From positions 199,903 to 263,902 of the forward strand of contig JAUSED010000003.1 of NCBI GenBank assembly GCA_030650425.1: a stretch of DNA of 64,000 nt, given 5' to 3'. Of this stretch, positions 1 to 64,000 are shown piece after piece (position 1 is the first letter of the stretch; each line of letters begins with the position of its first letter). The position numbers were made by a program, and so were the translations under genes. Origin of the DNA: Candidatus Omnitrophota bacterium (lineage in GTDB: Bacteria > Omnitrophota > Gorgyraeia > Gygaellales > Profunditerraquicolaceae). The notes below the pieces were generated by a model that saw only the letters and a list, made by a program, of their open reading frames with translations, made no database searches and was not told the origin of the DNA.

Positions 1-225
1 GACCATCATAATTATAGCGAAGAGGATTTATTCGGTATCGCTACTAAATGCGCGAAAGAAAGTTTAGGGATAATCCTCACCACTGAAAAAGATGCGGTAA
101 GAATATCCGAGGCAAAACTAAAACTCTTTGAGGGGTATCAGCTTTTGGTTTTACGCATAGCCTTAAAAATCACCAAAAATGAAGAGCAACTTTTTAATCG
201 ATTACTTAGCCTGTATTCTTTTTAG
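1..225 (+). CDS. lpxK: tetraacyldisaccharide 4'-kinase LpxK, C-terminal fragment (gene begins upstream of window)
   Basis: Frame 1 reads DHHNYSEEDLFGIATKCAKESLGIILTTEKDAVRISEAK... to TAG at 223-225. The DHHxY...TEKDAVK tail is typical of the LpxK C-terminus. It directly precedes the lipid A acyltransferase gene. Confidence 0.5.
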   Translation, partial: DHHNYSEEDLFGIATKCAKESLGIILTTEKDAVRISEAKLKLFEGYQLLVLRIALKITKNEEQLFNRLLSLYSF

Positions 226-2122
226 GATTCTCGGGGCAACCTTTAGGTTTCTTCCGGTTGGATGGAGCCTTTGCTTAGGCCGCAGGGCCGGGGATTGCTT
301 TTATTATTTCGACTTTAAGCATAAGGCGAGGAGCTACGCGAACATTAAATTTGCCGTAGGTAAAGAATTACCTCCCGCGAAAATCGCGAAACTCACCAAA
401 GAATTTTATCAGTCATTCGGGCAAAGTTTGATTGAGATATTCCTGATCCCTAAAGTAGATAAAGCCTATATGGATAAATATATACATATAGAGGGATTGG
501 AGAATATCTACAACGGTTTAAAAAAAGGTAAGGGAGTAATTCTTATCGCGATACACGCGGGAAGCTGGGAGTTGGCTAATATTATCTGCGCCAACCTCGG
601 TTTTCCGTTTTATCTTTTTATTAAGGATCAGGATTTCCCGCGTTTAAACGAATTACTGAATAAATACCGCCGGCAAAAAGGGTGCAAGATAATTGCTAAA
701 GAAGGGGGGCTCAAACAATTAATCGAAGCGCTTAAAAACAACTCGGCGGTGGGTATAACTTTGGATCAGGGCGGTAAGACAGGAGAGCTGGTGGATTTCT
801 TTGGCAGGAGCGCCTCGATGTCTACCGGCGGGATAAAACTGGCTTTAAAATACGGATGTCCGGTTGTTCCGGTATATTTTAAGCGGACCCGTGGCCCGAA
901 TGTGCAGGTATTGGTGGGAAAAGAGTTGGAATTAACCAAAACCGGAAATTCGGATACTGACCTGAAAGATAACCTGCGGAGATTCACTAAGTACTTCGAA
1001 GAATTAATCCGTAAGTACCCCAAAGAATATCTTTGGACCTACAAGATCTGGAAATATTCGGACCAGCGGAATATTCTTATCCTAAGCGATGGCAAGGCCG
1101 GGCATTCGCGCCAGTCAGAGGCTGTGGCTGAGATAGTTGTAGAGCGCCTGAAAAATAAAGGGATACAGGCAAAAGTTAATTTCATGGAAGTAAGGTTCAA
1201 AAATAAATTAGGCAAAACAATCCTTTCCTTAAGCAGTCTATTTACGGGAAAGTATCATTGTCAGGGGCGGCTTTGGTGCTTGAAGAAATCACTCAATGAA
1301 GATACATATAAAATGCTCATGCGTTTGAGCCCGGATATTATTATTTCTTCTGGTTCAGGGCTTGCGGCGGTTAACTTGGCGATTGCGCGTGAAAGCCTAA
1401 GCAAATCTATTCAGATTATGCGGCCGTCAATTTTGAGCGTGAAGAGATTTGATTTGGTGATTATGCCGCGGCATGACCATCCTCCGCAGAGAAAGAATAT
1501 AGTAGTTACCGCGGGGAGCCTTAATCTTGTAGAGGAACAATATCTTAAGCAAGAATCGGGTAAATTAATCCAGAGAGTAAATTTAAACCCGCAAGCCGGT
1601 TATGTCGGGGTATTAATAGGCGGGGATAGCAAGAGATTTGTCCTTGAGCATGACTTAATACGTAAAGTTATTGCTGAACTAAAAAAAGCCGCTGAGAAAA
1701 TCAACGCGGATATACTTTTGACTACTTCTCGCCGGACAAGTGCGGAAACTGAAGATTTGATAAAACAGGAGCTTAAAGATTATCCGCGCTGCAAACTTAT
1801 GGTTATTGCCAACGAGAAAAACATCCCGGAAGCAGTAGGGGGGATTTTAGGTCTAAGTAAGGTAATCGTGAGTTCTCCGGAGAGTATATCGATGATCTCT
1901 GAAGCAGTGAACAGCGCCAAACCAGTAGTAGTTTTTAGGGTAGGAGGTTTAAACAGGAAACATAGGGTCTTTGTTGAGAATTTATCCCGGAGTCAACATA
2001 TAATTCTAAGTGCAGTTGATTCTCTGGGGCAGAGAATAGAAGAAGCATGGCAGGATAAAGCTGCGGTAAATGTTTTAAGCGATAATGATTTAGTCGCTAA
2101 GGCGGTAGAAAAAATATTATGA
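179..2122 (+). CDS. lipid A biosynthesis lauroyl/myristoyl acyltransferase (LpxL/HtrB-like) N-domain fused to a DUF1022/ELM1-like C-domain
   Basis: The N-terminal ~300 aa match the LpxL/LPLAT family (FRFLPVGWSLCLGRRAGDCFYY..., IEGLENI, HAGSWELA). The C-terminal ~330 aa begin ILILSDGKAGHSRQSEAVAEIV, resembling the ELM1/DUF1022 family. Starts 47 nt inside the lpxK tail. Confidence 0.55.
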   Translation: MKSNFLIDYLACILFRILGATFRFLPVGWSLCLGRRAGDCFYYFDFKHKARSYANIKFAVGKELPPAKIAKLTKEFYQSFGQSLIEIFLIPKVDKAYMDKYIHIEGLENIYNGLKKGKGVILIAIHAGSWELANIICANLGFPFYLFIKDQDFPRLNELLNKYRRQKGCKIIAKEGGLKQLIEALKNNSAVGITLDQGGKTGELVDFFGRSASMSTGGIKLALKYGCPVVPVYFKRTRGPNVQVLVGKELELTKTGNSDTDLKDNLRRFTKYFEELIRKYPKEYLWTYKIWKYSDQRNILILSDGKAGHSRQSEAVAEIVVERLKNKGIQAKVNFMEVRFKNKLGKTILSLSSLFTGKYHCQGRLWCLKKSLNEDTYKMLMRLSPDIIISSGSGLAAVNLAIARESLSKSIQIMRPSILSVKRFDLVIMPRHDHPPQRKNIVVTAGSLNLVEEQYLKQESGKLIQRVNLNPQAGYVGVLIGGDSKRFVLEHDLIRKVIAELKKAAEKINADILLTTSRRTSAETEDLIKQELKDYPRCKLMVIANEKNIPEAVGGILGLSKVIVSSPESISMISEAVNSAKPVVVFRVGGLNRKHRVFVENLSRSQHIILSAVDSLGQRIEEAWQDKAAVNVLSDNDLVAKAVEKIL

Positions 2123-4202
2123 ATATCTTACAAATCTTACCAGAGCTTAATGTCGGCGGGGTTGAGACCGGAACTTTGGATCTCTCCAAATATTTAGTGC
2201 GCTTAGGGCATAAGGCAATAGTGGTCTCCGCGGGCGGCTCGCTGGTGAAGGATTTGGAGGCATTGGGAGGCGTTCATTACCAATTGCCCGTGCACAAAAA
2301 ATCTATTTTTTCGATGATTAAAGCGATTCCGCTTTTAATAGAGATTATCAAGAAAGAAAAAATCGATATCGTGCATGCGCGCTCCCGCGTGCCGGCCTGG
2401 ATCGCTTTTTTTGCCTGTCGCGAAACAAAAACCGTCTTGATCACTACCTGTCATGGCTATTATAAAAAACATCCGTTTAGTTATGTGATGGGTTGGGCCA
2501 AGCGGGTAATCGTTTTGAGTAATGTCATCGCCCGGCATATGATCGAAGACTTTAGTGTTCCGCACGAACGGATCAGGCTTATTCCGCGCAGCGTAGATCT
2601 GGAGAAGTTTAAATATTTTGATCCGGATAAAAAACGGGGAAAGGAATTTAATATCGGGATTATCGGCAGAATCACTCCGTTAAAAGGCCACCTCTATTTT
2701 ATTAAGGCCATGGCAAAAGCTGCCCGGGTTATCCCGCAGTTAAAGATTTGGATCGTAGGGGACGCCCCGAGTTCACGCCAAGCCTATAAAGAGCAGATCC
2801 AAGTATTAGTCAGAAGATTGGGGTTGGCTCATTGCACAGAGTTTTTGGGCACGCAAAAAAATATACCGGAGATCTTATCCAATTTAGATCTGGTGGTTCT
2901 GGCGACCACCACGCATGAGGCGTTTGGGAGGGTGATTGTTGAGGCGCAAGCCGCGGGTGTGCCGGTTGTCGCTACTGAAGTGGGTGGAGTGGTGGATATC
3001 ATCGAACACGGCCGCACAGGATTAATCGTTCCTCCGAGCGACCCCCAAAGCATGGCCGAGGCAGTGATCAAGATATTTAAGGATCCGGAGTTAGCGCGTA
3101 ATCTTAGCGAAGCAGCCTATCAAAAAGTCAAAGAGAAATACAATGTCGAGTTAATGGTTGATAACACGCTTAATGTTTATCAGGAGGCGTTGAGTAATTT
3201 TAGGCTTTTAATCATTAAGTTGAGTTCGTTGGGAGATCTCATTTTATCTACGCCGGGCTTGCGGGCGATAAGAGAGAAGTTTCCGCGCCACAAGATAAGT
3301 TTTCTGGTCGGAGAAGAATCTAAAGAACTACTCTTGAGGTCTCCTTATATAGACGAGTTGCTGGTGGTTAACTTAAAAAATAAAGATAAAGGCTTAAAAG
3401 GCCTGTTTAATATTGCCCGGATTCTAAGAAAGAAAAATTTTGATCTGGTCATTGACCTGCAGAATAACCGCGTCAGCCACCTGCTTTCTTTCTTCTCTTT
3501 AAGCCCTGACCGTTACGGCTATGATAACAAAAAATTCGGTTTCTTACTTAACCACAGGATCAAAGATGAAAAGCCCGCGCTGGATCCTGTGACGCATCAA
3601 TTTTGTGTCTTGAAGATGCTGGGGATAGACTTAAGGGATAACCGTCTGGAGTTATGGCCTGGCAAAGAAGACGAAGAATATATCGAAAATTTCCTGAGCA
3701 GGGAATGGTTGAGCGCTGACCAGAAAATCATCGGAATAAATATCAGCGCCAGTAAGAGGTGGTTGACTAAAGCTTGGCCAAAAGACCGTATTGCCAAGCT
3801 GTGCGATGAACTGGGGCTAAAAAACATCCGGGTTTTGATTACCGGTACAGAGAATGATGCGCAGGAAGCCAATGCTTTAACCGCGATGGTCAAGAATACC
3901 AAGATTATCAATGCCTGCGCCAAAACCAACGTGAATCAGTTAGCCGCGCTGATCAAACGTTGTTCTTTGTACATCTCGGCGGATTCCTCGCCTCTGCACA
4001 TAGCCGCGGCTGTGAACATACCGGTGATTGCCTTTTTTGGTCCGACTGACCCGGCAAGACATATGCCTCCGGCAAAACATTACGTAATTATTCGCAGAGA
4101 ATTGGAATGCAGCCCCTGTTATAAGCCTAAATGCAGGCATAAAAAGTGCATGGATATGATTACGGTTGAAGAAGTGTTGGAGGCAGTAGATAAATTACTT
4201 AG

Positions 4203-4206
<4 letters not shown>
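2119..4206 (+). CDS. fused glycosyltransferase: GT4 (N-terminal) + GT9 heptosyltransferase-like (C-terminal)
   Basis: GT4 motif EAFGRVIVEAQAAGVPVVATEVGGVVDIIEHGRTGLIVPP. The C-half shows the GT9 hallmark IIKLSSLGDLILSTPGLRAIREKFP and a CSPC/KPKC Cys-rich tail as in RfaF/RfaC-type enzymes. ATGA overlap with the upstream gene. Confidence 0.7.
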
Positions 4207-5284
<1,078 letters not shown>

Positions 5285-5306
<22 letters not shown>

Positions 5307-6109
5307 TTGTCGCCGCGTTACTCGCGGTTATCATATTTTCCTTTCTAAGTTTCGTCCGGCATAAATACGTTCTTCCGGTAATTATGTACCACTCCATTAA
5401 TCCGGATACGCAAAACAACAGCCTTTTGGTGGTTACTCCGGAGAATTTCCGCAGACAGATGCGTTTTTTAAAGGAGCATGATTACCATGTGGTTTCTCTT
5501 GAAGAGGCGGCTGATTTCATAAGAAATAAAAAAAGGCCTCCACCTCGCACAATCGCGATAACTTTTGATGATGGATATAAAGATAACTATACCTATGCCC
5601 TCCCTATACTTAAAGAATACAATTTTACGGCGACGATATTTATTGTAGTGAATGAAGTAGGGGTTCCTCCGGATAAAAAGCTCTCTTGGGATGAAATTCA
5701 GGCTATACAGAAATCAGGGCTGATTACCTTCGGTAGTCACACGATTGATCATCCTAATCTGGCGGAGGTTACTTCCAGCGAAACCATCAAAAACGAAATT
5801 CAGGGCTCAAAAAAGATAATCGAGGAGAAGTTGGGAAAGAAAGTAGGGGCCTTTAGTTATCCCAGCGGAAGATTCAGTAAAGCCGCCCGGCAGGCGGTGA
5901 TTGATGCCGGATATAAACTGGCTGTAGCTACTAATCCGGGGAAGAGAATACCCGATGACGATATATTCGTCATCAAGCGGATCAGAATCTCCAAGAATTG
6001 CGATAATTTGTTTATATTCTGGGTAGAGACAAGCGGCTATTATAATTTTATGAGGGAGAGCAAGGGGCAGAAAAATGGGCGCGGAAGCCAAGAAGATACT
6101 TATCTTTAA
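5285..6109 (+). CDS. polysaccharide deacetylase (CE4/NodB-homology)
   Basis: N-terminal TM helix; ITFDDGYKDNY (the TFDDG motif) and a GSHTIDHPNL His motif. Confidence 0.7.
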
Positions 6110-7094
6110 TGTTAACTGGCTGGGAGATGTTTTATTCTCTACGGCGGTAATCCGGAATATCCGGCGTAATTTTCCGAATAGCTTCTTGGCCTGTATTATA
6201 CCAGCTAGGTGTTATCCCGTCTTAAAGGGAAACCCGCATTTGGATGAAATAATTATTTTTGACGAGAAAGACCGGCATAAGGGTTTATTCGCCAGGTTAG
6301 GCTTTATCCGTAATCTTAAGAATAAGAAGTTCGATATGGTCTTTCTTTTACACAGGTCATTTAGCCGCGCGCTTATCTGCCGTCTCGCCGGGATACCGGA
6401 AAGAATAGGCCATTATACGAAAAAAAGGGCCTTCCTGTTGACCAAAAAGATCATCCCGCCGAAGAGGGATTCGCTTCATCGCATAGATTATTATCTGGAT
6501 ATTATTGAGCAGGCAGGGTTAAGGGTAGAAGACCGCTATCCGGAATTCTTTATCAGTACTGAAGATAAAGCCTTTGTGGAAGACTTTCTGAATAAAAACT
6601 CGGTTAAGCAAGATGATTTTATCGTGGCTATAAACCCGGGAGGAAACTGGCCGCCTAAACGCTGGCCTAAAGATTATTGGGTGGAATTAGCGGATAAGCT
6701 GATTGAAGATTCTGCTGCCAAGTTAATTATTACCGGATCAGTTAATGATTTGTCTTTAGCTGGTTACATTCGCGGAAAAATGCTGCATAAGCCTATAGTT
6801 GCCTGCGGGGTATTTAATCTAAAACAGCTTGGCGCGTTAGCCAAAAAAGCGGACCTGTTTATTACCGCTGATACCGGGCCTTTGCATATCGCTAACAGCG
6901 TGGGAGCGAAAAAAATAATCGCGCTCTTTGGCCCTACCTCGCCGGCAGTCACCGGGCCTTATCCGTCAAAAAACGTCACTATCCTGCAGAAGGACGTGGG
7001 CTGCGAGATTTCCTGCTATGAAGTAAATTGTAAAGATAACCGCTGCATGAAGGCGATCACGCCTGCCGACGTGCTCCAAGAAATAAAAAAATAA
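6075..7094 (+). CDS. glycosyltransferase family 9 (ADP-heptose:LPS heptosyltransferase-like)
   Basis: ILIFNVNWLGDVLFSTAVIRNIRRNFP; NPGGNWPPKRWP; C-terminal TADTGPLHIANSVG...ALFGPT. These are the classic RfaF/RfaC signatures. Confidence 0.75.
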   Translation: MGAEAKKILIFNVNWLGDVLFSTAVIRNIRRNFPNSFLACIIPARCYPVLKGNPHLDEIIIFDEKDRHKGLFARLGFIRNLKNKKFDMVFLLHRSFSRALICRLAGIPERIGHYTKKRAFLLTKKIIPPKRDSLHRIDYYLDIIEQAGLRVEDRYPEFFISTEDKAFVEDFLNKNSVKQDDFIVAINPGGNWPPKRWPKDYWVELADKLIEDSAAKLIITGSVNDLSLAGYIRGKMLHKPIVACGVFNLKQLGALAKKADLFITADTGPLHIANSVGAKKIIALFGPTSPAVTGPYPSKNVTILQKDVGCEISCYEVNCKDNRCMKAITPADVLQEIKK

Positions 7095-7095
7095 G

Positions 7096-9120
7096 ATGGC
7101 GCGTAAAATACTTTTCATTACCCTCAGCAATATCGGCGATTGTCTACTCACTCTGCCGGTATTGGATAGCCTGCGGCAAAAATTCCCTGAAGCGCGAATT
7201 ACGGTCATCGCTGGGCCGCGGACAAAAGGAGTATTCGCGGGCAATCCTGATATCCACAAATTTATCACCTATGATAAACGCGCCAGCCTTAAAGAAAAAA
7301 TAAATTTATTCGTTTCTTTATGGAAAGAGAGCTTCGACGTAGTAGTTGATTTACGCAATAGCTTATTCGGAGTATTTCTTCCGGCCAAGTATAAAACTTC
7401 ACCTTTTTTGAAGATACCCAAGCGCGTCAAACATATGAAGGATAGGCATCTCTATAAGATAAAGGGTATATTCAAAATTAAGGACGCGCCTATTTTACCC
7501 GTAGCATTATATCCCAGCTTAACGGATAAAGAGAAGATTAATCAAATATTAAAAGAGAATAAAATCAATAGCGAAGATAAGTTAATCGTAGTTGCTGCCG
7601 GAGCGCGCAGCCACACGAAGCGCTGGCCCAGAGAGAGATTCATAGAATTGATCGCGAAGTTGATCCAAGAGTTGCCGGTAAAAATTATTTTGGTGGGAGA
7701 TCGGGAAGATAGGGAGGGTAATCAATATATCGCCCAACAGGTAAGGGTCCCACTAGTGGATTTGAGCGCCAGGACTTCACTCAATGAGTTGAGCTATCTT
7801 TTAAAAAAGGCGAGCCTCTTGATTAGTAATGACAGCGCGACTTTACATCTTGCCGGCTACCTGAATATTCCGGTAGTCGCTGTATTCGGAATAACTGATG
7901 ACGCCAAATACGGGCCATGGTCAGAAGGGTCTTTGGTAGCGAAAAAAGAAATATCCTGCCGGCCCTGTCAAGAGGCGCAATGTGAATTCGGGACTTTGGA
8001 ATGTATCACGTTGGTAAAAGTAGAGGATGTCTTTAGGCTAGTGAAAGATATATTGCTTAGTGAAGACAGAAGACAGAAGGCAGAAGACAGAAAAGAGTTT
8101 AAGCGGATACTGGTCGTACGTACCGACAGGATCGGCGATGTGCTTTTATCCACGCCGGTAATCAAGGCCTTAAGAGACAGTTATCCGCACGCCTTTATCG
8201 CGATGATGGTTTCTCCGTATGCTAAAGATATAGTCGAAGGTAATCCTTATTTGGATAAAGTAATCATTTTGGATAAGGACGGAGAACATAAAAATTGGCT
8301 GCGCTCGGTTAAATTAATCCGGAAATTAAAGAAGATGAAATTTGATTTGGCGCTCGTTTTACATCCGACTAACCGCGCGCACTTATTAACTTTTCTTAGC
8401 GCTATACCCAAAAGAGTCGGTTATGACCGTAAACTGGGATTCTTGCTTAGCGATAGGATTAAACATACCAAGCAGTTTGGAGAAAAACACGAGCTGGATT
8501 ATAACTTGGACTTATTAAGGTATTTAGGCGTCGAAATAAAAGATAAAAATTTATTTATACCGGTTAAGCCTGAAGCTGAAAAGTGGGTAGAGGAATTATT
8601 CAGGCAGGAAGGAATAAGTAGTTCAGATAAGCTATTGGCGCTTAACCCTAGCGCCAGCTGCCCGTCGAAAATCTGGCCGGCTGAGCGCTTTGCCCAAACA
8701 GCGGATAAGTTAACCCAAAAATACGGATTTAAGATCATAGTGATTAGCGGGCCAAAAGACATCAGGCTTGCCGATAATTTAGTTAAAAATATGCGCTCGA
8801 GGGCAATTAATCTGGCGGCAAAGACCTCCGTAACGCAATTGGCCAGCTTATTAAAAAGATGCAGCCTATTTATTTCCAATGATTCCGGCCCGGTGCATAT
8901 TGCTTCAGCTGTGGGCACGCCGGTGATTTCCATTTTTGGCAGGAATCAGGCAGGTTTGGGCCCGAAACGTTGGGGGCCGGTGGGAGAGCGGGATAAACTC
9001 CTGCATAAAGCTGCCTGCATAGAATGCCTGGCGCACAATTGCCAAAAACAATTCACTTGCCTTAAGGCAATTAGTGTTGAGGATGTGGTCTTGGCCGCGG
9101 ACGCAATTTTACAAAATTAA
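7096..9120 (+). CDS. tandem double GT9 heptosyltransferase-like protein (two complete GT9 modules in one polypeptide)
   Basis: Module 1 has ILFITLSNIGDCLLTLPVLDSLRQKFP ... SNDSATLHLAGYLNIPVVAVFG. Module 2 has ILVVRTDRIGDVLLSTPVIKALRDSYP ... SNDSGPVHIASAVGTPVISIFG. The linker EDRRQKAEDRKEF is encoded by a GACAGA-type repeat. Confidence 0.7.
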   Translation: MARKILFITLSNIGDCLLTLPVLDSLRQKFPEARITVIAGPRTKGVFAGNPDIHKFITYDKRASLKEKINLFVSLWKESFDVVVDLRNSLFGVFLPAKYKTSPFLKIPKRVKHMKDRHLYKIKGIFKIKDAPILPVALYPSLTDKEKINQILKENKINSEDKLIVVAAGARSHTKRWPRERFIELIAKLIQELPVKIILVGDREDREGNQYIAQQVRVPLVDLSARTSLNELSYLLKKASLLISNDSATLHLAGYLNIPVVAVFGITDDAKYGPWSEGSLVAKKEISCRPCQEAQCEFGTLECITLVKVEDVFRLVKDILLSEDRRQKAEDRKEFKRILVVRTDRIGDVLLSTPVIKALRDSYPHAFIAMMVSPYAKDIVEGNPYLDKVIILDKDGEHKNWLRSVKLIRKLKKMKFDLALVLHPTNRAHLLTFLSAIPKRVGYDRKLGFLLSDRIKHTKQFGEKHELDYNLDLLRYLGVEIKDKNLFIPVKPEAEKWVEELFRQEGISSSDKLLALNPSASCPSKIWPAERFAQTADKLTQKYGFKIIVISGPKDIRLADNLVKNMRSRAINLAAKTSVTQLASLLKRCSLFISNDSGPVHIASAVGTPVISIFGRNQAGLGPKRWGPVGERDKLLHKAACIECLAHNCQKQFTCLKAISVEDVVLAADAILQN

Positions 9121-9202
9121 ATTGATATCGAAATTAATCTGGTGATTGTGGTAAATATATAGTTGATTAAGCGCCGGATTGTGCTAAAATTATAATTTCA
9201 CT

Positions 9203-10132
9203 ATGATAGATATAAAGAAAGTTAAGACATATTCGGTTAAGGCGCGCTTGAGTAAGGTGAATTCCGCGGATTTTGCCCGCATTCCGGCTAAAAATAAGGG
9301 ATTTAGGGCTTTTTATGATTCTTTGCCTAATATCTTAAAGGCAAAGGATTTACGTTGCGTAGTGAATGATATAGCCGCTGCCCGTAAAAACGGTAAGGCA
9401 GTGATATTTATGGCCGGTGCCCACGTGATCAAATGCGGGCTTAATCTTGTCTTAATCGAGCTGATTAAAAATAAAGTGATTACCTGCATCTGTTTAAACG
9501 GCGCGGGGATTATCCACGATTTTGAAATTGCTTTTCAAGGAAAGACTTCCGAAGATGTCAGCCAAAACCTTAAAACCGGTAAATTCGGAATGGGCAGGGA
9601 GACCGCGGAGTTCATTAATAACGCGGTAGCCGAAGGCGTAGAAAGCGGATTAGGTTTAGGGCTCTCCGTCGCTAAAAAAATAGCCGATTCTAAATTGCCT
9701 TATAAAAATCTGAGTTTATTGTACAATGCCCATAAATACAAAGTTCCGGTCTGCGTTTTCGTCGGAATCGGCACAGATATCATTCATCAGCATCCTTCGT
9801 TTAACGCCGGGTTTACTGGCGAAGGGTCTCAGCGTGATTTTTATACGCTCACGGAAAATATCCGCGCCTTAAAGGGTGGAGGGGTAGTTTTAAATTTTGG
9901 CTCGGCAGTGATGCTTCCGGAAGTATTTTTGAAGGCTTTAAATTTAGCCCGTAATTTAGGGAGTAAAGTGAAAGATTTCACCACGGCTACTTTTGATATG
10001 ATTTATCAATACCGCGCGGCCCAGAATGTCGTGGCGCGCCCGGTGATCTCAGGCGGCCAAGGTTACTATATCATCGGCCACCATGAAATCATGCTCCCGC
10101 TTTTGGCGCAGGCAGTTATAGAAAAATTATGA
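9203..10132 (+). CDS. deoxyhypusine synthase-like (DHS family) protein, function unknown
   Basis: KAVIFMAGAHVIKCGLNLVLIELIKNKVITCICLNGAGIIHDFE parallels the DHS core [45 protein letters not shown]. No other family fits by eye. Confidence 0.4.
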   Translation: MIDIKKVKTYSVKARLSKVNSADFARIPAKNKGFRAFYDSLPNILKAKDLRCVVNDIAAARKNGKAVIFMAGAHVIKCGLNLVLIELIKNKVITCICLNGAGIIHDFEIAFQGKTSEDVSQNLKTGKFGMGRETAEFINNAVAEGVESGLGLGLSVAKKIADSKLPYKNLSLLYNAHKYKVPVCVFVGIGTDIIHQHPSFNAGFTGEGSQRDFYTLTENIRALKGGGVVLNFGSAVMLPEVFLKALNLARNLGSKVKDFTTATFDMIYQYRAAQNVVARPVISGGQGYYIIGHHEIMLPLLAQAVIEKL

Positions 10133-11142
10133 AAAATTTAAAAGAAATAGTGCGCAGGCTGAACAAGGCAAGAATTCTGGTCATCGGCGATCTTATCCTT
10201 GATGAATATATCTGGGGAAAAGTAGAGAGGATTTCGCCTGAGGCGCCAGTTCCGGTGGTTTGGGCGAATAAACGCACACATGTTCCGGGAGGAGCGGCCA
10301 ACGTAGCCAATAATATCCGTTCTTTTGGCGCCGAGGTCTATTTAGCCGGCGTTACCGGAGGCGATGCCAACGCCAAAATCCTGCTCGCGGAATTGAAGAA
10401 AAATAAAATAAATACCGAAGGCATCTTCGTTGAGCCACAGAGGTATACTACGGTGAAGACTCGAATTATCGCCGGGCATCAACAAGTGGTGCGCGTAGAT
10501 TGGGAGCATACCGAGCCGTTGATTAAGACAACAACGCAGAGGATCTTTAATTTCATTAAGGATAATATCGATAATTTTGACGCCATCATCATCGAAGATT
10601 ACGGAAAAGGGGTAATCAACGCCCAAGTTTTAGCAGGTTTGATTTTACTGGCTCAGGCGCATAAGAAAATCGTCACCGTCGACCCGAAAGAAGACCATTT
10701 CCAATATTACCGTCAGGTGACCTCGATTACTCCTAACCGCAAAGAATTGGAGAACGCGGTGAGAAATCTAAAGATTAAGGACAAAAAGAATAGATTAAAG
10801 CTGGAGAGCGATAAATTATTTACCGATAAGGATATTGACGCCGCGGGAAAACAGATATTGGAATATTTAGGGCTTGAGTCACTCTTAGTTACTTTAGGGG
10901 AACAAGGGATGAAGCTGTTTGAAAAGAATGGGGCGATCACGCATATCCCCACGGTGGCCCAAGAGGTCTTTGATGTATCCGGAGCAGGGGACACGGTAAT
11001 TTCGACTTTTACTCTCGGTTTATGCGGCGGGGCAAGCAGGCTAGAAGCTGCCCATATCGCTAATTACGCCGCCGGTATTGTCGTAGGCAAGATTGGCACA
11101 GCCACGACTACCCGGGAAGAACTTTTAAAAAGGTTAGGTTAA
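10129..11142 (+). CDS. hldE: D-glycero-beta-D-manno-heptose-7-phosphate kinase (HldE domain I / RfaE1, PfkB family)
   Basis: ILVIGDLILDEYIWGKVERISPEAPVPV is diagnostic of RfaE domain I. The C-terminal DVSGAGDTVISTF matches the PfkB motif. No adenylyltransferase domain is fused. Confidence 0.75.
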   Translation: MKNLKEIVRRLNKARILVIGDLILDEYIWGKVERISPEAPVPVVWANKRTHVPGGAANVANNIRSFGAEVYLAGVTGGDANAKILLAELKKNKINTEGIFVEPQRYTTVKTRIIAGHQQVVRVDWEHTEPLIKTTTQRIFNFIKDNIDNFDAIIIEDYGKGVINAQVLAGLILLAQAHKKIVTVDPKEDHFQYYRQVTSITPNRKELENAVRNLKIKDKKNRLKLESDKLFTDKDIDAAGKQILEYLGLESLLVTLGEQGMKLFEKNGAITHIPTVAQEVFDVSGAGDTVISTFTLGLCGGASRLEAAHIANYAAGIVVGKIGTATTTREELLKRLG

Positions 11143-11143
11143 A

Positions 11144-11884
11144 ATGGATGTAATCGGAGTCATACCAGCGCGGTATTCTTCCACCAGATTTGAAGGAAAG
11201 GTTTTGGCTAAGATACTTGGTAAGCCGATGATCCAGCACGTCTGGGAAAGGGCGAAACTTGCCCGGATGCTCGACGATGTGATTATTGCCTGTGACCATG
11301 AATTAGTGGCTTCTACTGCCCGCGAGTTTGGAGCTAAGGTAGTCTTTACCGCTAAGGCGCATGCCTGCGGTACAGACAGGATCAGCGAGGTAGTCAATCC
11401 GCTAGAGGTAAAAATAGTTATAAATATTCAGGGAGATGAGCCATTAATCCATCCCAGTACGATCGATAGCGTAGCGAGCGCGCTTTTAGATAATAAAGAT
11501 ATCAATATGGCTACGTTGATGAAAAGAATAGAAGACCCCGCTTTAATCAATGATCCGAATGTGGTCAAGGTAGTGGTGGATAGGAATAATTTCGCGCTCT
11601 ATTTTTCGCGCGCGGCCATCCCGCATTTAGCGTTGGGCGCTGAAATTGCCAAACCGGTGTATTTTAAGCATATTGGGCTTTATGGATATACCAAAGACTT
11701 CCTTTTTACTTATAAAAACCTGCCGGTCTCTAATTTAGAAAAAACCGAGCGGCTGGAACAATTACGGGTGCTTGAAGGAGGATTCCGGATTAAGGTTATT
11801 GAAACTAAATTCGATACCGTGGGAGTAGATACGCCGGAGGATTTGGAGAAAGTTAAAGTTTATTTAGAGAAGGATAAAATATAA
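11144..11884 (+). CDS. kdsB: 3-deoxy-manno-octulosonate cytidylyltransferase
   Basis: GVIPARYSSTRFEGKVLAKILGKPMIQHVWERA compares with E. coli KdsB IIPARYASTRLPGKPL...GKPMIVHV. Confidence 0.85.
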   Translation: MDVIGVIPARYSSTRFEGKVLAKILGKPMIQHVWERAKLARMLDDVIIACDHELVASTAREFGAKVVFTAKAHACGTDRISEVVNPLEVKIVINIQGDEPLIHPSTIDSVASALLDNKDINMATLMKRIEDPALINDPNVVKVVVDRNNFALYFSRAAIPHLALGAEIAKPVYFKHIGLYGYTKDFLFTYKNLPVSNLEKTERLEQLRVLEGGFRIKVIETKFDTVGVDTPEDLEKVKVYLEKDKI

Positions 11885-12696
11885 TGCATGAAATCATGGT
11901 GAGAAATATCCGCATTGGTAACCATAACCCTTTAGTGTTGATTGCCGGGCCGTGCGTGATTGAATCACAGACACTCGTTTTGGATACCGCTAAAAGAATA
12001 AAAGATATTACGACTAAACTCGGAATTCCCTATATCTTTAAATCCAGCTTTGATAAAGCCAACCGCATGTCCGGGGATTCTTTTCGCGGCCCGGGGATCA
12101 AAAAAGGCTTGGAAGTCTTAAATAAAATTAAGCAACTAGTGAAGGTTCCTATATTAAGCGATGTGCATTGCGTAAAAGATATGGCCGAAGCGGCTAAGGT
12201 CTTGGATATTATTCAAATCCCGGCGTTTTTATGCCGTCAGACAGATATTATGCTGGCGGCAGCCCGTACCGGAAAGGTCGTGAATATCAAAAAAGGGCAG
12301 TTCTTGGCGCCTTGGGATATTCTGCCGATTATCAAGAAGGTGGAGTCTACCGGAAATAAAAAAATTCTTATTACCGAGCGGGGGGTAAGTTTTGGTTATA
12401 ATAATCTGGTTTCGGATTTCCGGGCCTTACAGATTATGCGTGGTTTCGGCTACCCGGTGATTTATGATGCTACCCATAGCATTCAGGTCCCCGGAGGAAA
12501 AGGAACTTCATCCGGCGGAGAGCGCGAATTCGTCGAGGGTTTATCCCGGGGGGCAGTTGCCTTTGGCTGCGACGGTTTATTTTTAGAGGTGCATCCGGAT
12601 CCGGATAAAGCTCCTTGCGACGGCCCAAATATGATTAATTTAAAAGACTTAGAGAAACTATTAAAACAGGTTAAGAAGATTGAGGCAGCCTTATGA
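11884..12696 (+). CDS. kdsA: 2-dehydro-3-deoxyphosphooctonate aldolase (KDO-8-P synthase)
   Basis: LVLIAGPCVIES N-terminus, ~270 aa, located in the kds operon. Confidence 0.85.
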   Translation: MHEIMVRNIRIGNHNPLVLIAGPCVIESQTLVLDTAKRIKDITTKLGIPYIFKSSFDKANRMSGDSFRGPGIKKGLEVLNKIKQLVKVPILSDVHCVKDMAEAAKVLDIIQIPAFLCRQTDIMLAAARTGKVVNIKKGQFLAPWDILPIIKKVESTGNKKILITERGVSFGYNNLVSDFRALQIMRGFGYPVIYDATHSIQVPGGKGTSSGGEREFVEGLSRGAVAFGCDGLFLEVHPDPDKAPCDGPNMINLKDLEKLLKQVKKIEAAL

Positions 12697-13661
12697 AAAT
12701 AAACATCGTCAAAAGGGCCAAGGAAGTTTTGGATATCGAGGCGGCTGCGATCAAGAACTTAAAAGCGCGCATCGATCATGATTTTAGGGATGCCGTTAAT
12801 TTAATCCATAGAACCAAAGGCAGGGCGATCGTCAGCGGGATGGGCAAAACCGGAATCATCGCCCAGAAGCTTTCCGCTACCTTGGCTTCCACCGGGACCC
12901 CGAGTTTATTTTTACATACCGCTGAAGCAATTCACGGAGATTTAGGAAAAGTCACTTCCGATGATGTGGTAATTATCCTTTCGAATAGCGGCTCAACCGA
13001 AGAGATGAAGCAGCTCCTCCCTTTATTAAAAAAGATAGGTTGTAAAGTGATTGCCCTTACCGGTAACATTAAATCTATTCTGGCAAAATATAGCGATGTG
13101 GTTTTGGATGTTTCGGTAAAAAAAGAGGCTTGCCCTTTAGGCCTGGCTCCGACAGCTTCCACCACCGCGGCTCTGGCTATGTCAGATGCTTTGGCTGTTT
13201 GCTTGTTAGAGCTTAAAGGTTTTAAAGAAAAAGATTTTGCCTTTTTTCATCCCGGAGGGGCATTGGGGAAGCGCTTACTTTTGAAGGTGGAGGATATTAT
13301 GCGCCGTGGAGAGGCTAATCCGATTGTCAAAGAAGAAGAAAAGGTTTCTAAGGTACTGATTAAAATTACTCAGGCGCGCGCGGGTTCAGCCACGGTGGTG
13401 GACGCGAGAGGTAAGTTAAAAGGGATATTTACCGACGGCGACCTTAGGCGGCATCTTGAGACAGATAAAAATTTACCGACGCGTAAAATAAAAGAAGTAA
13501 TGACTAAAAATCCAACCGTTATTCATCAGGAAATGCTCGCGGCCGAAGCCATTCGTATATTGCGGGAAAAAAGGGTCGATGAACTTCCGGTGGTGGATAG
13601 AGATAAGCGTCCGGTGGGTTTATTGGATGTGCAGGATCTTTTGAAAGCAGGATTATTATAG
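12693..13661 (+). CDS. kdsD: arabinose-5-phosphate isomerase (SIS + tandem CBS)
   Basis: SIS domain GRAIVSGMGKTGIIAQKLSATLASTGTPSLFLHTAEAIHGDLG with a C-terminal CBS pair. Confidence 0.85.
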   Translation: MKINIVKRAKEVLDIEAAAIKNLKARIDHDFRDAVNLIHRTKGRAIVSGMGKTGIIAQKLSATLASTGTPSLFLHTAEAIHGDLGKVTSDDVVIILSNSGSTEEMKQLLPLLKKIGCKVIALTGNIKSILAKYSDVVLDVSVKKEACPLGLAPTASTTAALAMSDALAVCLLELKGFKEKDFAFFHPGGALGKRLLLKVEDIMRRGEANPIVKEEEKVSKVLIKITQARAGSATVVDARGKLKGIFTDGDLRRHLETDKNLPTRKIKEVMTKNPTVIHQEMLAAEAIRILREKRVDELPVVDRDKRPVGLLDVQDLLKAGLL

Positions 13662-13664
13662 AAA

Positions 13665-14207
13665 ATGCCCGCAGATACGTTTAAACAGGAATTGGATGAA
13701 CGCGCCAGAAAAATAAAGATTTTATTGCTGGATGTGGACGGCGTGCTCACTGACGGCAGGATTATTTATGACTCTAAGGGGAGGGATTCAAAATTTTTTG
13801 ACGTGCATGACGGGTTGGGGGTTTATATTCTCAATAAAGCCGGGATTAAAACCATTATTGTTACCGCTAAAAGCTCTAAGGCAATTAAGCCGCGGGCGCG
13901 CGATATGCGGGTCACCGAGGTATTCGCGGATGTTTCTCCTAAAAGCGGGGTATTGGATAAAATCTTGAAGAAATATCAGGTGACTAGAGAAGAGGTTTGT
14001 TTTGTGGGGGATGATCTGGTGGATTTAGGCTTGATGAAAATAGTAGGTTTTCCCGTCGCTGTATTTAACGCCTGCCCGGAAATCAAGCAGGCCGCCAGTT
14101 ACATCACTATTAGATATGGCGGCAGGGGCGCGGTGCGCGAGATCGCCGAGTTAATCCTTAAAGCGCAGGGTAAGTGGGGAGAGATGATCAGATTTTATGA
14201 GGCCTAA
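13665..14207 (+). CDS. kdsC: KDO-8-phosphate phosphatase (HAD)
   Basis: IKILLLDVDGVLTDGRIIYDSKG; VGDDLVDL. Confidence 0.8.
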   Translation: MPADTFKQELDERARKIKILLLDVDGVLTDGRIIYDSKGRDSKFFDVHDGLGVYILNKAGIKTIIVTAKSSKAIKPRARDMRVTEVFADVSPKSGVLDKILKKYQVTREEVCFVGDDLVDLGLMKIVGFPVAVFNACPEIKQAASYITIRYGGRGAVREIAELILKAQGKWGEMIRFYEA

Positions 14208-15105
14208 AGAAGGTTTTTTAGTTTTTATATTGATTTCTTTATTTTTTATTCCCGCTTTTGGCGAAACCACTACCCCTGATCAACCCTCTGACCAGCAGAT
14301 CGGCGATTTTTCTTTGTCGGGTTACGGGGATAAAGGGAAGAAGAGTTGGAATATTGCCGGTAAAACCGCGGATATATTCACGGATGAGGTTAAATTAAAG
14401 GACGTGGACGGTAATCTCTACGGAAAAGATGAAGATGTGAATCTTACCGCCAAGACCGGAAATTTCAATAAAAAAGACGGGAAGGTTCATTTAGAAAAAG
14501 ATGTGGTGATTACCACCTCTAAGGGCGCGAAACTTACTACCGACTCCATGGATTGGGATAGGAATAAGCAATTAGTTACTACCGAAGATAAAGTAAACAT
14601 CGCCAAAGACAATATGAATATTACCGGTACGGGGGCCCACGGAGAACCAAACCTTAAAAAACTGGCGTTAAATAAAGACGTTACGGTCGACATCAACCCG
14701 ACGCAGAGTTCCGCGGCCAAATCCGATGAATTGGCAGTAAAAGATAAGGTTACGATTACCTGTGATAGTTCACTCGAAATTGATTACGAGAAAAATATCG
14801 CTACCTTTAATAAGAATGTTTTAGTGGATAGGGGTGATTCCCAGATCTATAGCGATATAATGCATCTTTATTTTAGCGCGGGCAAGGATACCAAGCAGGC
14901 GGATAAAACTCCCGGGCTGATGGGTAATAATAAAATCGATAAGATTGTAGCGCAGGGTAATGTCAAGATTGTCCGCGGTGAAAATACTTCATATAGCGAA
15001 GAAGCGGTTTATACCGCTAGCGACAAGAAAATAGTCTTAAGCGGAAGGCCAAAATTAGTTTTTTATTCTACCGAGGACCTGAAGAATGCATCTTTTGGAA
15101 ATTAA
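14197..15105 (+). CDS. LPS transport periplasmic protein, LptC/LptA (OstA-like) family
   Basis: N-terminal signal/anchor followed by repeated OstA-like beta-jellyroll segments (NVKIVRGENTSYSEEAVYTASDKKIVLSGRPKL). Occupies the lptC-lptA position between kdsC and lptB. Confidence 0.55.
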   Translation: MRPKEGFLVFILISLFFIPAFGETTTPDQPSDQQIGDFSLSGYGDKGKKSWNIAGKTADIFTDEVKLKDVDGNLYGKDEDVNLTAKTGNFNKKDGKVHLEKDVVITTSKGAKLTTDSMDWDRNKQLVTTEDKVNIAKDNMNITGTGAHGEPNLKKLALNKDVTVDINPTQSSAAKSDELAVKDKVTITCDSSLEIDYEKNIATFNKNVLVDRGDSQIYSDIMHLYFSAGKDTKQADKTPGLMGNNKIDKIVAQGNVKIVRGENTSYSEEAVYTASDKKIVLSGRPKLVFYSTEDLKNASFGN

Positions 15106-15808
15106 AGGTTTAAGCAAGACTTACGGCGGGAGAGAAGTAGTTAAGGGTGTTGACCTCACGGTGAAACGCTCAGAGATCGTCGGTTTACTTGGGCCTAATG
15201 GCGCGGGAAAAACCACCACTTTCTATATGGTGGTCGGGATTGTCCCGCCTAACCGCGGAAAAATCGTCTTTGATAATTATGATATAACTAATTTATCGAT
15301 TCACGAGCGGGCGCATTTTGGCATCGGGTATTTATCTCAGGAGGCTTCTATATTTCGTAAGCTTACGGTTGAAGAAAATATCATGGCAATTTTGGAAACT
15401 CTTTCCATAGGTAAGGCCGAAAGAAGGCGTCGGCTGGAGAGCCTGCTTAATGAATTAAATATAGCGCATTTAGCTAAATCCAAGGCTTTTACTTTATCCG
15501 GCGGAGAGCGCAGGCGCTTGGAGATTACCCGGGCCCTGGTTACTAATCCTTCTTTTATACTTTTGGATGAGCCGTTTTCCGGGATTGACCCGATTGTGGT
15601 TAACGAGGCGCAGGAGATTATCAAAGAATTAAGGGATAAGGGCTTAGGGATTTTACTTACCGACCACAACGTAAGAGAGACGCTTTCCATAACCGATCGA
15701 GCTTATTTAATTGCCGACGGCAAGATTCTTATTTCAGGAACAGCTGATGAACTTATTAATAACGCGCAGGCCCGTTCGATTTATCTGGGCGAAAAATTCA
15801 GGATGTGA
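15086..15808 (+). CDS. lptB: LPS export ABC transporter ATP-binding protein
   Basis: LEIKGLSKTYGGREVVKGVDLTVKRSEIVGLLGPNGAGKTTTFYMVVG; LSGGERRRLEI; ILLDEPFSGIDP. Confidence 0.85.
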   Translation: MHLLEIKGLSKTYGGREVVKGVDLTVKRSEIVGLLGPNGAGKTTTFYMVVGIVPPNRGKIVFDNYDITNLSIHERAHFGIGYLSQEASIFRKLTVEENIMAILETLSIGKAERRRRLESLLNELNIAHLAKSKAFTLSGGERRRLEITRALVTNPSFILLDEPFSGIDPIVVNEAQEIIKELRDKGLGILLTDHNVRETLSITDRAYLIADGKILISGTADELINNAQARSIYLGEKFRM

Positions 15809-16701
15809 GAAAGGGAGAAATGAAAACAGAAGTAAAGAAACTCGATAGTAATATAAAGGAACTTAATGTTGAAGTAACCGGAGATGTGGTAAAAAATAAA
15901 TTCGAAGATGTCTTTAAACGTATAGGAATGGAAGCTAAGGTTCCGGGTTTTCGGCCGGGGCATGCCCCGCGGGATATCCTGGAGAAAAATTATTCTGCTA
16001 ACGCGCATGAACAGGTATTAAAGGAATTGGTCCCGGATATTTACAATGAGGCAATCAATAAAGAAGGGCTGGATGTGATTGAATTGCCCGAGATATCCGA
16101 GGTAAAGCTGGATCGGGAGTCCCTTTCTTTTAAGGCTAAGGTGGAAGTCAGCCCGGAGATTGACGTTGGGGATTATAAGGGGATTAAAATTGATTACAAG
16201 GGCATAAACGTTGTTCCGGATGAGGTCAAGCGGGCTATCGATTCCCTGAAAGAATCGCGCAAGATCGATAATCTCGACGATAACCTCGCCAAGTCTTTAG
16301 GCTACCCGAATTTGAATGAGCTGGAGAAGGTTTTAGATAAACAAATCTTTATCCAGAAAGAAAATGCCGAGCGCCAGAAGGTAGAAGGCGAAATTGTCGA
16401 GCATCTGCTTAAAAGCGTGGATTTTAAATCGCCGCAGGGTTTGGTTAAGCGGCAATTGGAAGATATGCTGCGACAGGCTAAGGTGGATTTAGCTTTGAAG
16501 GGAATAGCGCGCGATAAAATCGAAGAGCAGGATAAAAAAATGCGCGAGGAGCTGGAGCCGGAAGCGGCTAAGCAGGTAAAGATTTATCTGATTTTAGCGG
16601 CGATAGCCAAAAAAGAAAATATAGCGCAAGACGATCACTTGCCGCGCAGGGTGATGGAGTTTTTGTTGAGAGAGGCTGATTGGAAGGTTGAAACAACATA
16701 A
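15805..16701 (+). CDS. tig: trigger factor (N-terminal ribosome-binding + C-terminal domains; PPIase domain absent)
   Basis: PGFRPGHAP signature loop in the N-domain and C-domain homology. Only 298 aa. Immediately upstream of clpP as in tig-clpP. Confidence 0.7.
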
Positions 16702-16715
16702 TCAAGGAGGTTAGA

Positions 16716-17327
16716 ATGGAAATTAAGAATCAGACTTTGGTTCCTATGGTCATCGAGCAGACCTCAAGAGGTTATGAGCGGGCCTATGATATTTATTCAC
16801 GCCTGCTTAAGGACCGCATAGTTTTTATCGGCACTCCCATAGACGATTATATCGCTAATCTGATTATCGCTCAGATATTATTTCTGCAGATGGAAGACGT
16901 CGGTAAAGACATTAACGTTTATATTAATTCTCCGGGAGGTTCGGTTACCGCGGGACTGGCGATTTACGACACGATGCAGTTTGTAAAGTGCGATATTTCT
17001 ACTTATTGCGTGGGACAGGCCTCCAGTATGGGCGCCCTGCTTTTATGCGCGGGGACAAAAGGAAAACGCCACTCGCTTCCGAACTCAAGGATTATGATCC
17101 ATCAGCCTTGGGGCGGAGTGCAGGGGCCGGCGGAGGATATCTCCCGCCACGCGCAGGAAATTTTAAAAATGCGCGACAGGCTCAATGAAATAATCGCGCA
17201 GCATACGGGCCAATCGCTGGAAAAAGTAAAAAAAGATACGGACAGGGATTATTTTATGTCAAGCGAAGAAGCTAAAGTTTATGGATTAGTTGATGAAGTA
17301 ATTATGCCGCAGGCAAAAAAGAAATAG
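16716..17327 (+). CDS. clpP: ATP-dependent Clp protease proteolytic subunit
   Basis: [31 protein letters not shown]; ...[11 protein letters not shown] (catalytic Ser); MIHQP. Confidence 0.9.
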
Positions 17328-17339
17328 GAGGTTGTATCT

Positions 17340-18476
17340 ATGAGAAAAAATTATCTTTTGACTCCCGGGCCGACACCTTTACCGCCGCAGGTAATGGAGG
17401 CGATGAGCCGGCCGATTATCCATCATCGTACACCGCAATTTCAGGCGATCTTAAAAGAAGCGACTGAAGGGTTAAAATATGCGTTTCAGACTAAGAATGA
17501 CGTCTTTATTTTAAGTTCTTCAGGGACAGGAGCAATGGAAGCGGCGGTAATCAATTTATTATCCTGCCAAGATACAGCCTTGGTTATCCAAGGCGGTAAA
17601 TTCGGGGAGAGATGGACAGAACTATGTAAGGCTTATGGAGTAAATGTTGAAGTGATTGATGTGGAATGGGGTAAGGCGGTTAATCCCGTTGATATAGAGA
17701 AAAAATTAAAAGCCAATCCTAAGATAAAAGCGGTATTTACCACGCATTGCGAAACTTCTACCGGCGTAGTCAATGATATCGCCGCTATTGGAGCGGTGAT
17801 TAAGAATAGCGATGCCCTGTTGGCGGTAGACGCGATCAGCAGCTTGGGCGCGATTGATTTAAAGACCGACGAGTGGGCTTGTGACGTTGTGGTCAGCGGG
17901 TCGCAAAAAGGCCTGATGCTCCCTCCGGGCTTGGGATTTATTTCCGTTAGCCCCAAGGCAGTTAAATTGATCGAAAACTCCAAGAGCCCGCGCTACTATT
18001 TTGATTTAAGGAAAGCCAAAAAAGCGCTGGATAAGATGGATACCCCATTTACTTCCTCGATCACCTTAATTACCGCGCTTAGGGAGGCCTTAAAGATGAT
18101 GCGCGAGGATGGTCTGGAGAATATTTTTATCCGGCATAAGAAAATGGCGGATGCCACTAGGGCCGCAATAAAGGCATTGGGTTTGGAGTTGTTTGCTCCA
18201 ACTGCTTCTTCTGATGTGGTTACAGCAGCAAAGATCCCCGCGGGCGTTGACGGCGAAAAATTAGTTAAAACTATGCGTGATACCTACGACGTTACCATTG
18301 CCGGCGGACAGGAAGAATTAAAAGGTAAAATATTTCGCATCGCGCATATGGGTTTTATCGAAGAGTTTGATATTATCACCGGTATTTCCTGTTTGGAAAA
18401 AGTCTTGACGCAGATGGGTTATAAATTCCCGTTGGGCGCCGGCGTAAAAGCGGCGGAAGAGATATTTTTGAAATAA
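17340..18476 (+). CDS. class V aminotransferase (phosphoserine/serine-pyruvate aminotransferase type)
   Basis: LLTPGPTPLPPQVMEAM; SGSQKGLMLPPG (PLP-Lys region). Adjacent to serA. Confidence 0.7.
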   Translation: MRKNYLLTPGPTPLPPQVMEAMSRPIIHHRTPQFQAILKEATEGLKYAFQTKNDVFILSSSGTGAMEAAVINLLSCQDTALVIQGGKFGERWTELCKAYGVNVEVIDVEWGKAVNPVDIEKKLKANPKIKAVFTTHCETSTGVVNDIAAIGAVIKNSDALLAVDAISSLGAIDLKTDEWACDVVVSGSQKGLMLPPGLGFISVSPKAVKLIENSKSPRYYFDLRKAKKALDKMDTPFTSSITLITALREALKMMREDGLENIFIRHKKMADATRAAIKALGLELFAPTASSDVVTAAKIPAGVDGEKLVKTMRDTYDVTIAGGQEELKGKIFRIAHMGFIEEFDIITGISCLEKVLTQMGYKFPLGAGVKAAEEIFLK

Positions 18477-18490
18477 AATAGGAGTTAAAG

Positions 18491-20077
18491 ATGATTAAAA
18501 TCTTAGTAAGCGATCCTTTATCCGAAGAGGGATTAAAAATCCTTAAAAACGTAAAAGAATTTCAGGTGGATGTAAAAACAGAATTAAAACCCGATGAGCT
18601 AAAAAAGATTATCCGGGACTATGACGCTCTTTTGGTAAGAAGCGCTACCAAGGTTACCAAGGATATTATTGGTGCCGCCGATAAACTTAAAGTGATCGGC
18701 CGCGCGGGAGTAGGTCTCGATAATGTGGATCTTGACGCTGCCACGCAAAAAGGCGTTATTGTAATGAATACGCCGGCAGGCAATACTATCTCTACAGCTG
18801 AACACGCGATGAGCATGATCCTTTCACTCTCTAGGAATATACCGCAGGCCAGCGCTTCGACTAAGAAAGGCGAATGGAAACGTTCAAAGTTTATGGGCGT
18901 TGAGCTTTATGGCAAGGTCTTAGGGATAGTCGGTTTTGGGAGGATTGGTAAAGAAGTAGCCAAACGGGCTTTATCTTTTGGAATGCAGGTCTTAGCCTAT
19001 GATCCGTTTTTATCGCGCGAGATCGCCGAAGCTTTAGGTATCAAGGTAGTTGAGCTCAATGAGTTATTTCAGCACTCTGATTATATCACGGTGCACACCC
19101 CCTTAACCGATGAGACAAAACATATGATTTCAACCGCGCAGTTTAGCGTGATGAAGAAAGGGGTGCGTGTTATTAATTGCGCAAGAGGCGGGATTATCGA
19201 TGAAGAGGCCCTTGCCGTAGCGATCAAGGAAGGCAAGGTTGCCGGCGCCGCTCTCGATGTCTTTGAAAAAGAACCTGTTCTTCCTGAAAGCGAACTTCTA
19301 AAATTGGATAATGTGATTGTTACTCCGCATTTAGGCGCTTCCACAGAAGAGGCGCAGGTGAATGTGGCAATCGAAGTGGCGGAGATTGTGCGGGACGCGC
19401 TTTTGGGGAAAGGAATACGTAATGCCGCTAATTATCCGTGTTTAGAAGCGGAAGTTTGCAAAATGCTTAATCCTTATATAACTTTGGCCGAGAAATTAGG
19501 CGCTTTTTCCTCTCAGCTTATCGAAGGAAGGTTTCAGGAGTTAGATATAAGCTATAGCGGAGAGATTGCCACTTATGATTTAAGCCCGCTGACCATGGCG
19601 CTTTGTAAAGGGTTGCTTTCTCCTATATTAAAGGAGACGGTGAATTTTGTTAATGCTGTTTCGCTCGCTAAAGAAAGAGGAATAAAAATTAAGGAGGCAA
19701 AGTCTCCCAAGGAAGAAGAGTTTGTCAATCTGATCAAGCTGTCGCTAAAAACTGATAAAGAAACAAGGGTAATTTGGGGGACACTTTCCGGGAATAAACA
19801 GGCAAGGATCGTTAAGATAGATGAATATTATGTGGAATTGTATCCTATCGGAGAAATGATTTATATTGAAAACTGGGATAGGCCCGGCTTAATCGGAAGT
19901 TTAGGCACGGTTTTAGGTAAACACAGTATAAATATCGCGGCGATGACTTTTGGCCGGGATAAGCCCGGCGGAAAGGCAATCAGTGTTTTAAGCGTAGACA
20001 GCCCTGTTTCGGCGGAATTGGCAGCTAAGATCAAACAATTGGAGAATATATTGACCATAAAGGGCATTAGAATATGA
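18491..20077 (+). CDS. serA: D-3-phosphoglycerate dehydrogenase with C-terminal ACT domain
   Basis: GIVGFGRIGKEVAKRA NAD fold; 528 aa with ASB/ACT tail. Confidence 0.85.
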   Translation: MIKILVSDPLSEEGLKILKNVKEFQVDVKTELKPDELKKIIRDYDALLVRSATKVTKDIIGAADKLKVIGRAGVGLDNVDLDAATQKGVIVMNTPAGNTISTAEHAMSMILSLSRNIPQASASTKKGEWKRSKFMGVELYGKVLGIVGFGRIGKEVAKRALSFGMQVLAYDPFLSREIAEALGIKVVELNELFQHSDYITVHTPLTDETKHMISTAQFSVMKKGVRVINCARGGIIDEEALAVAIKEGKVAGAALDVFEKEPVLPESELLKLDNVIVTPHLGASTEEAQVNVAIEVAEIVRDALLGKGIRNAANYPCLEAEVCKMLNPYITLAEKLGAFSSQLIEGRFQELDISYSGEIATYDLSPLTMALCKGLLSPILKETVNFVNAVSLAKERGIKIKEAKSPKEEEFVNLIKLSLKTDKETRVIWGTLSGNKQARIVKIDEYYVELYPIGEMIYIENWDRPGLIGSLGTVLGKHSINIAAMTFGRDKPGGKAISVLSVDSPVSAELAAKIKQLENILTIKGIRI

Positions 20078-21825
20078 AAAAGCTATTTATATTGATTCTA
20101 TCGGCGATCGTTTATGGTTTATTTTCTATGGTTATAACTCAGGCTTATGCTAAAGATAAAGACTTGGTTTTGCTTTATACCGGAGAGACGCATTCTATGC
20201 TCTATCATTGCAATTGCCCTCTTGAGCCGGATGGCGGGGTGGCCCGCAGAGCGAGTCTCATCAAGCAATTGAAAAAGCAATACCCTGATTCTCTGGTTTT
20301 GGATTCCGGAAATTTCTTTAGCGGCGGGCTCTTGGATCAAAATACGCAAGATCCGCAATTGGATATGCAAAGGGCGGCCATAAATTTAGCCGCGCTTCAG
20401 CTGATGAAATATGACGCCTTATGCTTAAGTGATGATGAATTTAATTTCGGCACGGATTTTCTGAAAAAAAATATGGCTAAAGTAAAATTGGATTTTATTT
20501 CATCCAATTTAAGTTCGGATCTGGCCAAGCCGTATATCATTAAGAAAGTAGCGGGGATTAAAATAGGTATTATCGGGCTGACGAACTTAGCCGCCAAGCA
20601 GAAGGCGCAAGACTTAAAGTTTATCGAACCTAAACAGGCTGTAGAGAAATATGTTCAGGAATTAAAGAAGAAAGGTATAGGCCTGATTATTCTCTTAAGT
20701 AATCTAGGTGAAAGTGAGGACACAAAAATTATCAAGAGCGTAGCAGGAATATCCGTAGTTATCGACGGCCACGGCCGTGGTAATACTGTTAATGAATCAT
20801 CTGCTAAGGTAGGGAGCACAGTTGTTTTACGTCCGAACTGGCAGGGGCGCAGGCTCGGTAAAGCCGTACTTAGTATCAAGGGTGATAAAATAGAGAAAGT
20901 CAGTGTTGAAGAATTAAGGCTCTCTGATAAAATCAGCGACGATCCGGGTATTCTTTCTATATTGCCGCGTTGTTTTTCGGATAATGACTGTAAAAAAGAA
21001 GGGTTGGTAGGAAACTGTCGGAATGCCGGTAATATTAACGCCAGTTGTCTATTTAGCGAGGCAGCTAAGATTAATCTCACGGTAATCAGCTCTAAGGAAT
21101 GCTCGATTTGTAATCCGGAGCCGTTGGTTAATTCGCTTAAGAAACAGTTTCCCGGTTTGGTTGTTACCTACCTTGATTATTCCGATAAGCAGGCGGCTAA
21201 AGTAGTTCGCGACCTTAAACTATCAGGGTTACCGGCATATCTTTTTAGCAAGGAGTTGGCAAAAGATAAGAATTTTGATAACCTAAAGGCCGGTTTAGAA
21301 GAGAAAGATAATTTCTACATCCTAAAGCCCGAGGCCAGCGGTTTAAGTTATTTTCCCGGCCGCCAAAAGGCCAAGGGGAGAGTAGATTTATTTATCAGCC
21401 TTTTTGATCAAGAGAGCCTCGGCGTGCTAAATGTAATGAAAGAGTTTAATCCGATAGTCCACTTTCTGGCTGTGGTGCAGGACGATAAGATCGGCTCATC
21501 CGCAGGCGTTCGGGAGTCTGAAGAGGATCTGCGCGCCCTCTGCGTGCAAAAATATTATCCTCAAGCTTTCTGGAATTATATCACCTGCAGGGCAAAAAAC
21601 ATCAACAGTACTTGGTGGGATGATTGCGCGGCCAATATGGACGCAAATAAGATAAAAACCTGCAGCCGGGGGCCTGAAGGGAAATCGTTACTAAAAGAAA
21701 ATACGGGTTTAAACAGCGAACTCAAAATTATGTTTGGCCCGACGTATTTATTGGATAATAACCAGATTTTTTCTTCCAAAGGAGCGCCTTCTAAAGAGGA
21801 ATTGAAGAAGATAATTAAGAAATAA
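20074..21825 (+). CDS. secreted metallophosphoesterase/5'-nucleotidase-like protein with Cys-rich thioredoxin-like C-terminal region
   Basis: Signal peptide; LVLLYTGETHS...LVLDSGNFFSGG (calcineurin-like/5'-NT N-domain). The C-half has C-x2-C motifs (KECSICNPEP, ...GPTYLLDNNQIF) suggesting Trx/DsbA-like folds. Confidence 0.45.
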   Translation: MKKLFILILSAIVYGLFSMVITQAYAKDKDLVLLYTGETHSMLYHCNCPLEPDGGVARRASLIKQLKKQYPDSLVLDSGNFFSGGLLDQNTQDPQLDMQRAAINLAALQLMKYDALCLSDDEFNFGTDFLKKNMAKVKLDFISSNLSSDLAKPYIIKKVAGIKIGIIGLTNLAAKQKAQDLKFIEPKQAVEKYVQELKKKGIGLIILLSNLGESEDTKIIKSVAGISVVIDGHGRGNTVNESSAKVGSTVVLRPNWQGRRLGKAVLSIKGDKIEKVSVEELRLSDKISDDPGILSILPRCFSDNDCKKEGLVGNCRNAGNINASCLFSEAAKINLTVISSKECSICNPEPLVNSLKKQFPGLVVTYLDYSDKQAAKVVRDLKLSGLPAYLFSKELAKDKNFDNLKAGLEEKDNFYILKPEASGLSYFPGRQKAKGRVDLFISLFDQESLGVLNVMKEFNPIVHFLAVVQDDKIGSSAGVRESEEDLRALCVQKYYPQAFWNYITCRAKNINSTWWDDCAANMDANKIKTCSRGPEGKSLLKENTGLNSELKIMFGPTYLLDNNQIFSSKGAPSKEELKKIIKK

Positions 21826-21848
21826 AGCTAGTTTATCACAAGGAGTTA

Positions 21849-24363
<2,515 letters not shown>

Positions 24364-24438
24364 ATTTTAAGCTTATGTTATAGTTAATTTTAATAATTAA
24401 TATAGAGAGATCCTTCGCACCATTCGGGTGCTCAGGAT

Positions 24439-24461
24439 CAAATTTTGTTTCACAAAATTTG
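24439..24461. promoter_or_regulatory. perfect 10-bp inverted repeat CAAATTTTGT-ttc-ACAAAATTTG immediately upstream of the RBS of the OmpA-like gene
   Basis: Seen directly; ATG at 24473, SD-like gagagg at 24461-24466. Confidence 0.4.
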
Positions 24462-24472
24462 AGAGGTGAATT

Positions 24473-25129
24473 ATGAAAAATGCGATAAAGATTGGTTTAA
24501 TTGTCCTTATAGGTTTTTCATTAGCAGGTTGTACTTTTATCTTTCAGAGCGGCCGGCGTTCCGATAAACAGAAAATCGATGAGCTTTCACAACAATTAGA
24601 CGATCTCGCCCAAGCCAAAAAGCTGCTTGAAGACCGGCTGGGAAAAGAGATTAGCGATAACGAAGTAAAATTACAGATGATGGAAAAAGGCTTGGTCATT
24701 ACCGTCGTCGGAGACCTTCTTTTTGATTCCGGAAAAGCCAAAATCAAGCCCGGGGCGTATCCGCTTTTAGATAAGGTCGCCGCTGTCCTCAAAGATAACA
24801 TGGCTAGTTTTAATGTCGGCATAGAAGGCTATACCGATAACGTTCCGATTCAACATTCGAAGTGGAAATCCAATTGGGAGTTGTCCAGCGCGCGTTCTTT
24901 AAGCGTTCTACATTATCTGGTTAATAAAGAAGGCGTTTCTCCCGAGCGTCTTTCAGCTATTGGTTTTGGCGAGTTTCGCCCGGTTGCCTCTAATGATACA
25001 AAAGAAGGGCGTAAGCAAAATCGCAGAGTCGAAATTGTTATACAGCCCAAAGTAAGCAAGGTTAAAGATGGCGCGGCCGTAAAAAAAGAAGAAACAGAGC
25101 TTAATGAACCAAAAGAAAATCTTAAATAG
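24473..25129 (+). CDS. OmpA-family lipoprotein (peptidoglycan-binding OmpA/MotB C-domain)
   Basis: Lipobox LAGC; OmpA-C-like region NVGIEGYTDNVPI...SNWELSSARSLSV...NRRVEI. Confidence 0.7.
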   Translation: MKNAIKIGLIVLIGFSLAGCTFIFQSGRRSDKQKIDELSQQLDDLAQAKKLLEDRLGKEISDNEVKLQMMEKGLVITVVGDLLFDSGKAKIKPGAYPLLDKVAAVLKDNMASFNVGIEGYTDNVPIQHSKWKSNWELSSARSLSVLHYLVNKEGVSPERLSAIGFGEFRPVASNDTKEGRKQNRRVEIVIQPKVSKVKDGAAVKKEETELNEPKENLK

Positions 25130-25144
25130 CGGGTTAGTTCCAAG

Positions 25145-25170
25145 GTAGCGGACGTTTAAACGTCCGCTAC
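25145..25170. terminator. 26-nt perfect palindrome GTAGCGGACGTTT|AAACGTCCGCTAC downstream of the OmpA-like gene
   Basis: Seen directly; 13-bp arms, GC-rich. Confidence 0.4.
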
Positions 25171-25189
25171 TAAATATCCGATTAGTTAC

Positions 25190-25573
25190 GTGAAGTCTAT
25201 GGGAAAAAACAAGGTAGTAATAATATTAGCGGTCTTAGTGCTGGCGCTCTTGGTTTTTAATATAGGTTCATGTATTAATGCCTATAGCCAGAATTCCAAC
25301 CGTAAGAAGGAAATGTTCCAAAGAATGGATTTGGAAGAGAAAATGGCTAAGGCTGTTCAGGAGAATGCCAGCATTGCCGCGAAATTTAAGGAACTCCAGA
25401 AACAGTTGGATGACGAAAAGGCAAATTTTCAGGCGGCAAAGAGGGCATTAACTCAAGAACAATTGGTGAATGACAGCCTTAAGGAAGAGTTGCAGAATTT
25501 GACCAAGGTTAAAGCGGCCTTAGAGGAAGAGCTTAAAAAAGAAACGGTAAACACAAAAAAGGCTAGGAAATGA
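25190..25573 (+). CDS. hypothetical membrane-anchored coiled-coil protein
   Basis: N-terminal TM helix, then a Q/E/K-rich heptad-like sequence. Confidence 0.4.
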   Translation: MKSMGKNKVVIILAVLVLALLVFNIGSCINAYSQNSNRKKEMFQRMDLEEKMAKAVQENASIAAKFKELQKQLDDEKANFQAAKRALTQEQLVNDSLKEELQNLTKVKAALEEELKKETVNTKKARK

Positions 25574-25612
25574 AATAGGGGGTAAGATAAAGGACAGTCC
25601 ATACAGTTCTTT

Positions 25613-25641
25613 GAAAAAGGGGAGATATATCCCCTTTTTTA
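25613..25641 (+). terminator. rho-independent terminator (AAAAGGGGA-loop-TCCCCTTTTTT)
   Basis: GC stem plus T-run directly after the 25573 stop. Confidence 0.6.
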
Positions 25642-25650
25642 TTAGCAAAG

Positions 25651-26619
25651 ATGGAGGCAGGCATGGTCAGAGTAAAGAAAGCAAAAAAAGTTGTGGTTAA
25701 GAAAACGCGTTCGACTAATAACCGGATAAGGATAATCAAAGCCAAAACCGGCCTAAGGACGGAGACAGGTAAGGTTAGTCTTGGGGTTCAGGAGCTCAGT
25801 GTTGGAACAACGAAGTTTTCTAATCCGGAAATCCAGCGTTTGCCTAAAACTTTTTCCCGTGAGTTGCCTTCTGGTTACGGAGTGGATAAAATGGCCCTCT
25901 TGGTACGCGACCCATGGTGGCTTTATACCTATTGGGAGATAAAACAGGAGACCGTGGAGAGGCTAAAATCCGAACTCAAAGATGAATTTTATATAGCCAA
26001 GCGGGTACTCAGGGTCTATGACGTGACCAATATTATTTTTAACGGCTCTAACGCTAACCATTTTTTTGATATCCAGATACACGAATTTGCCAATAATTGG
26101 TATATTGACGCCGGCTCCCCGGGAAAAAGCTGGTGTGTGGATTTAGGCCTAAAATTAAGCGACGGAAGATTCATCACTATACTGCGTTCTAATGTCGTGC
26201 AGACGCCGCTGGATGGGCCGTCAGAGATTACGGATGAAGAGTGGATGATTCCTGATGATATGTTTGCTCGTCTTTACGGTATGGGTTTTGGATTAGGGAG
26301 GAGTTCGCCCGTAGGTAAGGCCTGGCGGGAAAGAATGATCAGTTCTCCCGGGATAGCCTCGATGGCCAGCCCGGTAAAGAAAGCGCAGAAGAGAGGTTTT
26401 TGGCTAAGAGTTGATTGCGAGCTGATTGTTTACGGCGCGACTGTTCCCGACGCAAAAGTTACTGTGCAGGGAAAAGCGATAAACTTAAGGCCGGATGGCA
26501 CGTTCACTTTGCGTTTTGCCTTGCCTGACGGAAAACAAGTGATTCCGGTTAAGGCAGTATCCGCGGATAAAGTAGAAGAGCGCGTGATTACGCCTATCGT
26601 TACGAGAGAGACTAAATAA
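25651..26619 (+). CDS. hypothetical protein co-located with GH57 (possibly DUF4912-type)
   Basis: DKMALLVRDPWWLYTYWEI block; ends 1 nt before the GH57 gene. The family name is from memory and uncertain. Confidence 0.35.
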   Translation: MEAGMVRVKKAKKVVVKKTRSTNNRIRIIKAKTGLRTETGKVSLGVQELSVGTTKFSNPEIQRLPKTFSRELPSGYGVDKMALLVRDPWWLYTYWEIKQETVERLKSELKDEFYIAKRVLRVYDVTNIIFNGSNANHFFDIQIHEFANNWYIDAGSPGKSWCVDLGLKLSDGRFITILRSNVVQTPLDGPSEITDEEWMIPDDMFARLYGMGFGLGRSSPVGKAWRERMISSPGIASMASPVKKAQKRGFWLRVDCELIVYGATVPDAKVTVQGKAINLRPDGTFTLRFALPDGKQVIPVKAVSADKVEERVITPIVTRETK

Positions 26620-26620
26620 A

Positions 26621-28201
26621 ATGCATAAAGGATATCTTTGCTTAGTTTTGCACGGCCATCTTCCATACGTACGTCATCCCGAGCACGAAGATTTTCTGGA
26701 AGAAGACTGGCTTTATGAAGCAATCACCGAGACCTATGTTCCGTTGATCATGGTATTCGAAAGGCTGGCGAGCGACCGGATAGATTTTCGCCTGACCATG
26801 ACTTTAAGCCCGACATTGATTTCGATGTTAGGCGATCCCTTGCTTCAGGAGAGGTATTTAAAACATATCAATAGGCTTATTGAATTAGCGCATAGAGAAA
26901 TAGAGCGGACCCGTTGGCAACCTGAATTTCATCATTTGGCGCTGATGTATTTGTCCGAGTTTTCTAAGGCCCGGGATACTTTTGTAAGGTATAACCGGAA
27001 TTTAGTAAACGCTTTTAAGAATTTTCAGGATTTAGGAAAATTGGAAATCATTACCTGCGGCGCGACCCACGGTTATTTTCCGCTGATGGACGTGCATAGG
27101 GAATCAGTCAGGGCGCAGGTTAAGGTTGCCGTAAGCCATTACGAGAGTGTTTTTGGGAGAAAACCAAAAGGAATCTGGCTTCCTGAATGCGGTTATTATC
27201 CGGGACAGGATGGGATACTGAAGGAAGCAGGGATACGCTATTTTTTCTCGGATTCCCATGGGGTATTGCACGGAACCCCTCGTCCCAAATACGGCGTATT
27301 TGCCCCGGTCTATTGTAAAGGTACGGGAGTTGCTTGCTTTGCCAGGGATTTGGAATCGTCAAAGCAGGTCTGGTCGTCGATAGAAGGTTATCCCGGAGAT
27401 TATAATTACCGCGAATTTTACCGCGATATAGGTTTTGATTTGGAATATGATTATATCAGGCCTTACATTCATCCGGATGGAGTGAGAATCAATACCGGAA
27501 TCAAATATTACCGGATTACCGGTTCAGGCAATAACAAAGAAGCATATGTCCCGCATTGGGCGCAAAGTAAGGCGGCAGAGCAGGCAGGTAACTTTATGTT
27601 TAACCGCCAGAAGCAGGCGGCATATCTTTATGATTTTATGCAGAAAAAGCCGATCATTGTTTCGCCGTATGACGCGGAATTATTCGGCCACTGGTGGTAT
27701 GAAGGCCCAATGTGGCTGGAATTTTTGATTAGAAAGATTGCTTGCGATCAGGATGAACTCCGCCTGATTACGCCTTCGGAATATTTAGAGGAGAATCCGC
27801 GCAATCAAGTAATTACACCGTCAATGTCCAGCTGGGGGTGGAAGGGTTACAGTGAAATGTGGCTGCAGGGCTCAAATGATTGGATCTACCGGCATCTGCA
27901 TATTGCCTCGGAAAAAATGACGGGTTTAGCTAAAAGTTATTCCGAGGTCAACGGTTTAACCAAGAGGGCGTTGAATCAGGCCCTACGTGAATTATTATTG
28001 GCTCAGAGTTCTGATTGGGCGTTTATATTGGGCACAGGTACGCATACGGAATACGCTTTACGCCGCACCAAAGATCATCTCTTAAGGTTTAACCGGCTTT
28101 ACGAAGAGTTGAATTCGAACTCCATCGATGAAGCATGGCTGGCGGATATAGAATACAAAGACAACATTTTCCCCGGGATAGATTATCGCCTACACCAATA
28201 G
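26621..28201 (+). CDS. glycoside hydrolase family 57 protein, 1,4-alpha-glucan branching-enzyme type
   Basis: LCLVLHGHLPYVRHPE...LYEAITETYVPLI is the characteristic GH57 N-terminus. ~520 aa with a DUF1957-like C-terminal part. Confidence 0.8.
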   Translation: MHKGYLCLVLHGHLPYVRHPEHEDFLEEDWLYEAITETYVPLIMVFERLASDRIDFRLTMTLSPTLISMLGDPLLQERYLKHINRLIELAHREIERTRWQPEFHHLALMYLSEFSKARDTFVRYNRNLVNAFKNFQDLGKLEIITCGATHGYFPLMDVHRESVRAQVKVAVSHYESVFGRKPKGIWLPECGYYPGQDGILKEAGIRYFFSDSHGVLHGTPRPKYGVFAPVYCKGTGVACFARDLESSKQVWSSIEGYPGDYNYREFYRDIGFDLEYDYIRPYIHPDGVRINTGIKYYRITGSGNNKEAYVPHWAQSKAAEQAGNFMFNRQKQAAYLYDFMQKKPIIVSPYDAELFGHWWYEGPMWLEFLIRKIACDQDELRLITPSEYLEENPRNQVITPSMSSWGWKGYSEMWLQGSNDWIYRHLHIASEKMTGLAKSYSEVNGLTKRALNQALRELLLAQSSDWAFILGTGTHTEYALRRTKDHLLRFNRLYEELNSNSIDEAWLADIEYKDNIFPGIDYRLHQ

Positions 28202-28216
28202 GTATGTTTGGTTTTA

Positions 28217-28267
28217 GGTGTTAGGTGTTAGGTTTTTTCAATTACCGATAACCTAGAACCTAGAACC
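28217..28267. repeat. intergenic imperfect inverted repeat (GGTGTTAGGTGTTAGGTT ... AACCTAGAACCTAGAACC), itself built of 7-nt direct repeats
   Basis: Seen directly between the GH57 stop and the uppS start; 16/18 pairing including G-U. Confidence 0.45.
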
Positions 28268-28279
28268 AAAATCATCTAT

Positions 28280-28990
28280 ATGATTGATAAAAACAATATT
28301 CCTCAACACATCGCGATAATCATGGACGGGAATGGCCGCTGGGCCGAGGCGCGCGGATTGCCGCGTACCGCGGGGCACCGGGAAGGGGCAAAAAGGGTTA
28401 AAGAGATTGTCAAGGCTGCGCGGGAATTAGGGGTCAAAGTAGTTACATTTTTTGCTTTTTCTTCCGAGAATTGGTCAAGGCCAAAGAGGGAGATTAATTT
28501 TTTGATGAGGTATCTGGATAATTTTTTGGTTCGAGAGATAAAAGATATGGATAAAAACAATATCCGTTTTTTGAGCATAGGCAGGGATGAGCCGCTCCCT
28601 TTAGCTATCCAGAAAAGGATAAAAGAGGCAGAAGCTAAGACAAGAGATAATACCGGACTTACGGTTGTTTTAGCATTCAATTACGGATCCCGGCAGGAGA
28701 TAGTGGACGCCGCCAAGAAATTCGCCGGAGAGGTTATTTCTTCCAAAACGGATTTAAATGCTTTGGACGAAGGAATGTTTAGCCGTTACCTTTATACGGA
28801 TAAGTTGCCTGATCCGGATCTCTTAATCCGCACAAGCGCCGAGTTGCGCGTCAGTAATTTCTTGCTTTGGCAGCTTGCTTACGCGGAGCTGTATTTCCCC
28901 AAAAAATTTTGGCCGGATTTCAAGGCCGATGATTTAAAGGAAGCGATAGAAGAATACCAGTCGCGTAAAAGAAGGTTCGGGGGTATATAA
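28280..28990 (+). CDS. uppS: undecaprenyl diphosphate synthase
   Basis: HIAIIMDGNGRWA; FSSENWSRP. Confidence 0.9.
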   Translation: MIDKNNIPQHIAIIMDGNGRWAEARGLPRTAGHREGAKRVKEIVKAARELGVKVVTFFAFSSENWSRPKREINFLMRYLDNFLVREIKDMDKNNIRFLSIGRDEPLPLAIQKRIKEAEAKTRDNTGLTVVLAFNYGSRQEIVDAAKKFAGEVISSKTDLNALDEGMFSRYLYTDKLPDPDLLIRTSAELRVSNFLLWQLAYAELYFPKKFWPDFKADDLKEAIEEYQSRKRRFGGI

Positions 28991-28993
28991 AAT

Positions 28994-29788
28994 ATGTTTG
29001 CCAAAAGGATAATCACCTCTATTTTACTGATCGCTATGATTATCGGCGTGATTTTTATCGATTGGCTCTGCGGTTTGGTGGTTACTCTTTTTATTATCGG
29101 CGGATTATATGAATTCTTTTCTATGCTTGATAAAAAAGGGATAAGCGCCTATAAATATTTTGGCATAGGTTTAGGGATGGTCATACCGCTTTCGATTATG
29201 CGGGGTTTTGAGCTCACCCGTGGCTGGGAGTTCCTCTTTATCGTTTTAGCTTTATTGTTTCTTATCCTTATGCAGTTCAAGCGCAGGAAAAATTCAGGCG
29301 CGATCGTGGATATCTCGACTACCATCTTTGGGATAATCTATGTTTCCTGGTTTTTCAGTTTTTTGATAAAAATCAGGTACCTCGAGGGAGGGCTGGGATT
29401 GCTCGCGGCAGTCTTATTGATCACCAAAGCAGGGGATATCGGGGCGTATCTAGTGGGCAGCCGTTTTGGCCGGACTGCGCTTTTACCGCGCATAAGCCCG
29501 AAAAAAACTATTGAAGGTTCACTCGGAGGGTTGGTTTTTAATATACTTACGGCGCTGGCCTGCAAGCCGTTTTTGGGGTTCGGCTATTTTCATCTGATTG
29601 TCTTGGCTCTCGCTATGGGTGTACTGGGCCAGTTAGGGGATCTTTCCGAATCTTTGATTAAGCGCGACTGTGAAGTAAAGGATTCAGGAAGAATATTCCC
29701 CGGTATGGGTGGGGTATTGGATGAGATTGACAGCCTGCTTTTTGTCGCTCCGGTCTTTTATTTTTATATGAGCGTAGCCCTGAGATGA
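28994..29788 (+). CDS. cdsA: phosphatidate cytidylyltransferase
   Basis: Multi-TM; C-terminal SESLIKRDCEVKDSGRIFPGMGGVLDEIDSLLF, the CdsA signature. Confidence 0.8.
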   Translation: MFAKRIITSILLIAMIIGVIFIDWLCGLVVTLFIIGGLYEFFSMLDKKGISAYKYFGIGLGMVIPLSIMRGFELTRGWEFLFIVLALLFLILMQFKRRKNSGAIVDISTTIFGIIYVSWFFSFLIKIRYLEGGLGLLAAVLLITKAGDIGAYLVGSRFGRTALLPRISPKKTIEGSLGGLVFNILTALACKPFLGFGYFHLIVLALAMGVLGQLGDLSESLIKRDCEVKDSGRIFPGMGGVLDEIDSLLFVAPVFYFYMSVALR

Positions 29789-30939
29789 AGAATATCGCGA
29801 TTCTCGGCGCCACCGGTTCAATCGGAGAGAGCGCGCTTAAGGTAATCCGTAATTTTCCCGATAAATTCAGAGTAGTGGCTTTAAGCGCTAATGCGGACAT
29901 CGATAAATTAAATGAACGGATAAAAGAATTTAAGCCGTTTTCTGTTGGCGTGAATGATTGCTCAAGGGCGCTCGCTCTTTCTAAAATGGTCAAGCCCGGA
30001 GTAAGGGTCTTTGCCGGCTCCGCGGGCTTAGTGGAGTTAGTAAAAGATAAACGTATCGACCAGATTTTATTTGCCATAAGCGGCGCAGGGGCGCTTATGC
30101 CGTTACTGAGCGCGATAGAGAGCGGTAAGCATATCGCCTTAGCGAATAAAGAAGCCTTGGTAATGGCTGGGCCGCTAATCATGCGTTTAAGCGGGAAGAA
30201 GAACGCGCGGATTATACCCGTTGATAGCGAACAGTCGGCTATTTGGCAGTGCCTTAAAACCGAAGATGGCCGCTCACTAAAAAATATTTATCTTACTGCT
30301 TCAGGCGGGCCTTTACGCAAATTGAATAAGCAGGCCTTAAAAGAGATTCGCTTAAAAGAAGTGCTCAAGCATCCTCGGTGGAAGATGGGGAAGAAGATTA
30401 GTGTAGATTCAGCGACGCTGATGAATAAAGGTTTGGAATTGTTAGAGGCGATGTTCTTATTTAACGTAGATATATCTAAAATCAAAGTTTTAGTCCACCC
30501 AGAGGCCCTGGTTCATTCGATGGTCGAGTTTATTGACGGGGTAATTATCGGGCAGCTTTCGATTACGGATATGCGCATTCCTATTCAATACGCCCTTTCC
30601 TATCCGCAAAGATTAGAAAGTAAACTGGGCGGCATAGATTTCTGTAAAGTGGGAGCGCTGCATTTTGAACAACCGGATATGGTGAAATTTCCCTGTTTAG
30701 GTTTAGCCTATGAAGCTGCCAGAAAGCTGGGGACTTTGCCTTGTGTTTTAAATGCCGCCAATGAGGTTGCTGTTTGGGAATTTCTGCGAGAGAAGTTGAG
30801 ATTTATTGATATAGCGGAAGTAGTGGAAAAGGTAATGCGCAGCCACGTAAATAATCCTAAGCCCGCGCTGCGCGATATTTGGGAAGCGGATAGCTGGGCG
30901 AGGATAGAGGCGCGTAAGATAATTAGGAGATTAAACTAA
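29785..30939 (+). CDS. dxr: 1-deoxy-D-xylulose 5-phosphate reductoisomerase
   Basis: IAILGATGSIGESALKVI; LANKEALV; PVDSEQSAIWQCL. Confidence 0.9.
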   Translation: MKNIAILGATGSIGESALKVIRNFPDKFRVVALSANADIDKLNERIKEFKPFSVGVNDCSRALALSKMVKPGVRVFAGSAGLVELVKDKRIDQILFAISGAGALMPLLSAIESGKHIALANKEALVMAGPLIMRLSGKKNARIIPVDSEQSAIWQCLKTEDGRSLKNIYLTASGGPLRKLNKQALKEIRLKEVLKHPRWKMGKKISVDSATLMNKGLELLEAMFLFNVDISKIKVLVHPEALVHSMVEFIDGVIIGQLSITDMRIPIQYALSYPQRLESKLGGIDFCKVGALHFEQPDMVKFPCLGLAYEAARKLGTLPCVLNAANEVAVWEFLREKLRFIDIAEVVEKVMRSHVNNPKPALRDIWEADSWARIEARKIIRRLN

Positions 30940-30942
30940 CCG

Positions 30943-32022
30943 ATGTTTAGCTTACTTGTATTTTTCTTTATTTTAAGCGTTTTAATCGTTGTCCATGAAT
31001 TCGGGCATTTTATTGTCGCTAAGAAAATAGGCGTGCGCGTCGAGCAGTTCTCTTTGGGATTCGGAAAGGCGCTTTTTAAGAAGAAGAGCAAGGGAACGGA
31101 ATATAGCCTAAGCGCGATTCCCTTAGGCGGATTTGTGAAGCTTGCCGGAGATAATTTAGAGGAATACAAAGGTAAGCCTGATGAATATTTTTCCAAGCCG
31201 CCGGGAAAACGTTTCTGGATAATCTTTTTTGGGCCGTTATTAAATTATGTTTTGGGGATTTTACTTTTTTGGTTGATTTTTTTTGTAGGTTATCCCACGC
31301 TTACCACTAAAATAGGGAGCCTGATTGATAATTTCGGGGCTAAAGAAGCGGGGCTGGCAGTCGGAGATAAGATTATGGCTATCGACGGCCAAAAAACAGA
31401 AAATTGGGAAGACCTGCAGAAGATTATTTATGCGAAGAAACAGGCCGAAACAGTAAATGTTTCTTTCTTAAGAGAGGGGAAGGAATTAACCGCTAATGTC
31501 AGGCTTAAGCAAAAGGTTCTGGAGGATACAGTAGGGCAGAAACGTAAGCTTAGCCTGCTTGGGATTACCCCTAGCGATGAAATTATCAAGGTGAGGCACG
31601 GCTTTTTTGAGTCATTCGGTTTAGGTTTGGCTAAAGCCTGGGATTTGACCGTCATTACCTATATAGCTCTTGGCCGTTTGGTTACCGGAAGCCTGTCTAT
31701 GCGCGAGTCGATGACCGGGCCGCTGGGTATATTTTTCATTACTTCCAAAGCCGCTCAACTTGGCCCGATTGCCATAGTCCATTTAATGGCGGTTTTGTCT
31801 TTGAGCTTGGCAATTTTTAATCTTTTGCCTCTGCCTATACTCGATGGAGGCCATATCGCGCTTTTAGCTTTGGAAAAGATAAGAGGAAAATTATTAAGTA
31901 TTAAAACCGAAGAGGTGATTAATAAAATAGGGCTTTCTTTTATTATCTTATTGGTAGTCTTGGTTACTTATAATGATATCGTCAGGAACTTCGGGGATAA
32001 AATCTCCAAATTTATAAAATAA
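30943..32022 (+). CDS. rseP: RIP zinc metalloprotease (site-2 protease)
   Basis: HEFGHFIVAKK HExxH in TM1; PDZ-like middle; LPLPILDGGH. Confidence 0.8.
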   Translation: MFSLLVFFFILSVLIVVHEFGHFIVAKKIGVRVEQFSLGFGKALFKKKSKGTEYSLSAIPLGGFVKLAGDNLEEYKGKPDEYFSKPPGKRFWIIFFGPLLNYVLGILLFWLIFFVGYPTLTTKIGSLIDNFGAKEAGLAVGDKIMAIDGQKTENWEDLQKIIYAKKQAETVNVSFLREGKELTANVRLKQKVLEDTVGQKRKLSLLGITPSDEIIKVRHGFFESFGLGLAKAWDLTVITYIALGRLVTGSLSMRESMTGPLGIFFITSKAAQLGPIAIVHLMAVLSLSLAIFNLLPLPILDGGHIALLALEKIRGKLLSIKTEEVINKIGLSFIILLVVLVTYNDIVRNFGDKISKFIK

Positions 32023-32024
32023 CT

Positions 32025-33098
32025 ATGCGGATTAAGAGAAGAAAATCAAGGGTGGTAAAAATAGGCAGGGTTGCAATCGGAGGAAGCCATCCGGTGGCTA
32101 TCCAGTCGATGGTCAAATATAAGACTTCTGATCTTGACCGGGTCAAGCGGCAAATCCGGGAATTGGAAGGCGCTGGCTGCGAGATCGTGCGGCTGGCAAT
32201 TAAAGATACGCAGGATGCCCGCGCGTTAAAAAAGATTAAAAAAGAGGTAAAAATTCCGGTCGTCGCGGATATCCACTTTGATTACCGTCTGGCGCTTGAA
32301 GCAATCGATAGCGGGGTGGATAAGATCAGGCTTAACCCGGGGAATATTTATAAAAAAGAAGAGATCAGGGAAGTGGTCGCCGGGCTTAAAGCGGCAAAAA
32401 TCCCGTTAAGGATCGGGTTAAATTCAGGTTCAGTAAAAGAGGCGCGCTCTAAAAATATGCCGGATAGGTTGGTCGAGAGCGCGCTTAGTTACCTAAAAAT
32501 AATCGAAGGTTTTAAATTCCGCGATATAGTCGTATCTTTAAAAGCCTCGAATGTTTTGGATACGGTGAGCGCTTATCAAAAACTTGCCCGGCTTTGTGAT
32601 TATCCTCTGCACCTGGGAGTTACGGCTACAGGGTCGCCTTTTAGCGGCGCGATAAAGTCAAGTATCGCTTTAGGGGCTTTACTATTAGAGGGGATTGGTG
32701 ATACAATAAGGGTATCCCTGACAGATACTCCTGCCAGGGAAGTTTATAGCGCCAAAGTTATTTTAGAGTCGCTGTATTTACGTAAGTTCGGGCATACTTT
32801 GATCAGTTGCCCTACCTGCGGCCGCTGCGAAGTGGATTTAGTAAAATTAGTGAGAGAATTGGAAGATAAACTTCAGATGCCAAGCTTCAAGCTTCAAGCT
32901 AGGCCGCTGCAAGTGGCCGTGATGGGCTGCGTAGTCAATGGCCCGGGTGAAGCTAAGGAAGCTGATATCGGCATAGCCTTTGGCAGAAACGAAGGCCTTT
33001 TATTTAAAGGTGGGAAACCTGTAAGAAAGGTTCCTTTTGATAAGTGCGTAGGTGTGTTGATAGAAGAAATATCGAAGAGGACAGAGGATAGAGGATAG
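32025..33098 (+). CDS. ispG: 4-hydroxy-3-methylbut-2-en-1-yl diphosphate synthase
   Basis: VKIGRVAIGGSHPVAIQSM; C-terminal CPTCGRC plus GCVVNGPGE. Confidence 0.9.
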   Translation: MRIKRRKSRVVKIGRVAIGGSHPVAIQSMVKYKTSDLDRVKRQIRELEGAGCEIVRLAIKDTQDARALKKIKKEVKIPVVADIHFDYRLALEAIDSGVDKIRLNPGNIYKKEEIREVVAGLKAAKIPLRIGLNSGSVKEARSKNMPDRLVESALSYLKIIEGFKFRDIVVSLKASNVLDTVSAYQKLARLCDYPLHLGVTATGSPFSGAIKSSIALGALLLEGIGDTIRVSLTDTPAREVYSAKVILESLYLRKFGHTLISCPTCGRCEVDLVKLVRELEDKLQMPSFKLQARPLQVAVMGCVVNGPGEAKEADIGIAFGRNEGLLFKGGKPVRKVPFDKCVGVLIEEISKRTEDRG

Positions 33099-33099
33099 A

Positions 33100-33141
33100 G
33101 GACAGAATAAGATTTTTCTGTTATCTGTATTCTGTTTTCTT
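33100..33141 (+). terminator. candidate rho-independent terminator after ispG (ACAGAATA ... TATTCTGT + TTTCTT)
   Basis: Inverted repeat 33102-33109/33128-33135 followed by a T-run; embedded in (GGATAGA/GGACAGA)n repeat. Confidence 0.45.
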
Positions 33142-33160
33142 CCGAGCGAAGCGAGGAAAC

Positions 33161-34342
33161 ATGCTTTGGTCAAAGACATTTATTCCGACATTAAAAGAAG
33201 TCCCGCAGGAAGCCGAGTCTATTAGTCATCAACTGTTGCTGCGCGCGGGGTTAGTGCGCATGTTGATGGCCGGTTCGTACTCTTATTTGCCTTTAGGCTT
33301 AAAAGTGCTGGAGAATATACAAACGATCATCCGTCAGGAGATGGATACTTGCGGGGCAGCGGAATTATTATTGCCGGCATTGCAGCCATTGGAACTTTGG
33401 CAGCGTACCGGTAGGGATAAAGATCTAGGCGAGGTTATGCTGAAGATTACCGACCGCAGGGGGAGAAAAATCTGTTTAGGCCCGACGCATGAAGAGGCAA
33501 TCACGGATTTAGTGAGGAGCCACGTCTCAAGTTACAAACAGCTTCCGCTGGTCTTATACCAGATTCAGACTAAATTCCGCGATGAGATGCGCCCGCGTTT
33601 CGGGTTGATTCGCGCCTGCGAATTCATCATGAAAGACGCTTATAGTTTTGATCAAGATGAAGCGGGTTTAGATAAGAATTATCAGGCGATGTATGAGGCC
33701 TATCAGAGGATATTCAAGCGCTGCGGGTTAAGGATCGTTACCACCGAAGCGGATTCAGGAGTAATGGGAGGAAAGGTTTCGCATGAATTTATGGTCCCGG
33801 CCAAAGACGGCGAAGACGTGGTTACGGTCGGAGCGGAAAAAGTAAATGCCATTGAGGTTGGGCATATCTTTAAGTTGGGGACGAAATACAGCGTTTCTTT
33901 GGCCGCGCAATTCCTGGATGCCAAAGGTAAACTGCAGCCGATAATCATGGGTTGTTATGGGATTGGCGTTTCGCGCTTAATTTCAGCGGTAATTGAACAG
34001 AATAATGATCCCAACGGGATTATTTGGCCTAATGAAGTAACCCCCTATAAGGCCATCATTCTGGCTTTAGATTCCGGAGATAAGAATATTATGGATCTAG
34101 CTTTAAGTGTCTATCAGGAATTACAGCAGGCAGGGGTGGATACCTTGTTTGATGACCGTGACGAGCGGGCAGGGGTTAAATTCAAGGATGCCGACCTTCT
34201 GGGGATTCCTTTGCAGATAATTATCGGTAAAGGCGCGTTGCGCGATGGCTCTTTGGAACTTAAAATCCGGCGCAGCCAGGAAAAAATCATTAAACCGAAA
34301 GCAGAGGTATTGCAAGAAATAATAAGATTAGCCAATGGATAG
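33161..34342 (+). CDS. proS: prolyl-tRNA synthetase, short bacterial-like form lacking INS editing domain
   Basis: TLKEVPQEAESISHQLLLRAG...YLPLGLKVLENI matches the ProRS N-terminus. Catalytic core plus anticodon-binding domain only (393 aa). Confidence 0.8.
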   Translation: MLWSKTFIPTLKEVPQEAESISHQLLLRAGLVRMLMAGSYSYLPLGLKVLENIQTIIRQEMDTCGAAELLLPALQPLELWQRTGRDKDLGEVMLKITDRRGRKICLGPTHEEAITDLVRSHVSSYKQLPLVLYQIQTKFRDEMRPRFGLIRACEFIMKDAYSFDQDEAGLDKNYQAMYEAYQRIFKRCGLRIVTTEADSGVMGGKVSHEFMVPAKDGEDVVTVGAEKVNAIEVGHIFKLGTKYSVSLAAQFLDAKGKLQPIIMGCYGIGVSRLISAVIEQNNDPNGIIWPNEVTPYKAIILALDSGDKNIMDLALSVYQELQQAGVDTLFDDRDERAGVKFKDADLLGIPLQIIIGKGALRDGSLELKIRRSQEKIIKPKAEVLQEIIRLANG

Positions 34343-34793
34343 AGAAGCTATAATCGGAGAATTTCAAGTTTTCTTGAAGGATTTCTTGAAAGCAAGAAAT
34401 CTAGAATTAATCGAGGTAATCCATCGGTATGAGGGAAGAGATTTATTCCTGCGTATTTTGGTAGATAAACCCGAAGGTGGGATAAGCCTCGGAGAATGCG
34501 CCCTACTTAACCGGGAATTAGGCGATATTCTCGATGAAAAGAATATCTTGGAGCAAAGATATATTTTAGAGGTTTCTTCTCCCGGTTTAGATCGGCCGCT
34601 TAAGACCGAGGCTGATTTTATCCGTTTTCTGAATAAGAAGGCAAAATTCTTTTTGAGCGAAGTGATCAACGGGAAACTGGAATGGGACGGCGTGATTAAT
34701 AAGGTTAATGAAGGGAAGGTTTACGTTAATACAGGAGAAGTTATTCTTGAAATACCTTTGGGTAAGATCAATAAAGCAAAACTAATTATTTAA
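34335..34793 (+). CDS. rimP: ribosome maturation factor RimP
   Basis: LFLRILVDKPEGGISLGECALLNRELGDILD; sits upstream of nusA. Confidence 0.8.
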   Translation: MDREAIIGEFQVFLKDFLKARNLELIEVIHRYEGRDLFLRILVDKPEGGISLGECALLNRELGDILDEKNILEQRYILEVSSPGLDRPLKTEADFIRFLNKKAKFFLSEVINGKLEWDGVINKVNEGKVYVNTGEVILEIPLGKINKAKLII

Positions 34794-34806
34794 GACTGGA
34801 GAAAAA

Positions 34807-36039
34807 ATGAGTCAGGAATTATTGGCAATCATCGAACAGATTGAAAGAGAAAAAGGGATTAAAAAAGAAGTACTAATTCAGGCGGTGGAGAGCGCTATGC
34901 TCAGCGCCGCTAAGCGCGTAATTGATCTTAAGCCGGATGAGGAATTTAGAGTGGAGATCGACCGGAATAGCGGTAAGATCCGCGCCTGGAAGAGTAATCA
35001 AGAGATTACCTCTATTGATTTCGGCCGGATCGCCGCCTCTACCGCGCGTCAGGTGATTATTCAAAAGATGCGCGAAGCGGAAAAAGACGTTATTTTCAAT
35101 GAATTCCAAGGCAGGGTAGGCGAGATTGTCAGCGGCACGGTCTATCGTTTTGAAAAGGGAAACATTATTATCGATCTTTTGGGTAAAGCCGAAGGGGTAT
35201 TGCTTAAGCGCGAACAGTCTCCTAAGGAAGAATTCAAACAGGGCCAGCGTATCCGGGCCTATGTTTTAGAGGTTAAAAAAGATACAAAGGGCGCGCAAAT
35301 TATCCTCTCGCGTACGCACCCGAGCCTGGTGAAAAAATTATTTGAACTGGAAGTTCCCGAGATCTATGAAGGGATCGTTGAGATTAAGGCGATCTCCCGT
35401 CAGGCAGGGGAGCGCACTAAAATCGCTGTTTATTCCAAGAACGACAAAGTAGATTCAGTAGGCGCCTGCGTGGGTATGCGCGGTAACCGGGTAAGGAATA
35501 TTGTCAATGAGGTTTACGGAGAGAAGATTGATATCGTGCGTTTTAATGAGGATATCCGCGAATATATCAAGAACGCGCTTTCTCCGGCGAAGGTCTCGCA
35601 GATCAATCTGGATAAAGAACACCAAAAGGCTGAAGTCATCGTTGAAGATGACCAGCTCTCTTTAGCTATAGGTAAGCACGGCCAGAATGTCAGGCTTGCC
35701 TCTAAGCTTATCGGTTGGGATTTGGATATCCGAACCAAGACAACAACAGCTGAAGCCTTGGCTAAAGAAAAGGCCGCCAAGTCTGCTCAAGAGGAAGTTG
35801 CGATGGTTGAAGAAACTGAGGCCAAGAAACCCAAGAAAGAGAAGAAAAAGAAGAAGGCAGAGGTTTCGCTGGAAGAATTATCCGGTATAGGAGAAAAAAC
35901 TTTAGCCAGCCTAAAAGTTGCGGGGATTAATACCATTGCTGATTTACTTGAAGCCAAATTAGAAGGCCTGTTGAAAATAAAGGGTATTGGCGAGAAAAAA
36001 GCTGAGAAGTTGATTGCCGAAGCCAAGGCTAAGAAATAA
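34807..36039 (+). CDS. nusA: transcription termination/antitermination factor NusA
   Basis: S1 and KH domains (GMRGNRVRNIVNE), Lys-rich linker and C-terminal HhH pair. Confidence 0.9.
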   Translation: MSQELLAIIEQIEREKGIKKEVLIQAVESAMLSAAKRVIDLKPDEEFRVEIDRNSGKIRAWKSNQEITSIDFGRIAASTARQVIIQKMREAEKDVIFNEFQGRVGEIVSGTVYRFEKGNIIIDLLGKAEGVLLKREQSPKEEFKQGQRIRAYVLEVKKDTKGAQIILSRTHPSLVKKLFELEVPEIYEGIVEIKAISRQAGERTKIAVYSKNDKVDSVGACVGMRGNRVRNIVNEVYGEKIDIVRFNEDIREYIKNALSPAKVSQINLDKEHQKAEVIVEDDQLSLAIGKHGQNVRLASKLIGWDLDIRTKTTTAEALAKEKAAKSAQEEVAMVEETEAKKPKKEKKKKKAEVSLEELSGIGEKTLASLKVAGINTIADLLEAKLEGLLKIKGIGEKKAEKLIAEAKAKK

Positions 36040-36057
36040 TTAAGAGAGGAAGAAGGG

Positions 36058-38205
36058 ATGATGGTTGTGAAAATAAAAAAAGAAAAGAAGCCAATGAAAA
36101 AGGTAGTCAAATCCGTAACTAAAAAAACAGCCAAGCCGGTTAAAAAGCCGGCTAAAACTGTGGTGAAACCGGTTAAGAAAATCGCGGTCAAGGCCAAGAA
36201 GCCCGCGGCTATTCATCCTGCTCCGGTAATTCCGCCTAAGCCGATTCAGCCGCAACCTAAACCGGTAGTCTATCCTCCGGCTAAGCCTGCCCAACTCCAA
36301 GCCAAACCAATAGTCCATCCTCCGAAACAAGAACTCCTACCGGTCAAATTACATCCTAAGCCCCCCGTACATGTACATGCGCTAAAACCAGAACTAAGAG
36401 AAGAGATAAAACCCGAAGTTAAGGCTGTTCCCGCTGCCGTAGTCGTTGAACTTAAAGAATTAGAGCTGCAACTTCCGATTACCGTTAAGGATTTGGCGAT
36501 TAAATTGCAGGAAAAGCCTTCGATTATTATTAAGTATCTGATGGATGCCAAGATAATGGCCGGGATAAATCAGGTTTTGGATGAGCCGGTAGCGGTGAAG
36601 ATCTGCGAGAAATACCGCTGCAAAATCAAGAAGGCGCTTAATCAGGAAGAAATAGCCTTGAGCAGTCATCAGGCCAAAGACGATCCCAAAAATTTGAAGC
36701 CGCGTTCTCCGATCGTTACTTTTATGGGCCATGTTGATCACGGGAAGACTTCGCTCTTGGACGCGATAAGAAAAACGAAAGTTGCTGAAGGTGAACATGG
36801 CGGTATTACCCAGCATATCGGCGCCTACAGGGTAGTTTTACCGAGCGGAGAAATTACTTTTCTGGATACGCCGGGACACGAGGCTTTTACAGCCATGCGT
36901 TCGCGCGGAGCAAGTATCACCGATATTGTTGTTTTGGTGGTGGCAGCGGATGACGGAATAATGCCGCAGACTCAGGAAGCTATCGACCATGCCCGGGCAG
37001 CCGGCGTTTCGATCATTGTAGCCGTGAATAAAATTGACAAAGCAGGCGCGGATATAGATATGGTAAAAAAGCAATTGGCTAAACTTGATTTAAACCCCGA
37101 AGATTGGGGAGGTAAGACGATCACCGTACCTGTCTCGGCAAAAACAGGGGAGGGTATCGATAATTTATTGGAGATGATTATTTTGGAAGCGCAGATGCTG
37201 GAGTTAAAAGCCAATCCTAACCGCCTTGCCCGCGGCATAGTGATTGAAGCCCAGATGTCTAAAGGCCGCGGGCCTGTATCCACCTTGCTAGTCCAAAACG
37301 GAACTTTACATTTAAACGCGAATATTATTGTGGGAAATTTTTACGGTAAGATCAGGGCGATGTTTAACGACCATGGCCAGGCAGTGACCAGCGCTACTCC
37401 TTCCGTGCCTGTCGAGGTGTTAGGTATTTCAGGCGTTCCAGCTGCCGGAGAGCAATTTTTTGCTATCGCCGACGAAAAAGAGGCTAAAGAACTGGCCGCG
37501 GGCCGCCTGGAAAAAGAAAAGCAACAACAGGTAAAAACCGTTAAACACATCACCCTCGAAGATCTGCACGCCCAGATTTTGGCAGGTAAAATCAAGGATT
37601 TGAAACTGATTATCAAAGCAGATGTGCAGGGCTCACTTGAGGCTATCAAAGAGACCTTAAGTAAATTAAATGTCTCGGAGATAAAACTAGAGTTCATACA
37701 CTCCGGCGTGGGTAATATTAATAATTCCGACGTCATCCTGGCGATGGCCTCTGATGCTCTTATCCTTGGATTTAATGTGGAGATGGACGACTTGGCCCGT
37801 GAATTGGTCAACAAAGAAGGGGTTGATGTTAGAACTTATAACATTATCTATGAATTAGCCAATGATGTGAAAGCGGCTATCGAAGGAATGCTCACCCCTA
37901 AGCTAAAGAAAACCTTATTGGGGAGAGCTGAAATCAGAAAGGTCTTTAAATTATCGCGCTCAGGGATCATTGCCGGTTGTTTTGTGGTAAAAGGTAAATT
38001 TACCCGTAATTGCGTAGTGGACTTGGTGAGGAACGGGCAGGTGATTTTTGAAGGTAAGCTTTCTTCATTAAAGCGTTTTAAAGACGATGTACGCGAAGTA
38101 GCCGAAGGTTTTGAGTGCGGGATGAGTATAGCGGGGTTTGACCAGGTGATGGAAGGCGATCTGATTGAAGGGTATGAGATAGAGAAGATAGCAAGGAAGT
38201 TGTAA
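36058..38205 (+). CDS. infB: translation initiation factor IF-2
   Basis: Pro/Lys-rich N-terminus; [12 protein letters not shown]; DTPGHEAF; NKIDK. Confidence 0.9.
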
Positions 38206-39185
38206 TGAAAAAGCGAATACTTAGCGGAATGCGGCCAACCGGGAAATTGCACCTCGGCCATTTAGTCGGCGCCTTGGATAACTGGATCAAGCTTCAGGAT
38301 GAATATGATTGTTTATTCATGGCCGCGGATTGGCACGCTTTAATGAGTGAATATGAAGATACCGCTCTTCTTTCTGAAAATACCCTTGATAATGTGCTTG
38401 ACTGGTTAAGCGCGGGGATTGACCCTAATAAAGCCACCATCTTTATTCAGTCGCATGTTCCGCAGCACGCGGAGTTACATATGATTTTTTCCTGTATTAC
38501 CCCGTTAGGGATATTAGAGCGCTGTCCCACTTATAAAGAACAGATGCGCGAGGTAAAGACGCGGGATTTAAATACCTATGGATTTTTAGGTTATCCGGTC
38601 CTGCAGGCGGCAGATATACTGCTTTATAAGGCGGATAAAGTTCCCGTAGGCCAGGATCAACTGCCGCATTTGGAGCTCACCCGCGAGATTGCCCGGCTGT
38701 TTAACAATTTATCCAAGAAAGAAACCTTTCCTTCTCCGGACGCGATTTTAACTAAGACGCCAAAGCTCTTGGGCCTTGACGGCCGCAAGATGAGCAAGAG
38801 CTATATGAATACAATTAATCTTTCCGATACTGCTGATTTGATCACGCGTAAGATTTCAACCATGTTTACTGACCCTAAAAGGATTAAGTTAACTGACGCG
38901 GGCCATCCGGATATCTGCAATGTATTTTCTTATTATTCCATATTCGTTCCGGAAGTTAAAAACGATGTCTATAATTGGTGCTCAAACGCGAAATCAGGCT
39001 GTACAGAGTGTAAAAAGAGGCTGGCCGCGCATATCATTGAGAAAGTCGCGCCTATCCAGCAGAAAAGAGCGCTCCTCTTAAAAGATAAGGCGGGCTTAAA
39101 GAAGATCTTGGATGAGGGAGCTAAAAAAGCCTCAAGTATCGCGTCCGAGACAATGAAAGAAGCGCGTAAGGCGATAAATTTATGA
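38205..39185 (+). CDS. trpS: tryptophanyl-tRNA synthetase
   Basis: ILSGMRPTGKLHLGHLVG (HIGH); KMSKS. Confidence 0.9.
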   Translation: MKKRILSGMRPTGKLHLGHLVGALDNWIKLQDEYDCLFMAADWHALMSEYEDTALLSENTLDNVLDWLSAGIDPNKATIFIQSHVPQHAELHMIFSCITPLGILERCPTYKEQMREVKTRDLNTYGFLGYPVLQAADILLYKADKVPVGQDQLPHLELTREIARLFNNLSKKETFPSPDAILTKTPKLLGLDGRKMSKSYMNTINLSDTADLITRKISTMFTDPKRIKLTDAGHPDICNVFSYYSIFVPEVKNDVYNWCSNAKSGCTECKKRLAAHIIEKVAPIQQKRALLLKDKAGLKKILDEGAKKASSIASETMKEARKAINL

Positions 39186-39940
39186 ATTACAAGATAAAAT
39201 TAGAAATCTTTGAAGGCCCCTTAGACCTGCTCCTTTACTTAGTCAAAAAAGACCACCTGAATATTTATGATATTCCTATCTCCAAGGTAACTGAGCAGTA
39301 TTCGCAATATTTGAATCTGATGCAGATGCTGGATTTAAATATTGCCGGAGAATTTCTGGTGATGGCGGCTACGCTGATGCAGATTAAATCCAAGATGCTG
39401 CTTCCCGCCCAAGAAGGAGCGACGGAAGAAGCGCAGGAGGATCCGCGCGAAGAGCTGGTCAGGCGCCTGCTGGAATACGAAAAATTCAAGGAGATAGCTG
39501 AAAACCTGCGTAAAAAAGAAACTGACCAGCGTGAAATATTCAAGCGGCCTAAGCTTGAGGCGGAGAAAAAGCCGCAAGAGGATAAAGAAACTTATTTTGA
39601 GGCGAGCATCTTTGATCTGATCAATGCTTTTTCTCAGGCGCTCAAAGATATTCCCAAGGAAGTTTTTTATGAAGTAGTTAAAGATAAATTCACCGTGGAG
39701 GAGGCCACCCATCAAATCCTCCATTTATTATTGGTTAAACCGGAAGTCAAGCTCTCCGAACTTTTTGGCCAAGCTAAAAATAAATTAGAGATCATCGTTA
39801 CCTTCTTAGCGATATTGGAATTAATCAAAGTAAAAGAAATTACTGCCCGTCAATCGGAATTATTTCAGGAGATAGAGATCGTCAGAAACAAGGAGAACAT
39901 CATTCCTTATGAGCGAAGAGACCCGGGAAGCGCTGCTTAG
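39182..39940 (+). CDS. scpA: segregation and condensation protein A
   Basis: FEGPLDLLLYLVKKDHLNIYDIPISKVTEQY is the ScpA N-terminus. Confidence 0.8.
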   Translation: MNYKIKLEIFEGPLDLLLYLVKKDHLNIYDIPISKVTEQYSQYLNLMQMLDLNIAGEFLVMAATLMQIKSKMLLPAQEGATEEAQEDPREELVRRLLEYEKFKEIAENLRKKETDQREIFKRPKLEAEKKPQEDKETYFEASIFDLINAFSQALKDIPKEVFYEVVKDKFTVEEATHQILHLLLVKPEVKLSELFGQAKNKLEIIVTFLAILELIKVKEITARQSELFQEIEIVRNKENIIPYERRDPGSAA

Positions 39941-40961
39941 GGGAGCGCCGAATATAATTAATAATAAGGAATCCGAAGAGGATGTGGTTTTAAATATCTC
40001 TTTGCGTCCGAATAAATTTACGGAATTTGTCGGGCATAAAGAGATAGTCGATAACCTGAAGATTTCTATTCAGGCGGCTAAGCAGAGGCAAGAGCCTCTG
40101 GAGCATGTTTTATTAAGCGGGCCTCCCGGTTTGGGCAAGACCTCTTTATCGCATATTATCGCCCATGAAATGGGCGCGAAGATTACCGCGACGAGCGGGC
40201 CGGCGATTGAGCGCGCCGGAGACCTGATCGGCATCTTGACCAACCTTGAAAGAGGGGACATCCTTTTTATCGATGAAATCCATCGTCTTTCAAAAGTGGT
40301 AGAAGAATTTTTATACCCGGCGATGGAAGGTTTTCAGATAGATTTTGTGATTGATAAAGGGCCTTACGCTAAAACCATCAAATTTAACCTTAAGCCTTTT
40401 AGCTTAATCGGCGCGACTACCCGTTCAGGTTTGTTGGCGGCTCCTTTAAGAGGAAGATTCGGAATATTTTACAGCCTTGATTTTTATAAAATCGAGGATT
40501 TGGCTAAAATAGTTAAGCATTCAGCGGTGATTTTGGGTGTCGACATAGAAGATGCGGCTGCAACTGAGATCGCCCTGAGGGCTCGGGGTACTCCTAGGAT
40601 AGCTAATCGCCTTCTTCGGCGGATCAGAGACTATGCTCAGGTGTCTAATACAGCGAAAGTCACCCAAAGTATGGCCGCTAAGTCGTTAGATGATTTAGGG
40701 ATTGATAAGGCGGGACTGGATGAACTTGACCGCAAAGTCCTCAGGCTCGTCTTAGATTCTTATAACGGCGGCCCGGTAGGAGTGGAATCTTTAGCTGCCA
40801 GTTTAAATGAAGAAGTGGATACGCTTGCTGATACGGTTGAACCCTATCTCTTAAAGGCCGGCTACCTTAAGCGGACCTCGCGCGGCCGCACCGCCACAAA
40901 AATCGCCTTCGATCACTTTGGTAAAGAATATACCAAAGAGCAGCAAAAAGAATTGTTTTAA
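39909..40961 (+). CDS. ruvB: Holliday junction branch migration helicase RuvB
   Basis: LRPNKFTEFVGHKEIVDNL...LLSGPPGLGKTSLSHIIA...DEIHRL. Confidence 0.9.
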   Translation: MSEETREALLRGAPNIINNKESEEDVVLNISLRPNKFTEFVGHKEIVDNLKISIQAAKQRQEPLEHVLLSGPPGLGKTSLSHIIAHEMGAKITATSGPAIERAGDLIGILTNLERGDILFIDEIHRLSKVVEEFLYPAMEGFQIDFVIDKGPYAKTIKFNLKPFSLIGATTRSGLLAAPLRGRFGIFYSLDFYKIEDLAKIVKHSAVILGVDIEDAAATEIALRARGTPRIANRLLRRIRDYAQVSNTAKVTQSMAAKSLDDLGIDKAGLDELDRKVLRLVLDSYNGGPVGVESLAASLNEEVDTLADTVEPYLLKAGYLKRTSRGRTATKIAFDHFGKEYTKEQQKELF

Positions 40962-40970
40962 GGATGTCAA

Positions 40971-41504
40971 ATGAAGCTCTTACTGCATACCTGCTGCGCG
41001 CCGTGCCTGATTTATCCTCTGGAAAAATTATCGCTCGAAGGTTTTAAGGTCACGGGTTTTTTCTATAATCCGAATATCCATCCTCTCGCTGAATATATTA
41101 AGAGAAGAGAGGCCTTGGCAGTTTTAGGTTCAGCTATAGAAATTATTTATCCTGAATATTCTCCCCGCGATTTTTTCCGCGCGGTTAATTTGCAAGAGGC
41201 TGCTCCGGAAAGATGCGTTTTATGCTGGAGATTGAGGCTCAAAAAAACAGCTCAAGCCGCCAAAGGTTCGGGTTTTCAATATTTTACCACTACGCTTTTA
41301 GTCAGCCCTTATCAGGATCAGGAGTTATTGAAAAAGATTGGAAGCGAGGTCGGGAAGGAAGAAGGAGTAGAGTTTTATTACGCTGATTTCCGGCCCGGCT
41401 TTAGGCAGGCGCATAATGAAGCGCGCGCAAAAGGCGTTTACTGCCAGAAATATTGCGGTTGTATTTATTCGGGAATAGAACGCTCTATAAAAAAGAATGA
41501 ATAA
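40971..41504 (+). CDS. queH: epoxyqueuosine reductase QueH (DUF208)
   Basis: LLLHTCCAPC N-terminal Cys motif; ~177 aa; located between ruvB and queA/tgt. Confidence 0.7.
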   Translation: MKLLLHTCCAPCLIYPLEKLSLEGFKVTGFFYNPNIHPLAEYIKRREALAVLGSAIEIIYPEYSPRDFFRAVNLQEAAPERCVLCWRLRLKKTAQAAKGSGFQYFTTTLLVSPYQDQELLKKIGSEVGKEEGVEFYYADFRPGFRQAHNEARAKGVYCQKYCGCIYSGIERSIKKNE

Positions 41505-42624
41505 CAAACTATCCATTATAACATTGACTTGTCTGCTTGTGATTAGTATCTTTAGCCCTACTTATGCCTCCGAGACCGTGCGTATAGCGATTATCCAAGA
41601 CACTTCATCCCTAAGCCTTAAGATTAAAGGTTTCTTCCAAATCAGGGATTTAGAAAAGCATAAAATCATCTACCACGCTAAAAGCATCGAGACAACCGTA
41701 ACCACCTATAAAAGCGGGATTGTTATCGGAGGGATTAAACCGGCTTCAGATAAGCTCTTGATTGAGTCAGATGACCCTGAGGCCTTCCTGATTAATGGCA
41801 AGTCCTTCCGGGGGAATATCCAACTAATCAAGAAGAGCAATAATAAACTATTGGTGATTAATTGTATTGAGCTTGAGGATTATATTAAGGGAATTCTGTA
41901 TCATGAATCTTCGCATTATTGGCCGATGGAGGCTTTAAAGGCGCAGGCGATTATCTCGCGTACTTACGCGCTTTATCAAATGCAGGAAAATAGGCGTAAA
42001 GATTTTGATCTGACCAGCGACATTTATTCTCAGGTTTATGGAGGAGAAGCTTCTGAGCGTTTTCGCACGAACAAGGCAGTGGATGAGACGCAAGGTAAAG
42101 CTCTCTTTTTTAAGGGAAAGATCATCCCGGCTTATTTTCACGCCACCTGCGGCGGGCATACGGAAGACGCGGCTCTCCTTTGGAATATCGATTTAGCGCC
42201 TTTAAAAGGAGTAGTCTGCCCTTATTGCAAAGAATCACCGCATTTTAACTGGCATTATGATTTTGGGCTAAAGGATATAGAAAAGAAGTTATCCGCTAAA
42301 GGATTTAAGCTAAAAAATATAACTAATCTAGGGATAGAAGGAAAAGATGCTTCGGGAAGGATTACTAATCTCATCATTAATTCAGAGCAGGGAGAAACTA
42401 AAGTCTCGGCTAAAGATTTTCGCGAGACGATCGGCCCAAATCTTATCCGGAGCACTAATTTTTCCGTGGCCATAGAGGGAAAAGACGCGGTTTTTGAAGG
42501 GATTGGCTGGGGACATGGCGTGGGGCTTTGCCAGTGGGGCGCCTATTTTATGGCTAAGGATGGCAAGAGCGCCGAAGAGATCTTAAAATATTACTATCCG
42601 GGGACAAATGTTAAAACTTTCTAA
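41497..42624 (+). CDS. SpoIID/LytB-domain protein (cell-wall amidase enhancer family)
   Basis: Signal peptide; YFHATCGGHTEDA motif. Confidence 0.7.
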   Translation: MNNKLSIITLTCLLVISIFSPTYASETVRIAIIQDTSSLSLKIKGFFQIRDLEKHKIIYHAKSIETTVTTYKSGIVIGGIKPASDKLLIESDDPEAFLINGKSFRGNIQLIKKSNNKLLVINCIELEDYIKGILYHESSHYWPMEALKAQAIISRTYALYQMQENRRKDFDLTSDIYSQVYGGEASERFRTNKAVDETQGKALFFKGKIIPAYFHATCGGHTEDAALLWNIDLAPLKGVVCPYCKESPHFNWHYDFGLKDIEKKLSAKGFKLKNITNLGIEGKDASGRITNLIINSEQGETKVSAKDFRETIGPNLIRSTNFSVAIEGKDAVFEGIGWGHGVGLCQWGAYFMAKDGKSAEEILKYYYPGTNVKTF

Positions 42625-43600
42625 TTTCGATTATCCCTTACCTAAAGAATTAATCGCCCAATATCCGCTTAAGGAGAGGGAGAGCGCGCGGCTGCTGGTG
42701 GTTAATCGGAGCGATAATTCAATCGAGCATAAAATATTTAAAGATCTAACGGGTTACCTTAAACAAAGCGATCTTTTAGTTCTAAATGATACCAAGGTGC
42801 TTACCTGCCGCTTGATGGGCCATAAGGCTACTGGCGGAAAAGTCGAGATTTTATTAACGAAACGTAAGAGCGGCTCTACTTTTGACGCGCTGATCCAGCC
42901 TAGCCGTACCAAAATCGGCGAAAAGATTTTTTTCGGTAAAAATGAAATCGCGGGAGTGGTCACTAACCGCAAAGAGATTACTTTTCAGCCAAAAGATGCT
43001 GATAGAATCTATGGGTTTGGAGAGGTTCCGCTTCCGCCTTATATAAAAAGAGAGCCTGAAGAGCTGGATAAAGAATATTATCAGACGGTTTATGCGGATA
43101 GGGAAGGCGCTATCGCTTCTCCGACCGCGGGCCTGCATTTTACCAAGGATTTATTAAAGCAAATAGAAGCGCAAGGGGTAAATATCGCGCATTTAACTTT
43201 GCATGTCGGCTTGGGCACATTTAAGCCGGTCATCACTGATGATATTACTGAGCATCAGATGGAGCCGGAGACTTTTCAGGTTTCCAAAAGCGCGCAGGAG
43301 AAGATAGAAGCAGCGCGCAAGAACAAATCGCGGATCATTGCCGTAGGGACAACGTCGCTGAGGGCATTAGAGGCTTATGCCGCAGGCGCCAAAGAAGGCC
43401 AGACTAATCTGTTTATTTACCCGGGTTATAAATTTAAGCTGGTCAATTGCCTGCTGACGAATTTCCATCTGCCCAAGACCACGCTTTTTATGCTCGTCTG
43501 CGCCTTTGGCGGAGAGAAATTAATCAAACAAGCGTATCAGGAAGCACTGGATAAGAAATACCGATTTTACAGCTACGGCGACGCAATGTTGATAATTTAA
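42608..43600 (+). CDS. queA: S-adenosylmethionine:tRNA ribosyltransferase-isomerase
   Basis: LSNFDYPLPKELIAQYPLKERESARLLVV; C-terminal NFHLPKTTLFMLV. Confidence 0.9.
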   Translation: MLKLSNFDYPLPKELIAQYPLKERESARLLVVNRSDNSIEHKIFKDLTGYLKQSDLLVLNDTKVLTCRLMGHKATGGKVEILLTKRKSGSTFDALIQPSRTKIGEKIFFGKNEIAGVVTNRKEITFQPKDADRIYGFGEVPLPPYIKREPEELDKEYYQTVYADREGAIASPTAGLHFTKDLLKQIEAQGVNIAHLTLHVGLGTFKPVITDDITEHQMEPETFQVSKSAQEKIEAARKNKSRIIAVGTTSLRALEAYAAGAKEGQTNLFIYPGYKFKLVNCLLTNFHLPKTTLFMLVCAFGGEKLIKQAYQEALDKKYRFYSYGDAMLII

Positions 43601-43608
43601 CACACCGA

Positions 43609-43663
43609 AAGGGACAGTTTCCGCAGATGGCTATTGCGAAGCTTGGACAGGAAACTGTCCCTT
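43609..43663. repeat. 14-bp perfect inverted repeat AAGGGACAGTTTCC...GGAAACTGTCCCTT enclosing a 27-nt loop, at the left edge of the accessory island
   Basis: Seen directly, 9 nt after the queA stop. Confidence 0.5.
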
Positions 43664-43867
43664 GGGGTCATTTGCTCTAATTGCTCTTTCATGCACCTGT
43701 CAATTTTCTCGCTCAGCACGATTTTTTAACGCCAATGATCTTTCAATGCTCAAGCTCCATTGGCTAAAATCGTGATTCGCTCGAAACTTGCCAGGTTCAT
43801 TTATAAGAATAGGGATCTAGTTTCTCTTTCCAAAAGTAAAGTAAGCAGGTCTAAGAAAGCAGGGCAA

Positions 43868-44206
43868 ATGGTGAAATATATGCCAGATCCAAATACTATA
43901 ATGGCAATGACATCAGTTTTTATGCTTGTTATTGTAGGAATCCAGGTATGGATTTCTATAAAACAAAACAAATTATTAGAAATGCAGTCGAGAATATCCA
44001 AAGCTTCAACTGTAAGTGCTATTTTTAATTTGATACAGGAATCAGATAAGATGTTATTAGATAATATAACTGTAATAGAAAAATATAGAGATGAAAAGGG
44101 TATGCCTAAAGAATTAGCTTTGGCAATGGTAACCGAATTTAAGAAATGCCGTGATGAGAGCGTAAAGAAACACAAAGAGATGCTTGAGGTGTTAGGAGAA
44201 AAATAG
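43868..44206 (+). CDS. hypothetical small membrane-anchored protein
   Basis: Start chosen at ATG 43868 (MVKYMPDPNTIMAMTSVFMLVIVGIQVWI, one TM) rather than the track's 43760. AT-rich, Lys-rich. Confidence 0.35.
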   Translation: MVKYMPDPNTIMAMTSVFMLVIVGIQVWISIKQNKLLEMQSRISKASTVSAIFNLIQESDKMLLDNITVIEKYRDEKGMPKELALAMVTEFKKCRDESVKKHKEMLEVLGEK

Positions 44207-44248
44207 AAGACATGCCTATGGGGCTTTATGCAAGCACTTTTTTGGCAC

Positions 44249-44279
44249 AAAATAGTAGATTATTATAATCTACTATTTT
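44249..44279 (+). terminator. AT-rich near-perfect palindrome AAAATAGTAGATTAT|TATAATCTACTATTTT after the 44206 stop
   Basis: Seen directly; followed by a T/A-rich tract. Confidence 0.35.
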
Positions 44280-44325
44280 ATTAACAAGTTAACGCGGTAA
44301 GACTTTATAAGCGGAAGAAATAACT

Positions 44326-45036
44326 ATGCAATGTGCACTTTGTCAAAATACAAAAAAACTTTGTAAATCCCATATAATTCCCGAATTCTTTTACAAAGAG
44401 TTATATGATAAAAAACATCGTTTTAAAGGAGTATATTCAATCTGGGGGAAAATCGTATTTCACTTTAAGGGATTTCGCGAACGTCTACTCTGTGAAGACT
44501 GTGAAAAAAAATTAAGTAGTTACGAAAAATACCTGAGGGACGTTCTTCTTGAACAATATCCTAAAATTATGGAACTAAAAGTCGGAGATAAGTTATATTT
44601 TAACGTCAATTATAAAAAAATCAGGCTTTGTTATCTTTCAATTCTTTGGCGTATGAGTATTGCTACTAAACGATTTTTTAAGAATTTTTCAATTCCTGAA
44701 TATGAGGGAAAACTTAAAGATTTACTTAATAGGGATGATCCCGGTAATCCTAATGAGTTTGGTTACATTGCTATAGTCCCCTTAATGAATAATTCTTTTA
44801 AAAGAGCTTGGTTTATTGATCCTCATCTGGGAAAAATGAATGGTGATGATATTTGCTTCGTTATGTTTGGGGGTATTTTATATATTTTCTTTATTACGTT
44901 TACTAATAATCCAAGGGCTGCAGAAGCATTCATACAAAGAGAAAATAAGTGGTTGATAACCGCCGTTGATGTAAAAGATACCCTTTTAGATAAATATATT
45001 AGAAATGCTCAAAAAATAATAAAAAAGTCTCAATGA
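44326..45036 (+). CDS. hypothetical protein with N-terminal Cys-rich HNH-like motif (candidate nuclease)
   Basis: C-x2-C-x8-SHIIPE ... LLCEDCEKKL resembles the zinc-ribbon/HNH arrangement (CxxC...HH(V/I)IP...LCxxCH). The remaining ~170 aa have no recognisable family. Very AT-rich. Confidence 0.45.
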   Translation: MQCALCQNTKKLCKSHIIPEFFYKELYDKKHRFKGVYSIWGKIVFHFKGFRERLLCEDCEKKLSSYEKYLRDVLLEQYPKIMELKVGDKLYFNVNYKKIRLCYLSILWRMSIATKRFFKNFSIPEYEGKLKDLLNRDDPGNPNEFGYIAIVPLMNNSFKRAWFIDPHLGKMNGDDICFVMFGGILYIFFITFTNNPRAAEAFIQRENKWLITAVDVKDTLLDKYIRNAQKIIKKSQ

Positions 45037-45075
45037 TGGGCACATTTTGAGCACAAGCTGTTCTTGAAGCATTCT

Positions 45076-45107
45076 AGGGACACGACATTTAATTCCTCGG
45101 AGAAAAG
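45076..45107 (+). repeat. intron-less paralog of the group II intron homing site (AGGGACA|CGACATTTAATTCCTCGGAGAAAAG)
   Basis: Matches the joined exons of the occupied site (…GGGGACA [intron] CGATACTTAATTCCTCGGAGAAAAG) over ~40 nt. Confidence 0.55.
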
Positions 45108-45166
45108 ATAATTAAGTAATGTGTCCCCGGAAATTCTGTGTATAGTAACCTTTACTTTCTTAACCT

Positions 45167-45649
45167 ATGTATTTCAATACTACGCTAGGAGCTAAAATAA
45201 ACAATAAGAAACCAACTAGTTTAGCTGGATTATTTTTTATTGGACTAATTTTTATAGCTGTATTTTTTATAGGAGGGAATGCTTCATTATTAACTCAAAA
45301 TATAGCTAACTGGCCTAAAGCTAAAGCCGAAGTTATTTCCGTTGAACCTGAAATCGTTTGTGAAACACCAGAAAGATCTAGCGCTTGCTACACTATATTT
45401 TTTATTAAATATTCATACAACGTAAATGGAAAAGAATACATTAACCAAATGAAACAAGAATATGTAACTAATTATATTCCTGGAAAAACATTTGATGTAC
45501 TTTATAAACAAGACAATCCTCAGCTTGTTTTTAAAAAGGATGACCTTCCCGGTAAATTCAAACTTTATCTATCCTTAATAATTGGATTGATTATCGTCAT
45601 CCCTATTATGTTTTTTTGGAAACAGAAACGAAACAGACGTGTTCCCTAA
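45167..45649 (+). CDS. DUF3592-like two-TM membrane protein
   Basis: TM1, then ...WPKAKAEVISVE...YSYNVNGKEYIN...GKTFDVLYKQDNPQ..., then TM2. This is the DUF3592 topology and motif pattern. Confidence 0.5.
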   Translation: MYFNTTLGAKINNKKPTSLAGLFFIGLIFIAVFFIGGNASLLTQNIANWPKAKAEVISVEPEIVCETPERSSACYTIFFIKYSYNVNGKEYINQMKQEYVTNYIPGKTFDVLYKQDNPQLVFKKDDLPGKFKLYLSLIIGLIIVIPIMFFWKQKRNRRVP

Positions 45650-45822
45650 CACTTAGCAATTTCAATAGTTGTAAATAAAATCTCCGCTCTTTGATAAATT
45701 AAAACTGTATTCCTTCCAGAGGGAATACATCTGCCAAATCTTCCGGCGCTAAAACCGCATCAGGCCTACGATGGAGACGGCGGAAGGGTAAAGAAGACAA
45801 CCGGCTCACCCGCTAACCCGCT

Positions 45823-45905
45823 GAAGAATTCCGTGAAGAATTCCGGGCAGAAGAATTCCCAATTCCGGGCAATTCCGCAATTCCGGCAATTCCGCAATTC
45901 AGGGG
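45823..45905. repeat. degenerate tandem array (~8 units) of AATTCCG/GAAGAATTCCG immediately 5' of the group II intron
   Basis: gaagaattccgt gaagaattccggg cagaagaattccc aattccgggc aattccgc aattccggc aattccgc aattcagggg. Confidence 0.7.
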
Positions 45906-46402
45906 ACAGTGCGCCAAGAAAGCTAATATGAACAGGCCGTAATAAACGGCACGGTCAAAGACTAACCATCAGGCCGTTACTATAGCTCTGCGTACAGCGA
46001 GGTAATAAGCTGTATGAAGCCAGAGTGAAGGAGATTGTCAACCGTAACGCAAGTGAAGGCAGTAAGTCCCGAAATGAATACGTCGCAGTGGGCTAATGGT
46101 TTGTCCCCTATGAAGCCAGCAGTATCACGCGCGTAAAGGTGAGTGCGTGATGTCCTGCCGGGATTGTAAGCCACAGTGGGCAATCAATATGTTTGTATTG
46201 GAACTTGTGAGAACCAACGTGTTTCCCATAAGTCGTCAACGAGCTTCTAAAGAAGCAAGGAGATGATAAGGCACGTTGGTAGTCGGACTAACTCATAGTA
46301 CTCAATGATATTGGGAAAGCCAATAACAAGGGGAAGGGGTTAGCAGTTAAAGTTGCACGAGGCTAAGGAAACATTGAGCGGACTCAAAGTCTGTGGAAAG
46401 CA

Positions 46403-47701
46403 ATGGAAACAAAATTAGACTCACTAAGTCAGTATGCCGCAAAAGAACCTCAGCGGAAATTCGTTAACATAATGTATCAGGTTAACGAAAGTTCTTTGAA
46501 GGCGAACTTCTATCTGCTCGGCAGGAAACGTGCAGTAGGAGTGGATGGCGTAGGTTGGCAGGAATATGGAGAAGGATTAGATGCCAACATCGATAACCTC
46601 TTGGAACGGATGAAGAGAATGGGCTATCGGCCGCAACCTGTAAGACGGGTGTATATACCTAAAGGCAGGAATGATAAAAGGCCTTTGGGTATCCCCACGG
46701 TAGAAGATAAGGTTGCGCAGAAGACAATGAGCCGGATTATGGAAGCGGTTTATGAACAAGACTTCTATGAATTCTCATACGGATTCCGTCCGGGAAAGAG
46801 TTGTCATCAGGCGCTTAAGCGAGTCGGCGAAATTATCAACTTTAAGCCAATCAACCATATTATCGAAGCGGACATCAAAGGGTTCTTCGATAACGTAGGA
46901 CACGAAAAGCTAATGGAATTGGTAAGAAGGAGAATTACCGATAAGAAATTCCTGCGTTATATCGTGCGCTTCCTGAAAGCCGGATATATTGAATCCGGTT
47001 TGTTAAAGGAAGCAAAACAAGGCACTCCGCAGGGAGGAAACTTAAGCCCGTTATTGGCTAACATATTTCTGCATTATGTGCTGGATGAATGGTTTGAAAA
47101 GGAGTTGAAACCGACTCTTGTAGGCCAGTGTTATTTGGTGAGGTATTGCGACGATTTTGTTATCTTGACGCAATATCAGCAAGAGGCAAAGACGGTAATG
47201 ACCCGGCTGCAAGAGAGATTCGAGGCATATGGCCTTGAACTCAACACGGAGAAATCAGGAGTAATAAGTTTTGGCCGCTATGAGCGGGAAAATGCCGAAA
47301 AACAGCTAAGGCGGGCAAATACTTTTGATTTCTTAGGGTTTACGCATTACTGCGCTTTGACACGTAAAGGCAAATTCAAGGTTAGTCGAAGGACAAGTGC
47401 TGAAAGATTCCGTAAGAGCCTCAGAGAAATATATCTCTGGCTCAAGGCTTTCAAGAATACGATTAGCATTAAGGAGTTATGGACACAGCTTGTAAGTAAA
47501 TTAAGAGGGCATTATCAATATTATGGTGTGAGTGAAAATCTTAGGAGGTTGCAAGAATTTTACCACCACATAGAAGATATGGCCTTTAAATTGCTCAACC
47601 GGCGGTGCGATAAGAAGTCCTTCAACTGGCGGGGATTCTGCAAATACTTGCAACGGTTTCCATTACCCAAGCCGCACATAGTATGTAACTTTTACGCATA
47701 A
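46403..47701 (+). CDS. group II intron-encoded reverse transcriptase/maturase (RT domains 0-7 + X; no En domain evident)
   Basis: RPLGIPTVEDKVAQ (RT1), FRPGKSCHQA (RT2), QGTPQGGNLSPLLANIFL (RT4), YCDDFVIL (RT5 YxDD), maturase X tail. Confidence 0.9.
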   Translation: METKLDSLSQYAAKEPQRKFVNIMYQVNESSLKANFYLLGRKRAVGVDGVGWQEYGEGLDANIDNLLERMKRMGYRPQPVRRVYIPKGRNDKRPLGIPTVEDKVAQKTMSRIMEAVYEQDFYEFSYGFRPGKSCHQALKRVGEIINFKPINHIIEADIKGFFDNVGHEKLMELVRRRITDKKFLRYIVRFLKAGYIESGLLKEAKQGTPQGGNLSPLLANIFLHYVLDEWFEKELKPTLVGQCYLVRYCDDFVILTQYQQEAKTVMTRLQERFEAYGLELNTEKSGVISFGRYERENAEKQLRRANTFDFLGFTHYCALTRKGKFKVSRRTSAERFRKSLREIYLWLKAFKNTISIKELWTQLVSKLRGHYQYYGVSENLRRLQEFYHHIEDMAFKLLNRRCDKKSFNWRGFCKYLQRFPLPKPHIVCNFYA

Positions 47702-47727
47702 CCGAATACTGATGGAAACTTACTGAA

Positions 47728-47760
47728 GAGCCGTATGCGGGAAATCCGCAAGTACGGTTC
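47728..47760 (+). ncRNA. group II intron catalytic domain V
   Basis: Canonical 33-34-nt hairpin with AGC and GAAA tetraloop. Confidence 0.8.
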
Positions 47761-47883
47761 TGTGAGGGGCTCTGAAATACGGGCCTACTCGACCGATACT
47801 TAATTCCTCGGAGAAAAGGAACGAACGGGGGGCGTCCCAAAAAGGGACACCCTTGGTTTAGCTGATGCGATGAAGAATCGTAA

Positions 47884-48300
47884 CTAATCCCTATAAAATC
47901 CTATTCTGCGCTTGGGTTTTTCCGGGGGAGCCATAAGCTGGCGGATGGCTTCAAATATCTCTTTGATCGTCTGGTTGTGTTCGGCATATCTCTTCTCAAG
48001 TGATTCAATCTTTACAGCTAATTCTTTATGCGTTAAAAGAATTAGCCTTAGTTTAGTAAAGGCCCGCATAATTAATATATTTACTTGAATGTCCCTTTCA
48101 CTATTTAGCACACTTGAGAGCATAGCCACTCCTTGTTCGGTAAAGACATAAGGTAGATATTTAATGTTTTGGCCTTGTTTCAAGGACGCAAAATGCGACC
48201 TTGAATTTAAGATCACATTTTGTGATCTTAAAGAATCCAATTCTTCATTTGTAATTTGAAACATGAAATCATGGTGAAAAGCGGTATTAGTTCTTTCATT
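47884..48300 (-). pseudogene. 5'-truncated ORF6N-domain gene remnant
   Basis: FQITNEELDSLRSQNV...YLPYVFTEQGVAMLSSVLNSERDIQVNILIMRAF matches the ORF6N core. Homology (..FHHDFMFQ..) continues upstream of the ATG to an in-frame stop at 48301-48303. The usual first ~40 aa of the domain are absent. Confidence 0.6.
48210..48228. repeat. palindrome P1 AGATCACA-TTT-TGTGATCT (TCACA-N3-TGTGA core), inside the ORF6N remnant
   Basis: Seen directly; encodes RSQNVIL in the remnant. Confidence 0.7.
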
Positions 48301-48379
48301 TTATTCTCGTCTCTACTATAATAGACGTAAGATAAGGTAAAATCTAACAAAGAATTATTTAAATAACAAGGCAAATGCA

Positions 48380-48398
48380 ATGTTTGAACTAATTCAGC
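48380..48398 (+). repeat. orphan copy of tgt 5' end (ATGTTTGAACTAATTCAGC); 18/19 identical to tgt start at 49476-49494
   Basis: Direct comparison of the two sites. Confidence 0.8.
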
Positions 48399-48403
48399 CT
48401 AAT

Positions 48404-48430
48404 CTTGAAGTCACAAATTGTGACTTCAAG
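48404..48430. promoter_or_regulatory. palindrome P2 CTTGAAGTCACA-AAT-TGTGACTTCAAG (12-bp arms)
   Basis: Seen directly, in the intergenic region upstream of the 48531 gene. Confidence 0.5.
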
Positions 48431-48468
48431 ATTTAAAGTGAAAAATAGACGCTGAACGTATTGTTCAA

Positions 48469-48487
48469 GATCGCAATTTGTGATCTC
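48469..48487. promoter_or_regulatory. palindrome P3 AGATCGCA-ATT-TGTGATCT; near-copy of P1 including flanks (TTCAAGATC...ATCTCAAAG)
   Basis: Seen directly, ~45 nt upstream of the GTG start at 48531. Confidence 0.5.
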
Positions 48488-48530
48488 AAAGGTTATCGGA
48501 AACGCAGACACTACTCAAAGGGAGGGAAAG

Positions 48531-49001
48531 GTGAAAAAGTATATTATTTTTCTCTTATTTTTCCTGGCTTTGAATATTAACGTTTATTGCGGCCAGGAAA
48601 GCAGGATTGAGTTGACTGATGGCAGCGTGCTTAACGGAGAAGTAACTTCTTTAGCCAGCGGCACTTATACTATCAACACCGCTTCTATGGGCGTAATAAA
48701 AATTGACGCGGCAAAGGTCGCTAAAATTGAATCAGTGAAATCCTCCGCGCTTAGTTCAGCAATTAATCTTACACCGGCACAAATTAACAGCTATAAGCAA
48801 AAAATTATGGGTAATCCGGATGCAGCCGCCGCAATCAAAAGTCTATCTGCTAATCCTCAGATTAAGGCGTTAGCGGAAGATCCGGAAATTGTCAATGCCG
48901 CCAAGTCCGGGAATATCCAAGAATTGTTCAGTAACAAAAAGTTTACGGATGTTTTAGAAAGCCCTGAGATACAAGAAACAGCTAAGAAAATTAAGCAATA
49001 G
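48531..49001 (+). CDS. hypothetical secreted protein with NP/DP (STI1-like) repeats
   Basis: GTG start with ggaggg RBS; signal peptide KKYIIFLLFFLALNINVYCG; repeats NPDAAAAIK / NPQIKALAEDPEIVNAAK / SPEIQETAKK. Confidence 0.5.
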   Translation: MKKYIIFLLFFLALNINVYCGQESRIELTDGSVLNGEVTSLASGTYTINTASMGVIKIDAAKVAKIESVKSSALSSAINLTPAQINSYKQKIMGNPDAAAAIKSLSANPQIKALAEDPEIVNAAKSGNIQELFSNKKFTDVLESPEIQETAKKIKQ

Positions 49002-49015
49002 CAAGGAGAGATGTT

Positions 49016-49480
49016 ATGGGTAAGAAGATAAAGCGGATAATCGCTAAAGAAGGGTTGATCATTATCGCCATCGCGGCGATAATGTATATTTTTAAGACAT
49101 TCGTGCCCTCTTTCACGTTCCCTTATCCGAAAGTGAAATTAGCATTCCAGGATGGAACCTCGAATATTATAGAGATCTATCCGGAGATGACTACCTCTGA
49201 GCTCGCGGGTAAGATCGGCCCAAGCGGGTTGATCAAGAAATATCATTGCCCAACCCCTGAACTTATCTCCAAGCGGATCGATAAATTCATCCAGGAGAAC
49301 AAAAAGACTTCAGCGCTGGTTGATAAAAAGTGTGTGAATGAAAAACAGCTCTATCTGTATAGGGCATACTTTAATTTCCTGTTTCAACCTTTGCCTTTTA
49401 GGACATTAACTATCTATCTTTTCTTATTACTTATCCGTTTCATTGGCTGGGCGGTCAGGGTATTGAATAAAAATGTTTGA
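49016..49480 (+). CDS. hypothetical membrane protein (N- and C-terminal TM helices)
   Basis: RBS aggagag; stop overlaps the tgt ATG (ATGTTTGA). Confidence 0.45.
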   Translation: MGKKIKRIIAKEGLIIIAIAAIMYIFKTFVPSFTFPYPKVKLAFQDGTSNIIEIYPEMTTSELAGKIGPSGLIKKYHCPTPELISKRIDKFIQENKKTSALVDKKCVNEKQLYLYRAYFNFLFQPLPFRTLTIYLFLLLIRFIGWAVRVLNKNV

Positions 49481-50615
49481 ATTAATTCAGCAAGATAAAA
49501 ATAGCGGGGCGAGGCTGGGAAAGCTGACTACGGAGCATGGGGTAATCAATACGCCTTGTTTTATGCCTGTTGGGACGCACGCGACCATCAAAGGGCTTTA
49601 TCCTAAGGATGTGGAAGAGGCAGGCGCGGAAATTATGCTCTCTAATACCTATCATTTGTTCTTACGGCCGGGAATGGAGATTATCCGTAAAGCCAAGGGA
49701 TTACACAACTTTATTGCGTGGAAAAAGCCGATTCTTACGGATAGCGGTGGTTATCAGGTGTTTAGTTTAGCGCTTTTAAGGAAGCTAAGCGATAAAGGCG
49801 TGGAGTTTCAGTCGCATATCGATGGATTTAAACATTTCCTGACTCCTGAAGATGTAATCGACATACAACAGGATTTAGGCTCGGATATTATGATGCCGCT
49901 GGATGAATGTGTGCATTACCCCTGCGGAAAAGATCAGGCGGAAGTAGCGATGAAGCGCACGATCAATTGGGCTAAACGTTCGCATAAGCATCTAGAAGAG
50001 CATAAAAAGCATGGTCCAACCAAGAAGCAGCTCCTTTTTGGTATTGTGCAGGGCGCGACCTACGAAGACCTGCGTACTGAATGCGCCAAGGAATTAACCG
50101 ATATTGATTTCGATGGCTTTAGCATTGGCGGAGTTTCTGTTGGCGAACCCAGCGATTTAATCTATAATATATTATCTTTTAGCGCGAAATTACTTCCTCA
50201 GCATAAGCCGCGTTATGCTATGGGCATAGGTTATCCGCCGGATATCATCGAGGCAGTGGAGCGAGGGATTGATATGTTTGATTGTGTGGTTCCTACCCGT
50301 TACGGCAGGAATGGAACCGCTTTTACCAGTACCGGAAAGATAATTATCAGGAACGCTCCCTTTGCCGAAGATTTTAGGGCACTCGATGCTAAATGCGGCT
50401 GCTATACCTGTAAGACTTTCAGCCGGGCATACCTGCGCCATTTGTTTAACGCGCAGGAGATGCTCGGTTTGACCTTACTTTCTTTACACAATGTTTATTT
50501 CTTTTTGGATTTGGCGCGTAAGATCAGAGAGGCAATTCGGCAGGATAGGTTTAGTGACTTCAAAAAAGAATTCTTGAGTCAGTATAATAGTTTGATAGGG
50601 GACACTTTCCTTTAA
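49473..50615 (+). CDS. tgt: queuine tRNA-ribosyltransferase
   Basis: HGVINTPCFMPVGTHATIKGL; LTDSGGYQVFSL; zinc site CGCYTCKTFSRAYLRHL. Confidence 0.9.
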   Translation: MFELIQQDKNSGARLGKLTTEHGVINTPCFMPVGTHATIKGLYPKDVEEAGAEIMLSNTYHLFLRPGMEIIRKAKGLHNFIAWKKPILTDSGGYQVFSLALLRKLSDKGVEFQSHIDGFKHFLTPEDVIDIQQDLGSDIMMPLDECVHYPCGKDQAEVAMKRTINWAKRSHKHLEEHKKHGPTKKQLLFGIVQGATYEDLRTECAKELTDIDFDGFSIGGVSVGEPSDLIYNILSFSAKLLPQHKPRYAMGIGYPPDIIEAVERGIDMFDCVVPTRYGRNGTAFTSTGKIIIRNAPFAEDFRALDAKCGCYTCKTFSRAYLRHLFNAQEMLGLTLLSLHNVYFFLDLARKIREAIRQDRFSDFKKEFLSQYNSLIGDTFL

Positions 50616-50677
50616 AGTATTTCCGATAGCTTTGATGGAAAGTGTCCCCTAATAGTGAGGTTTGGATGGATTTAACT

Positions 50678-51349
50678 ATGCGTATTGATATTATCACTAT
50701 TTTCCCTAAAATGTTTGAGCCGGTGTTGAATGAGTCAATTATGCGGCGCGCGCAGGCTAAGGGTAAAGTTAAGTTCTTTATCCATGATTTACGGGATTAT
50801 ACCAGTGATAAACACCGTAAAGTGGATGACCGGGTCTTTGGCGGCGGTTCAGGTATGCTGATGCGGCCAGAACCGATTTTTAATGCCATAGCGAAATTAA
50901 AGCGTCAAGCCAAGGTAATTTTACTTTCTCCTCAAGGGAAAAAATTAGACCAGAAGATTGTCAAAAGATTATCCAAAGAGAAGAATCTCATTCTGATTTG
51001 CGGCCATTATGAAGGAGTGGATGAAAGAGTACGCGAAAAATTGGTTGATGAAGAGATTTCCATTGGAGATTATGTCTTGACCGGAGGAGAGCTGCCGGCT
51101 ATGGTTTTGGTAGATAGCCTTGTCCGGCTTATCCCGGGAGTTTTAGGGGATAAAAATTCCTTGAATTTTGAGTCATTTGAAGGTAATCTATTAGAACATC
51201 CGCATTATACCCGTCCGGCAAATTTCCGGCGGATGAAAGTTCCGGAAGTGCTGCTTTCCGGAGACCATCAAAAAATCGAAGCCTGGAGAAAGAAAGAGGC
51301 GCTCAAAAGAACCAAGCAAAGGCGCCCAGATTTATTAAACAGTAAGTAA
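50678..51349 (+). CDS. trmD: tRNA (guanine37-N1)-methyltransferase
   Basis: [15 protein letters not shown] is the canonical TrmD start; track ORF begins 36 nt earlier. [10 protein letters not shown]; [14 protein letters not shown]. Confidence 0.85.
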
Positions 51350-51369
51350 GAGAGGAGAAACAAACACAC

Positions 51370-51726
51370 ATGGATAAAATGAAACTCATTGAGTCACAAT
51401 TTGTGAAAAAAGACGTACCGGAGTTTGGGGTCGGAGATACGGTCAAGGTGATGACTAGAATCCCCGAGGGCCCGGATAAGTTCCGCCTGCATCCTTTTGA
51501 GGGAGTAGTTATTGCTAAAGAAGGTTCCGGGGCAAGGGAACATTTTACGGTGAGAAAAATTTCTTACGGAGAGGGGATTGAACGCGTATTCCCGCTTTAT
51601 TCTCCGAGTATTGAGCGCATTGAACTTATCCACTCAGGAAAAGTAAGAAGGGCTAAGCTTTATTATTTAAGAGGTAAAGTTGGCAAGCGCGCCACCAAAA
51701 TCGAAAGCAAGCAAGAGAAGAAATAG
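51370..51726 (+). CDS. rplS: 50S ribosomal protein L19
   Basis: [21 protein letters not shown]...[16 protein letters not shown]. Confidence 0.9.
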
Positions 51727-52333
51727 AGATTTACTTTATTACGAGCGTTTGCTTAAAAAAGACGGCTGCGATTTAATTATTGGGGTGGATGAAGCTGGCC
51801 GCGGCCCGTTAGCCGGGCCGGTAGTAGCCGCGGCAGTCGCGCTTAAAACTATAAATTTTAAAAACCGGATAGATGATTCTAAGCGTTTAAGTTCCAGTTT
51901 ACGCGAAAAGGCTTTCGCGGAAATTACCAAAAAATCGATATTTGGCGTAGGTATAGTCAGTGAAAAATTAATCGACCGGATTAATATTTTACAAGCTACG
52001 CGCCGGGCAATGCAAAAAGCGGTTATTTCTTTGACAAGTAATCTTAAGGGCCTCGATTCTTTAAATATCCACGTGATTGTTGACGGGAAGATGTCTCTGG
52101 ATTTAGCTTGGCCTTGCACTGATATTATTAAAGGGGACGCTAAGTCCAAGAGCATCGCCGCCGCCTCAATATTAGCTAAAGTTACCCGCGATCGGATTAT
52201 GCAAAAATACGACTCTCTTTATCCGGAGTATGGTTTCGCTCAGCATAAAGGTTACCCCACAGAGAGGCATCGGGGCATCCTGCGGGAAAAAGGCCCCTGC
52301 GCGATCCATAGGAAGAGTTTTTACGGTGTCTAG
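51680..52333 (+). CDS. rnhB: ribonuclease HII
   Basis: [22 protein letters not shown]; DSKRLS. Start uncertain: track ATG 51680 overlaps rplS by 47 nt; alternative TTG at 51749. Confidence 0.85.
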
Positions 52334-52706
52334 AGATAATTTGAAATCAGGGGTTCTGGCGGAAGATAGGGCGGAAGGATTCCTTAAGGCAAGCGGCTAT
52401 AAAATCCTGCAACGGAATTATAAAACTAAATTAGGTGAAGTAGATATTGTCGCTAGAGATAAAGATACGCTTTGTTTTATTGAAGTAAAGTTTCGTTCAT
52501 CCGACAGGTTTGGTTCGGGCCTTGAGGCAGTATCCGGGTTAAAACAGAGGCAGATTTCCAAGGCAGCTTTGAGTTTCTTAAAGGAAAAAAATCTCTTGGA
52601 CAAAAGAGCGAGGTTTGATGTTTTGTCCTTGGATTGTTCGGGGAGCGCAGAAAAAATTACCCTGATCAAGAACGCGTTTGATTTAGACGCAAGGTTTAGC
52701 TATTAA
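52326..52706 (+). CDS. yraN: YraN-family (UPF0102) endonuclease
   Basis: RAEGFLKASGYKILQRNYKTKLGEVDIVARDKDTLCFIEVKFR. GTG 52326 chosen as start; track ORF begins at 52230 inside rnhB. Confidence 0.7.
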   Translation: MSRDNLKSGVLAEDRAEGFLKASGYKILQRNYKTKLGEVDIVARDKDTLCFIEVKFRSSDRFGSGLEAVSGLKQRQISKAALSFLKEKNLLDKRARFDVLSLDCSGSAEKITLIKNAFDLDARFSY

Positions 52707-52707
52707 A

Positions 52708-53268
52708 ATGTACAAAAGCCAATCGCTTAAAAAATATCTGGATGATTTAGCAGCCAAGCTTCCTGCTCCGGGAGGCGGTTCAGCCGCGGCTTTTTGCGCC
52801 GCGATGGGCGCGGCATTAATCAGCATGGTGGTTAATTTTACTTTAGGTAAACCTCAATACGCCAAATATGAGCATGAATTAAAGGATATTCTTCACAAAT
52901 CCGAAAGCTTAAGGCAGGAATTCTTGAGATTGACAGATCTGGATGTTGTTGTTTATAAGAGCAAGAATACGCGGGATGCCTTGAATACGCCTTTTATGGT
53001 AGCGAGGCTTTGTTTTGAGGGGATGAAGTTATGCCCCGCGCTGATCAAAAAAGGGAATGTTAATTTAATCAGCGATGTGGCTGTGGCGGGGGCCTTATTG
53101 GAAGGCGCTTTTACCAGCGCGTATTTTAACGTCGAAATCAATCTAAAAACCCTGAATGACCGGAAGCTTGCGCAAGCAATCAGGAAAGAGCTCAATCAAA
53201 AAGGCAGATTAATCAGGAGGATAAGATTAGATACGGAGGAGAAAGTTGGCACAATTATTAGAGGGTAA
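52708..53268 (+). CDS. cyclodeaminase/cyclohydrolase family protein (FTCD C-terminal-domain type; methenyl-THF cyclohydrolase-like)
   Basis: LPAPGGGSAAAFCAAMGAALISMV is the hallmark motif of the family; directly upstream of folD-metF. Confidence 0.7.
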   Translation: MYKSQSLKKYLDDLAAKLPAPGGGSAAAFCAAMGAALISMVVNFTLGKPQYAKYEHELKDILHKSESLRQEFLRLTDLDVVVYKSKNTRDALNTPFMVARLCFEGMKLCPALIKKGNVNLISDVAVAGALLEGAFTSAYFNVEINLKTLNDRKLAQAIRKELNQKGRLIRRIRLDTEEKVGTIIRG

Positions 53269-54091
53269 ACCGTTAGCGGAAAAAATAAAAGAAGAAATCA
53301 AGAAGCAAGTTGTTTCTTTGAAAGTTAAGCCGGTTTTGGCCAGCATTATGGTGGGAGAAAATGCCGGCGCAGCCAGCTATGTTAAATCGCAGGCTAAGGC
53401 CGCGGAAAATTTAGGGATAGAGTACCGTTTACAAACCTTGCCTCAGGATACTACGGAAAATGCTTTAATTGATTTCATCCGCAAACTGAATGTGGATCAA
53501 TCGGTCAATGGGATGATTATCCAGATGCCCCTTCCGGCGGCGATAGACTATAAAAAGATCAGCCAGTTTATTTCACCTGAAAAAGACATCGAAGGGATGC
53601 ATCCGCAAAACATCGGTAAGCTTTTATTCGGTAAAGCCAAACTTATTCCTTGCACCGCAGCCGCGGCTATGGAACTGATTAATTCCAGCGGGATTGATTT
53701 ATACGGTAAAGAGGTTGTGGTTGTGGGCCATAGCGAGATAGTCGGGAAGCCGTTAGCGCTTTTATTGTTGGATAAATTCGCCACGGTTACGGTAAGTCAT
53801 ATCGGCACAAGTAAGGCCGGCAAGCTGGAAGAGCATGTAAGACGAGCTGAAGTTTTGGTTGTGGCGGTGGGTAAAGCCGGATTAATCAAAGGCGATTGGA
53901 TTAAAGAAGGCGCCGTAGTTATAGATGTAGGCATCAATCGCGTCGCAGAAAAAATAGTCGGCGATGTGGAGTTTGAAGCGGCAGAAAAACGCGCCGCGTT
54001 TATTACGCCTGTTCCCGGCGGCGTCGGCCCGCTGACCGTAACCATGTTAATGCGTAACTTAGTTGAAGCAGCCAAAGCGCAGCAACAATAG
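53246..54091 (+). CDS. folD: bifunctional methylene-THF dehydrogenase/methenyl-THF cyclohydrolase
   Basis: MAQLLEGKPLAEKIKEEIK...VGENAGAASYV; PLP; GHSEIVGKPLALLL; TPVPGGVGP. Confidence 0.9.
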   Translation: MAQLLEGKPLAEKIKEEIKKQVVSLKVKPVLASIMVGENAGAASYVKSQAKAAENLGIEYRLQTLPQDTTENALIDFIRKLNVDQSVNGMIIQMPLPAAIDYKKISQFISPEKDIEGMHPQNIGKLLFGKAKLIPCTAAAAMELINSSGIDLYGKEVVVVGHSEIVGKPLALLLLDKFATVTVSHIGTSKAGKLEEHVRRAEVLVVAVGKAGLIKGDWIKEGAVVIDVGINRVAEKIVGDVEFEAAEKRAAFITPVPGGVGPLTVTMLMRNLVEAAKAQQQ

Positions 54092-54098
54092 ATGAATT

Positions 54099-54968
54099 AT
54101 GACTTTTAAAGAAAAATTACAAGCTGGGAAGTTTATGCTGACCTCGGAGATCGGGCCGCCGAAGGGGATTGATATCAAGCAGCTTTTGGAAGACGCGGAA
54201 TTAATCCGCACTCGCGTTGACGCGATCAATGTGACGGACTTACAGAGTTCGGTGATGCGGCTTGGGTCGCTAGCAGTTTGTTCTCTGCTTAAGCAGCACG
54301 GATTTGAGCCGATCTATCAGTTAACCTGCCGCGACAGAAACCGCTTGGCCTTGCAATCAGATATTTTATCCGCTGCTGCCTTAGGTATTGAAAATCTCCT
54401 GCTGTTGACCGGCGATCATCCTGCCTTAGGAGACCACCCCGAAGCGAAACCCGTCTTTGATCTGGATTCAGTACAATTATTACAGGTGGTCAAAAAACTT
54501 CAAGAAGGCGCTGATATGAAAGGGAATAAATTAAGTGGTGAGCCGCCGAAATTCTGTATGGGCGCGGTGGTTAATCCCGGTGCAGACCCTTTAGAGCCGC
54601 AGATTATGAAGATGGAGAAGAAAATCGCTGCCGGCGCGGAATTTTTCCAGACGCAGGCAGTTTACGAGGTTAAGGTATTCGAGAATTTCCTGAATAAAAC
54701 CAAACATTTAAAAACTAAAATTATGGCGGGAATCGTTTTATTGAAATCAGCGGGAATGGCCCGCTATATGAATAAAAATGTGGCGGGGGTTTTTGTTCCG
54801 GATAACCTGATCAAAGAAATGGAAGAAACCAAAGATAAAGTAGCTCAGTCTGTTGAGATTGCCAGCCGTTTAATTAAAGAGTTAAAGCCGATGTGCGACG
54901 GAATCCATATTATGCCCATTGGCTGGGATACCAAAGTGCCGTTAGTTTTGGATGCCGCAGGATTATAG
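54099..54968 (+). CDS. metF: 5,10-methylenetetrahydrofolate reductase
   Basis: KLQAGKFMLTSEIGPPKG; INVTD; LLLTGDHP is the MetF pattern. Confidence 0.8.
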   Translation: MTFKEKLQAGKFMLTSEIGPPKGIDIKQLLEDAELIRTRVDAINVTDLQSSVMRLGSLAVCSLLKQHGFEPIYQLTCRDRNRLALQSDILSAAALGIENLLLLTGDHPALGDHPEAKPVFDLDSVQLLQVVKKLQEGADMKGNKLSGEPPKFCMGAVVNPGADPLEPQIMKMEKKIAAGAEFFQTQAVYEVKVFENFLNKTKHLKTKIMAGIVLLKSAGMARYMNKNVAGVFVPDNLIKEMEETKDKVAQSVEIASRLIKELKPMCDGIHIMPIGWDTKVPLVLDAAGL

Positions 54969-56916
54969 TGGAGGAAGTAAAATGTCAAAGATTGAAGAGA
55001 AATCCATAGACTTAGCCACGCAGGAAGCTTTACAAAAGGCTCAAGATGAAAATATTAAAACTACTTGGGATAGGTTGGATTGTCAGCAGCCGCAGTGCGG
55101 GTTTGGGCAGTTGGGTTCCTGTTGTACCGTTTGTAATATGGGGCCTTGCCGGATAGACCCATTTGGAGAGGGTGCGCAAGTGGGAGTCTGCGGAGCTAAT
55201 GTTGATACGATTGCGGCGAGGAACTTAGCCAGAAAAGTTGCTGTTGGCGCATCAGCCCATTCTGATCATGGAAGGGATGTAGCGCATACCTTAGCTTTAT
55301 TGGCGCAAGAAGGCGAACATAAACATGCCTCCGGCACGCATACGCATAATTATACAATTGTGGATACAGAAAAGTTTCATAAGCTGGCTAAGGAATTCGG
55401 TATCAATCCTGAGAACAAAAGTAAAGAGGAGATCGCTAAGGAGCTCTCCAAAAAGTTGCTGGAAGAATTTGGCAAGCAGGAAGGAGAGCTTGCTTTTTGC
55501 CAGCGTGCCCCTCAAAAACGCCAACAGTTATGGAGAAAATTAGGGCTTACCCCGCGCGGCATCGACCGGGAGGTAGTGGAATTATTGCATACCACGACTA
55601 TGGGCGTGGATAATGATTACAAAAATATTTTGAATACAGCGATGCGCTGCGCGCTTTCCGACGGGTGGGGCGGTTCGATGATTGCCACAGAGGTGCAGGA
55701 TATAATCTTGGGCAGCCCTCAGCCGATAAGGGGCAAAGTAAACCTAGGCGTATTAAAAGAAAATTATGTGAATATTGTGGTGCATGGCCATGAGCCGGTT
55801 TTATCCGAGATGGCGGTAAAGGCGGCTAATGATCCGGAGTTAGTGAAATTAGCCAAAAGTTATGGCGCCGAGGGGATAAACTTAGTGGGTATATGCTGTA
55901 CCGCTAATGAAGTGCTTATGCGCCATGGGGTCCCGGTTGCGGGAAATTTCTTACAGCAGGAATTGGCTATTGTTACCGGCGCCGTCGAAGTAATGCTGGT
56001 AGATGTGCAGTGTATTATGCCGGCTTTGCATGAAGTATCGAATTGTTTTCACACCAAGCTGATTACTACCAGCTCCAAGGCGCGTTTTCCCGGGGTAATG
56101 CACATTGATTTCACTATCGATAATGCCTATGAAACAGCCAAAGCGATTATCAAAGCAGGCGTAGAAAATTTTCCTAACCGGGATAAGCAAAGGGTAAGTA
56201 TCCCGAAACACGAGATGGATTTAGTGGCGGGTTTTACCAAAGAGGTGGTTTTTAATATTCTAGGCGGGCAGTACCGCTCTACTTACCAGCCTTTAAATGA
56301 CGCGATTGTTTCCGGCAGGTTAAGAGGCCTGGCAGGCGTCGTAGGCTGTAACAATCCCAAGCAGACCCATGATTTATTTCACACTGTTTTAGTCAAAGAA
56401 TTAATTAAAAACGATGTTTTGGTTCTACAGACCGGATGCTCGGCGATTGCCTGCGCAAAACAGGGACTATTAATTCCTGAAGCGGCAAAGCTTTACGCGG
56501 GAAAAGGACTGCAAGAAATTTGCGAGGCAGTAGGCATCCCGCCGGTTTTACATTTAGGCGCCTGCGTGGATAATTCACGCATCTTAACTGCTGCTTCACA
56601 CGTTATCGCGCAGGGCGGTTTAGGGGAAGATCTATCGGATATTCCGGCAGCAGGCTGCGCCCCGGAATGGATGTCTGAAAAAGCTATTACCATCGGGTTA
56701 TATTTTGTCGCCTCCGGAGTTTATACTATTTTCGGCGCTTCTCCCTTTGCGGTTTTAGGAAGTAAAAACCTGACTAATTATTTAACTAATGAAATAGAAG
56801 GTGTGGTTGGCGGCTGTTTTGCCTTCTCTGATGATCCGCTAGAGATGGCTCGGTTAATGATTGCGCATATCGATAAGAAACGCCAAGCGTTAAAGTTGAA
56901 ACCGGCGATGTACTAA
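54952..56916 (+). CDS. cooS: anaerobic Ni-dependent carbon-monoxide dehydrogenase catalytic subunit
   Basis: QQPQCGFGQLGSCCTVCNMGPCRI N-terminal B/D-cluster motif; GHEP; LHLGACVDNSR; ~650 aa. Confidence 0.85.
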   Translation: MPQDYSGGSKMSKIEEKSIDLATQEALQKAQDENIKTTWDRLDCQQPQCGFGQLGSCCTVCNMGPCRIDPFGEGAQVGVCGANVDTIAARNLARKVAVGASAHSDHGRDVAHTLALLAQEGEHKHASGTHTHNYTIVDTEKFHKLAKEFGINPENKSKEEIAKELSKKLLEEFGKQEGELAFCQRAPQKRQQLWRKLGLTPRGIDREVVELLHTTTMGVDNDYKNILNTAMRCALSDGWGGSMIATEVQDIILGSPQPIRGKVNLGVLKENYVNIVVHGHEPVLSEMAVKAANDPELVKLAKSYGAEGINLVGICCTANEVLMRHGVPVAGNFLQQELAIVTGAVEVMLVDVQCIMPALHEVSNCFHTKLITTSSKARFPGVMHIDFTIDNAYETAKAIIKAGVENFPNRDKQRVSIPKHEMDLVAGFTKEVVFNILGGQYRSTYQPLNDAIVSGRLRGLAGVVGCNNPKQTHDLFHTVLVKELIKNDVLVLQTGCSAIACAKQGLLIPEAAKLYAGKGLQEICEAVGIPPVLHLGACVDNSRILTAASHVIAQGGLGEDLSDIPAAGCAPEWMSEKAITIGLYFVASGVYTIFGASPFAVLGSKNLTNYLTNEIEGVVGGCFAFSDDPLEMARLMIAHIDKKRQALKLKPAMY

Positions 56917-56921
56917 TAGTA

Positions 56922-57359
56922 ATGAAAAGTTTATCTTACGACGTCAAAAAGTGCTTAGGTTGTAAATCCTGTGAGATTGCTTGCGGACTTGCGCATTCAC
57001 TGACGCAGGATTTGTTCAAGGCAGTTAAAGAAGAGAAATTGTCTCTTCCGCGTAAAAATGTTTACGCGGTAAAAGGGAAAAATTTTCCTTTATCCTGCCG
57101 CCACTGTGATGACGCCAAATGCGTAACTGCCTGTATGTCAGGATGTTTGGTTTATGATCAAGATAAAGGTATGGTTATGCATGATGAGAGCCGTTGCGTG
57201 GGCTGCTGGATGTGCGTAATGGTTTGTCCTTATGGGGCAATCAGGCCGGATCTAAAAACTAAGATTCCGCTGCGCTGCGATAAATGTAAAGATAAAGATG
57301 AACCGGCCTGTGTTAAGGCCTGCCCTACCGGCGCGATTATTTGGAAGGAAACCCTATGA
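56922..57359 (+). CDS. 4Fe-4S ferredoxin-type iron-sulfur protein (CooF-like)
   Basis: Multiple CxxCxxCxxxCP clusters (CLGCKSCEIAC; CVGCWMCVMVCP; CDKCKDKDEPACVKACP). Confidence 0.65.
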   Translation: MKSLSYDVKKCLGCKSCEIACGLAHSLTQDLFKAVKEEKLSLPRKNVYAVKGKNFPLSCRHCDDAKCVTACMSGCLVYDQDKGMVMHDESRCVGCWMCVMVCPYGAIRPDLKTKIPLRCDKCKDKDEPACVKACPTGAIIWKETL

Positions 57360-58594
57360 AACAATTCGTGATTATCGGTAACTCGGCAGCGGGGATTGCG
57401 GCAGTGGAGGCGATCCGTTCTAAGGATAAAACCGCCAAGATAACCATCATTTCTAATGAAGAGTATCCGGTTTATTGCCGCTGTATGATCTCATATTATT
57501 TGGCAGGGGAAGTGAAAGAGGAGAAGCTCTTTTACCGGCCGAAGGATTTCTACCAAAAAAATAATTTAGAACTTATTCTCAATAAAAAAGTCAGCCGGGT
57601 TGATCCTAAAAAGAACAGAGTAGTCTGCGAAGACAAGACGCAAGTAGGTTACGATGCTTTGTTTATTGCTACGGGTGCCCGTCCCAGATTTCCTGCTATT
57701 CCAGGGATCAAGAAAAAAGGGATATTTGGCCTGCGTACGTTAAAAGATGCTAAAGAGATCAGTAGTTTAATCCCAGTAACTAAAAGTATCTCTGTTCTGG
57801 GCGGCGGCCTGATTGGATTGAAAGCGGCCTATGCTTTAAGAAAAAGAGGGATAGAGGTTAAGGTAGTGGTTAAGTCTAAGCAAATATTGTCCCAGATGTT
57901 AGATAACCCTGCCGCTGCTTTTTTGCAAAAACGCCTGGAGGATAATGGTATTGAGCTGCTTTTAGGACAGGATGTAACCGAGATTATCGGTGAAGGCGAT
58001 ATCCAAGCGGTCAAGCTTGGTTCCGGAAAGGTCTTTGGCTGTTCGATGGTGGTAGTGGGAAAAGGGGTTGAGCCGAATATCGATTTGGTGAAAGAAGCCG
58101 GGATAGATTGTAAGGATGGGATTATCGTGAATAATCTACTGCAGACAAATATCCCGAATGTTTACGCCGGAGGGGATGTCTGCGCGTCGTCCCACGCCCT
58201 TTGGCCGATTGCTGTTGAGCAGGGGAGGTTGGCAGGTTTAAATATGGCAGGAGAAAAGATTATTTATGACGGGTCTTTAGGGATGAACTCTATTGAGTTC
58301 TTCGGCCTGCCGGTTATTTCTTTAGGCATCTATAAAACTAAAGAAGGTGACGCGGCTTATGAGGAATTAAAAGTTTGCGACCCGAAAGAAAATACCTACA
58401 AGAAGTTAGTCTTAAAAGGCAATATTTTGGTCGGCGTAATATTAGCCGGTAAAATCAAGAATAGCGGAGTGTTCTTAAGGTTAATCCGCGAAAAAATAGA
58501 TTTATCATCCATCAAAGATAGGTTATTAGCGGATGATTTCGGTTGCCCTGATATTTTAGATCTAGTCAAGGATAAGGAGAAGGTATATGTCTAA
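57356..58594 (+). CDS. FAD-dependent pyridine-nucleotide-disulfide oxidoreductase (CODH-associated NAD(P)H oxidoreductase type)
   Basis: FVIIGNSAAGIAAVEAIR (FAD GxGxxG) and VLGGGLIGLKAA (NAD). Start taken at ATG 57356 (MKQFVIIG), 4-nt overlap with the ferredoxin gene. Confidence 0.7.
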   Translation: MKQFVIIGNSAAGIAAVEAIRSKDKTAKITIISNEEYPVYCRCMISYYLAGEVKEEKLFYRPKDFYQKNNLELILNKKVSRVDPKKNRVVCEDKTQVGYDALFIATGARPRFPAIPGIKKKGIFGLRTLKDAKEISSLIPVTKSISVLGGGLIGLKAAYALRKRGIEVKVVVKSKQILSQMLDNPAAAFLQKRLEDNGIELLLGQDVTEIIGEGDIQAVKLGSGKVFGCSMVVVGKGVEPNIDLVKEAGIDCKDGIIVNNLLQTNIPNVYAGGDVCASSHALWPIAVEQGRLAGLNMAGEKIIYDGSLGMNSIEFFGLPVISLGIYKTKEGDAAYEELKVCDPKENTYKKLVLKGNILVGVILAGKIKNSGVFLRLIREKIDLSSIKDRLLADDFGCPDILDLVKDKEKVYV

Positions 58595-60767
58595 GATTGT
58601 CGCTACTTCGGTTATTCGCGGAGCAAAGCAGATTTTTAAAGAGGCGGAGACTTTTTTAAATAAGGCAATTAAAGAAAAAGGCCCGGAGCAAAAAATATCC
58701 TTTCCGGAGACTGCCTTTTATCTGCCAATGGCCAATGCTTTATTAGGGGTTAAGGTGGAAACTTTAAAAGAGGCATTGCCGATTTTGGAACACGCGAAAT
58801 CTTTACTGCCGCTTGATCCTTCGGAAAAAGTCTGGCTTCCTTATTTGGGCGACGCCTTAAATGCCGGAATGTCCACTTTATTTTGTGAAGAAATCATCAT
58901 GGCCCTGCGTTATTTATACGCTCAGGAGCCGCAAAAAGATTGCATTGGTTTTTTTAGCGATACAATTATGCGTTCTTTAGGTATACAGTTGGTAGACGGC
59001 CGGATGGCGGGTTTCGCGGCGATCCTCGGAGCCGCGCCGGATAATAAAATCGCGGTGGAGATTGTGCGTGGATTTCAACAGCGGAATATTTTGGTTTTTG
59101 TCGGTTCATCCTCTAACGGCCGCTCGATTATCGACCAGTTGATTGAGGAGAATGTGCAGATGGGCTGGGATAATTATATCGTGCCTTATGGCCGCGATAC
59201 GCTTTCAGGAATCTATCCGCTTAACTGGGCGATTCGTTCGGCACTAACCTTTGGCGGAATTAAACCGGGTCAGGCAGAAAAGTGTCTTTTATATACTAAA
59301 GAGCGTGTTTTTGCTTTTGGCTTAACCTTAGGGCCATTGGATGATTTGAAATACGCTACAGGCGCTGGAGCGATCAATATGGGTTTTCCGATTATCGCCG
59401 ATACAGATATCCCGGAAATAAAGCCTTCGGGTATTACCACTTATGAAGCATTGGTCAAGGAGTTAGATTATAAAAAGATTGTTCAGCGCTGTATTGAAGT
59501 CAGGGGAGTAAAGGTTAAAGTTGCTTCAGTAGCCATACCTGTTGCTTACGCGGCGGCCTTCGAAGGAGAGCGGGTGAGGAAAGAACAGTTGCATGTGGAA
59601 TTCGGAGGTAAGGCCAGCGCTGCCTTTGAATTCTTAAGTACGAATAAAGAAAATGAAGTTGAGGACGGCAAGGTAGAGATCATCGGCCCGGATGTTGACG
59701 CGCTCCCCGCGGGGGCTAAATCACTTCCTTTAGCGATTATCGTCGATGTTTACGGCCGCAAGATGCAAAGAGATTTTGAGCCAATTTTAGAAAGGCAGGT
59801 TCACCGCTTTGTTAATTACGCCATGGGCCTGATGCATGTGGGCCAGCGCGATATGAATTGGATCAGGATCAGTAAAGACGCTTTTGCCAAAGGTTTTCGC
59901 CTGAAGCATATCGGTGTGATCTTGCACGCGATGCTGCATCAGGAGTATAGCGCGATTGTGGATAAAATTCAGGTTAAGCTTTACACTAAAGCGGAAGATG
60001 TGGATAAATTGCTGGGAGCGGCAAAAAAAGTTTTTGATGAACGGGACAGCCGGATAGCCGGGATGACCGATGAAAGCATCGACACCTATTATTCCTGTTT
60101 ATTGTGCCAGTCTTTTGCGCCTAACCATGTCTGTGTGGTTACGCCCGAGCGCTTAGGCCTTTGCGGCGCCTATTCTTGGTTAGATGCCAAGGCTTCTTTT
60201 GAAATTACGCCTACAGGCCCGAATCAGCCTATCCCAAAAGGAGCGACGCTTGATGCAAAGTTAGGGCAATGGGAGAATGTCAATGAATTTGTGCGCCAGA
60301 AATCCAATAAGAGTATCGATAAGGTAAGTATGTATTCTTTGATGGATTCCCCTCAAAGTTCCTGTGGCTGCTTCGAGTGTATTTTAGCGATTATCCCTGA
60401 GGTAAACGGCGTGATGATCGTGCATCGAGATTTTTCCGGGATGACTCCTTGCGGGATGAGTTTTACTACTTTAGCCGGTTCAGTTGGCGGAGGAGTGCAG
60501 ACTCCAGGATTCCTTGGCGTAGGCAAGCTCTACATCATCAGTAAAAAGTTTATTTCTGCCGAAGGGGGCTTAAAGCGCTTGGTCTGGATGCCTAAAGAAT
60601 TGAAGGAGTTGTTAGGGGATAAATTAAAGAAGCGCTGCGAAGAAATAGGCGAGCCGGATTTATTGGAAAGAATCGCGGATGAAACAGTAGCTACAACTAC
60701 GGATGAGCTATCAGCTTATCTGGAAAAGGTTAAGCATCCGGTTGCCTCGCTTGAACCTTTGATGTAA
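58587..60767 (+). CDS. acsB: CO-methylating acetyl-CoA synthase subunit (AcsB/CdhC, A-cluster protein)
   Basis: FPETAFYLPMANAL N-domain; A-cluster motif SSCGCFECILAIIPE. Confidence 0.85.
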   Translation: MSKIVATSVIRGAKQIFKEAETFLNKAIKEKGPEQKISFPETAFYLPMANALLGVKVETLKEALPILEHAKSLLPLDPSEKVWLPYLGDALNAGMSTLFCEEIIMALRYLYAQEPQKDCIGFFSDTIMRSLGIQLVDGRMAGFAAILGAAPDNKIAVEIVRGFQQRNILVFVGSSSNGRSIIDQLIEENVQMGWDNYIVPYGRDTLSGIYPLNWAIRSALTFGGIKPGQAEKCLLYTKERVFAFGLTLGPLDDLKYATGAGAINMGFPIIADTDIPEIKPSGITTYEALVKELDYKKIVQRCIEVRGVKVKVASVAIPVAYAAAFEGERVRKEQLHVEFGGKASAAFEFLSTNKENEVEDGKVEIIGPDVDALPAGAKSLPLAIIVDVYGRKMQRDFEPILERQVHRFVNYAMGLMHVGQRDMNWIRISKDAFAKGFRLKHIGVILHAMLHQEYSAIVDKIQVKLYTKAEDVDKLLGAAKKVFDERDSRIAGMTDESIDTYYSCLLCQSFAPNHVCVVTPERLGLCGAYSWLDAKASFEITPTGPNQPIPKGATLDAKLGQWENVNEFVRQKSNKSIDKVSMYSLMDSPQSSCGCFECILAIIPEVNGVMIVHRDFSGMTPCGMSFTTLAGSVGGGVQTPGFLGVGKLYIISKKFISAEGGLKRLVWMPKELKELLGDKLKKRCEEIGEPDLLERIADETVATTTDELSAYLEKVKHPVASLEPLM

Positions 60768-60780
60768 TTAAAAATTTCCT

Positions 60781-60808
60781 TGACGCGCTGTATTTAGTGT
60801 ATATAATA
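60781..60808 (+). promoter_or_regulatory. sigma70-like promoter TTGACG-N16-TATAAT for the TPR gene
   Basis: Near-consensus hexamers with 16-nt spacing, 12 nt upstream of ATG 60820. Confidence 0.5.
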
Positions 60809-60819
60809 ACACTTGGTAC

Positions 60820-61416
60820 ATGCCAATCAAAATCCTCAAAGAAAATTTGAAAAAAATAACCCTCATAGTTAATTGTTTTTTATGCGTGTTTACTTCTTAT
60901 CTCTTTGCCGCGGATAAAGTTGGCAAGGCTAAAGAGGGTGAGTTAACCAGCCTGCAGGAGCAAGCAAGGCTCTATCGCGTTGAGGGCGTTAAGTTTCAGG
61001 ATGCCGGAGATTTGGATTCCGCTTTGACGCTATACCAAAAGGCAGTAGAGCTGGATCCGGTGTATGCGGTTGTTTGCAACGATTTAGGGATAATCTATGA
61101 AGCCCAAGGCCAGCTTGACCGGGCAGAAGATAGCTATCTTCAGGCTTTAAAGATAGATCCCCGCTTTTTAGGCGTCTACACGAACCTGGCTTTTTTATAT
61201 GAAGACAAGCGCGATTTGGATAAAGCTGTTTATTATTGGAAAAAAAGAGCAGAACTAGGAGATCCTGACGACCCTTGGACGATGAGGGCCGAACAGCGGC
61301 TTAAAGATGTGCGCCTTGTTTTATCTCAAAATCCTATGACGGATGTCCGCGAGAAAAAAGTTAATGATTTGGCTAGAGAGGTTGGTAATCACCTTGCTAG
61401 AGAAAAGGCCAAATAA
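60820..61416 (+). CDS. secreted tetratricopeptide-repeat protein
   Basis: Signal peptide; three TPR-like repeats (ALTLYQKAVELDP..., AEDSYLQALKIDP..., AVYYWKKRAELGDP). Confidence 0.6.
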   Translation: MPIKILKENLKKITLIVNCFLCVFTSYLFAADKVGKAKEGELTSLQEQARLYRVEGVKFQDAGDLDSALTLYQKAVELDPVYAVVCNDLGIIYEAQGQLDRAEDSYLQALKIDPRFLGVYTNLAFLYEDKRDLDKAVYYWKKRAELGDPDDPWTMRAEQRLKDVRLVLSQNPMTDVREKKVNDLAREVGNHLAREKAK

Positions 61417-61474
61417 TAAACCACAATAGAATCCCCTGCCAAAATTGAATCCGAATTATTCTACTGACAGTAAA

Positions 61475-64000
61475 TGGATAAAAAAAGGTTATATCTGATC
61501 GACGCGACAGCTTTTTGCTATCGGGCATTTTATGCTGTTAGAGGCCTAGCCACATCTTTTGGCCAGCCCACAGGAGCTATCTACGGGTTTATCAATATCT
61601 TAAATAAGATATTGAAGGAAAAGAAACCTGATTATCTGGCTGCTTGTTTTGATGTCTCGCGGGATACCTTTCGGATGAAAAAATTCGCGGAATATAAAAT
61701 TCAGCGTCCGCCTATGCCTGACGATCTCTCATCGCAAATTCCTTTGATCAAGGAGATCATCTCAAATTACGGGATTAAGATTTTAGAAAAGGCCGGTTTT
61801 GAAGCGGATGATGTCATCGCTACTTTAGCTAAAAGCGCGCTTGCTCAAGGCCTGCATACGGTTGTGGTTACTTCTGACAAGGATTTGTTGCAATTGGTGA
61901 ATAAAGATACGCAGATTTTTAGCCCTTATAAAGATGAGGGAGTGACTTATGACGAAAAAATTGTAGGCGAGCGTTTTGGGATCGGCCCCAAGCAGATCGC
62001 CGACCTGATCAGCCTGATGGGCGATAGCGTGGATAATATTCCCGGAATTCCCGGAATCGGCGAGAAAACCGCTTCGAGTTTGATTAAGGAATTCGGTTCG
62101 TTGGATAATTTATTGGCTCATACCGATAAAATCAGTAAAGATAAACTAAGGCAGTCTGTGCAAGAGAATATTAAGCAGATAAAATTGAATAAAGAATTGG
62201 CAGAACTGTGCGAGGATGTTGATTTAGGGGGGGTTACGCCGGAAGATCTAAAGATAGGAGAACCTAACCTTAAGGAGCTTAGCCGGTTATTCAAACATCT
62301 GGAATTTAAGAAATTCTTGAAAGAAATTACTTTAGAGGGTGATGCGCATGTGGATTCGGCGGTAGAGGATTGGGGGCAAAAGGTTTTAGAGAAGTTTATT
62401 CAGGCTAAGCAAGAATTATTTCTGAGCGGGGAAGGGACGGATAACTTAATCTTTTCTTGCGATGGAAAATTCTTACGTTTGGATAAGAGTGATCCCGAAT
62501 TAAAGAAGATTTTAGCTGATCCGAAAATAAAAAAAGTTAGCCACGACCTTAAGAAAATAAAAGTCGCTTTGGCTAAGGAAGGTTTTATTTTGGAAGGTTT
62601 ATATTTCGATACGATGATTGCCGCTTACCTATTGAATCCATCTCAAAGTAATTATGGTTTGGAGGCTATTGCCTTAGATCATTTGGATAAGTTCTCGTCC
62701 CGGGAAAAACTGATTTCTGCCCAAGAGGCCTTAAACCTGATCAAAGATTTAAAGCCAAAATTAGAGGATGAGCTTAAGGATAAAAAACTGGATAAGCTTT
62801 TCTATGATACTGAAATGCCGCTGGTAGAGGTTTTGGCGGGGATGGAAAGCTTGGGGATAAAACTTGACTTGAAACTCTTAGAGTCGCTTTCCAAAGAATT
62901 AGAAAAAAAGTTGGCTAAGCTGACCAAGGATATTTATGCAACCAGCGGCGCTGAATTTAATATCAATTCACCCAAGCAGTTAAGGGTAGTTTTGTTCGAC
63001 CAGCTCAAGCTCCCGGTAATTAAGAAGACAAAGACCGGGCCATCGACGGATGAAGATGTCTTAAAGAAATTAGCGGATAAACATAAACTTCCCGCCCTAT
63101 TGCTTGAATACCGCCTGCTTAATAAGTTAAAGACTACTTATATTGATGTCCTGCCTGAATTGGCAGACCCTGCAACCGGGAGGATCCATACTTCTTTTAA
63201 TCAGACAGGCACGGAGACCGGGCGTTTAAGCTCGAGTAACCCCAATCTGCAGAACATACCGATTAAGACCGGTATAGGCGCTGAGATTCGTAAGGCGATC
63301 ATAGCAGGAGGAAAAGAAAATTATCTTATTTCCTGCGATTATTCGCAGGTAGATTTGAGAATATTGGCGCATCTAAGCCAAGACGAACAGTTGATCCACG
63401 CTTTTAAGAAAGGAATGGATATCCATAAAGCCACCGCTGCTCTAATTTATGGAGTAAAAGAAAGTGAAGTCGACGATCAGATGCGTGACAGGGCAAAGAG
63501 GGTAAATTTTGGGATCGTCTATGGCCTTACTGCTTATGGGCTTTCTAGGGACTTGGGGGTAGCTTTGGATGAAGCGCAAAGTTTTATCGACGCTTATTTC
63601 TCCCGTTATCCGGGAGTAAAGGAATATATCGATAAACAAATCAAGCTTTGTCAAAAAGAAGGTTTTGTCACGACCATCTTGGCCAGAAGGAGATATATCC
63701 CAGAGATTAATAGTAAGAATCAGGCGATCAGGCAGTTTGCCGAGAGGCAGGCAGTGAATACTCCTATTCAAGGCTCAGCCTCGGATTTAATTAAGCTGGC
63801 GATGATTGACATCGATAGGGAGATTAAGAAAAAAGGACTGAAATCGAGGATGGTTTTACAGATTCACGACGAACTCTTGTTCGATTTACCTAAGGGTGAA
63901 TTGCATGCCTTGGTGAATCTGGCGCGGGAGAGGATGGAGAATGTTCTAAAGCTGGATGTGCCGATTAGGGTGGATATCAAAAAGGGCCATAACTGGCTGG
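61475..64000 (+). CDS. polA: DNA polymerase I, 5' 842 codons (continues past window end; absent from ORF track because there is no stop)
   Basis: MDKKRLYLIDATAFCYRAFYA (5'-3' exo); DNIPGIPGIGEKTA; DYSQVDLRILAHLS (motif A); QIHDELLFD (motif C). Confidence 0.9.

Follow-up and report, generated by a model that had tools for sequence, protein, structure and literature searches.

The closest described counterpart of the element analysed here is the S.me.I4-type class E intron of Sinorhizobium meliloti, which is ~1.9 kb long, encodes a 435 aa RT-X protein without an endonuclease (En) domain and is carried on pRmeGR4b and on many other Sinorhizobium/Ensifer plasmids, the pRmeGR4b copy having been named as class E S.me.I4 (PMC5894124). 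According to Nagy et al. 2013 (PMC3753933), class E introns had been characterised for in vitro splicing only; those described there, such as Cl.be.I2 of Clostridium beijerinckii, have an IIB-like fold, a ribozyme of 450–700 nt, a 5-nt loop on domain V, an alpha' carried on the tip of a hairpin in DId, and both EBS1 and EBS2, next to the 5' splice site (PMC3753933). Two of these traits, the 5-nt domain V loop and an alpha' at the tip of the DId3 stem-loop rather than in a bulge, are hallmarks of IIE and IIF introns alike (PMC3753933). A further class E trait is an extra bulge loop in DId3. For mobility the experimental model is provided by the En-less class D introns RmInt1 and RmInt2 of S. 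meliloti, which home sequence-specifically through EBS1/2/3 into IS elements by lagging-strand-primed retrohoming; the targets of RmInt2 form inverted repeats, an arrangement that places one of the copies on the lagging-strand template (PMC5894124). Class C introns (B.h.I1, and the E.r. IIC intron of PDB entry 7uim) are again En-less with an RT-X maturase (~420–430 aa), have a ~400-nt ribozyme, no EBS2 and an EBS1 of 3–4 bp, and insert past terminator or attC hairpins. Our literature search found no group II intron paper for Omnitrophota.

The window, by which we mean the whole 64-kb stretch of Omnitrophota DNA that was analysed, contains one copy of an intron of this kind, 1885 nt in length on the forward strand (45909–47793). 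Group II introns are RNAs that splice themselves and spread by copying into fresh DNA sites, and this bacterial one is real, intact and ordinary, a further instance of a type already described. As in the S.me.I4 type, its protein (432 aa) is an En-less RT-X protein, sharing 39.8% identity over the full length (~60% diverged), and its domain I is recognised by the same Rfam D1D4-6 model; the host however is from Omnitrophota rather than Alphaproteobacteria and the target sites are unrelated. The fold, ribozyme size, domain V loop, alpha' position and EBS1 and EBS2 described for class E introns such as Cl.be.I2 all recur, a likeness drawn by description. With RmInt1 and RmInt2 it shares the missing En domain, a similar size and the sequence-specific EBS1/2/3 mode of homing proposed below, but its protein falls in another clade, their domain I matches a different Rfam model (RF01999), and the insertion site in the window has no flanking transposase.

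The core of the original prediction, that the group II intron is complete, that its boundaries can be defined and that its RT-X protein has no D/En domain, was borne out, with all six ribozyme domains present. The intron ends were set by independent copies, which lose similarity exactly before GTGCG and after CTCGAC; at least eight independent insertion contexts define the boundaries (copies L081, L082, L083, L086, L174–L176, L001 and L182–L191 diverge at both ends), and several contigs stop right at the intron ends. The element extends from GUGCG to CUCGAC, with the proposed GUGCG terminus at 45909–45913, in agreement with the consensus GUGYG, and the proposed terminal AC at 47792–47793, in agreement with the 3' consensus AY. 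Without its open-reading frame the ribozyme amounts to 586 nt, of which 494 nt lie 5' of the ATG and 92 nt lie 3' of the stop codon, the latter made up wholly of the 3' strand of domain IV, domain V and domain VI.

A domain structure could be modelled along the whole intron. Domain I (45914–46208; stems i and ii, subdomains a, b, c and d) has a consensus structure with compensatory changes, domain II (46213–46280; helices 18–21) has 18 pairs changed on both sides, and domain III (46288–46343; helices 22–23) exhibits compensatory change at all ten of its ten pairs, the J2/3 linker AGUCGGA between the last two (46281–46287) being invariant in 20 of 20 relatives. Across domains I–III the model comprises 115 consensus pairs, of which 93 are compensatory; paired cells make up 95.9%, compared with 34–38% in slid controls, and the observed values were reached by none of 500 shuffles. 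The window copy retains 114 of the 115 pairs, the broken one being the outermost pair of DI(i) (C45914/U46208). The alpha sequence CUAACC in the terminal loop of DIb (45962–45967) pairs with alpha' GGUGAG (46138–46143), which a hairpin of DId (46125–46150) presents in its terminal loop; an A-U pair of this contact becomes G-C in five relatives (L001, L104, L010, L110 and L008), and switches from C-G to U-A are also seen. Domain IV (46344–47725), which holds the open-reading frame in its loop, is closed by a basal helix (46344–46354 with 47717–47725) that covaries in an alifold alignment of 11 relatives, from CAGU/ACUG to CGGU/ACCG and CAAU/AUUG.

Only two Rfam families matched in the 64 kb, namely RF02005 (group-II-D1D4-6) at 45942–46173 (98.5 bits, threshold 49) and RF00029, of clan CL00102, at 47726–47793, covering domains V and VI (61.8 bits, threshold 40). 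Domain V (47728–47760), delimited by the RF00029 match and its fold, starts on the 27th base past the stop codon as had been predicted, with the predicted 33-nt sequence exact, and contains an AGC triad and a 2-nt bulge. Its description as a textbook domain V needs correcting at the tip (GCGG-GAAAU-CCGC), where the distal helix is 4 bp and a 5-nt loop, GAAAU, replaces the GNRA tetraloop. The stem covaries among relatives, and a 5-nt loop (GAAAA, GAGAG, UAAUA and others) was found in every 33-nt domain V recovered by motif search of relatives. The predicted hairpin that follows is domain VI (47763–47791, again from the RF00029 match and the fold), with a bulged branch-point adenosine at 47787, the seventh base from the intron 3' end (6 nt before the last base), in agreement with the 7–8 nt usual for group II introns.

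The intron-encoded protein (IEP; 46403–47701, 432 aa, in domain IV) contains RT0–7 and X as predicted, together with a conserved C-terminal extension of ~35 aa. The predicted absence of a D/En tail was likewise upheld, as no HNH or other C-terminal domain was detected at E ≤ 0.1, and a search for a CxxC pair found none, the protein stopping ~35 aa past domain X. Pfam returned RVT_1 (2.4e-38) and a weak GIIM match (17.9 bits, below the 23-bit threshold), whilst TIGR04416 (group_II_RT_mat) was matched at 360 bits (cutoff 300) over profile positions 15–352 of 353; NCBI already annotates the protein as a group II intron RT/maturase. RT block 5 reads YCDD, and a disabling mutation at this motif was considered and rejected, since 99 of 120 relatives have YCDD. 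Compared with three relatives the IEP gives a dN/dS of 0.08–0.10 and is under purifying selection. Close copies, obtained by exact-protein look-ups, have proteins 89–96% identical and occupy other sites in other samples; a metagenome scan with the IEP returned relatives of ≤55% identity only and no further close copies.

Exon recognition can be followed through covariation with the flanks. The DId3 hairpin (46091–46117) carries EBS1 (UGUCCCC, 46102–46108) in its terminal loop. EBS1 forms 7 bp with IBS1 (GGGGACA, 45902–45908), with which the 5' exon ends, and over 20 introns the EBS1 loop covaries with the final 5–8 nt of the 5' exon, in sets such as UGUCCCC/GGGGACA, UGACCC/GGGUCA, GGGACA/UGUCCC, GCAAGA/UCUUGC and AAUAGU/ACUAUU, amongst others. 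At least five contiguous EBS1–IBS1 pairs abutting the splice site are present in 17 of 20 cognate combinations vs. 16% of non-cognate ones. EBS2 (UGAAU, 46075–46079), in an internal loop of DId, is complementary over 5 bp to IBS2 (AUUCA, 45897–45901), as read from the sequence, and the EBS2 region shifts along with the exon in relatives (AUACCU with AGGUAU in L001, AUAC with GUAU in L182). The 3' exon opens with CGATACTTAA (10 nt, 47794–47803), the initial C of which is the presumed IBS3, and positions +1 to +10 are conserved across independent sites. The predicted ligated exon junction joins AATTCAGGGGACA to CGATACTTAA. Close relatives at different sites share a target of ~23 bp, AATTC(C/A)GGGG(A/G)CA followed, across the insertion point, by C..TACTTAA.

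Two unoccupied target-like sites lie 0.8 kb upstream of the intron. The first, on the reverse strand at 45112–45134 (ATTTCCGGGGACA before and CATTACTTAA after the insertion point), has one mismatch to the site consensus, where 0.01 chance matches are expected, and with the occupied forward-strand site it resembles the inverted-target pattern of RmInt2. The second (45072–45109, forward strand; TTCTAGGGACA before and CGACATTTAA after the insertion point) is weaker; it also repeats the occupied site in direct orientation, and the two have TTCCTCGGAGAAAAG in common. Tandem repeats of AATTCCG type, which are IBS2-like, occupy 45822–45904 on the forward strand and abut the 5' splice site. No Rfam match at E ≤ 1 to a remnant RNA or second intron was found in the 5' flank (45040–45910). 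The intron itself sits in a non-coding spacer within a ~5.9-kb insert between queA and tgt; an interrupted gene was considered and rejected, as no credible reading frame spans the ligated junction, where the longest stop-to-stop frame (92 aa) is of low complexity and lacks a Met. All 49 open-reading frames of at least 180 aa in the window are on the forward strand, like the intron, and GC skew is positive throughout (+0.08 to +0.21). The prediction that no other clear autonomous mobile element lies in the window stands for open-reading frames from 180 aa upwards: amongst the 48 others there is no transposase or integrase (36058–38205 was judged by position or context, tgt by its translation), with smaller frames covered in part.

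From comparisons of protein and RNA, the intron is of bacterial class E (IIB-like), neither class C nor class D. Matches in S. meliloti by tblastn are of the class E S.me.I4 type and not RmInt1, because of their 435-aa open-reading frame, their RF02005 match and the match on pRmeGR4b. In a neighbour-joining tree, whose references were one named class E protein, two class D, one F/g3 and one g1 (g2, A, B, CL and ML being outside the set), the IEP formed a clade with the S.me.I4-type protein at 100% bootstrap, and the class D, F/g3 and g1 references fell outside this clade. BLASTP gave 327 bits to the class E reference vs. 146–176 bits to the others, including 166–176 bits to the two class D proteins (from the pBpOF4-01 intron and E.c.I9) and 154 bits to Ni.ha.I1 (F/g3, from NC_007959.1). 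RF02005 is common to the window intron and the class E reference, whereas the class D references match RF01999 and Ni.ha.I1 matches RF02003. The 5-nt domain V loop and the alpha' on a terminal DId loop are the hallmarks of IIE and IIF introns, and the 586-nt ribozyme falls within the class E range of 450–700 nt. Membership of class D (RmInt1-like) or of class F and the g groups has some features in its favour, as these classes likewise have no En domain and are of similar length (1884 nt in RmInt1), class D and class E are sister clades, and IIF introns also have the domain V pentaloop and terminal alpha' loop; set against the bootstrap support, the BLASTP scores and the Rfam models of the D and F/g3 RNAs, neither of which is RF02005, we regard it as very improbable.

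A class C intron, recognising a terminator-like or attC-like hairpin and not a sequence, was the other reading to be weighed, and it bears directly on mobility, as the original prediction had left open both retrohoming at replication forks and insertion into structured or terminator-like targets. The closest solved structures to the IEP are group II maturases, and the best single PDB match is indeed the IIC maturase 7uim (1.5e-45), the class C RT being the most similar among solved structures, but scores for IIA, IIB and IIC maturases are alike (137–159 bits). Similarly, the target is one arm of an imperfect palindrome (45072–45132), and GGGACA...TGTCCC palindromes occur at other gene ends; the intron however is inside a palindrome arm and not past a hairpin, the second arm is absent at the occupied site, and the fold of the empty palindrome is weak (z = −1.5). 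Neither the palindrome nor the repeat array folded better than shuffles (z = −1.5, −1.2 and −0.8), and the sequence directly upstream of the intron is tandem repeat with no hairpin and no significant fold (z = −0.8). An integron attC site was rejected, as the outer boxes GGGGACAC and GTGTCCCC do not match the core sites RYYYAAC/GTTRRRY and there is no integrase. With a ribozyme of 586 nt vs. ~400, an EBS1 of 7 bp and an EBS2 that is present and covarying, the class C reading is effectively refuted. As the intron is class E, IIB-like and has a 7-bp EBS1 with an EBS2, sequence-specific, replication-dependent homing is favoured and the terminator-hairpin style is argued against.

We conclude, with high confidence, that 45909–47793 is an intact and probably still functional class E (IIB-like) group II intron in a non-coding spacer of an Omnitrophota genome. 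Its most likely mode of action, put together from established group II intron biology, would begin with transcription by read-through from the co-oriented upstream genes, after which the IEP would be translated from the precursor, bind the RNA and promote lariat splicing through A47787. The lariat–IEP particle would then locate DNA by EBS1/EBS2/EBS3 pairing with AATTC(C/A)GGGG(A/G)CA and the C beyond it, possibly with protein contacts out to +10, and reverse-splice into the target strand. As the intron is without an endonuclease, a host-made 3' end would serve as cDNA primer. At a replication fork this would most probably be nascent DNA of the lagging strand or primer RNA, a step extrapolated from the class D intron RmInt1, for which it has been shown. 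The positive GC skew and the uniform forward orientation of the genes, indirect indicators of replication direction, mean that the orientation of the intron fits insertion into the lagging-strand template, as for RmInt1 (PMC5894124); it thus fits priming from nascent lagging-strand DNA, without proving it.

It is also conceivable, though we consider it unlikely, that this is a structurally intact but immobile copy, fixed in place, which at most still splices, in a lineage that was mobile recently. The copy is single in the window, one DI(i) pair is broken, and both the near-perfect target at 45112–45134 on the reverse strand and the weaker one (45072–45094, forward strand) are empty. Yet the better of these empty sites lies on the strand opposite, a position disfavoured by En-less introns, the open-reading frame is intact with all RT blocks, nearly all of the consensus pairs are retained, the dN/dS points to constraint up to the recent past, and the copies with 89–96% identical proteins at other sites in other samples argue against fixation. 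Within the preferred reading of a functional class E intron, a further and rather doubtful possibility is that the intron homes into one arm of a family of intergenic palindromes that recurs in this genome (GGGGACAC...GTGTCCCC), filling only the copy on what is presumed to be the lagging-strand template and leaving the inverted one, at a distance of 0.8 kb, empty, and that the AATTCCG array arose as a side effect of the intron acting there. The array might have arisen, for example, by repeated abortive reverse splicing with repair, or by slippage making alternative exon-binding registers. If true, the locus would be an in-genome illustration of strand-biased class E homing, with a previously undescribed footprint.

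For Omnitrophota, this analysis adds a well-delimited, apparently functional class E intron, the importance of which is small beyond annotation: the 1.9 kb calls for an intron label, and the IEP is to be kept out of counts of defence or retron RTs. Its relatives, with covarying exon-binding sites and targets, could define the targeting rules of class E, and the compact 586-nt ribozyme is a possible En-less scaffold. In this region, where gene orientation and GC skew are uniform, the pair of an occupied forward-strand site and an empty inverted one may also provide a natural test of the replication-strand bias known for RmInt1.

The element at 45909–47793 on the plus strand is a complete group II intron, and the original prediction of such an intron with an endonuclease-less (En-less) intron-encoded protein (IEP) held in its ends, its domains and its open-reading frame. 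The intron opens with GUGCG (45909–45913) and closes with ...CUCGAC, its last base at 47793; the 33-nt domain V (DV) starts at 47728, the 27th base past the IEP stop codon, and is followed by the expected domain VI-like hairpin, with a bulged A at 47787, and the terminal AC. A search of all 64 kb with Rfam at gathering thresholds returned two matches, both within the intron: RF02005 (group-II-D1D4-6) at 45942–46173 (98.5 bits, threshold 49) and RF00029 (DV–DVI) at 47726–47793 (61.8 bits, threshold 40). The boundaries had been called definable, and this was borne out by comparing flanks among contigs encoding proteins 67–96% identical to the IEP: similarity begins precisely at the G of GTGCG and ends precisely past CTCGAC in eight or more different contexts, the copies diverging at both ends. 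This comparison of independent copies gives an intron of 1885 nt, of which 586 nt are ribozyme without the open-reading frame. Several short contigs of relatives terminate no more than 1–2 nt from the intron ends, as expected of a repeated element in assemblies.

The domain I–VI fold could be modelled. Twenty relatives, aligned from the splice site to the ATG, yielded a consensus structure of 115 base pairs, 93 of which exhibited compensatory double changes; 95.9% of cells were paired, vs. 34–38% when the 3′ partners were slid by 1–3 columns, and none of 500 column shuffles reached the observed values. Mapped to the window, where 114 of the 115 pairs are retained (the sole broken pair is the outermost of DI(i)), the structure comprises DI (45914–46208), DII (46213–46280), an invariant J2/3 AGUCGGA (46281–46287) and DIII (46288–46343), all on the plus strand, whilst the covarying basal helix of DIV joins 46344–46354 to 47717–47725. 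EBS1 (UGUCCCC, 46102–46108) occupies the apical loop of the DId3 hairpin and is complementary to the 7 nt, GGGGACA, with which the 5′ exon ends; among relatives loop and exon covary (UGACCC/GGGUCA, GGGACA/UGUCCC, GCAAGA/UCUUGC, AAUAGU/ACUAUU, UCAUA/UAUGA), and 17 of 20 cognate pairs have at least five contiguous EBS1–IBS1 pairs abutting the splice site, vs. 16% of non-cognate combinations. EBS2 (UGAAU, 46075–46079) pairs with AUUCA at 45897–45901 and varies with the exon in relatives. The α′ sequence GGUGAG (46138–46143) lies at the tip of a DId hairpin, in its terminal loop, and pairs with CUAACC (45962–45967), a pairing in which relatives replace A-U by G-C and C-G by U-A. DV, which had been described as textbook, is present as quoted, GCGG-GAAAU-CCGC, yet its 5-nt loop is typical of its class rather than textbook, and the same loop length recurs in every 33-nt DV recovered by motif search among relatives. 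In two relatives (alignment A3), ribozyme loops that are conserved elsewhere contain large insertions: ca. 50 nt in the α′ hairpin loop of L103 (columns 256–305) and ca. 100 nt in DII of L008 (columns 400–516).

The IEP is read from an ATG at 46403 to 47701 (432 codons), matches the NCBIfam profile TIGR04416 (group II intron reverse transcriptase/maturase) over nearly its full length (360 bits, cutoff 300), and its best solved-structure matches are group II maturases. NCBI has an identical protein under the name group II intron RT/maturase, encoded on a Candidatus Omnitrophota MAG contig of 359 kb. Pfam detected RVT_1 at residues 85–314 and a weak GIIM/X match at 340–410, with no further domain at E ≤ 0.1, and neither an HNH motif nor a CxxC pair was found in the protein. 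Its C-terminus lies ca. 35 residues past domain X, in a tail conserved in relatives (...KKSFNWxGFxxYLxRFPLPKPxIVxNFY), and the 92 nt 3′ of the stop codon are wholly taken up by DIV, DV and DVI; the IEP is therefore En-less, in line with the absence of a DNA-binding/endonuclease tail noted originally. RT block 5 reads YCDD, not the usual YADD, as in 99 of 120 related IEPs, and dN/dS against three relatives is 0.08–0.10.

Protein and RNA together assign the intron, on sequence, to class E with an En-less IEP. A Sinorhizobium plasmid intron found by tblastn shares 99% identity with the pRmeGR4b copy, named as the class E intron S.me.I4 by Toro et al. 2018 (PMC5894124); we took references for other classes from Toro and Martinez-Abarca 2013 (PMC3552965), namely pBpOF4-01 and E.c.I9 (class D), Ni.ha.I1 (F/g3) and Sr.me.I2 (g1). 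In BLASTP the IEP aligned over its full length with the class E protein (327 bits, 39.8% identity), vs. 166–176 bits for class D, 154 for F/g3 and 146 for g1. In an NJ tree, the phylogenetic classification originally proposed, the class E reference falls into one clade with the IEP and the relatives of the IEP (100% bootstrap). Class D is its neighbour but separate, and differs also in that its references match RF01999, whereas the window intron matches RF02005, as do a Cytobacillus relative and the class E reference; Ni.ha.I1 matches RF02003. Two of the structural hallmarks that Nagy et al. 2013 (PMC3753933) describe for IIE/IIF introns are present: the 5-nt DV loop and the position of α′ at the tip of a DId hairpin. 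The original prediction had left a replication-fork and a terminator-targeting class open; the terminator-type class C was rejected on the 586-nt ribozyme, the 7-bp EBS1 and the presence of EBS2, whilst class E fits by both IEP and RNA.

Three independent insertions, in the window and in the related loci L082 and L086, share a target that reads AATTC(C/A)GGGG(A/G)CA before and C..TACTTAA after the insertion point (positions −13 to +10), and the target of a fourth, L176, is similar. Conservation reaching past what EBS1–3 can read is a hint that the protein contacts the 3′ exon. The window holds one further consensus match (0.01 expected by chance), ATTTCCGGGGACA followed by CATTACTTAA at 45112–45134 on the minus strand, with no intron; adjoining it, 45072–45109 (+) holds a weaker copy that repeats the occupied site in direct orientation, together with the TTCCTCGGAGAAAAG that follows. 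These two empty copies, one per strand (45072–45134), form an imperfect palindrome that folds weakly, and ca. 38-bp direct repeats, the plus-strand copy with TTCCTCGGAGAAAAG and the occupied site, flank a DUF3592 open-reading frame. Directly 5′ of the intron, ending at the splice site, tandem AATTCCG-type units with periods of 8, 12 and 17 occupy 45822–45904 (+), an array holding 6 of the 26 AATTCCG occurrences in the window; the unit is similar to the IBS2 portion of the target, and L082 and L086 have only one or two copies. GGGACA...TGTCCC palindromes also occur at 43604–43668, directly past queA, and at 50596–50651, over the tgt stop codon, and GGGGACAC is found five times in the window vs. 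0.5 expected; the palindromes may be a genome-wide family of intergenic hairpins supplying IBS1-like sequences.

The intron lies between the DUF3592 membrane-protein gene (45167–45649, +) and a truncated ORF6N-domain gene (47884–48264, −), the only sizeable minus-strand open-reading frame nearby, and no credible open-reading frame was found across the ligated exon junction. With hypothetical open-reading frames these make up the entire content of a ca. 5.9 kb stretch (43601–49472; GC 0.39 vs. 0.44) that parts queA (42608–43600) from tgt (49473–50615) and has the appearance of a small accessory insertion. Pfam scans of the other large open-reading frames detected housekeeping functions only, including LPS and isoprenoid synthesis, tRNA synthetases, ClpP, NusA and Wood-Ljungdahl enzymes, with no transposase or integrase; for open-reading frames of at least 180 aa this supports the view of the intron as the only clear autonomous mobile element in the window. 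Elsewhere, L082 (933–3721) carries a close copy that lies between an IS481-like HTH gene and another open-reading frame and may thus be inside an IS, and a 71%-identical copy (L176, 1–6323; L176–L181) sits between two very large same-strand open-reading frames (over 890 and over 1300 aa). In L183–L191 an identical intron connects a single 5′ flank with either of two different 3′ flanks (CAGAACTCC... and TGAAATACG...), which points to multiple genomic copies in those metagenomes that were collapsed or assembled as chimeras.

The plus strand carries all 49 open-reading frames of 180 aa or more, and GC skew is positive over the entire window (1–64000, +0.08 to +0.21), so the plus strand is probably the leading-strand sequence and the sense strand of the intron the lagging-strand template. 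This is the orientation favoured by RmInt1, an En-less class D intron that reverse-splices into single-stranded fork DNA and uses Okazaki fragments or primase RNA to prime cDNA synthesis (PMC5894124); class E, according to PMC3753933, had been characterised for in vitro splicing only. By analogy, the window intron could reverse-splice into single-stranded fork DNA and prime its cDNA from primase RNA or Okazaki fragments. Its empty inverted site, on the disfavoured strand, recalls RmInt2 and the ISRm17 inverted repeats (PMC5894124). Promoter and terminator scans gave no signal above background, and transcription would presumably be by read-through from the co-oriented upstream genes. Judged from its sequence the intron is apparently functional. 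It is a fresh example of a well-known kind, its IEP already annotated automatically, and the only details out of the ordinary are the inverted target that stands empty and the array of IBS2-like repeats.

What the first reader, a model, noticed from the sequence alone, without database searches (positions are those of the whole stretch)
48380..49494. 19-bp direct duplication of the tgt start bracketing a 1.1-kb segment
ATGTTTGAACTAATTCAGC at 48380-48398 matches the real tgt start at 49476-49494 with 18 of 19 identities. The second copy includes the ATG and the first six codons. The bracketed DNA carries P2/P3, the NP/DP-repeat secreted protein gene and a membrane protein gene whose stop overlaps the tgt ATG. 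Chance is negligible. This is either a long target-site duplication from insertion at the 5' end of tgt, or a recombination scar. Either way the island was built in at least two steps, and tgt now depends on translational coupling or a promoter supplied by the insert.
Basis: seen in the sequence. Interest (0 to 1): 0.6.

Follow-up and report, generated by a model that had tools for sequence, protein, structure and literature searches.

The report
Orphan tgt-start copy: recombination scar
A 20-base copy of the start of the tRNA-modification gene tgt sits 1.1 kb upstream of the real gene in an Omnitrophota genome; it is most likely a small, functionless scar left by sloppy recombination in a palindrome-rich, fast-rearranging spot, not the footprint of a mobile element.

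Summary
The repeat is real: AATGTTTGAAcTAATTCAGC (48379-48398) matches AATGTTTGAAtTAATTCAGC (49472-49491) at 19 of 20 bases. Chance is small but not negligible: about 0.02 such pairs within 2 kb per 64-kb window.

The unit-insertion (target-site duplication) reading is not supported.
- The bracketed DNA has no recombinase and no terminal inverted repeats.
- Its two genes are conserved Omnitrophota genes that lie apart and in other contexts in relatives.
- The closest relative found (L170) has the identical membrane-gene/tgt junction (ATGTTTGA overlap) and P2. It lacks P3, the secreted-protein gene and any detectable orphan.

The DNA upstream of the tgt ATG differs in every relative, so this is a rearrangement hot spot. 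The orphan exactly fills the gap between two recognisable modules. One is the left-flank motif that elsewhere precedes a palindrome next to ORF6N genes. The other is P2's own flank. Short microhomologies lie at both joints.

Best reading: a scar of illegitimate recombination or template switching. The "at least two steps" claim is supported. The claim about tgt expression is untested. This is an ordinary kind of feature and of low interest.

The parts
48379..48398 (+). Orphan copy of the tgt start (AATGTTTGAACTAATTCAGC). It opens a 19-codon ORF, MFELIQPNLEVTNCDFKI*, that runs through P2.
49472..49491 (+). Native copy: the base before the tgt ATG plus its first six codons and one base. It also contains the TGA stop of the membrane-protein gene.
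   Evidence: The identical 19-mer is at the tgt start of L172.
48368..48378 (+). AAGGCAAATGC, a 9-of-11 match to AAGGCAGACGC. That motif directly precedes a palindrome in L081 and L169. Here it directly precedes the orphan.
48397..48436 (+). Palindrome P2 (perfect 16-nt arms, 48401-48433) with its own left flank GCCTAAT. The flank shares its first two bases (GC) with the end of the orphan. P2 is homologous to palindromes in L170, L169, L168 and L161.
48447..48491 (+). AGACGC motif plus palindrome P3 (ATTGTTCAAGATCGCAATTTGTGATCTCAAAG). Absent from L170.
48531..49001 (+). Gene for a secreted protein (signal peptide, NP/DP/SP-E/Q-I repeats). It is conserved in Omnitrophota, sits in other contexts elsewhere, and is absent between P2 and the membrane gene in L170.
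49016..49480 (+). Gene for a small membrane protein, conserved in Omnitrophota. It lies near ORF6N genes and palindromes in L161, L168 and L169, and is fused to tgt with the same 8-nt overlap in L170.
49473..50615 (+). tgt (queuine tRNA-ribosyltransferase). It is the first gene of the conserved block tgt-trmD-rplS-rnhB.
47884..48307 (-). Degraded ORF6N gene. The open frame 47884-48264 lacks the N-terminal 54 residues. The remnant of the true start (MKELIPLF) is at 48307. The internal palindrome P1 is at 48206-48233. The conserved 5' region reaches about 48360.
45909..47793 (+). Group II intron with reverse transcriptase (46403-47701), inserted inside a REP-like hairpin element. This is one of the separate steps that built the island.
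42608..43600 (+). queA. It is directly adjacent to tgt in relative L001 and marks the left edge of the 5.9-kb variable region.

Best explanation
The orphan 20-mer is a functionless scar: a short patch copied from the genome's own tgt start by illegitimate, microhomology-guided recombination. The most economical version is a replication template switch at a palindrome. A duplication followed by a deletion would give the same product.

Shown:
- The DNA just upstream of the tgt ATG is a rearrangement hot spot. It carries ORF6N genes, a family of 28-33-bp palindromes, REP-like hairpins and a group II intron.
- The patch sits exactly between two module boundaries. On its left is the motif AAGGCAnnnGC, which in relatives is followed by a palindrome. 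On its right is P2's own flank, GCCTAAT.
- The outer left arm of such palindromes (ATTGTTTAAG in L169, P3-like; AATGTTTAAG in three viral copies) resembles the tgt start (AATGTTTGAA). The patch ends in GC, which is also the first two bases of the P2 flank.

Inferred: a palindrome that once stood after the motif was bypassed. The nascent strand jumped to the look-alike tgt start 1.1 kb downstream, copied about 12-19 bases, and jumped back at GC.

The membrane-gene/tgt junction is older than this event. The secreted-protein gene and P3 are a separate gain in this lineage, or a loss in L170.
For: - The repeat is real and short, with no significant extension.
- Upstream neighbours of tgt differ in every relative: queA in L001; two flavodoxin-like genes in L002; a Flavodoxin_4 gene preceded by unannotated ORFs in L172; a radical-SAM-like gene (my reading of the ORF, not scanned) plus a palindrome in L081; a REP transposase, REP hairpin, P2 and the membrane gene in L170. 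The downstream block tgt-trmD-rplS-rnhB is constant in L001 and L172 as in the window.
- L170 shares the membrane-gene/tgt junction and P2, but not P3, the secreted-protein gene or the orphan.
- The exact motif AAGGCAGACGC occurs only twice in 219 kb of Omnitrophota loci, each time directly before a palindrome. The window has a 9-of-11 version directly before the orphan.
- The ORF6N promoter region is conserved up to about 48360.
- P2's homology with L170 starts at 48397, inside the last two bases of the orphan.
- The palindromes keep perfect arms through compensatory changes and fold strongly as hairpins. This is the substrate expected for template switching.
- The bracket has no recombinase and no inverted ends.
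Against: - No relative close enough was found to show the state immediately before the event, so the mechanism is inferred from junction anatomy only.
- The microhomologies are short and AT-rich.
- The 19-mer is conserved at the tgt start (identical in L172), so the similarity does not date the orphan. It could predate the split from L170 and have been lost there. An anchored comparison of L170's flank gives a weak, inconclusive signal (p about 0.04-0.10).
- Pure chance has roughly a 2% per-window probability before allowing for the gene-start register.
- The orphan-P2 joint is supported only by the one assembly. The independent Logan contig L165 starts inside P2.
Confidence: 0.55

Rival explanations
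1. Target-site or att-core duplication. The 1.07-kb segment (P2, P3 and two genes) entered tgt after codon 6 as one unit, through a staggered cut or site-specific recombination. This duplicated 20 bp and so restored an intact tgt.
For: - Direct 19/20 repeats lie exactly at the two ends of a segment, and the right copy regenerates the gene start.
- The membrane ORF now borrows its last codons and its stop from the repeat.
- The site is insertion-polymorphic among relatives.
Against: - The bracket has no integrase or transposase, and none was found elsewhere in the 5.9-kb island apart from the intron reverse transcriptase.
- There are no terminal inverted repeats.
- By my own knowledge of these families, 20 bp is longer than the duplications made by most bacterial transposons.
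- The two genes are conserved chromosomal genes that are never adjacent to each other in relatives.
- L170 has the right-hand junction and P2 without the secreted-protein gene, P3 or a detectable left copy. The bracket is therefore not one unit.
Confidence: 0.15
2. Chance resemblance, helped by AT-rich sequence and by the similarity between the outer arm of the palindrome family (ATTGTTTAAG or AATGTTTAAG) and the tgt start.
For: - Simulations give 0.32 such pairs per window at any distance and 0.02 within 2 kb. In a scan of many windows, some will occur.
- The first 10 bases of the orphan resemble the left arm of palindromes in L169, P3 and viral contigs.
- The match does not extend.
Against: - The second half (CTAATTCAGC against TTAATTCAGC, 9 of 10) has no counterpart in the palindrome family.
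- The repeat is in exact register with the tgt ATG.
- It fills precisely the gap between two module boundaries.
- The orphan is closer to this genome's own tgt start (1 difference) than to those of L170 or L081 (3 differences each).
Confidence: 0.15
3. A functional leader. The orphan provides a start codon for a short upstream ORF (MFELIQPNLEVTNCDFKI*) that is translated through the P2 hairpin and controls expression of the downstream genes, tgt included.
For: - A complete 19-codon ORF with an AAGG 8 nt upstream runs across a very stable hairpin.
- No terminator-like site was found between P2 and the tgt start except one inside the membrane ORF at 49060-49084.
Against: - It is not conserved. 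L170 has P2 and the same downstream junction but no such ORF.
- L169 has the same palindromes before the membrane gene without it.
- Nothing links identity with the tgt N-terminus to any known regulatory logic.
Confidence: 0.07

Closest known systems
Template-switch and microhomology-mediated rearrangements at palindromes and quasipalindromes (illegitimate recombination scars, filler DNA).
   Same: A short patch copied in cis and in direct orientation. Junctions lie at short microhomologies. The site is next to strong hairpin-forming palindromes, in a region that rearranges repeatedly.
   Different: The event itself is not observed. No before-and-after pair of genomes is available, and the microhomologies are only 2-10 nt and AT-rich.
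Target-site duplications of transposable elements, and att-core repeats of integrative islands that rebuild the 5' end of the target gene.
   Same: Direct repeats bracket a segment that is absent from some relatives. The right-hand repeat preserves an intact gene start.
   Different: There is no recombinase, no inverted ends and no mobile-type cargo. The bracket is composite (L170). By my own knowledge, 20 bp is atypical for transposon duplications, and att-type elements normally carry their own integrase.
REP elements with REP-associated tyrosine transposases (RAYTs).
   Same: The neighbourhood contains hairpin repeats (GGGGACA...TGTCCCC type). A RAYT gene lies next to one of them in L170 (NCBIfam NF047646, 84 bits against a cut-off of 80). 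One copy hosts the group II intron.
   Different: These hairpins are a different family from P1-P3. Such elements are not known to me to create 20-bp duplications. No RAYT was found in the island of the window.
ORF6N (KilA-N-like) proteins; PADLOC defence candidate PDC-S05.
   Same: The gene next to the orphan matches Pfam ORF6N and PDC-S05. Such genes recur in variable regions next to the membrane-protein gene in relatives.
   Different: The window copy is truncated and probably dead. No activity on DNA rearrangement is known for this family. The link between ORF6N genes and the palindromes is an association seen here, not a described system.

Membership tests
Transposon or insertion-sequence insertion with target-site duplication | Direct repeats of target sequence immediately flanking the element | tested here: met
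   A 19/20 direct repeat at 48379-48398 and 49472-49491.
Transposon or insertion-sequence insertion with target-site duplication | Terminal inverted repeats, or other defined element ends, just inside the duplication | tested here: not met
   The inverted-repeat search of 45500-51500 finds no pair joining about 48400 with about 49470. A palindrome is present at the left end only.
Transposon or insertion-sequence insertion with target-site duplication | A transposase inside the element, or cargo typical of a non-autonomous derivative | tested here: not met
   The two bracketed proteins have no Pfam or NCBIfam hit. They are conserved Omnitrophota genes found in other chromosomal contexts.
Transposon or insertion-sequence insertion with target-site duplication | An empty site in relatives: the whole bracket absent and a single copy of the target | tested here: not met
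   Relatives have one 19-mer, but none lacks exactly the bracket. L170 keeps P2, the membrane gene and the right junction, while lacking P3 and the secreted-protein gene.
Integrative island with att-core repeats at the 5' end of a gene | A tyrosine or serine integrase encoded at one end of the island | tested here: not met
   No integrase domain was found in any ORF from 43.6 to 49.5 kb. The only enzyme of mobile DNA is the group II intron reverse transcriptase.
Integrative island with att-core repeats at the 5' end of a gene | The same island with the same att core recurs in other genomes | tested here: not met
   The contents upstream of tgt differ in L001, L002, L081, L170 and L172.
Microhomology-mediated or template-switch scar | A short templated patch whose donor lies nearby in cis, in the same orientation | tested here: met
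   A 20-nt patch with its donor 1093 bp downstream, in direct orientation and with no extension.
Microhomology-mediated or template-switch scar | Microhomology at both junctions between donor and recipient sequences | tested here: inconclusive
   Left junction: the palindrome outer arm ATTGTTTAAG or AATGTTTAAG against the tgt start AATGTTTGAA. Right junction: a shared GC, where the homology with L170's P2 flank starts at 48397. The matches are short and AT-rich, and the recipient sequence before the event is inferred from relatives.
Microhomology-mediated or template-switch scar | A before-and-after comparison showing the event | not testable with these tools
   No relative closer than L170 covers the left junction. 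The context look-ups and collection scans were exhausted.
Group II intron | Domains 1-4 and 5-6 RNA structure plus an intron-encoded reverse transcriptase/maturase | tested here: met
   Rfam RF02005 (98.5 bits) at 45942-46173 and RF00029 (61.8 bits) at 47726-47793. RVT_1 is above its cut-off (132.4 bits); GIIM is only a weak match below its cut-off (17.9 bits against 23). This concerns the neighbouring element, not the repeat itself.

The most novel reading that the evidence does not exclude
The 28-33-bp palindromes that accompany ORF6N genes could be the sites of an undescribed cassette-shuffling recombination system in Omnitrophota. In that reading, different genes (tgt in L081, the membrane gene in L169 and L170, the secreted-protein gene here) are placed behind the same 'AAGGCAGACGC + palindrome' unit. 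The 20-bp duplication of the tgt start would then be the staggered-cut footprint of that system, not an accident.
Probability: 0.07. Interest if true: 0.6.

Novelty: new member of a known kind. Interest (0 to 1): 0.18.

Why it matters
By itself it matters little. It is one more example of a short ectopic duplication left by illegitimate recombination, in a metagenome-assembled genome, with no sign of function.

Its modest value is as a marker. It pins down one junction in a spot where gene order changes between genomes whose Tgt proteins are 91-98% identical. It also draws attention to a palindrome family tied to ORF6N genes that coincides with these breakpoints.

If that family turned out to be the substrate of a recombination system, the locus would be a useful entry point. 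The present evidence does not require this.

Tried and rejected
- **Extending the repeat.** Gapped local alignment of the two flanks gives only the 20-mer. A collinear AAGAT...AAAAATAG match after P2 is not significant (p 0.15-0.35), and AAGAT belongs to the palindrome arm.
- **Exact-protein look-up of the window's Tgt.** Not on record.
- **Scans of genome and metagenome collections with Tgt.** Closer relatives came only from the protein search and context look-ups.
- **A decayed orphan in L170, L169 and L081.** Not significant. An anchored test on L170 is borderline.
- **The orphan plus P2 as a fragment of an ORF6N gene** (MFQLT...LKSQIVTS). Only ATGTTT and the palindrome match, the spacing differs by 8 nt, and nothing downstream matches. 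Rejected.
- **Integron attC or Xer/dif-like sites.** No core-site pattern was seen by eye and no integrase was found in the island. This was not formally tested.
- **Assembly artefact.** An independent Logan contig confirms 48405-50234 exactly, but it starts inside P2, so it does not cover the orphan joint.
- **Promoter and terminator scan.** No better than shuffles.
- **PADLOC and NCBIfam on the unknown island ORFs.** No hits.
- **Literature.** Only 'ORF6N' was searched, giving 11 papers, and only one of them was opened; it does not mention palindromes or tgt.
- **The 19-mer in viral contigs.** Five exact matches were returned. I did not examine them, so that scan is uninformative.
Full report
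**1. The observation**

ATGTTTGAACTAATTCAGC lies at 48380-48398. Its only other match in the window, with one mismatch, is at 49473-49491, on the same strand. Including the preceding A, the match is 19 of 20, at 48379-48398 and 49472-49491, 1093 bp apart.

The right copy holds the ATG and six codons (MFELIQ). The upstream 154-aa membrane-protein ORF ends in a TGA inside it, which gives the overlap ATGTTTGA.

Chance is small but not negligible.
- Third-order Markov simulations give 0.32 such direct pairs per window at any distance, and 0.02 within 2 kb.
- The match does not extend beyond 20 nt.

**2. The setting**

The genome belongs to the Omnitrophota (record titles and source names). queA ends at 43600 and tgt starts at 49473. 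In relative L001 the two genes are 112 bp apart and are followed by trmD, rplS and rnhB, as in the window.

The 5.9 kb in between holds the following.
- Three ORFs, two of unknown function and one with a DUF3592 domain.
- A group II intron with its reverse transcriptase.
- A minus-strand ORF6N gene.
- Palindromes P1-P3.
- A secreted-protein gene and the membrane-protein gene.

The ORF6N copy is degraded. Its open frame lacks the first 54 residues that full-length relatives have. The remnant of the true start (MKELIPLF) lies out of frame at 48307. The 5' region of the gene is conserved with L161, L168 and L169 up to about 48360.

**3. Relatives**

The two bracketed genes are conserved Omnitrophota genes (63-78% identity). 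They occur in other neighbourhoods: after phoU, after a Band_7 gene, next to V-ATPase genes. They are never adjacent to each other.

The DNA directly upstream of the tgt ATG differs in every relative.

| Relative | Tgt identity to the window | What lies directly upstream of tgt |
|---|---|---|
| L001 | 73% | queA |
| L002 | 73% | two flavodoxin-like genes |
| L172 | 91% | Flavodoxin_4 gene, preceded by unannotated ORFs |
| L081 | 72% | radical-SAM-like gene (my reading of the ORF) plus one palindrome 10 nt before the ATG |
| L170 | 103 of the first 105 residues identical; 83% DNA over 774 nt | membrane-protein gene |

L170 is the closest relative found. Its order is: REP-associated tyrosine transposase gene, REP-like hairpin, a P2-like palindrome, the membrane gene, then tgt with the same ATGTTTGA overlap. 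It has no secreted-protein gene, no P3, and no significant copy of the 20-mer left of P2.

Three conclusions follow.
- The membrane-gene/tgt junction is older than the split from L170.
- The bracket is not a single unit.
- The tgt ATG is a recurrent synteny breakpoint.

The 19-mer at the tgt start is identical in L172, so it is conserved. The orphan's similarity therefore does not date it.

**4. Junction anatomy**

The exact motif AAGGCAGACGC occurs twice in 219 kb of Omnitrophota loci. Both times it directly precedes a palindrome of this family, in L081 (before tgt) and in L169 (between an ORF6N promoter and the membrane gene).

In the window, a 9-of-11 version (48368-48378) follows the ORF6N promoter. 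It is followed not by a palindrome but by the orphan. On the other side, homology between the window and L170 begins at 48397 (GCCTAAnCTTGAAG...), which is inside the last two bases of the orphan. The patch therefore fills exactly the space where relatives carry a palindrome.

The outer left arm of such palindromes resembles the tgt start AATGTTTGAA. It reads ATTGTTTAAG in L169 and ATTGTTCAAG in P3. It reads AATGTTTAAG in three of the viral copies. The palindromes fold strongly as hairpins.

**5. Mechanism**

The best-supported reading is a scar of illegitimate recombination. Replication stalled at the palindrome that followed the motif. The nascent strand switched to the look-alike tgt start 1.1 kb downstream, copied a dozen or so bases, and returned at the GC of the P2 flank. 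This replaced the palindrome with a tgt patch. A tandem duplication followed by a microhomology deletion would give the same product.

What is shown: the repeat, the hot spot, the module boundaries, the composite nature of the bracket and the absence of mobility genes. What is inferred: the switching event itself.

I give this reading 0.55. The rivals are as follows.
- Unit insertion with a 20-bp target duplication: 0.15.
- Chance: 0.15.
- A functional upstream ORF: 0.07.

**6. Comparison with known systems**

The feature works like the templated patches and deletions known at palindromes and quasipalindromes. It fails the membership tests for a transposon or an integrative island. It has no inverted ends, no recombinase, no empty site that matches the bracket, and no recurrence of the same block.

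**7. Other things seen**

A second 19/20 repeat (45087 and 47798) is explained. Both copies belong to a REP-like hairpin element. The group II intron (45909-47793) is inserted into the second copy between GGGGACA and CGATACTTAATTCC. The same element lies next to the transposase gene in L170.

Fourteen palindromes of the P1-P3 family were examined. Four lie inside ORF6N genes at the codons for (R/K)SQxV, and ten lie outside genes. They keep perfect arms through compensatory changes at five stem positions. The same palindrome occurs in 51 viral contigs. Only 4 of the 53 copies were detected inside ORF6N-like genes, and some lie in frame within a large phage ORF.

**8. Verdict**

The feature is real but ordinary. 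The 'long target-site duplication' is not. The claim about tgt expression is untested.

Interest is 0.18. Novelty is a new member of a known kind. The most novel reading not excluded is a palindrome-based cassette-shuffling system linked to ORF6N. I give it a probability of 0.07 and an interest of 0.6 if true.

Noticed in passing
window 45071-45132, 45902-45908 and 47794-47818; L170 605-666: A second 19/20 direct repeat (45087 and 47798) belongs to a REP-like hairpin element (GGGACA-CGACATTTAATTCCTCGGAGAAAAG...TGTGTCCCC). The group II intron (45909-47793) is inserted exactly inside one copy. The same element lies beside a REP-associated tyrosine transposase gene in L170.
   Followed up: yes
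window 48206-48233, 48401-48433, 48464-48491; L161 9035-9125 and 9430; L168 5690-6080, 6381 and 7300; L169 2661, 2982 and 3022; L170 685-717; L081 1335-1362: A family of 28-33-bp palindromes (core TCRCA-N3-TGYGA) occurs inside ORF6N genes, at the codons for (R/K)SQxV(T/I), and in arrays next to them. Across 14 copies the arms stay perfectly complementary through compensatory changes at five stem positions. The symmetry itself is therefore selected or self-correcting.
   Followed up: partly
L161 8001-9643; L168 5168-7608; L169 2362-3685; window 47884-49480: The small conserved membrane-protein gene lies within about 1 kb of ORF6N genes and their palindromes in four independent Omnitrophota lineages, each with a different arrangement. 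ORF6N matches the PADLOC defence candidate PDC-S05.
   Followed up: partly
window 47884-48307 (minus strand): The ORF6N gene is internally deleted. Its promoter and first eight codons (MKELIPLF) remain, but the frame is broken. The open ORF restarts at MFQITNEEL and so lacks half of the ORF6N domain.
   Followed up: yes
L222 5500-5740; L177; other IMG/VR loci L173-L223: The same palindrome occurs in 51 viral contigs. In L222 three copies lie in frame inside a 523-aa ORF, encoding KITNCDLKDK and KVADCDLKE. Elsewhere copies are flanked by A and T runs, like bidirectional terminators. L081 encodes the identical KITNCDLKDK just before tgt.
   Followed up: partly
window 43603-43660 and 50596-50651: Long hairpins of a shared type (AGGGACAGTTTCC...GGAAACTGTCCCT and AGGGGACACTTTCC...GGAAAGTGTCCCCT) follow queA and tgt. 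Similar 'GGAAACAGTTTC' hairpins occur in L161 and L168. They are probably another dispersed repeat or terminator family.
   Followed up: no
window 45812-45905: Short tandem repeats (GAAGAATTCC three times, GCAATTCC(G) four times) lie immediately upstream of the intron insertion site. Related GAAATTCTG repeats precede the REP-like hairpin in L170.
   Followed up: no
L165 (Logan SRR13727527 contig) = window 48405-50234: An independent assembly of the same sequence is 100% identical but breaks inside P2. The palindrome interrupts assembly graphs, and the orphan-P2 joint rests on the MAG assembly alone.
   Followed up: yes
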